From the NCBI GenBank assembly GCA_000182565.2, contig KQ257467.1: 52,768 nt of DNA; one strand, 5' to 3'. The DNA is from Spizellomyces punctatus DAOM BR117 (Eukaryota). Under the pieces are notes generated by a model, which did no database searches, was not told the origin of the DNA, and was given only the letters and a program-made list of their open reading frames with translations. Position 1 is the stretch's first letter. The number at the start of each line of letters is the position of its first letter. Shown piece by piece: positions 1 to 52,768 of this stretch. The position numbers were made by a program, and so were the translations under genes.

Positions 1-150
1 GCAAGGCTAAATGGGGAAGCCATTCCGTTATCATCGTGCTCCTTTGGTAATCCTAGGACAGGCAGAATCAAAGCGCATGGCAGTGGCCAGTCTCCATACT
101 GGATCCTATTGATTTTACATTGCACGATCGACAGGACACGATGTACACAT

Positions 151-2580
151 TTAGCCAGGTGACGATATTTGTAAATTCGCCAGTGCGTCCCTCATCTCAA
201 GGCCAAGTTGTGGATCTACATATTTTCAATTGTTAGTGCATATCTGTGGTATCTACGATTCAAACCAACTCACTTCGCCGCATATCCACCAAACAAGCCA
301 GCTTAGGATTCTGTGATATGGTAGAGGCCGCGGCTGAGATCTTGATCATGCAATCTTTGAAAGCAGCCACCGCTATAAGCCAAAGTTCCTTAACTTCCTC
401 CCATGCTTGCTGGTCCTTGCCAAGCGATGCCTTGCAACCATCGAGTATAAACGAAAGACCTTGTTCAAGCAATCCTTCCACAGTCAGACGATTACTCTCA
501 ACTTGATCAGAATTGAGCTCGCGCAGGATCATCAACGAAAGAGTCGTCATACTAGCCCGCAAAGTGAGCCCATCCTGCTTCGCGCTGTGGTCAAATTCCA
601 CGAGATCCCGCAGAAGTAACCGGGTCGCGTCTATGAACTTCCTGTCTGCCGACACCGCTTTACGATTGGTAGCAACAATGTTGAGAAGGATGCTAACAAG
701 TGTGAGCCTCAAAGGCGACTGCGAGTCGAGAATGGACCAAAAATCGACCACCATGGCACAGCCGCCTTCATCCACAAATATGTTTCCAATCTCTGGGTCC
801 GTGGTTATATTTACAAAAGCAGGACCGAGAAATTCCATAGGATGCACGCCAACAGAGTTCATTCTGCAACGACAGCAATAAGCTACATTATAAATACTTA
901 GTCGTCACAACCTGCTTACCGTCTTCTCCCTGCTAGAACAAGCAATGGAACAATATGCCGGATCTCGTGTGGAGAGAGGGTATCATCTTCAGCCAGCCAT
1001 GATGATAGCGCCCTAAGACACGATGCCGTGACTACATTGTCCAAGACGCCTATATCGTTTTCGGATCGATACTCCGCCTTTCCAATTGCAAAGGTCAACA
1101 GCTGAACAGTGTATGTAGGGACTAAGGTAAATGGCTCACCATTTCTTCAAGCAGATAAGCACTGATAGCGGTAAATGCTTCATGCAAAGCCTCTCTGATT
1201 GAAAGCAAGACGTCGACGGAGATGGATATAGGACCGTTCTCTTCCACAAGCCCGCGCATGGAATAATCGACAATTTCACAACATACTGGCGTTATGGCCA
1301 CAAATTGTGATTCTGGCGTCGTAACGCTGTTGACGGGCAGGTCGTCGAGCAGGACACGGAGCTCCCCGCACGCCACGTGAATCAGCAACGCTACAAATTG
1401 TTCAACCGAAAGCCGAGACGTTCTTGCATTTTGAATCTGCTGATCGGTGAAACCCCATCTTGAACCAAATCGCCGAAACATTGTCGCTGCTAAGATTAAA
1501 GACATATCTCTCTGGCTTGTGCCTGAACGAGAATTAGCGATTCGTGGCACATGAGGTGCAGATAAGAACTACAACATACCAATCTTGCTTCCGTACACAT
1601 CCTTAAGCCCCTCCCGGATTTCTAGCGCCCATAGTGGTATAGCCTTATCCGTTTGCTCTTCGGGTAATGCTGAGCACAGTTCAATCAACAGGCTACCAAC
1701 ATCAAATTTGAGCTGCCCTTGATTATTAGAAAAGACGGCGGCAAGCGTGGGCAATATCCCGAAAAGCGTGCTGTCAATCATTGCAGAACCGGTCGGATCT
1801 TCAGTACCTCGATAGGCATTCGCCTGCCGCACATACGTCTCAACAACCGAAAACGCCAGTTTCGTGATAGATGCTGTTTAATATGAGCTTTAGTCAATAA
1901 AAAAGGTCTCATAAGAGCAAGTGGTTATGCTTACAATTAGCATCACGCGAGTCAAGTGCAGTAGACACTACTGTCTGTAGCACAGGACCGAGATGATCTA
2001 ATCCGCTTCGCGACATAACCATTCTCTGGAAACATTGGAGGATGCTTTCGAGTACTGCTTCGGAAGGTGTTGGAATATTTGCCAGCAAATTCCCCATCAA
2101 TGTGATACGCATAAGAAGCTCTGAATATGATGAACATCTGATAAGTAAAGTGTTATTCACCACAAACCAAGCCAATAAAAGGTAACAATATGACTCACCA
2201 GGACGAGTAGCAAGCGCATCATCGGAGCAAAAGCCCGCTAGAAGGTTCACGGCAATTGTGTGCAGAGCGTCAGCTGGTATATCCGCTGTATCTTCCGCTA
2301 TAGAGTCGTATCGTTCCCCACCTTTTAGCATACTTTTGCAATTATAATCAATGATATTTCGCACTTCTCCCTCACCGGCTTTTAATAATCGATCCACAAA
2401 ACGCCAGTTCATGCGGTCGAATGTGAAGTGTAAGGACTCTTTGTCGGAGACCGGATCGAGTAATCGAGGCAGTATTAACATCGCTACAAAGTTGTCTTCA
2501 TCCCTGGTTTCTGATGATAGTAAAGATAAACATTGCTCTAGTTGTTGACGTTTGGTGCTCGAATGGCTGCTATCCGCCAT
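151..2580 (-). CDS. Neurochondrin-family protein (multi-exon)
   Basis: N-terminus LEQCLSLLSSETRDEDNFVAMLILPRLL...FVDRLL and later LASCLRALSSWLAED-like segment resemble neurochondrin. ORF pieces 1909-2580, 1569-1832, 1122-1550, 916-1098 and 260-862 are separated by GT-AG introns. The last exon reads ..ALANLQISSPG* with the stop at 151-153. Confidence 0.7.
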
Positions 2581-2829
2581 TGCGTTGGAGGAATTTACAG
2601 TTCAAGGTGAGGTAAAGACCAGAATTTGTGATTCCACACGGACGAGTGCCGACCATGGCAACAACGATCATTAACCCAAAAATGGAAAAATGGCATGTGC
2701 GTAAGCAGACCCCGACAGCGATCATGAATGCCAGTCAACACAGTTGGAAAGACTAAGGCTAATCTTTGCCGCTTTGGCAGGTCAAACTTCCAGCTACGCT
2801 AACTACAGTCCATCTTACAAATCCTAGCT

Positions 2830-5157
2830 CTAGAAGTTCTCCTTTCGGAAAATAAATCTACAATTGCTGGTTGCGCTCTTTTTCTTTGATAGATCCCACA
2901 GCTCTTCCGCTAGAATCTCCGGTCCGCAGAAGAAAACACCTACAGTTCCTCCTGGAAAGCTGGCTGCGGTCTGATCAAAGATTACGTTCCAATCAGGACG
3001 GCCCCAATATGCTTCGCGCGTCAAACCAGTCAGAATTGACGCGCTTGATTCATGCCGAACAAGTTGCAATCCTTTCCACAGCAATACCGAACGAATATCT
3101 CGTGACGAGTTTGCAGATGTTATGAACGTGTGAACTCGGAAAAAATTTGCAGCTGTATTTTGCTCAAGCTCCTTCAAGAGATGGGTGAACCAACTAGATA
3201 TGGGTTAACAAAATCAATACTCGGTGCCGGCGTGAGGATCAACTTTTGTTTCAAGAACAAACCTAAAAGCTCCACGAGATCGATTAATCCAGAAGAGATC
3301 AATCCGTCTTAGCCTTGATGATTGCTGGTTCCCTGTTTGTATCCGAATCTGGAGGTCTCGGAGAATCGACGCAAACGGTGTTACCCCAATACCAGTACCA
3401 ATTAACATGATGTTCTCAAAGTCTTCAAAGTGTTGGGCAGGAGCTCCGAAAGGACCATCCACGTTTATTTTTCTGAGAGCATCGGGATTCGTTTTTGCCA
3501 ATTTCGCAACAGCCCCGCTCCAGTCGCCATTATCTCGGATGTGAACCACGAGACTGTCCTCTAGTGGGCTGCTCGTTAACGTGTATGGATGCCATTGGAT
3601 GCTTGAAATGCTCGGGATGTTGATAAATACGTACTGTCCTGGGCGATACCTTCGGTGCGACTTCCGTGGAGTCAGCTTCAACTTGACTGTTTTCTCGGCT
3701 TGGGCTTTAATTTCAGTCGCATCATATTTGAGGTACGCGGCTCGGTATATTCGGAGAAGTCGTTCAATAAAGTACCACAATAGAGGAATGCTGAGGTACA
3801 TAAACATATGGGGAAACTGAATCCATTTCCAAATCCCGTGAATGAGCAAGGCCACAGAGAAGACGAGGAACGCATGGTGAGAATACCAGAATGTATTGAA
3901 ATGCTGGCGCCGAAATTGTGGGATCGAAAAGATCACCAAGATTAGGAGCGCAAGAGTCGCAATGAGCCCGGAGATTCCAGGCAGTGTTTCAATAATGAGC
4001 TCCGAATATGTCGGCAGAGTCGGAAACTGCTTTCCACTGACTACTGAATTCAATCCATTCAGATCATCCAAATTAGCAACTTTCACGTACGTGCTGCCCA
4101 AATGACACCCTATGTGACCAATGGCAGCCATGACGATAACATAGCCTACTATCTGATGGAACAAAATGGCATGATCGAAGGGAATGAGGCTTTCCAGCCA
4201 GGTACCGCGCGCGTACGTGAGCAGCGTCCGTGACATAGATAGGAAACAAAGTGGAACATTGAAATACAATATTCCCGCAAAGCCCTTAGCTGCCGCTGCA
4301 CCAATACCGAGTGCTTCTCTTTTCGCCGGCTTTTGGTATACGCTCATGAAATAGGCTATAAACATTGCGGCGTCCACGGCAGCGTACAAAACAAGGCATG
4401 ATATTTCCCGAGCATGTAACGACATGTAGATGCGTATTCTTCGCCACACTGTCCATCTGTCATCCTCTTCATCGTCTTCGTCCAAAAGAATTGATTTACT
4501 TCGTAGCAAGAAGTCAGCGGCCTTCTTATCTGCTTGGAGTGGATTCAGTGTGGCATCGCGGGTGTTTATCGAGTGCTTGAACTCATCGAAAGTAACACGA
4601 CCATTGCCCTTGATGTCCATGTGCTGCATAAGAGCGTCAGCAACAGCGTCCAGCTCTGTATCAGATAACTGCAGTGCATTGTCCAAGGCCGAGTGATGAA
4701 TTGTGGCTCGAAGCTCGTCACGTACAACGTACCCCGTTCCATCCAAGTCGATCATGTCAAAAGCAAGCTTTGCTTTCTCCTCCTCGTTTACATTCTCCGC
4801 ATTTGGGCTCAGAAGAGCAATACTAGTCAAAAGTCGCGCTACGTGAACCTCGTACCGTGGTTCCTTTGTCTTCTGAGTGTCAACGGCGTCCGATACCTCG
4901 GTGATGCTAAACAGCGCTTTTAAGGTATCCTTCACCTTTCCTGATTCTCGCTGAGTCAATTCAATCCCTGGCAGAACATCTGCCAGCTCTGACTGGGTCA
5001 AAATGATCACTTTCTCAACTGCTCTCTGGCTTTGCTCATCATTTGCATAGAAAATGTCTTTATACTCCTGAAAAAGCTCGTCGGTTTTGTCCCAGTCCAT
5101 GTACGAAAAGGCCTCAATAGCCCTCTTTAATCGCAAAGCATCCTGATTTTTCTTCAT
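2830..5157 (-). CDS. EF-hand-containing NADPH oxidase (NOX5/NoxC/RBOH-like)
   Basis: Two EF-hands (DLDGTGYVVRDE, DIKGNGRVTFDE). Ferric-reductase transmembrane domain with heme histidines (FHQIVG..IGH, YSHH..LIHG). FAD motif WHPYTLTS, NADPH motif GIGVTPFAS, C-terminal GVFFCGP..FRKENF. One intron at about 3180-3260. Confidence 0.92.
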
Positions 5158-5618
5158 GTCTCTTTAAGCGAAAATTTAGGGAGGTCAATGCACTTCCGCG
5201 TGCCGATCCGTTCGATCTACCGACTTTGCTAAGACGCTGCTACGCAAGATCACAAGCGATTTTCATTAGAAACGGACAATCTCACTGGAGATCAATAGTC
5301 GCAATTTCACTTGCAGGAATTCAGCTGAGCAGACAGCGATAGCAGGAAGATCGAAGATGGATAAATGCTTCATAATCACCCGGGAAATCCTGGCGCTGGA
5401 AGGATAGGGAGGTCACTTTTTATAGAGACAATCCCAGAAGACTAGGCAATGACACCCTTGATACCCGTGGTACAGCCATTCACCCTGCATTTAACCCTAA
5501 CACTGTTCTTATCCAGCAATCCTCCGTTCGTATCCTTCTTTTGATTACGTGATAGATTAGCCAAGCGTCGGATCATTTCAGAACTCATACTGGTTCCCAT
5601 CTCGTCAGTTACCGTAAG

Positions 5619-8600
5619 ATGTCTGGTCGGCGCGAGACATCATCAGGCATAAAAAAGTCAAGACGAGCATCAGTTGCCGCAAATGCAGGCTCTATGCGAA
5701 GAGATGCATCGTCCGCAAGCGATACGGCTACACAACAAGCGGAGGAGACGGAGAGAGAACAAGTATTGGCGCCTGTCGAGACATCCACCGAAAAGATAGT
5801 TCCTGCAGAAAACAAAGAGTTCACAGAAAATGTTGAGGAAACACCCCTTGCCAGCTCGTCCGAAACCCCAGTTGCAGACCCCCTGGAGCTTGGAACTCCT
5901 CCGCCTTCTGGCGAGACTCTGCGACCGGAAGATGCGTCGGGGTCACACTTGGAGTCGGACGCAAGTATCCCAGCCCCACCCATTGCAAATGTGTCCGATC
6001 CTGTTTCCAATGTTAGAGAAAGATTACCTGCAGTAAAGGATCTGCCAGGAGCCGATGACAAAGCCCAGCACGATACTATGTACACAACAATGGAAATAGA
6101 GTACGACAATGCATGGAAAGAGGTAGCCGAGAACGATGAATTAAATCCATTCCGCATCGAGTACGAGAAAATGCACCGTGCAGTAATCCGCTCAAGGGAG
6201 CACATTGAAAAGCTTTTCGCCCAATATGAAACTTCTTATGATGAGTATCGGGTGAATCTGGCACAAGCCCAGGAGGCAAAGGAAGCTTCGGTTCAAGATC
6301 AGCAAACTATCAAAGTTTTACGGGCGCAGATTAAGCGGGCGGAGGAGATAGTGGAGTCCAGCAATAAAAGAGAGGAAGCGGCAAAGGAAGAGCTACGCCA
6401 GTTGAAGATGGACATATCCAATCTAAATGCCACTCTGAAACAAGGTGTAGGACTTAGCACGAGTCAGGAAAAGGCACTCCAAGAGCTTCTCCAGACCAAG
6501 GAGCAATCTACAAAAGAGCTTGATGAAGAGCTTGAAAAGATTGTACATCTGCGAAACATTATTGCGGATGTGTCCGAGAAGATTAAAACTGCTGACCAGC
6601 AAAAGCGCGACCTAGAGCGAGAGATATACGAATTGAGAGACAAAAGCGCCACAAAGAAAGCAGACATTGATGCAGAGCTCAGGAATAAGGAGCGTCTTGA
6701 ACGAGATTTGCGAGAACTGCGGGTGGTGGTAGCAGTCAAATCACAAGAAGTTCGCGGGAAGCAAGATTCCGTCAACAGAGCCACAGATGATATTTCCATT
6801 CTTGAATCCCAGATCAAGTCGCAAAAGAACTTGATGGAAAAGCTGTTAAAGGACCAAGAGAGTCTAACAATCCGGACTATAAAACTACAACAAGATGCCG
6901 ACTCACAAATGACGACCACTTCTCACCTGATTGAGGAAAACGAAGCATTAGCCAACGAACTCAAGACACGCGAGGCCGAGCTTCAAAAAAACACTTTTGA
7001 GGTGAAGAAAGTTGCTAGAATAAAGGACGCATTGAATAAGAAGATACAGGAGGTGGAGGAGCAGAAATTGGAAGCGGAACTGGAGCGTAAGGATATTCGC
7101 GGCGAGTGTGAGGACGCTCTTGCTCAAATCGAGCGCGCCAAAAAGAATATCGACCAACACAAAAAGGCCATTGACGATCTGACACGCGAACGGGATATCT
7201 TACAAGCCAACTTTCACAAGACGCAGACGGAACTACACAAGCATGGACAGATGTTGGTTCTCTGCAAACAAGCCCGCCACAACATTGAACTCGAACTGGC
7301 CAGATATGAGAGGGAAATCATTGATCTGCAAAAATCTGTGCAGCGGTTGGAAGCAGAGCGTGATGCTTATATTACAGAGTCTGTAGCCCTACAGGGTTCC
7401 TGCGTTGCGGGCATTCAACAGATCAAAGCTAAAGAAATCGAACTTTTTGACTACAAGAAGCGGACAGTACAAGCGGACACAAAACTAAAACATCAGCAAA
7501 ATTTGTACGAAGCGGTTCAGAGTGATCGCAACCTGCATAGCAAACATTTGATAGAAGCACAGAGCGAAATAACCGAAATGAAGCGCAAGTTGAAAATTAT
7601 GAACTTTCAGATCAACGGATTCAAGGAAGACATAAATGCTAAGAACCAAGCCTTGGCGGCAGAGGCGGCAGAACATGCAAAGTTGGAGAAGGATATTGAG
7701 ATTATCACAGAGGAAATCAATACGTTACAGCATCAGAATGAACTTGGCCAGGCTTATATTCGAATTCAGCAAGCCGAGTCCAGTCGCCTAAATCAATTCG
7801 TCAAAGATGCGGAAATGGAAAGATCGAGACAAGAGAACGCTCTAAAAATTCTCATAACTGAACGAGACAACCTCAGCAACCAGCTTATCCGGCAAAACGA
7901 GGAACTTGCAAAGGTGTACGATTCCATCAAGCTGCAGCAGTCGTCCTTGCTTCGAAGCGAGCTCCATTACCGCGACCGACTAAAATCTCTCAATCATCTG
8001 CGGAAAGAGATTCTCGAGCTTCGTCGTCAGAACGCTACTCTAAAATCAGAGTCGGCTAGCTTTAATGACATGAAGGACACTATTCACCGGTTGGACAACG
8101 ATCTGCTGCACGAGCAGACAAAGATAAAGGCATTGGAAGAACAGCTGAAGCACCCCATCAATGTCCATCGATGGCGAAAACTAGAAGGGCGAAATCCAAA
8201 AGCTTTTGACATGATTCAGCTCCTTCATACATTGCAGCGGAAACTGATTGCCAAGAGTAAAGAGGAGGCTGAGAAGGAGCAACTTATTCACAGCAAGGAA
8301 ACACTGTATTTGCACCTCAAATCACTTTTTGCTAAGCAAGTTGGACCTGAAGCACTGGAGCAAATTGCTGAGTATCGGCACATCCTCAAAGACAAAACAA
8401 TGCAGTACAAACATATGGGAACGGAGCTGAATATGTACCAAGCTCAATTGAGAGAGTACAAGTATTCGATTGCTCAGCTCAACAACGGAGTCAAGGCAAT
8501 CAGAGACCAGTTTATGCATACAAATCGGGGAGCTTTGTCGAGTCCAGCAGTCCGACTACGTTCAAAAGCGCGCTCCAAGCAACCAACACCGCCAATACCT

Positions 8601-8651
8601 CATGAACAAGCACCAATAGCTTCAGAACAGGAGGAAATGCAACCTACATAG
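5619..8651 (+). CDS. CFAP58: Cilia- and flagella-associated protein 58-like coiled-coil protein
   Basis: 1010-aa intronless coiled-coil ORF with CFAP58-type motifs QQNLYEAVQSDRNLHSKHLIEAQSEITEMKRKLKIM and NVHRWRKLEGRNPKAFDMIQLLHTLQRKLI. Confidence 0.85.
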   Translation: MSGRRETSSGIKKSRRASVAANAGSMRRDASSASDTATQQAEETEREQVLAPVETSTEKIVPAENKEFTENVEETPLASSSETPVADPLELGTPPPSGETLRPEDASGSHLESDASIPAPPIANVSDPVSNVRERLPAVKDLPGADDKAQHDTMYTTMEIEYDNAWKEVAENDELNPFRIEYEKMHRAVIRSREHIEKLFAQYETSYDEYRVNLAQAQEAKEASVQDQQTIKVLRAQIKRAEEIVESSNKREEAAKEELRQLKMDISNLNATLKQGVGLSTSQEKALQELLQTKEQSTKELDEELEKIVHLRNIIADVSEKIKTADQQKRDLEREIYELRDKSATKKADIDAELRNKERLERDLRELRVVVAVKSQEVRGKQDSVNRATDDISILESQIKSQKNLMEKLLKDQESLTIRTIKLQQDADSQMTTTSHLIEENEALANELKTREAELQKNTFEVKKVARIKDALNKKIQEVEEQKLEAELERKDIRGECEDALAQIERAKKNIDQHKKAIDDLTRERDILQANFHKTQTELHKHGQMLVLCKQARHNIELELARYEREIIDLQKSVQRLEAERDAYITESVALQGSCVAGIQQIKAKEIELFDYKKRTVQADTKLKHQQNLYEAVQSDRNLHSKHLIEAQSEITEMKRKLKIMNFQINGFKEDINAKNQALAAEAAEHAKLEKDIEIITEEINTLQHQNELGQAYIRIQQAESSRLNQFVKDAEMERSRQENALKILITERDNLSNQLIRQNEELAKVYDSIKLQQSSLLRSELHYRDRLKSLNHLRKEILELRRQNATLKSESASFNDMKDTIHRLDNDLLHEQTKIKALEEQLKHPINVHRWRKLEGRNPKAFDMIQLLHTLQRKLIAKSKEEAEKEQLIHSKETLYLHLKSLFAKQVGPEALEQIAEYRHILKDKTMQYKHMGTELNMYQAQLREYKYSIAQLNNGVKAIRDQFMHTNRGALSSPAVRLRSKARSKQPTPPIPHEQAPIASEQEEMQPT

Positions 8652-8936
8652 CTCCGATTCCCCACGCTGCAAGCGCATGTCTAGAGACTTGAGATACTTA
8701 AAAGTAATATTTAAGTGGACGTTCCTGTACTATATATTATTTAGCGTAGATTTCGGCCTGCGTCGTTTGTTTATATAAAGTGCGAGGTGCAATTGAAATA
8801 ATTCCGAGTGCAACCGATTCCAGCCAAATGATTACGGAACGCGCACCAGACCGCGTTGAAAGTTCCAACCTCGCCTACATTCTAGTACGAATCACCTGCC
8901 ACAATTGCCGACCCACGTCAACCCCCCAATGCGCCA

Positions 8937-11900
8937 ATGAAGAACCAAACTATCCTAGAGGAGGAGTACGTTCACATCTTGATTTCCGATCTCCAAGAGC
9001 GCTGCTGAAATATTCTGCTGATAGGTTTGACGAAAACTATGAGCCCACACAAGAAGGTATGAGAATACTTTTCATTATCCATATTTCTGACACCCGTGCG
9101 GTAGAATGTAAATAACACGCCCATGAGCAGAGATTCTCGATTATGCCAAGTTTCTCGGTATAGATCCCGAAAAGGAAAAGCATCTACTCTGGATCGCCCG
9201 CGAATCATTGAAGGCCCCGCTGCCACCGAACTGGAAGCCATGGTATTAGAATATCAATGACGATGGATATAAATCTTCCATTATTCACACAATTTAATTT
9301 ACAGCCAAACGGATGACGGAAACATCTATTATTTCAACTTTACCACGGGAGAAAGTATCTGGGATCACCCATGCGACGAGCACTATAGGAATTTGTATGA
9401 GCGCGAGAAAGCGAAAGGGCCACCAAATGAGGTATATTGGTGCGTTGTTCATTCCGCAACAATGCTACAATCGAATGGTGGCTCATGAAATCTGTCTAAT
9501 GGCAGCGTGGAGCGCCTGGTAAAACTGATAAGGTACAGAATACCGTTCTGCACAATCATAAGTCATTCAATGCTCAAATGGAGTCAATATAGCCGACGGA
9601 ACTTGGGAATGCCACAAAGCTTGGTACCGCCGGTCTGAAGCCTGCACTTGAATCAGACGAAGAATCCTCTGCCAATAAAGATGTGGACTGGGATGACATC
9701 GACGAGGAGGATGATGACATATTGGATAATCTTGTTCGCCAACAAGATATTAGTAAAGGTCAAAAGTCACAAAGCCGGGTGAACGAAGACGACGATTTCA
9801 ATTTCGATATCAGCAGCGACAAAGATGACCTGATAATGCACGCTAGACCCAAGGATCCCAAGAATATGGTTGGCGTCATGGCAGGGCAGGAACCCGAGGG
9901 AAAACCAAAAAAGACCATTGATGAGATGGAGGAGCAGGAGCAAGAAAGGCATAAGACTGCCGTGGAAGCAATCAAAAGGAAGTGGAAGGCAGAGCTAGAG
10001 AGGATTGAGAATGAAGAAAAGACGAAAGCATCCTCTGCGTCGGATCAAATTCGACGCAAATATCGTGAAGAGATTGAGAAGACCGAAAAGACCGAAAGGG
10101 AGGCGGCAGAACGCAATATCTCTGATTTGCGGACGAAGTATGCAGCTGAAAGACGATCCGTTGAGCAGGAGGAACAACGCAGATACGACCAGGAAACGGC
10201 AGAAATCAAAAGACGATATGAGCAGCAGCTGCGAGACTTTGAAGCCACGCAGAAATCCCAATTTGACGAACAGCAGTCGTCCCTGTCCCGGAGACAACAA
10301 ACAATGAGTGAAGCGCAGCTCAAGTTTGAGAATGACGTTTCTGATATAAAACAGCGAAATGCCGAGGCTCTAGAAGAGGTCCGAAAAAATGAGCTCGCAA
10401 AATATAACCAGGAATTGACAAAGTTGAAGGAAGAATTTGCAGAGAAGCGGGCAGCAATGGAGAGGGATGAGCGAACCAAACTTGACAAACAGATGGCGGA
10501 CCTCAAAGAGCAGTTGCAAGATGAACTTGAGCGAAAACTTTCGAAAGAACGAAGTGCGGCGGAAAAGAAGGTCAAGGAAGAGCATCAGGAGAACCTTGAT
10601 GCGCTGATTCGACGGCTCTCTCAAGAAAGGGAGGTGAAAGAAAAAGACATGAGCGAGTCTTATGAGAGGGAAACTGCACTACGAACAAGTAGGCTACGCC
10701 AGGATCTCGTCGAGCAAAATGACGCTGCACTAGAGGAGGAACGTGTGCGACAGCGGGAAAAATTGGAGCGCCTTAAGGGAGAATGGGAAGCGAAGATCCG
10801 GACCCTAGAAGCTGAGGTGAATCGCAAAGAAAAGGGCCTCAAAGCTCGTAGTAGCGCTCTAGATGCCGGCAGCAGGCAAGAGGCTGAACTAGCAGCTCTA
10901 CAGTCCGAGAGCGAACTGCAACTAGAGCAGCAGCGAAATCAGAAGGAGCAGTTGGACAGAGAGAAGCTAAAGTTGGATTTGTTGGAGAAAGAACTCAAGG
11001 CGAAGCGCGATCAGCTGCAAGAGGAAGCCCGAAATCTGACATCTGCACAGCGGCCATCACATATCGTTAGTGAGCAATCCGCGATAGCGTCTCTCGAGGC
11101 AGATCTAATTGCTCAACGCCAGAAATTGGAATCCGATCGTGCAGCGGTTCGCATTGCTCAAGCCGAAGTGGACCGTTTGCGCGCACGTGTCGAAGCAGAG
11201 AAAGCAGCGTTGCTTGAAATTGATAAACAGCAGGTTCTTGCCCGGGGTCGAGGTGGGCATAAGCAGAAGAGAGACGGACTTGACGGTACGAGGCCAAAGG
11301 ATTTGGACGTCCGGGGTACCGGAGACGCCGCGCAGGAGGTCGAAGGGAAGTCGAAACCTGCAGAGGATATTTCCATAATTCAAGAAGACTATCAACGAAG
11401 ACTTCGAGATTTGGCAGAATCCCTAAATTCAGAAACTCCCCTTGATGCTGGGCACGAAAACAACTGGGACCTTTCCCCTGGTATTTGTCGTCTCACAGGC
11501 GTCAGTGTGGCATAGGTGCTAATTTTGGGTTTTCACTGGTTAGAATCTGAAATCTCTGAAGGTGTCACCACACCAGTCATTGTGGATGAACCTGATGAAA
11601 GCGAACTTGGCCTATCTTTGGATGCTTTGCAAGCTGATGATCTGTTCGGTGTTAGGTACATGTGTGTCTACATCATCTCTAAGATTGTGTTAGCTCATTG
11701 TTGTATCGAGTAGATCACAGAGTCCAAGCACACAGCTCCGATATCGTCTCGCTCAAGAAGAACAACAGATCAAAAAGACAAAGAAATTCCTGCAGCGTCA
11801 GCGTAAAAGCATCAGCGCACGACAGCAAGAGCTGGAAGCAGCGCGATCCAAATGGAAGCATGATATTGAGGAAATATCTCTGGTGCGTGCTCATGCAATG

Positions 11901-12551
11901 TGATTTGATTCCGGGCTTCGTACCTATATTTCATGGTTAGAAGCTAGCGCAAAAGCATGACGATTTTAGCGCTCCTGTTGCAAAAGAAACGAAACGTGAT
12001 TTAGTGTCTTATGAAATCAAGGAGGGCAAACAGGTTAGCACAAACACTGTCATTCATCAGACAAGTCATTGACACTTCTACCACAGCAGCAACGCAGCGG
12101 AACTTTGGACGAAATTGAAGGGGAGCTTGGAAAGTTACTGGGGCTACTCCGCTCGACGTCCAGCGCGAGGCGCACAATACCAAGGTATTCATCAATAGAT
12201 TACATGAGGAAGACTCAGCTCAAGCACGCTACAGCATCCTGTTTATTACATTTCCAGCACACCGTCCTACAGACATCCACAATCACCGGAACGTTCGAAT
12301 GCCACACTGACAACACCTCTCCACAACTCATCTGATGAGATACGCAGCAGAACAAGTCCTTCCAACCCGGCCATCAGCCAGCATCGCAAGAGAGCATGGG
12401 AGGTAGGGCATACCAGAACTGAAGCTCTACTGGCCGAGCACAACGCCTGGCTCAAAGGTGAGTTGGCTGGGGATCTGAGAACGTCTACAGTTGCTCATTT
12501 TTATATGGTTCAGGATTCATGGCCCGTCATTCAGGCGTTCTAAGTCGGTAA
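8937..12551 (+). CDS. CEP164: CEP164-like centriolar distal-appendage protein (WW domain + coiled coil), multi-exon
   Basis: Spliced N-terminus [86 protein letters not shown] matches the CEP164 N-terminal/WW signature. A long coiled-coil exon follows (about 9590-11480). C-terminal exon boundaries are inferred. Confidence 0.82.
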
Positions 12552-12806
12552 CCCCGTCCATCATGCCACTTTATCACCTCTTGCTTGACATGTGAGACTC
12601 CGTGTAAATGTATTTAAACTTGTATACTTGAATCGACGTGAATTCATAGCATCTGGTCAAAGTTGTCTTGTCCCTTGCAGCTGTAGTATTCCCAAAATGT
12701 CTTGCTAGCACCAGACGAATGTCGACTGCTACTCTATGAGCTCTATAAGTATGATCTATGGATGCTATGTCTCCGCTTGCAATCTACAAGCTACATGCTC
12801 TCCTAT

Positions 12807-14225
12807 TCATTGCGGCGGCAGAAGAATTCGTCCCATTTTTCGTAATTGCTCCAAAAATACGAATGTTAGAATGGTGTGGGGTCTGGACAAAAAAGCTGTC
12901 AATAACAGAAAAGTCGCTCGTGTAATTACAAAGCCTCAGATACTCACCCCACCCGCAGATAATGTGCTGTGAATCCTTTGTACAAGGCAGCTACGCCCTC
13001 AACTTTTGCAGTCTTGACGAGACAGTCGATCCCTGATTTATACAAAGCACCATGCTTCCCATCCGCAGCTGTTCGTTGATTGTACTATTCAAAAGTACAA
13101 AAAAGTTCATTTAAGCGACCACAGAAGCAATGCATGAACTGAACGTACCATTCGCGTGCTGGCCACATCGAAGGGATTCATCGCAATGCAAACGAAAAGA
13201 CTCGTGATCAAACTCGCTGCGAGATGCAGTTCCAGGCCGCCATGTCCATCATGAAGATTGAACCATCCGCTTTGTGACAACAAGTGCTTACAGGAGTCGT
13301 AGCTGGAAAGCTGGACTGCGGAGCCTATTCCAGTTCGTAACATTGCCGCGTCCACACCTCGCCATAAACCGCGCAATCCTTCTCCACGATAAATGATTTG
13401 AAGCGCACGCACGGTGCCCTGTTGAACATAACTGTGCTGAGCACCCACCGCGGCAGTCGACGTAGTTGTGTAAGATTGCATGCGCTATGAAGGAGCAGAT
13501 GAAAGGTTATTATCCCGACAGTCAGGTTGAACGAATAGCACTCAGAGATGAAGAATATCAAGCCTTACGGTTTTGACGAGGTATAATGGGGAGGCGACTG
13601 AGGCTCCTATTATACCGGAAGTCGCTCCAGCCATAATCATCGCCGGCAGTTGAGTGGCATGACCGTGACTGGTCATATCAAAAGCACGCAAGTAAGCCAG
13701 TTTTATTGGTTCATAGAGACCGAGACGAAAGCCATTGAGTAGAACCTGGTACGCATAGGCCTGCAGTGCAAACCGATATAAGAAATGCGAATAGAGGCGA
13801 GCAACCAGAGAAATACACTTACCGGGCCCAATCCTCGTTGTATTCCCCGCAGGCCCTCATTTCGAAAAATGGTTACAAAGGCAGAGAAGGCATTTCCGTA
13901 AGGATGAGGAGCTGCCGCCACCGTATTCGGAACAGACGGTGCAAGGCGAAGGGGCAGAGCACGGCGCTCAAGTTCACCTTGCAGTTGCAGGCGTGTTTTC
14001 ACTACCTATCAAGGAATGGTGGTCAGACTTTCCAAAGCTAGAAACAGCCTATAACTCGTGCTATTTTCCCATTCATACCTCCCAAGGGTTTGTAAAAGTA
14101 ACGGCACCACAGGCAGCGAGAGCGCCTGTTGTGAACTGAACTGCGTGGTGCGCAAAGGGAGACTGGGCTGACTGAAGAGAAGATGTGCGTGCCGTTTGGG
14201 CTTGCCCAAGGTGGTGGTTTGCCAT
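12807..14225 (-). CDS. OAC1: Mitochondrial oxaloacetate/sulfate carrier (SLC25A34/35 family)
   Basis: AACGAVTFTNPWE/VMKTRLQLQGE, MLRTGIGSAVQLSSYD, MNPFDVASTRMY and ALYKGFTAHYLRVGPHTILTFVFLEQLR across spliced exons. Confidence 0.88.
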
Positions 14226-14286
14226 GTGTGTCGTGTATGCTTAATGCAAATGCGTCGTCCCAAAAGTTTTGTGCAAAGTGAATATA

Positions 14287-14335
14287 TGCGAATGCGAGTG
14301 CGAGTGCGAATGCGATTGCGAATGGCCGTGCGAAT
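14287..14335. repeat. Degenerate hexamer tandem repeat (TGCGAR)n in the OAC1/SNF5 divergent intergenic region
   Basis: tgcgaa tgcgag tgcgag tgcgaa tgcgat tgcgaa read directly. Confidence 0.7.
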
Positions 14336-14665
14336 CCCCTCCAATGTTCGTCGCAGAAAAAAGCGAGTTTTATGGCGATGCTGGTGATTTCCTTTTAGTG
14401 AATTGTATTGTTTCTCGGCTGTGATTTGTTTAGAATAAAAAAAAAAAAAAAGTTCCTTTCATCCCAAACTGTTCATTCAGCCCAAATGTTGATGCGCGCG
14501 TCTGGCGTCTGATCCCAAAGGCCAAAAGTCGGCCAGCGGAGAAAACGACGAGGATTCAGGTTAATGAAAGAATGTGATCGGATTGCTTTCTTTTCCCACT
14601 CTGCACCATTCCTATAACCCTAGCGCACATTGTTGTTCTCTCCCCCGGTCCCCCGCGCTTGCGCA

Positions 14666-17600
14666 ATGTTTGACAACGAGGATGGGAAGCCTCCCAACCC
14701 TCCCAATGGCAAGGAATTGGAGTCCCTGGAAATGCCGTCGTTTCCGAACGCCCTGCCTCCATCGACACCACAGTCCCCTACTTTTTCTCAACCTACAGAA
14801 CATCCAGTGGTGGGCAGCCCTACACAGCCTGTTCCTCACCAGTCACCATCACCAGAAGGTAAAATAGTGCTTCTTTTTCGCCTGATCTGTGATTCCATGC
14901 GTTTGCGTCATATACTGATCAGCAAAGTTTTAGCCGTAGATCCCTTTGTTGCACCTTCAAAATGCACTCCAGATACCGATTCACAACCTCCTTTCAACAT
15001 TCCTTCTGAATCAGGCTGCGGATCCCTCTCCGCTTCTACACCACAAGATGCTTGTGCTCCTAGTCCGGCAGCGTCGCTCACTGCGGAAGTTTCCTTGCCC
15101 CCATCAACAGCGAATGATGCAGCGCATCCAGTACTGACCTCGGTAGCACCATCATTTCCTCCCAGTACTCTCGTTCCCGGCTTGTCGTCTTCTGCCGAAG
15201 CAAACGTGGACACCGTCTCCAATTTCCCCTCCTATGGTGACTTTGGCCCGCCGACATCACAGCAGCGTCAGGCTGGAACTATTGCACATGTGCATATGGA
15301 AGGCGTGTCCCGTCCTCAGCCCCTCTCATGGGTAACGCCCACAGATAGGCCTGCTGAGAACTTACAACCATCAATATCTGGGTCAACGTTCCCTGCGACC
15401 GTGCGCGGCAGCGACGGCTCTCATTCCCCCATAATTAAGGATCTCCATACACTCGACAATATTTCAACGAGTTTGGGCATGTCATCGTCGTCCTTTCCAT
15501 CAATAGGGACACATGGAGTACCTCCTGCGAGCAGCGTTCCTTTGGATTCCTCGTCCGCAACATTACCTCCAGCCGCTCCAGTAGCGCCTCAAGGACATTT
15601 TTCCACTCCTTGGCCATACTCGGTCGCATTGTCAACCCCGCATACGAGCTCACTCGCGGCAATACCACAACCAATCCCTCTTTCGGGCGCTGTTCGAGGG
15701 ATGTCAGCAGAGCCATCAGAGGATCCCCTTCCAGATGGTTTACCTCCCACGGATCATGAAAATGATGATCCGATGGCCGATGATTCGCAGGATGAAATGG
15801 ACTCTGACACGGAAGAGCACAAGCCAGAAGTCCCAGAGGACAGCCATTCATTCCAGTCCAGCCATCCAAACGGCGAACTCACTAAAAAAGCACTTACAGT
15901 CGAGACGGCCGTGCGAAAACTATCCGTTATCGAGAGAGATCCTTCCTTTTTATGGGAAAAAAGTTTGAATATTTATTTGAATCGCGAAAGGGCTTATGGG
16001 GAAGCTTTAAAGCATCAGATCCTCCAACAGCGACAGCTTATGGATCAAAAAGCCAAGGAAGTAGATTCATTGCGGCGAGTCGTCGCGATGGATCTGGCGC
16101 GCCCCCAACCACCATTCGAACTTATTTTTCGACGAAAGCGCAAATTGACGGAAGAGCTGACCTTGTAAGAATTGTCATAATTTTTTCCTAACGTACGTGA
16201 TTTATGTTCACATAACTTATTCGTGCTATAGTACAGAGAACCAAATGGTTGACATCGCTGAAAGAGAGGAGGCGCTAGTACCGATACGTTTGGATCTGGA
16301 GATCGAAGGCATCAAACTACGCGACACTTTCACTTGGAATCTAAATGGTATTTCTAACGAGGGATATTGTGTGTTGAGACTGTAAAAACGTAAACCAATT
16401 AATGCACATCTCCCAGAAACACTGATCAATCCTGATCAGTTCGCTGAAATGCTATGCGATGATTTGCATTTACCGGCTGCCATCTTTGTCCCACATATAG
16501 CAAGAGCTATTCGTGAGCAGGTGGACGATTATTATCAACACGCACCATCTGTGCTACATTCAGCCGAGCAGGATACACGAGGAAATGATGGCATCGATAG
16601 CGGGAACAAAGACGCCCCAGAGCTGCGAGCAATCATCAAGGTATGCTTAAATAAACAAGGAGACCACTCTGACAAAAGGGCTGACATCCTTGTTTAAGCT
16701 TGATATTACAGTTGGGAATCACTGTTTGGTGGACCAGTTCGAATGGGACCTGAACTGCAGGAGAAACAACCCAGAGCTGTTTGCAGATCATATGTGCAAT
16801 GAGCTAGGATTGGGCTCCGAATTCAAGTGAGTTGTCCGTTCCTTTGCACGCAAATCTTCCTAGGTCTCCTCTTGGCCATTCTCTAATACTTTGTACAGAA
16901 CTGCCATCGCTCATCAAATACGAGAGCAAGTCCAAACATTTGCAAAGTCCCTCCTATTGGTTGATCATCATTTCGATGGGCAGCCTATCGACGATGACGA
17001 ATTGTCTTCCTGCTTCCTACCGCCGATTGAGGCTTCCCGTGTCATTCGACCCCCCAAAGCCAAAGCGCTTTTTGGCCCGTATTATAACCCCGTGACGGAC
17101 TTGGAGATTGAAAAGATGGAAAAGGATAGAGAAAGAGATGCGCGGTATGAGCTATCATGGAAAGGTTGTAATTTTTGTTGTCCTGTTGACATGGAAGCTG
17201 CATTATCAGACGAAAGCGTCGGCAAACGCAACGTAGTCGTCGCGCAATCGCCCTGCCCGACCGTGAGGCGCCGAAAACCAATCGCACTGGACCATTACAG
17301 TATAATCCCTTGGAATTGCAGGATCCGCTAGCCCCTCAATTGGCTGGACCCGTCACACGGCGAAACCCTCCGCGGAGACATCGTGGTATGGTCGACCTTC
17401 CACTAGCACCCGCTCCGGTTGTGAAAGAGCGGGAGCGGGAACCGCAGCCACCACCGCTTCCTCTTGAAGTGTTATTGACACGAGGTAATTGTTGCGGGTG
17501 CCATTACAGCCCAGTCTCGGACCTATGCTAACTTGATGATCTGTAAGGATGGCGGTGTCGGAATTGTGGAGTTAGTGCCAAGGATACGCCTTTGCTTCGA

Positions 17601-18418
17601 AAGGGCCCAACTGGCGAGAAGGTAAGGCATTGTCCTTATACACGGCAGTCTCAACTACTGATCGAATACTCACTTTCTCTGCCGCTCTTGATTTTTAAAA
17701 AGACTCTATGTGATACTTGCGGTCAGTCCCCACCTGCAGTTTCTGTCGTTCCATTACAATGCGCTGACTTTTTTGTTCTCATGACACCCTTAGGTCTCTA
17801 TTATCACAAAACCAACCGACAGCGCCCAGTGTCACCCGCACCACACCCCCCGACACCCATTTTCACATCTCAACAACCAATGGAAATCACCACGTCACCA
17901 CAGGGCTTACGGGTAGCTGCTCAACCTCACCAAGCATCACTGCCAACGTCGCCACCCAACATGGGCATCGAGAACCCATCAGCATCGCCGCTGCCACCGC
18001 CGCACCCCGCCCCCCTTTCCTTTCCAGAATCAACCTTGCACCCGCCACAACCTGTTCGGATCCAAATTCCGGGGTGGTTACCAGAATGCAAATCCGCCCT
18101 CATGCAAAAATATCCGCATGATACTTTTGAAATTGTGCCAAAAGGGAAAACGGGTGAACTCAGACTCAAGTGTTATGATTGTCCAGGTGAGTTGAGTAAA
18201 AATAATAGAGGTTGTCTGCATAGATTGTTGACTTTGTCTGGACTGTAGGTAAATTATATCAAACAGGACCAGGCGAGACGTTAAACAATTTCGAGATACA
18301 TTTGAAGAACAGGCATCATCGTGCAAATGTCAATGCACGACTTGTAAGACAGGGCTATAGGCGAGAATCGATGGACAGTGGATGGGAATTGGAACGGGGA
18401 TTCGAACCCGTATCTTAA
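14666..18418 (+). CDS. SNF5: SWI/SNF subunit Snf5/SMARCB1 homolog with GATA-type and C-terminal zinc-finger-like modules
   Basis: [41 protein letters not shown] and [42 protein letters not shown] are SNF5 repeats 1 and 2. The N-terminus is long and Pro/Ser-rich, and the gene has many introns. Confidence 0.88.
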
Positions 18419-18628
18419 ATACACAGGCTAATGAAAAAAGGGGACGTCTTTGTGCAAGCGGAAAAATCCCAAATGCATGTCGTGGTCCAACATCACGCAA
18501 ACAACCTTTTCTCTCCAAATACGAATCCTCAAAAACCCCCAACCAAACCACATCACCACCGATTACCAGTACGGTAAGCTAACACCCAGTGACTGCAAAA
18601 TACGCATTCCAAACAACGATACAACGTC

Positions 18629-20010
<1,382 letters not shown>

Positions 20011-20702
20011 ACAATTTGGAGCGTGCTGATGATGCAAATATCACGGAATGTCGATATTGGCGTAGAGATAAAAAGGAAAATATGTGCAGGAAAAATAATC
20101 AGTAAAAACCATAGTCTGCCTCCAAAGACTGTCGGCAAAAGACGCTAATCGTCTGCGCGATGATGATTCGGCCATGATCAACTCACAATAGAGACGTGGG
20201 TGCTGAGGGGCGAGGACCGTCAATGCGTATACACCAAACGAGTTCAAGGGAGAAGCCAGGAAAGAGTCAAATGTCCAACGTTGGCTATTCTGACAAACTG
20301 GAGATGTGTTTTTTTTAAAATGCCGAAAACGAACGGTCAGTGAGAACTCGAGCAAGTTGATTGTGCGTGTGCGCCTTTTGCAGCCCTCTGATTATCGCAG
20401 CGGGTGGCGGTTGTGTAGCGTAGCAACTGACTACTTGTGCAGGCAACGAGAACGATGCTCAAAGCGATGGCGGTGGGGGGGAATGGCCGGCCGTGATTTC
20501 CTTGTTCGATTTCCCAACCCCAATTGCCGACCCAAAGCAAAATAAAAAAGGCAAAGGGAAAGGAGGGCGGTCCGTGTGTTTGCGTGGGGGGCTTGTTGTG
20601 GATTTGGGAAGGGCTGAAAAGGGGATGATGGTACCTTAATGTGACTGTGCCGCCACCTTCAAGGCCAGACAATCGGCCAAAACGTCGCTGGGAACTGGGT
20701 TA

Positions 20703-20722
20703 ATGACTAGAAGAACAAGACG

Positions 20723-20755
<33 letters not shown>

Positions 20756-21685
20756 GCGGTTGCGAACGGGAGGGTCGTCGTCGTTCTTTATTGGGTCATG
20801 TTTGGCATGGTGTCTTTTATGGTGCCCCGTCCATGCCAACGTGGAAAAGATCATCTTTTGTCCGTCAAAAGTGCTTGCGTCGACTGAAACTTCCTGGCTG
20901 CATAATATCATATCTGAACGCTCCAACCTGTCAGTTCTTGCTTGGTCTTGTTGCGACTCTTTAGACCCAAGAGACACCTATTCCCAACAAATCATCCTTT
21001 TTTTTTATAGAACTGCCTTGGAAGCACCCTTCTCAATACTCCAAGACCACCTCAAAGCGGCACTGCCTTCCGACGAGAGAAGGCATTACTGGGCAAATGA
21101 CCATGACATTCCACTGGCTGACACGATGCGATATTATAGCATACGCCGATTAAATCCAAAAGCTACATATGAGATTCGCGTCTGCTGGCCTGCTACCGTA
21201 GGTGTCTATCATCTGCTCCTCCACCCGTTTGAGCAACCATGTAACTATAAATCCTTGCTGGGAAAGGCACCCGCCGATTGGATGTTTGAGCTTGTACCGG
21301 TATCTGGCACGGTATGCTTTCAAACCATCGACAGACTGAAAGATGTGGCCCAATCCCAGCATTAATTGTCCTGCTCAGACATCGGAACTCGTTTTGCGGC
21401 TGACAGCAAAGCATGCAGGCGTACCGCAAAGGTTCATGAGAGATAAAGTTAATGTTCGTATTCCATACACCATAGGTAAGACGGCAAAAATTATCAACTT
21501 GGATTAGTAATGTTATTGAAAATCCCCGTCTAGTCCTGGATCATCTCGTCTTTGGGATTCTCCCACAATCATGCCTTCCTACCATTTTGTTTATCTGCGT
21601 CATTTTACTAGCGGGGTCTCTTCTCTTCCTGCCTAGGCTTTCTAGACTGTTGCAAAACAACTTTGAGAATGTCAAGAATGCATAA
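20703..21685 (+). CDS. Putative GPI-mannosyltransferase II co-activator (Pga1-like) membrane protein
   Basis: Signal-like hydrophobic stretch followed by ANVEKIIF, then YEIRVCWPAT. The last exon VLDHLVFGILPQS plus a transmembrane helix gives a layout recalled from fungal Pga1-family proteins. Confidence 0.6.
20723..20757 (+). repeat. (TCG)n/(CCG)n trinucleotide microsatellite encoding poly-Ser/Pro
   Basis: tcgtcgtcgtcgtcgtcgtcgtcg ccgccgccg read directly. Confidence 0.85.
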
Positions 21686-22032
21686 CGCTTCTAGTTGCTG
21701 GCCACTAGACTCCTTTTCGTCGATATGATATATAATTATAAGTGTGTATTGAGCGAGCAATACAAAAATTGAATTTAGATAGTGCAAACAACATTAAGCA
21801 CACCAGTTATGTTCGATACTGGGTGTCCTTAAATACGGAACAGCGACAGTAATCAAGGGGCTGCCCTCAGCACCTCCGAATACTTCTGGCAGTCCCTCAC
21901 CACTAAATGAAGAAGTCCTGAGCCGTCACTTCTTATGACGAGCTCTCAACTCGCTCGTAGATGTGACGCTGTCAGTCAGGCCTCCTTCCTCTATAACCCC
22001 AGTATCCTATCGTGTTCGAATATGTTGGTGGT

Positions 22033-23222
22033 TTAGCCCTGAGGTGTTTCGGCAAGTTGAATGGGTTCTTTTTGGAATCCAGGTTGTTGTGAAAGAATCA
22101 TTTTCATAAACTCATACTGCAGTAGGAACATTAGACACCAGAGCCAACATCAAAACCAGGACTTTCGCTCGTACCGTTGTCCAGCAGATGGCCGTTGCCG
22201 GCATATGAGATAGAATCCGCGCTCGTGCCCCCATCGTGAATCCGACCAAACCATGTCGCTGGTAAATGAGACGGAATGCTTCAGCCAACCCAGAAGCATG
22301 CCTGATCGTCTGGTCAACGACCGCTCCCCTTGTCTGCAAAAGTGTTTTGGCCACATCAAGAGGATTTGTAAGTGCCGCTGCCGCCGCACCCGCAATGGCT
22401 CCGGAAACGATATGAGTTTTTGGATCATATTTTCCGCTTGGATTCAGATACTTGCGAAAGTACTCGTATGTGGCAAAATGAATCGATTGGAAAGGGATAG
22501 TCATCATGAGAGTTGTGGGATAGGAGATGTAGAATGCGCTGAGTCCTTCTTTTCTGAAAATGTCCAATGCTGCCTCTGTTACGCCGCGGTAAGTGGACCC
22601 GTGTACTTGCATCCGCTGCTTGACGACTATAGGAGCCATTTTCAGTGCTTGGATTTAAACAATCATCCAACAACAAAATAATTCATACCATCAAATGGAT
22701 TCATCAAACCATCGCTGACAATAGTTGCACATGCTCCTGCCATCGCTATTTTGCACATGAGGTTAAGTGCCAAAGATATTCCGAACATGACAGATTCTAA
22801 ACATACCGTGTGATACATGGTGGTATCCATTGTCCATGTTGCTAAAGACCTCCTTACATTTTTCGTATGACGCAAAATACAAGGCGTGTGCTGGTCCTGC
22901 ACCAACGATAACAGAGTTTACTCCTCGCCACAGGGTAGCAAACCCCTCAGCTGTTGTGATGCGAGAGAGTGCATTGGCGACACCGCTATATATGGCTTGT
23001 GGACTTGGTGATAGAACTTGCATTCGGGTCTACTCCAAACAAAAACTGTGAGTGTTGATATGCCGCAGACTGCGGGATTTTGTGTCAGTGCTCGGTACCG
23101 ACCTTCACACTATCGAGCGGATACATGACAGTGTGCTCTGTGATACCCGCCAGTGCTCCTGCCAGCATGTTGGTTGCGACGGAGGTTGTAGGTAGCGCTT
23201 CATAGTCTACTTCGTCTGCCAT
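22033..23222 (-). CDS. MRS3: Mitochondrial iron carrier (mitoferrin, Mrs3/Mrs4)
   Basis: [86 protein letters not shown]. Confidence 0.92.
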
Positions 23223-23575
23223 GGAGCTGCGGATTGATTGGGATTTGAACTGTGAAATGATGTGAAATGGGGTGTTTATAAGTTGCAAAGGCTTGTTGAA
23301 AAGTCAATTCAAAAGGTTTTGAAATCTTGTGAGACAAAAGATGATTTTAAGTCACTGTCAGGCACAGTCACATTTACACGGAAGGCTGATCCAATTGAAA
23401 GGTTGTCGATGGGGGCATTTGAGCTTTCGACTGCGGCGAGAGGTTCATTGCATTCTGCCGGTCAAAAGGACGAGAGTTGACCAAATGCAACAAGCTTTGA
23501 TATATTCTGCAGCTGTTTTTCAAAAGTATATACACACACACAAGTACACTATTTCATTGCCGGATTGGGAACGGA

Positions 23576-24162
23576 CTAGTATTCCTGGCTTTGAGAGCCG
23601 CCCTTTTCACCCTTTCCAGTTTTCGACTTTTTGGGGAGCAAGACAGAGTGAATGTTGGGAAGGACACCACCTTGAGCGATGGTGACGTTGCCCAGAAGCC
23701 TGTTCAGCTCCTCATCGTTTCGAATGGCCAACTGCAAGTGGCGGGGGATGATACGGGTTTTCTTATTGTCACGCGCAGCATTACCAGCGAGCTCAAGGAT
23801 TTCCGCAGCGAGATACTCGAGAACAGCAGCCAAGTACACAGGTGCACCTGAAAAAAGTGAAATTGTAATGAGAACTGCGAGCATGTTTGCAGCAAAAACA
23901 AATTCTGCATTGCTGTTACTCACCAGCTCCCACGCGCTGAGCATAGTTGCCCTTGCGCAAGAGACGGTGGATACGGCCAACGGGAAATTGAAGACCAGCA
24001 CGGGAGGAGCGCGATTTGCCGGCGGGTTTGGCAGCTTTTTCAGCTCCCGACTTGCCTTTGCCACCTATTGTAAGGCAGCCCCAAAGTTAGATTGACTCTA
24101 CAAACCAACGTGATTGAAGGGTGGCCTCTTTCCCCCCATCGTGTCATGTACCCACCAGCCAT
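23576..24162 (-). CDS. HTA1: Histone H2A (H2A.X-type SQEY tail), two introns
   Basis: [78 protein letters not shown]...SQSQEY. Confidence 0.97.
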
Positions 24163-24840
24163 TGTAATTACAGAGAGATAAAGAGGAGAGTTGCGAAAGA
24201 GATTGGGGCGGAAGAGCTAAAGGTTTGAATGAAGCGCCTTTGTGTTATATCCGTTCGGACATTGCGTGACCTGGTCTGCACGGGACTCGGACACGCGCCC
24301 CTCGTCTAGCATTTGACCTCAAGCGCTCGCCTTGGAGCGTTTCTGCCTTGGGGGCTTGAGAACAGCCGTGGGATGAGCTCTGGATGAATTATCATTGCGG
24401 CCATACCACTTGGCATTTCTTTTTGATAGTACTGTTTGGTGTCAAGCGGGAGATTTGGATGCTTTATAAACCTTCTTGACCGATGGAGTAGCATCCGACA
24501 GCAAACGCTCATCCGCAACCCCAAACCATAGAGATTTCCACTACGCATTATATTAAGAGGACCCTCTGCTTTTCACGTTGTTCCGCAGTTACTTGTCGCT
24601 CTCCTCCATTTGTTGAAAAAAAAAAACCAGCAAGCGATTTGGGGGTTCGGATGAACGCGTTCGTTCGGACATGACGATGCCTCAAAATCCAACCAATCAG
24701 CGCGTCCACATGATAACCTTCCCCCACGCCTATTTAAAGGGAACAGCGTTCACCTCTCCCCCCTTCAACTCTTTGCGCCAGCATCATCGCTTCATCTCGC
24801 TTCATCTCCACCAAATCTTTTCCAGTTTATTCGAATACAA

Positions 24841-25435
24841 ATGGCTCCCAAGGAAGCTGCTGCTGCTCCCAAGGCCGAAAAGAAGGTAATCATCTTTCAA
24901 ACCTGGGTCCCAGAAACAACGCGCTAAATTCCAAACTGTGTAGCCTGCTGGTAAGGCACCCGCTGGCAAAGCTCCAGCAGGAGAGAAGAAGGACAAGTCC
25001 AAGAGAAAGACCGTCCGTCGTGAGACCTACTCTACCTACATTTACAAAGTACTCAAGCAGGTAAATGCAGCACTCCGACAGGAAAAGGGGAACGTTACAC
25101 ACTGGCGCTAACCATTATATTTGTTAGGTGCACCCTGACACTGGTATTTCGAACAAGGCCATGTCAATCATGAACTCTTTTGTCAACGACATTTTTGAGC
25201 GTATTGCCGGAGAGGCTTCTAAATTGGCTGCATACAACAAGCGTTCTACTATCAGCTCTCGTGAGATTCAGACTTCTGTCCGTCTTATTCTCCCTGGGGA
25301 ATTGGCCAAGCACGCCGTTTCTGAGGGTACCAAGTGAGTCATGTTTTTCGCATGGTTATTTACTCATCAATGGACATTCGATATTGACCCTTCGTCTTTC
25401 CCAGGGCCGTCACCAAGTACCAGGCTGCTAAATAA
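24841..25435 (+). CDS. HTB1: Histone H2B, three introns, divergent from H2A
   Basis: [114 protein letters not shown]. Confidence 0.97.
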
Positions 25436-25773
25436 GCGGTTACACTTCCTCCCGCGTTGGGAAGGGCAACCGTGTTTTCAACACGTGCAGTTGAAAGGAT
25501 ACGACCTTTTTGTAGATACTGGATTTTGTCTGCGAAGTAATATATATAACGTTTTACCGCAGTTTTCTTACCGCCGACGCTGCACATCAAGCCAGAGGCA
25601 AATAGACAGCTCGCAGCAGCCTTCTGTGAGCACAATAAAAATGGGAACGCAATCTATGAGGCACATAGGCACGAGATGACGCCTAGCACAATCAAGTGAA
25701 AAGAAAAGTTTTCAGTGTGTCCTAATCTAACAATGTAAACGCCCGCCACATCCGTTGCTCTCTTGAGGGCTGC

Positions 25774-27744
25774 TCAGAGGTCCAGCAGTATCCGCCTGGG
25801 GTCTTCAATCAACTCTTTCAACTTGACCAAAAACGTTACCGCCTCACGACCATCAATCACACGGTGGTCGTAGGTCAGTGCAACGTACATCATAGGACGA
25901 ATCTCAACCTAAAAACCATACGGCATGAGATCACCGCCCGATAAGGGAGATAATCAACTGTTCTCTACCTTTCCATTCACGACGACAGGTCGCTCTTTTG
26001 TGGCATGCATACCCAAGATGGCTGATTGAGGTTGATTAATGATGGGGGTACCAAACAATGAACCAAAGACTCCGCCGTTCGAAACAGTGAATGTGCCACC
26101 AGCCAGATCTTCAATGGTAATTTGATTATCACGGGCCTAAAGTGAAACCAAGTATTTGGTCAATCTTAATTGGTAAATCCATACACGGCACAGGACTTCG
26201 ACCCTGAGACAGACCTTCTTTCCAAGAGCAGCCATAGCCTTCTCCACTTGGACAATTGACAACGTCTCGCAGTTGCGAAGAACAGGTGTAACCAGCCCTT
26301 TTGGAGTAGCAACAGCAACGCTAATGTCCACGTAGTCGTGATAGACAATCTCATCCCCTTCAATGGCAGCGTTAACACCAGGAACCTCGTGGAGCGCCAA
26401 ACTGGTAGCCTTGATGAAGGCACCCATGAATCCGAGCTTCACGCCGTGCTTCTCAGCAACAAGCTCCTTGTACTTGGCACGCATTTCCATCAAATTGCTG
26501 GAATACAAGTCAGAATGCACTATTGCGCAGGATTATGCAGAAGCCAGTCTCGAACCTCATGTCAATTTCGTTGAAAGTGGTCAAGGAAGCCGCAGTCTCT
26601 TGTGACTCTTTCAAATGCTTTGCGATCTTTAATCGCATACGGCTCATCGGTATCTATGTATCTGGTTAATGAGGGCACTCATGCCATCTACGACTACAAG
26701 CACAAAATGCATACCCTACGTTCTGTACGCGAGCCAGGCATGTATCCAGGGAAGTCTTCGGCGTCGAAAGCGACTGGAGATGGAGCAGCTTTCGACGGAG
26801 CACGTGACGGAGCAGGCGCCTGTTTCTGCGGAGCTGAAAGCAGGAGTACGCCATCAGCATAAATGAGGTCGATCATCTTCATCGTTCCTCATGATCATAC
26901 CTGGTGTCGGTGCTTGTGGTTTTGGAGCCTCTGCTTTGGGTTTTGGTGGCTCTGGAGCAGGCTTTGCCTCCTCTTTCTTGGGTTCCTCCTTCTTCGCTTC
27001 TGGTGCTGGCTGTGAGGGTGCAGCTCCTTCCTTTGGTGCATCGCCAAGTTCAATCTTGACCATGTTTGCGCCAACGGCTACCGTGTCTCCTTCGTTGGCA
27101 TAGAGTTCCAAGATGGTACCGGATTCCGGAGAATTGACAGTAACATCGACCTATCGTGCAGGCCCACTTAGCGACACCACAAAGTAGTAAGTCGATTATC
27201 GGCTTTTACCTTGTCCGTTTCGATAGTTGCAATAACTTCATCACGAGCAATGAATTCTCCAACCTCTGACAAAAGACAAAGTTGAGTGACAGTGCTGTGC
27301 ACGAAAAAGATCAGACAGCATGCTTACTCTTGTGCCATTGCGTGAGAGTTCCCTCCTGGATAGATTCAGCCATTGGTGGGAACTTCACCACCTTATCGGC
27401 TGTTAAATGCGGCGTGAGAAATGCACAAAACGGACACATCTGAAACCCGGACAAAAAAATTCTTACCCATGTAGCGCACTTGACTAGTACGAAATACCGC
27501 ATGGCTGGCAGGTAGGCGTGGTCTACGGTTGAAAGCAAGCACTACGATAAATACTTCCGGTAACAACTGCAGACTGGAACGCGACCTAATGTTACCTAAC
27601 ACTTGGAGCTGAGGTAAAGAGACTACCAGTGCGGATGCCCCTTGTGGAAATGGAGGTAGAGATGGACGCAGAAGCGAGGCGCGGTGATCTCAGCGTAGCG
27701 CGCACCGCACTTGTGCCAAGGCGACGACAAAGTGCAGATGACAT
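25774..27744 (-). CDS. KGD2: 2-oxoglutarate dehydrogenase E2 (dihydrolipoamide succinyltransferase)
   Basis: Mitochondrial presequence, lipoyl domain ([22 protein letters not shown]), [49 protein letters not shown]. Confidence 0.95.
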
Positions 27745-28152
27745 TATGACACGACCTCGTAGACTTTTTCCCAAAATGAGAAACATTCAGCTTACAGTTC
27801 TCTGCACACACACAAAACAATAACAACGTTCATGAACTTACGGTTGGTAAGGACGGTGCAAAAAGAGAAATCTGTCGTTTACCGACAGCAGTTCGTTTCT
27901 AAATGAAAATCGCGTCGTTCTTTGAAAAGCCCGAAATAATTTGTGCCGCACGACTTGGAGACGGACGTTGGTCGGCTAAAAATGACATCGTGCCCGGTGA
28001 ATTGGTTTGCGGTTGCAATGTGGTTCCAAGGGCTTACGTGCGCAGACGCGTTGGGCGCGCTTCGAGCAAGTCGATTGTTGAGGTTCTGTTTGCGACCTTG
28101 GGTATTGTCGCTTGTTGACGACGCAGAACCTGCTACACAGTCTTCAGCAGTC

Positions 28153-30101
28153 ATGGATCCCCATTTTCGAAATCTGCTGCAAATGTCAGCGAATCGGCCA
28201 AAACCCCCAGAGAGCCCAAGTAGCCGACATTCGCAGCATGTCCGATCACGACCATCGTCAATCAACTCAAGCGCACTCCCTAGTCCATCCATGTCGTGTG
28301 GAAATAATGCGCCCTCTACCCCACGGAGAAATAAACGACGAATTGACGACATTTTGAGCCCGCGATCAAACAACGACAGGTGAATTGTTTTTCAGATCCT
28401 TTGAATCTAGAACTTTGATATTTAAGCTGCTGCGCAATAAACTAGAATATTGATGACATCCCCATGTCGCAACGCCTCAGCACATGCACTCAGATCACCG
28501 ATGAGGAATGCCTTTACGGGTTCACCACGGGTTGACGGAGAAGGTGGATATGATTGACTGTTTTACCTCGAGACCAGATCAACTAATCCTTTATGGTACT
28601 ACAGACGAGCCAGAAGATACATACTCGCTTTTAATGTATCGAGAACTACTCGATACGCCGTCAAAACGAGGGCGCTTAATTGGTCCAAGTCCACAGAAAC
28701 GAATCCTACCACCGCCTCCAGACTGTGCCCTCAGTCCAAAATACCTACGATCATCCCTCTCGGCGGCAAGTCAGAGTTTGGTACGATCACCGCAGAGGGG
28801 CCATTGGGAGATTCCTCGTAGTCCTTATAAAATCCTGGACGCCCCCGAATTACAGGTTGGACATATGCTGACGATTTACCTCAACCAAAATTGCCGCTGA
28901 GCTATTTGCCCAACATAGGACGACTACTACTTGAACCTGATAGATTGGTCCTCTACAGATATCCTTGGAGTTGGCCTAAATACTTGTGTGTACCTATGGA
29001 GTGCCGCCAGTAGTAAGGTAGAGAATACAGCGGTAGACAAGAAATTACCAGCAAAATCTAAAGAGAAAGTTTCACTAGGTCACAAAGCTTTGCGATTTAG
29101 GCCCAAATGATAGCATTACTTCCGTCAATTGGATGCAAAGAGTAAGTACTTTGAATGCTATGATCCATTTTTCGTGCCACTAATCCAACTTTTATTGTGA
29201 AAAGGGTACTCATTTGGCTGTAGGCACGGACACCGGGCTCGTCCAACTTTGGGATGTTGAAAAGGAGAAGAAGGTCCGACAATTTAAGGGTCACACCAAA
29301 AGGGTCGGTGAGTTACCATGATGTTTCATGGTGGTTATCCATTTCTGCTGGTTGACATAGAACATTGTCCTTCCTTTCAGGTACAATTGCCTGGAACGGT
29401 GAGCTTCTTACGTCTGGAAGCCGGGATAAAACTATCATGCAACGGGATGCCCGGATACGCTACGGACATGTCAGCATTCTCAACGCCCACACTGCGGAGG
29501 TGTGTGGGTTAAAGTGGAGTCCAGATGAAACTCAATTGGCCTCCGGAGGGAACGATAACCAGTTGATAATATGGGATAAGCGAAGTGATACACCAATATG
29601 GACACCAGCGAGCCCACATCAAGCCGCCGTGAAGGCACTGACATGGTCACCGCATAGAGTGAGTTATAGAAGTCATGGTCCGCTGCGAAGTCACCACTGA
29701 TTTCCGGTTATTTTGCAAAACAGCGACATATGCTTGCATCAGGCGGAGGGACCGCCGATCGGAAAATCAGAATATGGAATGTTCAAACAGGACATGCCAT
29801 GAAGCAGATAGACACAAATTCGCAGGTGTGCAACCTTGCGTGGGGAAAACAATCAGAACATCTTATCAGCACGCATGGTTATTCCCGAAACCACATAACC
29901 GTGTGGAAGCAAACAGAGACGTCACTGAAAGAAGTCGCGACTCTAACAGGCCACGGCTCTCGAGTCGTATATCTTGCCATGTCTCCAGACGGGCAGAGTA
30001 TAGTGACGGGTGCGGGGGATGAGACTCTGCGATTTTGGAAGATTTGCAACGCAAAGAAACCCCGGCAACCAGAGATTGACACATCAACATGTGTGATTTA
30101 A
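28153..30101 (+). CDS. Fizzy-related/Cdh1-like APC/C co-activator WD40 protein (divergent termini)
   Basis: PYKILDAPELQDDYYLNLIDWS, HTAEVCGLKWSPDETQLASGGNDN, LASGGGTADRKIRIWN, RVVYLAMSPDGQSIVTGAGDETLRFW. Confidence 0.9.
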
Positions 30102-30197
30102 GGATGAAAATCCGATTTTCTTCCAACTCTTACTTTACCATCATTGTTATCCACATAAGTATTAATGTAATATCTAGAATACTGCCACTTCTATAAA

Positions 30198-32718
30198 CTA
30201 TGATAGTGCCATTTCAATTGACCGTGATCGGACATGTCTTTTCGTGCGCTGATTTAGAAGCGAAGTAATGCTCAGTTGAAGGTCTTTCATTTGGAGCATG
30301 CTTTCTTCGTCCTTCTCGTCCAACTCCTGGTCTTTTCGTTTCAGCTCCTCCTTGAGCCTACCGACCAAACGATCACGAGCTGCAACATCTTCCTTCAGCT
30401 TTGCAATCTCTGATCGATCTCGAACAGCTTCGTCCCTGAGCTTTTGAAGCTCACTGGACGTTTCTTCCGCCTTTCGCAATTGCTTTTTGGCTGTTGCAAG
30501 AGCGCTCTCTATTTCCCCCTGTCGTGCTTTCAATGTGGCGATCTCCTCATGCAGCTGGGATCGTTGCTGCTGCCAGCGCTCGCGCTCTCGCTCGTGTTCA
30601 CGAAGAACCTTCGAATGTATTTGGGTATGATTTGCGGCGTCTACCTGCAAGCTATCCCGCTGTTTTGTAAGCGCCTGGAGTACGGATTCTAGCTCACGTC
30701 GACGGTCCTCCTGCAAACAGCATTCATAAGAAGAAGTTCGCCATAATAAAGTACTCGTCAAAAAGCATACCTCCTCCTTCCGAATTCTCGCCTCCGCATC
30801 CGCTATTTTCTCTGACCAGTTTCTCTTTTCAGCAAGTAATTTTGCGCGTTGGGTGTCGAGCTCCTACTTGCGGCATGTAAGATTGCGCTGATTTGCATTG
30901 CTAAAGTGGCATGACCAAAATACCTCCTCTGCTCGAGTCCGAGCGTTTTCGGTGACCTTTAAGCGATCTTCCATCTTTCGGATGCTTTGTGCAAGGTCAT
31001 GATCTTTGGAGGCTTCAACTGCTTTCAGCCTCTCATGGAATTCACGGTCTTGCCGCGCCAGTTGGTCTTTTTGAAGAGAAATGGTGTGAGTGATTGCGCG
31101 AGTGAAACCGACCGACTGAGTGACCGGGAAGTACCTTCGTACATGGTTTTCATGGCCTTTAATTTATCTTTTACTTTATCAAGCTCCTCAATAAGCATAG
31201 TTTTGTCTCGTTTTAACACCTCTACTTTGACGTCCGCCTCCCGCAAGGAAGCTTCTAATTCCAAGCTCTGGCGTTTGGCGTCGGAGAAAGCCTTTTCGCG
31301 CTGAGTTTCAAGCCGCAATCTAGCCTGGGTCAAGGATGAGTGCCTGCAAAGTCGACTAGAAGTGAGATTTTAAGATACCTCTCTATCAGTCAAGAGCTCC
31401 TGCTGTAGCTCCTTTACTTTATTTTTCATTTCAGTTCTCTCGCGGATTAGCGTTTCTTCTGCCTCTTTCATCTGCGCTTCCGCCTTTTGCAGCTTAGCTT
31501 CCAAGATCTTGTAAGCCTCTTGTGATCGCGAAATCTCCTTGCTTGCCATTGCAACCTGTTGCTCTTTTGAAGCCAAGTCTTTTGAAAGATTCGCAAGTGT
31601 ATCTTGATGGGTCGATGTGAGGGCGTGCACTGTGCTAGTTAGCTGATCAGCCTGGAGTCGAATACGTAGATCGTGTTTTCGCCTGTCCCGGTTTCGCTCC
31701 ACTGCATTGCCTGCACAGTATTGCATAAGAGCTCCGGAAATTCAACGGTGGCATTACAAGCAATTGCTCACCAATTGCTCTGGCAATGTCGTCGGGTACC
31801 TCATTTCCGGCCAGTTGTATTTCCTCTAAAACAGTGTTCCATTTCAGCAGATCTACCAACGCCTTAGATCCAAGAAGCCCAATGTTATTCCAGCGCAAGT
31901 CTTGTTGGTGGAAGTAATTAGATAGCTTGTCTCCAAAATCTGCACCAAAAAGTCAGCGTACCTAAGCATCGTAACGTGGTGTTGTTCCTGAGACATAATG
32001 CCAAAGATTGACATCCATTTGGCCCGATCTTGTTGTTACGCAGATCCAGCTCTTCCAAAGTCTGATTTATAGATAGAGCATCGGCCAGTGCTCTAACTCC
32101 CGCCTCCCATATTCCGATGCAATTCCACTCTAGCACCAGGCTGGTAGAGTAATAGAGTAATAGAAAAACCAATCTGTGAGTTTCGGGACCGCTTGGAGAC
32201 TGATCAACAGCCTTCTTACCATTTTAGGGCTGTGTTAACCTTTAACATTTGCGCCAAAGCTGTTGCACCATCTGCGCGAATGCTTTGATTAAAAGTTACC
32301 AACATGTTGCTACAATCTGCGTTACAGCGACGAAACGGGATCGAACCTATTGCCACGCAGATCAAGATATCGGATGGTACAGTTTGTTTTCAGAGCACCC
32401 GCAATCAATATGCATCCTGTAAAGAAGATTCGTTAGAAACACGTGCAGTGGCTAATGGCATTGAATCGGAGGTTTCAACCTCATACCGTCGTCGCCGACA
32501 AACGTATCAGCCAAATTGAGTTTTGTAAACCTCACATCATTTGCCAAAGCGGCCGCCAGAGCAGTAATATCTTTGAGCGTTGTGGACTGCCCATGTATAT
32601 CAAGAAGTTCGCTTGCTGCCACGGCCGTCCCATCGATAAACAGATCACCAAGAGCACGATGCGGTTCGATGGCCAGTTCAGTGCATTTTTGGATATAGGA
32701 GCTCTTGAAGGCTTCCAT
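30198..32718 (-). CDS. LRRC45: LRRC45-like centriolar protein (N-terminal LRR + C-terminal coiled coil)
   Basis: MEAFKSSYIQKCTELAIEP start. LRR exons LVLEWNCIGIWE..LSINQTLEELDLRNNKIG and DLRWNNIGLLGSKAL..LAGNEVP, then a long coiled coil, all as in LRRC45. Confidence 0.8.
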
Positions 32719-32872
32719 TAGCGATCGTGCTATTTAAATTGAAATGCATTATTGGCATTGTTTTACCCCGTAGTACGTGTTCCACTTACGTTTAAAGGTG
32801 TCAGCGGTTTTGAAGTTCAAAAGGCATCGCGCGCGCGCTGGACGCGTAGCGCTGCGCTGCTGACGAGGTCAC

Positions 32873-32886
32873 ATTGCTATGGCAAC
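32873..32886. promoter_or_regulatory. X-box (RFX-type) motif upstream of LRRC45
   Basis: ATTGCTATGGCAAC, close to the X-box palindrome GTTGCCATGGCAAC, about 155 bp upstream of the LRRC45 ATG. Confidence 0.5.
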
Positions 32887-33133
32887 AAGCCGACGATCGG
32901 TCAACCACCAAACGAATGCCTCCTGCCCAGATTCATATGAACAAGGTGGTGAACGGGTTGTGAAGGTGAGGACCAGAGATGCATCGCACCATTGTGACCT
33001 GAACAGCGCGCGGGGACTCTCGTTCCTCCCAATTATTCGTCATTCCTTCCGGGCTGACCTCTTGTTTGTGACTCGTAGATATCGTAATTGACAACGACGA
33101 ACGGTTTGTGTCGTCACAGCATACTCAGTTCCA

Positions 33134-33540
33134 ATGGTATTTGTGATGATATGACGATGGCTTGAACGCAAGACACTTATCTGCATCTACCGATGGCAGC
33201 TGTTCTACTCGTTCTTCAAGACCCTTGTCGGGAAGCAAGTTACGGTTGAGCTAAAGAACGACTTGGAGATCCGCGGTACACTCGTGTCTGTTGACCAATT
33301 CCTGAATATCAAGCTGGACGATGTACATGTTGTGGATGAACAAAAGTACCCGCATATGGTTTGTGTCTTGCTGGTACATGTTGTCATTCGATTCGAGCAG
33401 CTAATGTGTGGTTGCAGATGTCCGTGAAGAACTGTTTCGTTCGGGGTTCCGTAGTGCGATATGTATCTCTACCCGCCCAACATGTGGATACCGCACTGTT
33501 ACAAGACGCAGCAAGACGAGAAGCACAGGCTGGACGATAG
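33134..33540 (+). CDS. LSM2: U6 snRNA-associated Sm-like protein Lsm2
   Basis: ATG-only first exon, then LFYSFFKTLVGKQVTVELKNDLEIRGTLVSVDQFLNIKLDD..KYPHM/MSVKNCFVRGSVVRYV..DTALLQDAARREA*. Not present in the ORF track. Confidence 0.95.
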
Positions 33541-33755
33541 CAGTACGGTAGCATGTGGTGGGGTGTACATATAATGACAACGACGAGATGTTGCAAGTAA
33601 TGTGCTCAGGGCGTGGCATGCGTCCCCGCATCGTTTAATGAAGCGGTAATCAAACTGTGGAGGTGGATCCGGCGGTGGAATCGACAAGTGTTAGCCATTA
33701 CTTTTGCTCTACTGCAGAGCCAATATATTACAAGGTGGCCAAAATATTGGTCACG

Positions 33756-36700
33756 CTACTTTGCCGCCGCTGTCTTCAGCTTCAACTGTCGGAGCTTGTC
33801 AAACATGTTTTCAAGTTCCTGATCCTTGTCGTCATCCTCTATACCCCCTCTATGGAAAGAGATGTTACTCCCGCGTCGTGGTAGCAACGCGACCTTTATG
33901 GGACCAAAATTGGGATCATCTTCTTCAGTCCCGTGCAGCTCGTCATCAGCATCAAGGAGAAAGTCCGGTATTTCTTCATCTGCATATAACGGGTAAGATT
34001 TGTGGATTGAGCAGGACTTGATATGTCTCCTACCTAGCCAATCGTCAACTTCTCCAAAGTCAATCGCCGGCGATGACGGACTCTCCGTACGACTACGGCT
34101 TTGTCGGTTGACTGTTAACAAGAGGTCAAAGTCCAACAAAGCCAGGTCAGGCCAAATCCTTTCATTTTGCCAGCAATGAGATTGCAGATTGCACATACCA
34201 GGGGTTTTGGAATTTCGTAAAGCGATGCGTTTTGGAGTGTGTAACATCTGCAGCAATCCTTGCTTGGGTTTCTTGCGTTGCGAGTTGGGACTTTTCCCCA
34301 TTCTTCCATATGAATTATTTTTTTCCGAAGTCAATAATGACTTCCGATGGCGGGTACGCGGGGATTTACTGTCTGGACTTCGCTCCAGGTTCTCTTTGTC
34401 GCTTTGATCATTATCATCTGTCAACAGTGAATCGGAGCTGGAGTCAAATGTAACAATCTGGGATAATTTACTGGGTGTCTTGGGTCTGTACGCGTTGACA
34501 CGAGAGGATGTATGTCTAGCGCTTGTTGCTGACCCACGAACGCTGTTGGAGGCCAAGGTCTGGTTTTGAGACTTCTCTGGAGTTCGGGCAATCTCTTTCT
34601 GAGGATGGAACCCCTGATTTCCTGACACCAGTAACGAACTTGAGAATCAAGACCCTTGTCAGTATTTGTAGAGCAGTATACATACCTAGCGCAGCTATGG
34701 GATCCGCGATGTTCTCAGGTGGTTCAGTCATCTCGTTCAGATCGTCTTGAAACAACCCTGTATGCGTATCGGAGAAGTTTAATTGATCAACCCTACCAGG
34801 CGATATGCTGGAGCCAGCGGGCGCAGAGGGAACTTGAGGGACGGGGCCGATTTCAGTGTGAACGAAGTTGACAATCTGCCAAAAGAAAGTTGTATCAGAA
34901 AATGAGATAAATGTACTTCTGATCGCTACTACCCCAACCGTATCACCTGTTCGCAAAGCAAATCGTATGCGACAGTTGGTTCTCGCTGGGAATGTGCGGT
35001 GGATGTCCGTGTAAAGCTGGAGCGACGAGGGGAATTGCTGGTCCGTGACTTAACGAGACTGACGTTCTGGCTAGCGGATGCACCTTGCTTATCTACAAAC
35101 CCGCGCATATTTAAGCATTGAATGACATCGAAGGTGGGATACAACAAAAGGCTTTTACCAGGTACTCTCTTCTTGCTGCTGTTGGTTGTTTTCTCCTTTA
35201 TTTTCCTCTGCAACGTGGTGCCTGGACGTCAATGAAACGACCAAATTAATACAATGAACGATTCGCCTGTAATTACAGCGAACTGCATACGAGAAGGAGA
35301 GCCCAAGCAAGGCTCCGATGCCTTAGAAGGTGGCCTAGTCCTGCACTTTGCTGCTGATGAAACTGTGGGTGCCAGGAGCCTGGATGACCGGCCATGACCT
35401 TTAGGTGTCGCCGGCGGTGTGACTGACAAACAAACAATTAGCTACAGGTCGATACATACGGCTGTCGCCAGCATCGTACCTTTGATGTCTTTGTTGGATG
35501 AGACTTGGTGTGAAGAATCAAAGTCTATAATGCCCATTCTAGAGGAAGCCGCTGCGACTAGGCGCTCTCGCATGGCTCTGGTCGAAGCAGCTATGGACGC
35601 AGAAGCGGCGGCATCCATAGCGCCGGTGACCTCAGATCGCACCATATCATTTATTGCCGCCACAGCCTCCGGAGTAGGAAGCTCGCTAACAATTTTAACG
35701 ACAGTTGGTGTGCTGATGTCCATGTCCGGTCCTGGATTCTCGTTCAAAATTGTATCTGACGTCTCCTCTCGATTTTGTTTCGGGGGTGTATCATCATACT
35801 TGGAGCGAACGCCAGAACGGTTCGCAGCGATACTTGCTCGTATGTCCACCAGCTGTGTCTGCATATCACTCTTTAGTGTCCTTATTCTGGCAAGTAGTGT
35901 CTCTTGCTTGCAGAGCTGATCCGCTACCAGATCCGGCGTTTCCGAACATGCTATCGATGAGGGTCTCTGGTCACATTCAGATGTTGGGTTGAGAACTGAT
36001 CCTTGAAGGGTTTTCAACAATTCAAACTGGGCAATGCTCCAGAGTCTCGTGATAGCAGTTAGGTCCAGTCTACCATCAACATAAGGTCGCGTTGTGACGC
36101 GTCCATCCCCATTCTGCAAACCAGATGGAAGCTCAAAGCACATGGATGTGTTCTCTAAGACGCAGTCACTAGTATGCCCCTTCAGAATGTCCTCCGTCAT
36201 ATCCATATTCCGCCGGTTCTCTTTCATCCAGTCAATTACCGTAGTCCATCCGGCCGAAATACGACTAGTAGTGTTCGCACGCTGGGAGAGGGCATCTTCC
36301 AATTTGGAGGAATCAAAGGCAGTCTGAAGCTCTTCTTGCAGCCGGCTGCGAGTCAAATGAGCGTCTTTCTACTCGACGAAAACGGGCGCCCTACTCAATA
36401 AAAAGTCCAGTTTACCGAATGGCATTCAAATGCTCACCTTCCGACAGACCAGGTCTTGATAGTCATTAGTAAGTTGCTCTGCATACGACTTCCACTGCGT
36501 TTGCAAGTCTGTTCGGGTCTTTTCCTCAGCCAAGAAGTCATGTGCTACAGCTGTAATCCGCACCTGAGAAAGTTGTCAACGCATCATTCGAGGGAAATCA
36601 TCGAAACACCAAAAGTACCTTCAGCGCTTTCATCCGTAGTTCCTCCATCAAAGAATCTCGTTTCCCACCCTGTGGACGACCTATACGTGTAATCAAACTT

Positions 36701-37345
36701 TCAGCATATGGTGTCGAGGAAACGTGATGCCAAAGTGAAAACGCACTCAAGGATACATTTTGATTGGACCCACAAGAGCGTTCGAAGCTTACTTTCAGCA
36801 CATAATGCGAAAGAGCAAGTAGCACTCGCTCAAATCTGAATTAAGAACAAGTTTTACTGAGACTGTACTTGGATGAATAGCACCTCCTATTGATGAAGCT
36901 GGCCTGACCTTTCCCCTCTGCATTCATCAAAATAGGACCGTCGGACCAAAACGTCTGATGGGATATGCCCCTCCTTCTTCAGAAATTCTAGCCACTTGAC
37001 TGCAACATTCCGAAATTCTCGCCCTTGCCCTCGGTCCACAATAGGCCAGCATTTGGCGAACCGCTACATGCACGCAATGTACAGTCAAGTAAGTTCACCG
37101 GAGATTAAGGAGGGCGCGTGCGCGCTTGCTCAAGTGTTCATCCTCTACCATAATCCCACCTCTTTTGATAAGACCGGGTCTAGTGTGCCGAAAAGAAACC
37201 TCAGCACAACCTCCATTGATTTACTGGCACCCGTGTGTCCCGCAAACATATCTCGATGTAGGGTAACCCCTGGGTAGTGTACTGGCTGCAAGCCCAGCAG
37301 AAGCAAATTGCCCCAGAATATGGACCGTAAGTCTAAAGCGCTCAT
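33756..37345 (-). CDS. HAUS6: HAUS augmin-like complex subunit 6 homolog (multi-exon, long low-complexity C-terminus)
   Basis: IFWGNLLLLGL..LHRDMF..MEVVLRFLFGTLDP../RFAKCWPIVDRGQGREFRNVAVKWLEFLKKEG resembles the HAUS6 N-terminal domain. Downstream exons join in frame through GT-AG introns where checked. Confidence 0.75.
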
Positions 37346-37519
37346 CGAAGCTGTCGTCGTTCCGTTATTGTAGAAGGAGGCATAAAGCAAGATCGGCAGG
37401 ACTAGTTAGATCCACTGCAACCTTGCTTACCCAGACGCGTCCAGACTGTCGGACATGCCAATGTAGGTAACATGCTGGAAGCACGTCTGGTGCAATGCGC
37501 TGATCGTACATTTAACGCA

Positions 37520-40500
37520 ATGAGCGATCAGTTGCGCCGCCAGGTTAGTTTTGACGAAACTGACCTGAGCGAGCTGGAGTATGGCAGTCCGATCGGTGGG
37601 TTTGGGCTATCTCGAAATATACTTAGAGGAAGCAGCGGCGTGGCGAAAATGGATTCAACCCCGACCGGTGTGATTGGCACTGGTCGGTTGTCCAGTAAAT
37701 CGGTCAGTCGCTCGCGATCTATGGGGAATTTTGATGAAACTAAGGTAAGGACATATTTACGATGTATGGCATGTACTGTACTCAAAAGCTCGTGATCTCA
37801 CGAATTTAAGGCCAGAGGCAAGGACCCAGCTTCTCAAACGGCGGAAACGTCGCGGACCAGGACCGCCGAGGCATCTTCCTACTTCTCCGAATTCTTAGAT
37901 GGTTCGACTATGGTACCGACCCCCGGGGACACGAGGACGTGGAGATTCTCAAAGACGGCAGCGTCGCCGAAAGATGCGGACAAACCGATACGCGCGAAGA
38001 TAAGGTCCGTGGCCGCCGATGTGCAACAAGAGCGAAAACAACCTACTGGAAAAGTCCCTGTTGATAAAATGAATGACTCGCCACTAAAGCCGCGAGTGCA
38101 ATCTTCAATCCCAGTGGTACGCCTTTCCTGCTAGCTCATGGTCATAAATCATAAAACGCTCATGGGTCAATGCATAGCCGCCTGCTGGCGAGAAAGAACC
38201 ACTCGGATCTCTACCATACGGCGAACAGGAGAAGCTTGTGATTCATGATTTGCTTTATGTGCTAATGGTGAGTTCGTTATCTAGTACTGAGCTCTATCCT
38301 TCCGGCTGATGAATTAGGACTGAAGGGCATTGAGGGCGCCTATATTCAACGCAGCGATGTAGAAGTGGAAACGACCCAGTCATCCCCATTTCGCTGCGAT
38401 TCTACTATGGGTAAGCACTACGGTGGTCATCTTTTGCCCAACGTGCCAAATCTGACCGTAAAGATTATGTATATATCGCTTAGATCAATCAATTGCCGAA
38501 CTGGTGAAGCGGATTTTACCCCTTGCGGGTAACTTGGAAGTAGTTGAGCGGTTTATCGACTCCCACTCAAAGTTTGAACATGGGCGAGTACAGCATGCCT
38601 TGGCAGCAACCATGCGAAGTCTTGTGAAGGTCAGATGAGACACGTTTACAATGAGCATAAAAACGTTTCATTGTGTGCTAACATTAATTTTAGAACTACC
38701 TTTTACTTATAGTTCAATTGGAGCACCAAGCTCTTACTGCCCCAAACTTTGGACTTCAGAAGTTGTGGTTTTATCTTCATCCTTCCCTGACCACTATGTC
38801 AGCTCTGGCATCATTGATTAAAGCGATTGCCGAGGCGGAAGAGACCGGAAAGCTCAAACCAGAAGAGGGCAAAGACGAGCTGACTAAAAGTGCTTTGACC
38901 CCGGGAAATCAGGCTGGTGGTGGCGTCTTACTTGGGATTCTCTCCCAACATATGCTCTCTTTCAGTGGGTGAGTTGGCACTGCTCGGTTGACATGAGAAA
39001 GCTGAAGAGCGTGTGGGGACTGACACGGTGTCTCAGGGATCCTGTTGTCAAAGCACTCTACTCGCAACTTCTGACCGCTGCTGCGGTTCCGTACACAGTC
39101 ATGTTGAGGACTTGGATAAATTCTGGGGAAATCATCGATCCGTATGATGAGTTTATGGTGCAGGAGAAGCGCGGGATGGACAAGGAGCAGCTGTCTGAGG
39201 ATTTCAATGATGTTTACTGGGACAAGCGGTACACCCTCCGACACAGCTTTGTTCCGGACTTTCTAAAGCCATATGAGGAGAAGATCCTGCACGCAGGCAA
39301 ATACCTCAACGTCGTACGTGAATGTGGGAAGGAGGTATCAAAGCCATATGCAGAACTACTGGACGAAAGTCGCACCCGGGCAACAATAGGAGACGCCATA
39401 CAAGCGGTTGGCGGAGAAAGGTGCTTGATATTTGTGTGGTACGGAAATTTTATCCAGTCTAATAAAACTCCCAGATTCGTCCAGGATATCGAAGGTGCTT
39501 ACCGGTATGCCAACACCACGTTGCTAAGCCTACTATTTAATGACTACCAGCTACTGGCAAGGCTACGGTGAGAGGGATCTCTTTTGTATGACAGCTATGA
39601 AATCCGTGACTCACGTCTGAATAGTTCCATAAAGCACTTCTACCTGCTTGAGCAGTCGGACTTCCTGGTCCACTTCCTTGACGTGGCCCATGAGCATTTA
39701 CTCAAACCTATCGACGAAGTGCCCATTGAGCAGGTTGCATCGCTCTTGGAATTAGTTTTACGAAATCCTGCCGCAGGACCCCGCAGCCATGAATACAAAG
39801 AGGACGTATCAGCAGAACTCTGTCGGACCCACTTCATAATTCAGCTGATAAAAATCAGCACGGTTTGTGGGAACGTCTTTGATTTCGGCAGCAAATCATT
39901 TTTGGAAGAAGAGCTTCTCAGAGCAAGGAAGAAACAATCCGGTAAGTAGAAGCAGGTCTACGGAGACCAACGGTCATGCAATTTGCTCATATGGCGCTGT
40001 ACATCAGGTATTCAAGCATTCCAACTTCATTACGATGTCCCGTTTCCCACCTCCCTCATTATCAATAAAAAGGTCTTGGTGAAATATCAGGTTATTTTCC
40101 GGCATCTATTTCAATGCAAGTATATTGAGCGGCAACTGGGCGATGCTTGGCGTCATCAATTGAAGTCGGGACTGTACAGCAAGGGGAGAAGGTTTCGCCG
40201 AAACAAAGGGCATCAGCTCTTTACCGACTTGGACAGTGAGGAAGAGGAAGCTTTGGGTCGCGAAAGGGAGGAGTCACTTTTTATGAGCCGAATGTGTGCG
40301 CTGAGAGCGAAGATGCTCCATTTCATACAGCAATATATGTACCATGTCGGCTATGAGGTGATTGAGCCGACCTGGTCAAAGTTCGAGGAGCGGCTGCAAA
40401 AGGTAAATGTTGCGATTCATCAAGCCTCTGATGACGAGACTATAAATTCTCTCCTATAGGCTCCAACCATTGAAGCTGTCATGACTCTCCACGATGATTA

Positions 40501-41086
40501 TCAAGATGCGCTGTTGACAGAATTGATGCTTTCACACCTGGGAATGGTGAAGGTAACTAAAGTGACAGGCAATCTTCTTGCACCCGATGCACCATTGATC
40601 TAATTTTCCATACAGGTGTTTAGAAAGCTGATGTCTATATGTATAGACTTCTGCATCTTTTCGCATTCATATACGCGCTTCAAAGCGCCGTACACGTTCG
40701 TTGCTGGAAAGGCGCCTTCCGAGTATGGCATCCCGGACAATCTAGCTCACTCATCACACCCATCTGCGATACCTGATCCCCTCTCTGACGCATACATATC
40801 TGCAACTGGTGGAACAGTTCTGAATGCCGAGAACGCAAACCAAACGCTGAAAGAGTTGGAAACTACGTTCGTACACCAGATGCGGACGTTAATTGACACC
40901 TTGAAGCACCATGCGACCACCGACGATTATCTGTTTGGCAACTTTGCGACGAGACTAGATTACAACCTGTATTACGCAAGGCTTCCACCGGATCTATCCA
41001 TTGTGGTTCAGGTGCCAATGGAGGAACCAGATTTGCTAAATTCGGCCATACCGGACGAATATGGCACATCGTCGCGTCCAATGTAA
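37520..41086 (+). CDS. TUBGCP2: Gamma-tubulin complex component 2 (GCP2/Spc97/Alp4)
   Basis: QEKLVIHDLLYVLM/GIEGAYI, LQKLWFYLHPS, DPYDEFMV..YWDKRYTLR..KILHAGKYLNVVRECG, SIKHFYLLEQSDFL, YDVPFPTSLII..KYQVIFRHLFQCKYIERQL. The start codon could instead be 37472. Confidence 0.9.
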
Positions 41087-41224
41087 TTTTGATTAATACC
41101 ATATGGTATTCTCTTGTAAATAATAAGAATGTGTTTATAAAAAGGTAACCCCTTAAGATGTAAATGGTCATGATAGTTTACAAGGTGCTCACGCACAATA
41201 ACGGTACTTCGCAGCTGTCGTGCC

Positions 41225-41884
41225 TTAGGCTAATCCTTGCCGCTTCAAACGGGCCAGCTGCACTTTAGCCTTGCTCTTCAGATATTTCTTTTGCCTTTTT
41301 GGGATTTCAACAGGATACGGATCTATGCCACGCCTGTGAATGCATGGTCAGTATCTACTCACAGAACTAACGGGGACAACACAGGAACAGTCTCTACTCA
41401 CTTGTACCATTCTCTCCATCCCATTATATACTTGCGGTGTGTGCACTTTACTCCCAATTCTTTCTCCATTTGGTCTGCTGTTACCGTGAAAAGGTGTTCC
41501 CAGCTCTTGAACTTGTCTGCATATGAATCACATCCCCGGCCAATCGCGGTGAGGAACGTTTTCGGGTCAGTGAACGGACCTGTTAAATAATTACTCGATC
41601 GTCAGATCACACAGATCACCGGGTATTCGAGAAAGGAACTCACCTCTGGTTTTCGGAACAAAGGTAGCCTTCTCCTTTGCAGGCAATTCAACGTATTGTG
41701 TGGCGAGATTCCAGTTCGCTATGGGCGCCGTCATTGAAATCCGTTCTTGTTTGAATTCCGTACTTTGAGTGCGTGAGGTTACAGAAAAGCATCGTTGCAT
41801 AGGAAGAGGGGAGTAAGTGGCAATAGAGCAAAGAGCCCTAACGGCCGTGGCTCGTTGCAGCCGCTGTATAAGCTGAAGAGACAT
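41225..41884 (-). CDS. FYV4: Mitochondrial small ribosomal subunit protein mS41/Fyv4 (IGR domain)
   Basis: Presequence, then VPKTR/GPFTDPKTFLTAIGRGCDSYADKFKSWEHLFT..LGVKCTHRKYIMGWREWYK/RGIDP (IGR motif). Confidence 0.85.
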
Positions 41885-42516
41885 TTGCCAAACAAAATTG
41901 TAAATGGGCAGACTATCGGAGACGCAGGATGGCCAGCGAGCGTTGGGAACCATGGCAACAAAAATCAGTCACGTGAATACCAGCATTGGTGGACCAGGAT
42001 GAAGTGAGCTACAGTAGCTATGAGGTGTACTGGAAGCCAACGATAGTAATGCAGGCGAGGACTGCAAGCAACTGCCGTTCCGACCAACCTTTGATGACTG
42101 ACGGGTTTAACACGACATATATTTGGCCACGTTTGAAACTATACTGGCCTTTAACACCAATGATAAACATAGAATATACTATGATGCTTTAGGAATTGGG
42201 TTGACTCCTATACTCCTCCGACTTTGCCTAAATGCCCCCGGTGGTTCGCTACCAGGTCAATGACATGAAAAGCGCCCAACAATCGATTATATCAGGATGG
42301 TGCTAGTAAATAAAGTGAAGGGGGATAAGCATGTACGTGGATTGAGAAACTGCAGATGACTTAAGTTGACAAGGCTCTGCAAAGATGAACGGAATGTCCT
42401 CCATCGTTTAAAAACCCAAAGTGATCGTTGCTTACTCATAGATTATGCAACCTGGATGAGTCACCATCTTTTGAACCATTTGAACGTCCATCACCTCACA
42501 AGATGCTTGGAACTCC

Positions 42517-43304
42517 ATGGGTCGACTGCAAGCGACATGCTCTACCATTGGTTACATTCACAGACGTCCAAACAATGCTCTGCCACCTTTCCAGCTTTTT
42601 CGTCATCTATCTGCAGCAGCTTCGCTTGCCGACAGATATCGATACTACGACTTGATATTGGAACAGGTACACGAGCGTTTTCCCTTTTTTCCATCCCTTA
42701 CACATAGCTGACAAAGTCATTTGCTCGTTAGCCCCATAGCCATCAGTTTGATCCCACAAGGCTTCGGAACGTGAATGTTCGTTCTGAAGGATCTGACACC
42801 CCAGATCTTCCTGAGGCTTTCTTACGCCCGCCGACTTTCAAGCAACGTCATCCCGCCACCGATATTACCCCAGATACTCAACCTCAACTACTAGATGAAA
42901 ACAATGTGAAGAAAAATGTTGTTGAAGCAGCCTCTGACGAAGAGTTGGCACGGCTGGAAGAAGAGGAGAGAAATCTCGTTCAACCTGAAGCTCCAACAAA
43001 TTGTTGCATGTCTGGATGTGTTCACTGGTAGGCCGCTTGGTTCATCTTGAGTCAGTTACGTCGATAACTCTGCGTTCTGGTGACACGCTTCTTTTAAAGT
43101 GTATGGGATTTGTATCAGGAGGACATGGACGATTATCAAACCTCAAAACGTAAAATTCGCGATCGTCGTAGGGAACTATTGCTAGCTGCAGGGAGAGAAG
43201 AAGAAGCTGCTCAGGAACTGCAGGAAGAGACACCTCCGGAAGACATGATAGATCCTGGCATGAAAGCATTCTTAGAAATGGAAAAGAGAATGCAAGAAAG
43301 ATAG
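42517..43304 (+). CDS. Oxidoreductase-like domain protein (OXLD1/UPF0651 family)
   Basis: PEAPTNCCMSGCVH/CVWDLYQEDM motif and C-terminal DPGMKAFLEMEKRM. Three exons. Confidence 0.8.
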
Positions 43305-43376
43305 ACTCTTGCAGGCGAATGCCATCATAGAATGAAAAGGAGAGGGACGCACTGAGACGTTGTTTAGACTTTTTTT

Positions 43377-45656
43377 CTATTGAAACCGCAACACCCTTGT
43401 TGTTGGAGCGCCGGGGGACTTTACTCGCAACGATACAACCAACGGCAAGTGATCTGATGGGTGGTGCGCGTTGGGGAAACCCACAGTCCTCGAGATATAC
43501 TCTCTATCTACACTCGAAAGCAGTCCAGTCACACTCAAAGTGTTGGTCGAATACCATACATAATCGATGACACCCTTAAATTGGGGCGTGAAATTGGTGA
43601 ACTCTAGCTCTCCCGTATGGGAGTACGCAGATTTGAGCGCGAACTTGTGCTGCAGACCCTCTGATGTGTATGGACCGTATGTATACGTTCCAAAGTCCTC
43701 ATGGTCCTGAGGTACTCGACCGCTCGACAGGAACTCGTATACGCCCGAATCTGGCAGTGAGTTGAAATCTCCGCATATTAAAAGAGGTACCCGTGCAACA
43801 TCTTGCGAATTTCTTGCTGCGTCTTTTGGTGCATTCCGCGACCATGTGTTACCCAACCTCTCCAACTCTTCCATCAGCATCGCAGTTTGGACGAGCTTGA
43901 CGTCCTTGTACGATGGGTCCCAATGTAGATGTGCGTTGGCGGTCAATATACGGCCATGGGTCTCCTTGTTCTCCAACAGTGCCACAACTGCGATGTTGTC
44001 CTTTATCATCACTCTGTTGAACACGTCTTCCGCCTTCCGCAGCTCCGGCCTCTGCATTGCGAATTGTTGAAATTCGATGCAATGCTTCTCAACGAGGAAA
44101 AATCTAAAAAGATATCACCGATCAGAATCATTCCTCAGAAGATACTAGCGATTGTTAGATGCATACTTGTTGGCTTTCCAGAAAGTCGCACATCCGTCAA
44201 CTTGTCTTCGTTCGTACTCTGCCATCGTTCGCGCTCGTGACTTCGGGAAGAAGACACCTTCATAGCCGCCCAATTGCGATAATTGATCTCGGAAAAAATC
44301 TTCATACTGGTCCATTTGCATTTCCTGTATGGCAAAACCATCATCATAATTAGACAATATATAGCAAAAGCTCGCGTAAGCTGATAACACCAACCTGTAG
44401 GCACACGATGTCCGCACTATAGTTTAGAATATCTTGCAGGAGAAGATCTTTCCGGTAATCCCAGTTGAGAGCCCAAGACGGAGTGTAGGCATACGCTTGG
44501 GGAGTTGCGTACTTTTCACAAAGGATGTTGTAACACATGACAGTGAAGGTATCTACGATGCAATTGGAGAAGTCAATTCACAATTCCAGAGACTTGCAGG
44601 TTACTGCACGAACCTTTCGAGTCTGCTGTGTACTCATCTTCCAAGGGAATCCATTCACGATCAGCCGGAGGTGGACCAACTACAACGGAATTAATCATTC
44701 GTATGCTGCAGCTCGCGGAGTAATGAACTTCATCATTGATAGTTACCAGGGCACATCTCTCGCAGATAGGTGACGACCGCATTCGTCCCTTCCTTCTGAA
44801 TCATTGAACCCACTGGCTCATTGAGTGGATTGCCTTCCAACCCGAGAGTTTCGAGCTGAAAGAGTTGTCCCAGTTCCGGCGGAAGGAAAGTCAATTCATT
44901 GTCAAATAGTAATAGCTCCCGTAGGCTGACGAGCATGCCCAGTTCTGACGGTACTGACGATAGGCGATTTCCAGATAGATCCAGAACCACCAAGTTGGTC
45001 AGCTTTGCAATTTCGGGCGATAGTGAGGCCAACGCGTTGTGATTCAGATAGAGGGTTGTGAGAAATGTGTAGCCGAAAAGATTTCTGCTGATATTCTTCA
45101 TTTGCATTCCTCCCAAGTCGATAATGGTCCATTGCGACGCCTTGGCTGACGGGTCGACGGTACTGCCCACGCAGGAGGTATTGCCATTACTCTCTGAATT
45201 CGACATCCCGGTTCGGGCAGCAGCCGCAGCGACGCGTGCGTGATGATGTGGAGATGCAGCTTGCCTTGACAGTATGACGGAGTCCATCTGCTTTTGATGA
45301 TGCGGCCCAGCGACTTGGCCGCTGACACTCGCACCCACCGAGTTGATTGCTGGCACAGCTGTGGTCGCAGCGTGCGAAAGGTGCTGTTGATACGTCGGTA
45401 TCGCATGGTTGAGCTGTGGAGACTGCAATACGTGCCCAGGCAGTTTCTGCCCGAGATGGATGTGATTTGGATACCGATGTGGTATGGAGGAGTACATTTG
45501 GCCCTGGTTTCCATATGCACCTCCACCGTACGCTGGAGATGAGGGCGTTGGCGTTATTGTGCTGGTGTGAGCTGGAGATCCTGGAGTATTGTAAGGAAAG
45601 AATCCTTGCGCTCCCAGGGAGTATGAGTAAGGGTTTCGGTCCTCTTTATCTGCCAT
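43377..45656 (-). CDS. CCR4: CCR4-NOT deadenylase Ccr4 (LRR + EEP nuclease)
   Basis: LRR (LTTLYLNHNAL..LDLSGNRL), MCYNILCEKYATPQAYAYTPSWALNWDYRK, CGDFNSLPDSGVY, GVIDYVWYS, PSDHLPL. Confidence 0.95.
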
Positions 45657-46455
45657 TGCAATAGACGAACGGCGCTAGGCGAGATGGTGGTTGCGTCGTT
45701 GTTCGGTGAGGGTTTTCCACGGTCGACAGCAAGCGAGGGCGAATCAGTGTCTGGTTCGCCCAACTTGTTTGGCTTTCCAGTTGAAGTTTGTGGTTGCAGG
45801 TGGCAAAAGTAAATTTCATGCCGCTCGACCTCGAAGCAGCCGGTATATATACGGCGCAGTTGCCAAATGAATCAAAAGAGCTTCCGATTCCAAAGGTACC
45901 TGTAGCGCCGTCTTGCTTACTGCATATGTGTCGGGTGCGAGTAACGGGTGCGTTTTTTGTTAAAAAGGTGTTCTATCGTCGGCCCTTTTCCCCAATATAA
46001 AAAACGTACCACCAAAAAAAGAACGAGTGATGGAATCCGCAAGCACAGCTTTCTCGAAAGCAAACGCAAACGATCTTCTCTCTCTCTTTCCTTCTTCTCC
46101 AGTTGCCTTGAATGCCCTTGATTTACGGTGTTTTTCTCGCCTTGATTGACCTGATTTTTGCGTGCAGCTCAAAACACAACTCCCAAAGCGTCACAATCAT
46201 GACCCTTCGCCAAGCCACAGTCACGATCACGTGATACACTGATCTTGACCAAGCATTTGATTATTCTTTTTGTTCGGAGTTACAACGACCGAACAGATCG
46301 ACCAGAGATCCACCATTGTTTGACGACAAAGGACTTATTGTACAGAAGGGAGGGACGCTGGCGGAAACTGGTCTTGTAAAGAGTCGTCTGTGTTTCAAGG
46401 TCTCTGTATTGTCGTTTTTCTGTCGCTTGTGCTGGGCCAGTTCCGTCCTTGCAAC

Positions 46456-49385
46456 ATGAAGTTAAACTACAAAGTGAGTGAACATAAAGATACCCCTCTT
46501 CTTCTTTTGTCGCGTATGATAACAGGTGTATTGACTTTCCCATTTTGTGATGTATAGTTTTCCAACCTGTGTGGGACGGTCTACAAGAGAGGGAATGTCA
46601 TTTTCACACCCGATGGGAACTCAGTCGTCAGCCCCGTAGGAAACCGGGTAACAGTTTTTGATCTCGTGAGGTACGTTAATAGTGGAGGAAGGAGGAAACT
46701 GGCACTGGTTCCGCCTAATATTAACGGTACGCATACTTTTCCTACAGCAATAAGTCCCACACACTGCCGTTTGAGAACAGAAAAGACATTGTCCGCCTCG
46801 CTCTGTCACCAAATGGCTCACTTTTGATTACAGTCGACGAAGACGGCCGGGCACTTTTGGTGAATTTCCAGCGACAAGTAGTACTTCACCACTTCAATTT
46901 CAAAACGCCCGTTCGCGATCTAGTGTTCAGCCCTGACGGTCGCTATCTAGCTGTTACTCACGAGAAACATGTACATGTCTGGCGGACACCCGGGTTTACT
47001 CTCGAGTTTGCTCCGTTTATCCTACATCGAAAATATCCCGGACACTACGATGATGTAGTCCACCTTTCTTGGTCGCCTGATTCACGATTTTTCCTTACTG
47101 GAAGTAAAGATATGACTGCAAGGCTGTATGCTGTAGATCCAATAGAAGGATTTCATGGGGCGGTCTTAGCCGGGCATCGTGATACTGTTGTCGGTGCGTG
47201 GTTCTCGAAAGATGTGAATACTGTATATACTGTGGGTAAAGATGGGGCCTTGTTTGAATGGAATATGAAGGAGGAAATGGAAGGGGAGGATGAGTCTGGA
47301 ATGAACGGGGAGGAGCCAGCAACAGCAAAGAAAAGGAAAGTGGGAGATGGGGAAAGAATCAGGGTGAAGAAATGGCGAACATCAGCACGACATTACTTCA
47401 ATCAAAACCACGCGAAGGTGGTAAGTGTAGCGTTCCATGCCGCCTCAAGTCTACTGGTAGTAGGCTTTACCTCTGGTATCTTTGGAATCTGGGAGCTGCC
47501 TGATTTCACAAACATCCACACACTGAGGTAGGCATATATGCCATGGAAATCAGTACCTCACCCACGCACTAATATCGATTGTCCCCAGTATATCCCAAAA
47601 GAAAATCACAGCTACGGCCATTAACTCATCTGGGGAATGGCTGGCATTTGGATCGTCTGCTCTTGGACAGCTTCTCGTGTGGGAGTGGCAGTCTGAGTCA
47701 TACGTTTTGAAGCAACAAGGGCATCACCATGAGATGAGCTGTTTGTCTTACTCGCAAGATGGACAATTTGTGATAACTGGAGGAGACGACGGGAAAGTGA
47801 AACTATGGAATACGCAGACTGGGTTCTGCTTTGTAACCTTCACGGAACATTCTGCCGGTGTCACGGCGGTCGAATTTGCAAAGCAAGGTCAAATAGTGTT
47901 TTCAGCCTCGTTGGATGGAACCGTACGAGCTTTCGACCTCATTAGATATCGGAACTTTCGGACATTCACGACGCCAACTCCTGTTCAATTTTCGTGCTTA
48001 GCGGTTGATCCGAGTGGAGAAGTCGTTTGTGCAGGGAGCTCTGATACATTTGAGATTTTTGTATGGTCAGTGCAAACTGGAAAGCTGCTGGATATTCTCA
48101 CAGGCCACGAAGGACCTGTGAGTCACCTCACCTTCTCACCTTCTGAGGGCATACTGGCCTCGGGCTCCTGGGATAAAACCGTCCGGATGTGGGATGTGTT
48201 TGGCAAAGATCGGGCGCAAGAAGCCATGGAACACCAAGCCGAGGTCATTTCCATTGCGTATCGTCCAGATGGAAAAGTCCTGGCTGCTTCAACATTAGAT
48301 GGTCAGGTTAGCCTCTGGAATGTGAATGAAGGGAAGCAGGTTGGCTCGATAGAAGGGCGAAAGCATATTTCCGGAGGTCGTAAAGCGGATGATCGCATGA
48401 CTGCTGCGAACAACTCGGCTGGAAAACACTTCACTTCCATATGCTTCACGGCGGACGGGACCGGACTAATCGCTGGAGGCAACTCAAAGTATGTGTGTAT
48501 ATATGACGTGCCAACCAAGGTGCTTCTGAAGCGATTCCAGATTTCCCAAAACCTGTCAATGGATGGTATGCAAGAGTTTCTAAATAGTAAGAACATGACG
48601 GAGGCTGGACCGAAGGACTTGATCGATGACACCGGGGACCTCAGCGACCTAGAAGATCGAATGGACACAAGTTTACCCGGTGTGATAAAGGGCGATGCCA
48701 GTCTGCGAAAGACGCGACCACTGGCGCGAACCAAAGGCGTTCGGTTTTCTCCTACTGGACGATCATGGGCTGCAGCTTCAACGGAGGGTCTTCTCATCTA
48801 TTTCCTCGATGAAACCCTCTTGTTTGATCCTTTCGATCTTGAACTTGACATCACGCCGGACGCGATCATGGAAGCATTGCGAGACAAGGAATATCTTCGA
48901 TCTTTAGTCATGAGTTTCAGGCTGGGTGAAAGGCCAATCATACAAAAAGTATATGATAACATTCCAGCAGATGAGATCATGCTGATAGCACGGGAGCTTC
49001 CAGTGAAGTACTTGGAGAGAATGCTGAAGTTTGTGATTACATATATGGAGGCAAGCCCGCGAATCCAGTTCAATCTCATGTGGGCCACAACGCTGTTAAA
49101 GTATCATGGCCGATATTTGAAAGACCACAGCGTTGAATTCGCGAGTGTCCTACGCGGGTTGCAAAAGGGGATGTCGAAAATGTATGAGGATCTCGGGAAA
49201 GTGTAAGTAACCTCCTATTGCACATGTGCAAAATGCCGATCGAGTCTGACTATTCGTTGTTTTAAAGTTGCAACGATAATACCTACACGATGGGATACCT
49301 ATTAAATGCTCACAAGCAAAAGCTAGCAGAAGGGCCCACCGAAGTCGTACAGATGGAGGAAGTCAGTATGGATATGGTAATATAG
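46456..49385 (+). CDS. PWP2: Periodic tryptophan protein 2 / Utp1 (90S pre-ribosome WD40)
   Basis: MKLNYK/FSNLCGTVYKRGNVIFTPDGNSVVSPVGNRV, WEWQSESYVLKQQGH, VRAFDLIRYRNFRTFT, FDPFDLELDITP. Confidence 0.95.
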
Positions 49386-49786
49386 CGGGATGATTTAGGC
49401 AGACAAAGTTGTGTTTGGTACACCAGTTGTTGGTATCTACGTAGAATTGCATATTGAAATCGTTAGCGGCAGCAAGCATCCTTCGTAAATAGATGTATTT
49501 ATATTTGTGAGCGCACTGTAACACATGAAGCCCAGGCAATTTCATTATTGACCCGTCATCAGGCAGAAAAGAAGCGGGAGCCAACCATGTGTCCATTACT
49601 AGTGCTACAATTCTAATCACACCAATGATTGCTACAGATAATCTAACCTGCACCGGTTGTCCTGCCATCTAGCGGGCCCTGCACACGGCACTGCCTAGCC
49701 TTCAAAGCCAAAAGATGACTTTTGTGAGATGGAGAGGACAAGGACCCGTCTTCATCGATTTGATAAGAGGTATACTCCCATCAGAT

Positions 49787-50647
49787 TTATGATGCCAAAG
49801 TTCCAGTTTGATCGTCATCAGATTCGGCAACCTTCGGGCTTTGCCTTTTAATCTGATCCCAAAATCCTCCCAACAGCGGATCACCTTTGACAACGCTGGG
49901 ATCTACAAAGAAACCCCTCTTTTTTCCTCTAACATCTGGTACTGTTTCCCATACTTGCGTCACCCAGCCGGGTTTATAGCGAAGACGGGACAACGGGACC
50001 ACAGTCTCACGACGTGCACCCCAGAGAGTGCGGGTTTCGAATGCAAAGAGTTCCGCAAGGGAGTGATTTTTGCCTGCCCCTCCAGGCTGCTGTTGCGGTG
50101 GGTACCTATAGAGTTTGGTCACATAGTTTTTTGATAATACGTGTAGGACAATCCACGGTATGGCCGATGTTGCTCCCACTGTCATAAATTTGTTGTCATA
50201 CGGACCGTGAGATTCTGTTGTCATATCTCTTTTTTCTCATTATAGACTGCAGTTGCACTTACGCCAAGGAAGTAGTTGTGGGAGCGTTACAACACTCTTC
50301 TCGAGGATCCACGGCAAGCTTACAAGCGGGACCACAGTCATCGCTCCAGCAAACAGCCTGCAACGATGTATCCAGCTGTTGAGCGAGCCGGTGTATATCA
50401 GTGTTCTACCACCTTCCCCAGAGCTGATATTCCCAAAAAAGGTGTAGTCTCCAGAGGCTCCTAGGCGATCAGTGTTGTGGGAGCCATGCTGAGATTTGTG
50501 TATGACGGTCGCGGAAGACGGTGGTCGGGAGGAAGGTATGGGGCTTCGGGAGGCAGAGGAACTAGACCTTGCAGGTACCGCAAGATTGCACAGCTGAATA
50601 TGGACAACCCTCCGGCCGCATAGAAATCGCACGGCTACAGGGTGCAT
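49787..50647 (-). CDS. Putative mitochondrial membrane protein, TMEM70/TMEM186-like
   Basis: Presequence-like N-terminus, LIYTGSL followed by two hydrophobic helices, then KNYVTKLY..FETRTLWG..FFVDP. One intron at about 50180-50260. Confidence 0.55.
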
Positions 50648-50898
50648 TTCCAAAAGGACGTCCAAACTCGCCAGATCTGGAAAAGCCCTCACGGTTATCA
50701 TCCAGCAGTCACGTGCCTTGGTTGGACTGTGATATTATGGTGCGGAGCCGATGGGTATTGGCACTAGTACAAAGATTCCAACCAATTTAATCATAATTTT
50801 ACTCGATTTAGACTCATGAACTATGGTTTGATCCACAAAATCCTATATAAGTCATCGTCCATTTTCCCAGGCTTTCATCTTTTTCTACAGATATCATC

Positions 50899-52537
50899 AT
50901 GCCACCAAAGAAGAAGCAAAAGCTTGAAAAACTTGACAAACCCACTTTACATACCTGCAACAAGACTTCCTTTGCAAAAGCTTTCCTGCCAAACTATCAC
51001 CAATGGCTTTGAGATTACATCACCATCATCCATCAACTTGCTGATCATGCTTCCCATGCTCTCAAATTCTACATCCTATCTGCACCAACCTTTCCCACAG
51101 TAAATGAAGATACAATCGAAGCCATCCTGTATCTTCTCAACAAGGCGGAGGCTTGGCAACCAAGAACGGATGCAAAGAAGGTGATATGCAGATGCTTGTT
51201 GCCATATGTTCAACGGTACTGCCAAATTGTCAGCTTCTTTCACCCAAATCTATGAGGCAAGCAGCAGTCAATCAATTACCTGACAGTGAGTATGATGACA
51301 AACCTGAAGGTCAACATTCAAGAACATTTCATGATGATGCTGTGTAACGTCAATCGACCAGATTGCTCTAGTTGACATTTTTCTTGTGAATTGTTGGGCC
51401 CTGCGAGAGGGCTGTATAAAGACTTTGTTGTTAATACAAGATAAAGGGGACTATTGATAGTTCCTCGCGTTGCTAACTAGGCTAGTTGTTCTTCTAGTTT
51501 TTCCTTGCTTGCTGCCCTCCTTCCTGAGGGGTTTTGGAGCAGCGCTCTTTTTATGCTTGCTCCCTCCTTCAGCAGGGCGTTGGCCTGAGATTTCCCGCCT
51601 CCGCTGGTGCGGTCCCTCTTGCACCAATCGGAAGTGATTGGCGCTAGCAAATAAAGGGACAAATAATCTTCTAACTACGGGGCCGCCGCGGAACCGAACG
51701 ACTTTGACAGGTCATCAGCATGGCGGGGCTTACATAATCTAACTACTGTTACGTGCTGTGCCATACTTTGGCCATACATGGCTACATGATCACTATAGCT
51801 ATATATGGTGATGTGAGGGCAAGATGCGTCGCGAAAATCTAAGTTCACACGAAAGTGCAAATACTAAAGGACAGGTCTACCTTACAATGCTGCTCCGATA
51901 TATCAATCTGCGGCTTGATGTGAAGGGATGGAAAGGGCAACTGCCACCGAAAAGTGATGCACGAAAAGCTTTCTTTACTCAGCTACACTATTTAAAGTCA
52001 GTTTTTCTTTTTGATATCATGCCTGAGTCGCTGGATGACTTGACTGCTGAAGAGAGTGAGCTTCTAGAAGAGATCTGGACACTTAACCTGCCATTTCCTG
52101 ATCAAGACAAGCTGCTTGCCTACCTCATTGCCATTGACGTGATGTCCTTCTTTCCTGCATACTGTCGGTTGTCAAGCCTATATGAAAAGCATGGATTTCA
52201 ACGGTTCAGTGCCATACCTCTGCACCACTCGCTCATCCAAAGCCACATTCGCATCGACTCCAAAATCCTGTACCAGCATATCCTTTGCATCATGCAGCGA
52301 GAAGCAGAAGCCATAGAGAAGGTCGATTTATGGTTGCGTGTCTGTAATCTATGTACCAAAACTTTTCGGTCTCACTGTGATATGCAGTTTGAAGGCTCGA
52401 TCACAATGGATGGTACCTCGGTGTCTGTGTATTTGAAACACCCCAATGCCAACAAGTACGGAAAGCATGGAGTGAGAAAGTCAGCAAAGACCCTAGAAGC
52501 TGAGGTGAAGGCAGTATATGTGGAGAACAACTTACCT
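50899..52537 (+). pseudogene. Fanzor1 (SpuFz1-like RNA-guided endonuclease) pseudogene
   Basis: Translation from 50899 gives MPPKKKQKLEKLDKPTLHTCNKTSFAKAFLPN..*DYITIIHQLADHASHALKFYILS..QQSINYLTVSMMTNLKVNIQEHFMM. After the insertion it resumes MLLRYINLRLDVKG..RFSAIPL..FEGSITMDGTSVSVYLKHP..YVENNLP. This is collinear with SpuFz1 as recalled. In-frame TGA stops at 51010 and 51253. Confidence 0.9.
51343..51886. mobile_element. Solo-LTR-like insertion (544 bp) inside the Fanzor ORF
   Basis: Termini TGTAA...TTACA form a 5-bp inverted repeat (TG..CA). A direct repeat ATGCTG flanks it (51337-51342 and 51887-51892). Removing it restores the Fanzor reading frame. Confidence 0.8.
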
Positions 52538-52768
52538 TGTGACAGAATTCTTCTGTCAGTGCTATGGTTATACTGGTTAGATGTGGTTCCAAACTAGTGG
52601 TCACATGACTTTGCTGATGGTGTCAGCATTCATTTGACCAGAATTAGATAAATAAGCAGATTTAGCCATTTCTGGCTAAATTAGATGAGTATCCTGACAC
52701 ACTGGCATCTGCCCCTTTCAATCAAGTGGCACAGTGTATTTAGGATGACTTGTCTCACTTGTGATTGG
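52538..52768. mobile_element. Probable second LTR-type insertion truncating the Fanzor before RuvC
   Basis: Fanzor similarity ends abruptly after VENNLP, and unrelated sequence begins with TGTGACAG (LTR-like TG start). The other end lies outside the window. Confidence 0.5.

What the first reader, a model, noticed from the sequence alone, without database searches (positions are those of the whole stretch)
50738..52537. Fanzor1 locus: eukaryotic RNA-guided (OMEGA/TnpB-Cas12-like) endonuclease transposon copy
Seen: a reading frame from ATG 50899 (NLS-like MPPKKKQK) that runs collinear for about 360 codons once two TGA stops are read through and a 544-bp insertion is removed. The ORF track shows only the second half, fused to foreign sequence. 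Knowledge (recalled): the peptide closely follows the N-terminal/REC/WED part of Spizellomyces punctatus SpuFz1, up to just before the RuvC-I motif (VVIDPNKRD in SpuFz1). Inference: this is an inactivated, diverged copy of an RNA-guided DNA endonuclease element. Its RuvC half and 3' omegaRNA should lie beyond the window.
Basis: partly seen in the sequence, partly recalled or inferred. Interest (0 to 1): 0.92.

Follow-up and report, generated by a model that had tools for sequence, protein, structure and literature searches.

The report
Dead partial Fanzor1 transposon copy
This is a broken, truncated copy of the Spu-1 transposon that carries the RNA-guided nuclease Fanzor1, a family already catalogued in the chytrid fungus Spizellomyces punctatus, so it is ordinary.

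Summary
Window 50899-51342 and 51887-52537 together encode, in one collinear frame of 362 codons, the N-terminal REC/WED part of a Fanzor1 protein. The two pieces match the solved SpuFz1 chain (PDB 8gkh) at E 9.7e-75 and 1.6e-105. Identity is 79% to SpuFz1 and 86% to the closest annotated S. punctatus paralogue.

The copy is dead:
- It has two in-frame TGA stops.
- A 544-bp insertion with TG..CA ends and a 6-bp target duplication interrupts it.
- It breaks at 52537/52538, 12 codons before catalytic D383, where an LTR-like repeat begins.
- No RuvC, zinc finger, right inverted repeat or omegaRNA lies in the window.

Most well-supported changes specific to this copy are CpG>TpG/CpA, the mark of decay under cytosine methylation. 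At the first stop codon, 0 of 39 RNA reads carry this copy's letter.

Two papers already describe this family in this genome. They report 42 Fz loci (19 full-length, the rest partial) and 134 ghost loci, and some Fz loci hold Ty3/Gypsy insertions inside the gene. I rate it already known and of low interest.

The parts
50736..50737 (+). Flanking dinucleotide TA just outside the left inverted repeat. Paralogous copies have CA here, the first half of the CATA target-adjacent motif.
   Evidence: Loose ends of reads from other copies end in ...CATA before 50740. Saito et al. report a conserved CA upstream of the 5' IR and a CATA TAM (passages). The window reads TATG at 50736-50739.
50738..50767 (+). 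Left-end inverted repeat (about 30 nt) of the Spu-1 element
   Evidence: DNA depth jumps from about 40-65 to about 300 per direction here, and read clipping clusters at 50736/50740. The 30-mer occurs once in the window and has no inverted partner at up to 3 mismatches. The 30-nt length is taken from PMC10432273; no right end was available to test it.
50768..50898 (+). Non-coding leader between the left repeat and the ATG; it contains a TATATAAG box
   Evidence: Sequence. This bin has the highest multi-copy DNA depth of the stretch (300/318 for 50764-50859) and RNA reads in both directions, at 80% likeness.
50899..51342 (+). Fanzor1 coding remnant, part 1 (codons 1-148, equivalent to SpuFz1 residues 2 to about 155). 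In-frame TGA at 51010-51012 and at 51253-51255.
   Evidence: phmmer against PDB 8gkh gives E 9.7e-75. tblastn. Paralogue reads have C and T at 51010 and 51011 (CTA for the window's TGA) and C at 51253 (CGA).
51337..51342 (.). Left copy of the 6-bp target-site duplication ATGCTG. The right copy is at 51887-51892.
   Evidence: Sequence. The joint in paralogue contigs shows 'both = 6'.
51343..51886 (.). 544-bp insertion with TGTAA...TTACA termini, most likely a solo LTR
   Evidence: TG..CA ends and a 6-bp duplication. Exact-match X1 contigs cross both of its junctions with the Fanzor sequence (51122-51372, 51781-51918); contigs of other copies skip it. No other copy in the window. Depth is at single-copy level or lower.
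51887..52537 (+). Fanzor1 coding remnant, part 2 (equivalent to SpuFz1 residues 154-371, REC/WED). It ends 12 codons before catalytic D383.
   Evidence: phmmer against PDB 8gkh gives E 1.6e-105. Alignment and residue mapping.
52538..52768 (+). Start of a second, unrelated repeat (begins TGTGACAG), probably the LTR of a retrotransposon. It runs to the window end.
   Evidence: An X1 contig matches 52538-52768 exactly. Before 52538 it carries 152 other letters ending in the purine tract AAAGTGGGGGAG. Its word depth is 20.3, against 3-4 for the exact-match contigs over the insertion. Reads pile up beginning or ending at 52537.
51824..52597 (+). Chimeric 257-aa ORF (insertion + Fanzor part 2 + repeat). 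It is an accident of the junctions, not a gene.
   Evidence: ORF list. The exact sequence is not in the protein collection. RNA depth is 6 or less here, and the informative reads carry paralogue letters.

Best explanation
The locus is a decayed, 5'-partial copy of the Spu-1 DNA transposon of Spizellomyces, the element that encodes the omegaRNA-guided nuclease Fanzor1 (SpuFz1).

Shown:
- It retains the left inverted repeat, the leader and the first 362 codons, which cover the N-terminus and the REC/WED part.
- Two nonsense mutations have hit the gene. One of them is CGA>TGA at a CpG.
- A 544-bp element with TG..CA ends and a 6-bp target duplication has inserted into the gene.
- A second repeat is joined to it 12 codons before the first RuvC catalytic residue.

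Inferred:
- Both foreign pieces are LTR-retrotransposon sequences.
- The copy was silenced by CpG cytosine methylation and is eroding by 5mC deamination.
- It encodes no active nuclease and does nothing for the cell. It cannot move, or guide cleavage, with the parts seen here.

Intact paralogues work as published. The protein binds an omegaRNA transcribed from the right end and cuts DNA next to a CATA motif.
For: Homology to Fanzor1:
- The two coding pieces match the solved SpuFz1 chain 8gkh at E 9.7e-75 and 1.6e-105. A second solved Fanzor1, from Parasitella (9cf0), matches at 2.9e-12.
- P0006 matches 8gkh over residues 2-638 at 1493 bits and carries D383, N385, E541 and D606, as published.
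- A protein search returned 22 relatives at E<=0.001 among 1324 candidates; 16 of the 22 are named S. punctatus DAOM BR117.
- Identity of the read-through copy to those 16 is 75.5-86.0%.

What is missing from the window:
- tblastn gives no match to Fanzor residues beyond about 380 at E<0.09.
- There is no inverted partner of the left repeat.

Insertion and boundaries: contigs of other copies skip 51337-51886 with 6 shared letters, and read clipping falls at 50736/50740 and at 52537/52538.

Copy-specific stops:
- In raw DNA reads (X20), 10 of 172 reads carry the window's G at 51011 and 18 of 112 carry its T at 51253.
- In RNA reads (X19), 0 of 39 carry the G at 51011.

Mode of decay:
- 35 of the 40 best-supported differences listed (of 353 in all) have A or T in the window where other copies have G or C.
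- 29 of those 35 sit in a former CpG.
- CpG observed/expected is 0.45 in the copy, against 0.92 in the rest of the window.

Published context (passages read):
- Spu-1 is about 2.1 kb with TIRs and a single ORF. One paper counts 17 full-length copies, the other 42 Fz loci (19 full-length), and 11 Fz loci hold further genes, including Ty3/Gypsy inserted in the Fz gene.
- 5mC is confined to transposons in Spizellomyces (PMC12695648).
Against: - No whole genome was held, so I could not see the sequence to the right of the window or the DNA of the other copies. The comparison with paralogues rests on reads and contigs laid at 80% likeness.
- No listed contig bridges 52537/52538. The junction with the second repeat is therefore supported only by the window itself and by continuous short-read depth.
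- The 544-bp insertion has no second copy in the window, and its read depth is at or below single-copy level. That is unusual for an LTR family, so 'solo LTR' rests on its ends and its duplication alone.
- The CpG count uses the 40 rows the tool printed out of 353.
Confidence: 0.93

Rival explanations
1. The break at 52537/52538 is an assembly artefact. Two repeats, a Fanzor copy and an LTR, were joined wrongly near a contig end, and the real locus may hold a longer or even complete Fanzor gene.
For: Both sides of the junction are repeated sequences. No contig among those listed spans it. The window ends only 231 bp later. An X1 contig shows the same repeat with a different left flank.
Against: Short-read DNA depth in X20 does not collapse in the bin that contains the junction (about 91 and 90 for the two read directions), and only 10 of 47 and 18 of 50 reads stop there. 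Ty3/Gypsy insertions inside Fz genes are reported for this genome. The two stops and the 544-bp insertion would kill the gene in any case, and X1 contigs with exact matches cross both insertion junctions.
Confidence: 0.06
2. The gene is still functional: the 544 bp is an intron and the TGA codons are read through or recoded.
For: The frame is otherwise free of frameshifts over 362 codons.
Against: The 544 bp ends in ...TTACA rather than AG, and it carries a 6-bp target duplication. No RNA read shows a joint across it, although only about 6 in 100 of run X19 was read. The paralogues are single ORFs with sense codons (CTA, CGA) at both TGA places. The catalytic half is absent from the window.
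Confidence: 0.01
3. The 257-aa ORF 51824-52597 is an exapted, nuclease-less REC/WED protein, for example a decoy that binds omegaRNA or DNA.
For: An open frame of 257 codons exists and covers most of the REC/WED part.
Against: It starts in the insertion and ends in the flanking repeat. This exact protein is not in the 15-billion-sequence collection. RNA depth there is 6 or less, and at 51981 and 51987 all 10 RNA reads carry paralogue letters. Conserved arginines have decayed to histidine, as in LRRS > LHHS.
Confidence: 0.02

Closest known systems
Spu-1 / SPu-1 element encoding SpuFz1 (Fanzor1) of Spizellomyces punctatus DAOM BR117 (Bao & Jurka 2013, PMC3627910; Saito et al. 2023, PMC10432273; PDB 8gkh)
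   Same: It shares the left inverted repeat position, the leader and the N-terminal NLS-like start. The REC/WED sequence is collinear at 79% identity to SpuFz1 and 86% to paralogue P0003.
   Different: It has two stop codons and a 544-bp insertion, and it is truncated before RuvC D383. The window holds no zinc finger, right repeat or omegaRNA. The flank reads TA-TG where intact copies read CA-TA.
Partial Fz loci and Fz loci with Ty3/Gypsy inserted in the gene, reported for the same genome (Saito et al. 2023; passages read; Supplementary Data 1 and 2 not seen)
   Same: It is a partial Fz gene interrupted by TG..CA elements with LTR hallmarks.
   Different: I could not check whether this exact locus is in their list, because supplements are closed.
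Ghost Spu-1 elements (omegaRNA-only loci; Saito et al. 2023)
   Same: Both are non-autonomous relics of the same family that keep a family end.
   Different: Ghost loci keep both repeats and the omegaRNA but have no ORF. This locus keeps the left repeat and half the ORF, and no omegaRNA is visible.
Parasitella parasitica Fanzor1 (PDB 9cf0) and bacterial TnpB of IS200/IS605
   Same: Distant homology of the REC/WED part to PpFz1 (E 2.9e-12). The same general RNA-guided RuvC nuclease lineage, according to the literature.
   Different: The relation is much more distant. The TnpB-like catalytic core that defines the lineage is not present in this fragment.

Membership tests
Fanzor1 (Spu-1 family), by descent | Significant collinear sequence similarity to characterised Fanzor1 proteins | tested here: met
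   E 9.7e-75 and 1.6e-105 to 8gkh. 75.5-86.0% identity to the 16 annotated S. punctatus paralogues.
Fanzor1 (Spu-1 family), as an active nuclease | RuvC catalytic residues (D383, E541, D606 in SpuFz1) | tested here: not met
   Homology ends at the equivalent of residue 371. No tblastn match to later residues anywhere in the window at E<0.09.
Fanzor1 (Spu-1 family), as an active nuclease | C4 zinc finger (OrfB_Zn_ribbon) in the C-terminal half | tested here: not met
   Absent from the window. The only weak match upstream (50258-50497, minus strand, E 0.099) lacks the cysteines.
Fanzor1 (Spu-1 family), as an active nuclease | Uninterrupted open reading frame | tested here: not met
   Two TGA stops, a 544-bp insertion and a truncating junction.
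Spu-1 transposon | Terminal inverted repeats at both ends, with CA/CATA next to the left end | tested here: inconclusive
   The left boundary is supported by read clipping and a depth step at 50736-50740. The flank reads TA rather than CA. No right repeat in the window.
Spu-1 transposon | omegaRNA scaffold (about 75 nt) at the right end | not testable with these tools
   The right end is not in the window and no genome was held. Rfam found nothing in the window.
Solo LTR (the 544-bp insertion) | TG..CA termini with a short inverted repeat, and a 4-6 bp target duplication | tested here: met
   TGTAA...TTACA ends and the 6-bp duplication ATGCTG. The empty site is seen in paralogue contigs.
Solo LTR (the 544-bp insertion) | Further copies, or a full-length element with matching LTRs | tested here: not met
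   No copy in the window. Read depth at 80% likeness is at or below single-copy level. No look-alike in earlier scan notes. The genome itself could not be searched.
LTR retrotransposon (repeat from 52538) | LTR begins with TG and, at the 3' LTR, is preceded by a polypurine tract | tested here: met
   The repeat starts TGTGACAG. Another contig has AAAGTGGGGGAG immediately before the same start. No internal genes were seen.

The most novel reading that the evidence does not exclude
If the rest of the element survives beyond the inserted LTR sequence, its right end could still be transcribed into an omegaRNA. Fanzor proteins from intact paralogues could load that RNA in trans, as published for ghost loci. 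A 'dead' gene copy would then still contribute a guide to the family's targeting repertoire. Nothing in the window tests this.
Probability: 0.1. Interest if true: 0.25.

Novelty: already known. Interest (0 to 1): 0.08.

Why it matters
It matters little. The family, its copy number, its partial and retrotransposon-interrupted copies and its mechanism are already published for this organism. The locus is useful only as an annotation: a Fanzor1 pseudogene with nested retrotransposon pieces. It is also a small, clean example of CpG-deamination decay of a methylated transposon in a chytrid. It should not be annotated as a gene, and the 257-aa ORF is spurious.

Tried and rejected
- **Pfam.** The scan of the two coding pieces gave nothing significant (best E 0.084). 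Three full-length paralogues gave no family either, so this Pfam copy does not recognise the family.
- **Whole genome.** None is held. Paralogue DNA, the right end and the sequence beyond the window could not be examined.
- **Upstream remnant.** A weak tblastn match at 50258-50497 (minus strand) to Fanzor residues 485-566 (E 0.099 in the window) was inspected. It is a serine- and arginine-rich chance alignment without the zinc-finger cysteines, and DNA depth there is at single-copy level, so I rejected it.
- **Repeats in the window.** Self-BLAST of 50400-52768 against the window gave only one 21-bp chance match. No second copy or inverted copy of the 30-nt left repeat was found. The repeat finder gave only short chance pairs.
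- **Rfam.** No family matched in the whole window.
- **Earlier scan notes.** There were none for this genome and none that resemble either inserted sequence. Notes on Fanzor in other genomes do not bear on this locus.
- **Sequencing runs.** No RNA holder was listed for the stretch.
- **Exact look-up.** The chimeric 257-aa ORF is not in the collection.

Full report
**1. The observation**

The sequence at 50738-52537 is as described. From the ATG at 50899 the frame reads MPPKKKQK..., with TGA at 51010-12 and at 51253-55. The frame is lost after 51342 and resumes at 51887 in a frame shifted by one base. The mechanical ORF list shows only a 257-aa ORF, 51824-52597. That ORF begins in the intervening sequence and ends in sequence unrelated to the rest.

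**2. What it is related to**

A phmmer search of the two pieces against all PDB chains hits the MBP-fused Spizellomyces punctatus Fanzor1 chain 8gkh_P. The first piece matches chain residues 396-549 at E 9.7e-75. The second matches residues 548-771 at E 1.6e-105. The next hit, Parasitella parasitica Fanzor1 (9cf0), scores 2.9e-12 for the second piece.

A search of the 5.8-billion-cluster protein collection, restricted to longer proteins, returned 22 relatives at E<=0.001 among 1324 candidates. Sixteen of the 22 are named as S. punctatus DAOM BR117 proteins. One of them, P0006 (638 aa), matches 8gkh over residues 2-638 at 1493 bits. It carries D383, N385, E541 and D606, the residues the structure paper names as metal ligands. 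I therefore treat P0006 as SpuFz1.

Pfam gave nothing for the pieces or for three full-length paralogues.

**3. Collinearity and divergence**

tblastn with five full-length relatives gives exactly two strong matches in the window, 50899-51342 and 51878-52546. They overlap by a few residues in the query. I read the two parts through in a script, with X at the stops and with the 544 bp and one duplication copy left out. The result is 362 codons with no frameshift. Identity is 86.0% to P0003, 83.1% to P0004, 79.2% to SpuFz1 (P0006), and 75.5-86.0% across the 16 S. punctatus paralogues. The published mean among SpuFz1 proteins is about 82%.

Homology ends at the equivalent of SpuFz1 P371, in YVENNLP. 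That is 12 residues before D383, in VVVIDPNKRD.

**4. Anatomy of the damage**

(a) *Stops.* Reads from other copies have C and T at 51010 and 51011 (CTA for the window's TGA) and C at 51253 (CGA). In raw DNA reads (X20), 10 of 172 reads carry the window's G at 51011 and 18 of 112 carry its T at 51253. That fits one copy among many.

(b) *Insertion.* 51343-51886 (544 bp) begins TGTAA and ends TTACA. It is flanked by ATGCTG on both sides.
- Contigs of other copies in X1 (1 contig) and X8 (2 contigs) skip from 51336 to 51887, with 6 letters fitting either side.
- X1 contigs with 0 mismatches cross both junctions of the insertion (51122-51372 and 51781-51918).
- The ends and the duplication are the hallmarks of a solo LTR. 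However, no second copy was found in the window, and read depth over it is 7-17 per direction against 19-63 in the upstream flank. The family assignment therefore rests on the ends and the duplication alone.

(c) *Truncating junction.* From 52538 a different sequence starts with TGTGACAG.
- An X1 contig matches 52538-52768 exactly. It has 152 other letters before 52538, and these end in AAAGTGGGGGAG, a purine tract of the kind that precedes a 3' LTR.
- Its word depth is 20.3, against 3-4 for the exact-match contigs over the insertion.
- X20 reads pile up beginning or ending at 52537.
- I read this as the LTR of a retrotransposon inserted in, or joined to, the Fanzor copy. No listed contig bridges the junction, so an assembly join cannot be fully excluded.

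**5. Left end**

In X20, DNA depth steps from about 40-65 per direction to about 300 in the bin 50764-50859. Reads of other copies are clipped at 50736 and 50740. Their foreign flanks end in ...CATA (X19, X20) or ...GTGAAA (X8, X19).

Saito et al. describe 30-nt inverted repeats with a conserved CA upstream of the left one, and a CATA TAM. Bao and Jurka describe 33-bp TIRs with putative TA duplications.

The window reads TA-TG-GTGCGG at 50736-50745. The 30-mer from 50738 occurs once in the window and has no inverted partner at up to 3 mismatches.

**6. What is missing**

No match to Fanzor residues beyond about 380 exists anywhere in the 52.8-kb window at E<0.09. The one weak match just upstream (E 0.099) is a chance alignment. 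Rfam finds nothing. The RuvC domain, the zinc finger, the right repeat and the omegaRNA are all absent from the window. No genome was held, so their presence further to the right is untested.

**7. How the copy decayed**

One search printed the 40 best-supported single-letter differences between the window and the reads of other copies, out of 353 in all. In 35 of the 40 the window has T where the others have C (20 places) or A where the others have G (15 places). In 16 of the 20 T places the next base is G. In 13 of the 15 A places the previous base is C. So 29 of 35 are CpG>TpG or CpG>CpA.

CpG observed/expected is 0.45 in the copy, with TpG at 1.53 and CpA at 1.31. In the other 50.7 kb of the window CpG observed/expected is 0.92. 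This is the signature of 5-methylcytosine deamination.

A 2025 survey states that in Spizellomyces 5mC is confined to transposons (PMC12695648, passages). The second stop (CGA>TGA) and the LRRS>LHHS change are of this type.

**8. Expression**

Run X19 holds RNA raw reads; about 6 in 100 of it was read, at 80% likeness. It covers the 5' 400 bp of the element family well. At diagnostic places the reads carry paralogue letters:
- 39 of 39 at 51011
- 71 of 72 at 51045
- 25 of 25 at 51146
- 11 of 11 at 51228

No RNA read joins across the insertion. So there is no sign that this copy is expressed.

**9. Source organism**

A 1010-aa ORF of the window (5619-8648, a CFAP58 family protein) is in the public collection on a 526,679-bp contig. 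It shares a 90% cluster with a protein of Spizellomyces sp. 'palustris'. Together with the 16 S. punctatus paralogues, this points to S. punctatus or a very close relative. This is an inference.

**10. Comparison with what is known, and verdict**

Bao and Jurka (2013) discovered the prototype Fanzor in this very species. They describe SPu-1 as about 2,100 bp long, with 17 full-length copies, 9 of them with intact ORFs. Saito et al. (2023) counted 42 loci with full-length (19) or partial Fz genes and 134 ghost loci. They noted 11 Fz loci that hold further genes, including Ty3/Gypsy inserted in the Fz gene.

The present locus is one more such partial, retrotransposon-interrupted copy. It is probably already in their supplementary list, which I could not open. 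By descent it belongs to the Spu-1/Fanzor1 family. As a nuclease it fails every functional criterion that can be tested in the window.

Novelty is nil, and I rate interest at 0.08.

Noticed in passing
window 50738-52537 compared with reads of other copies: Changes specific to this copy are overwhelmingly CpG>TpG/CpA (29 of the 35 best-supported transitions). CpG observed/expected is 0.45, against 0.92 in the rest of the window. This fits 5mC-driven decay of a silenced transposon.
   Followed up: partly
window 50668-51150: RNA reads of the element family (X19, 80% likeness) pile up on the first roughly 400 bp. Depth falls from about 200 to about 60, then to under 8 beyond 51150, while DNA depth stays high. 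At the left end reads lie in both directions (59.7 and 105.5 for first mate on +). This could reflect short 5' transcripts or transcripts of ghost elements that share the left end.
   Followed up: no
window 50179-50262: A 4,007-letter contig of run X8 matches the single-copy flank exactly but skips 84 bp here (joint 50178>50263). This is a possible indel difference between strains or assemblies.
   Followed up: no
window 51340-51819: ChIP-DNA read depth over the 544-bp insertion (7-17 per direction) is lower than over the single-copy flank (19-63). Run X8 has essentially no contig on it (word depth 1.2 in the first bin, 0 in the other four). This may be ChIP bias or a strain polymorphism of the insertion.
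   Followed up: no
window 3217-5157 (-), 5619-8648 (+), 44736-45656 (-), 46824-49203 (+), 43380-44057 (-): The rest of the window holds ordinary eukaryotic genes: an EF-hand NADPH oxidase/ferric reductase, a CFAP58 flagellar coiled-coil protein, an LRR protein, and a WD40 protein with a Utp12 domain. There is also a 226-aa ORF with an Exo_endo_phos domain that could be a cellular gene or a non-LTR retrotransposon endonuclease.
   Followed up: no
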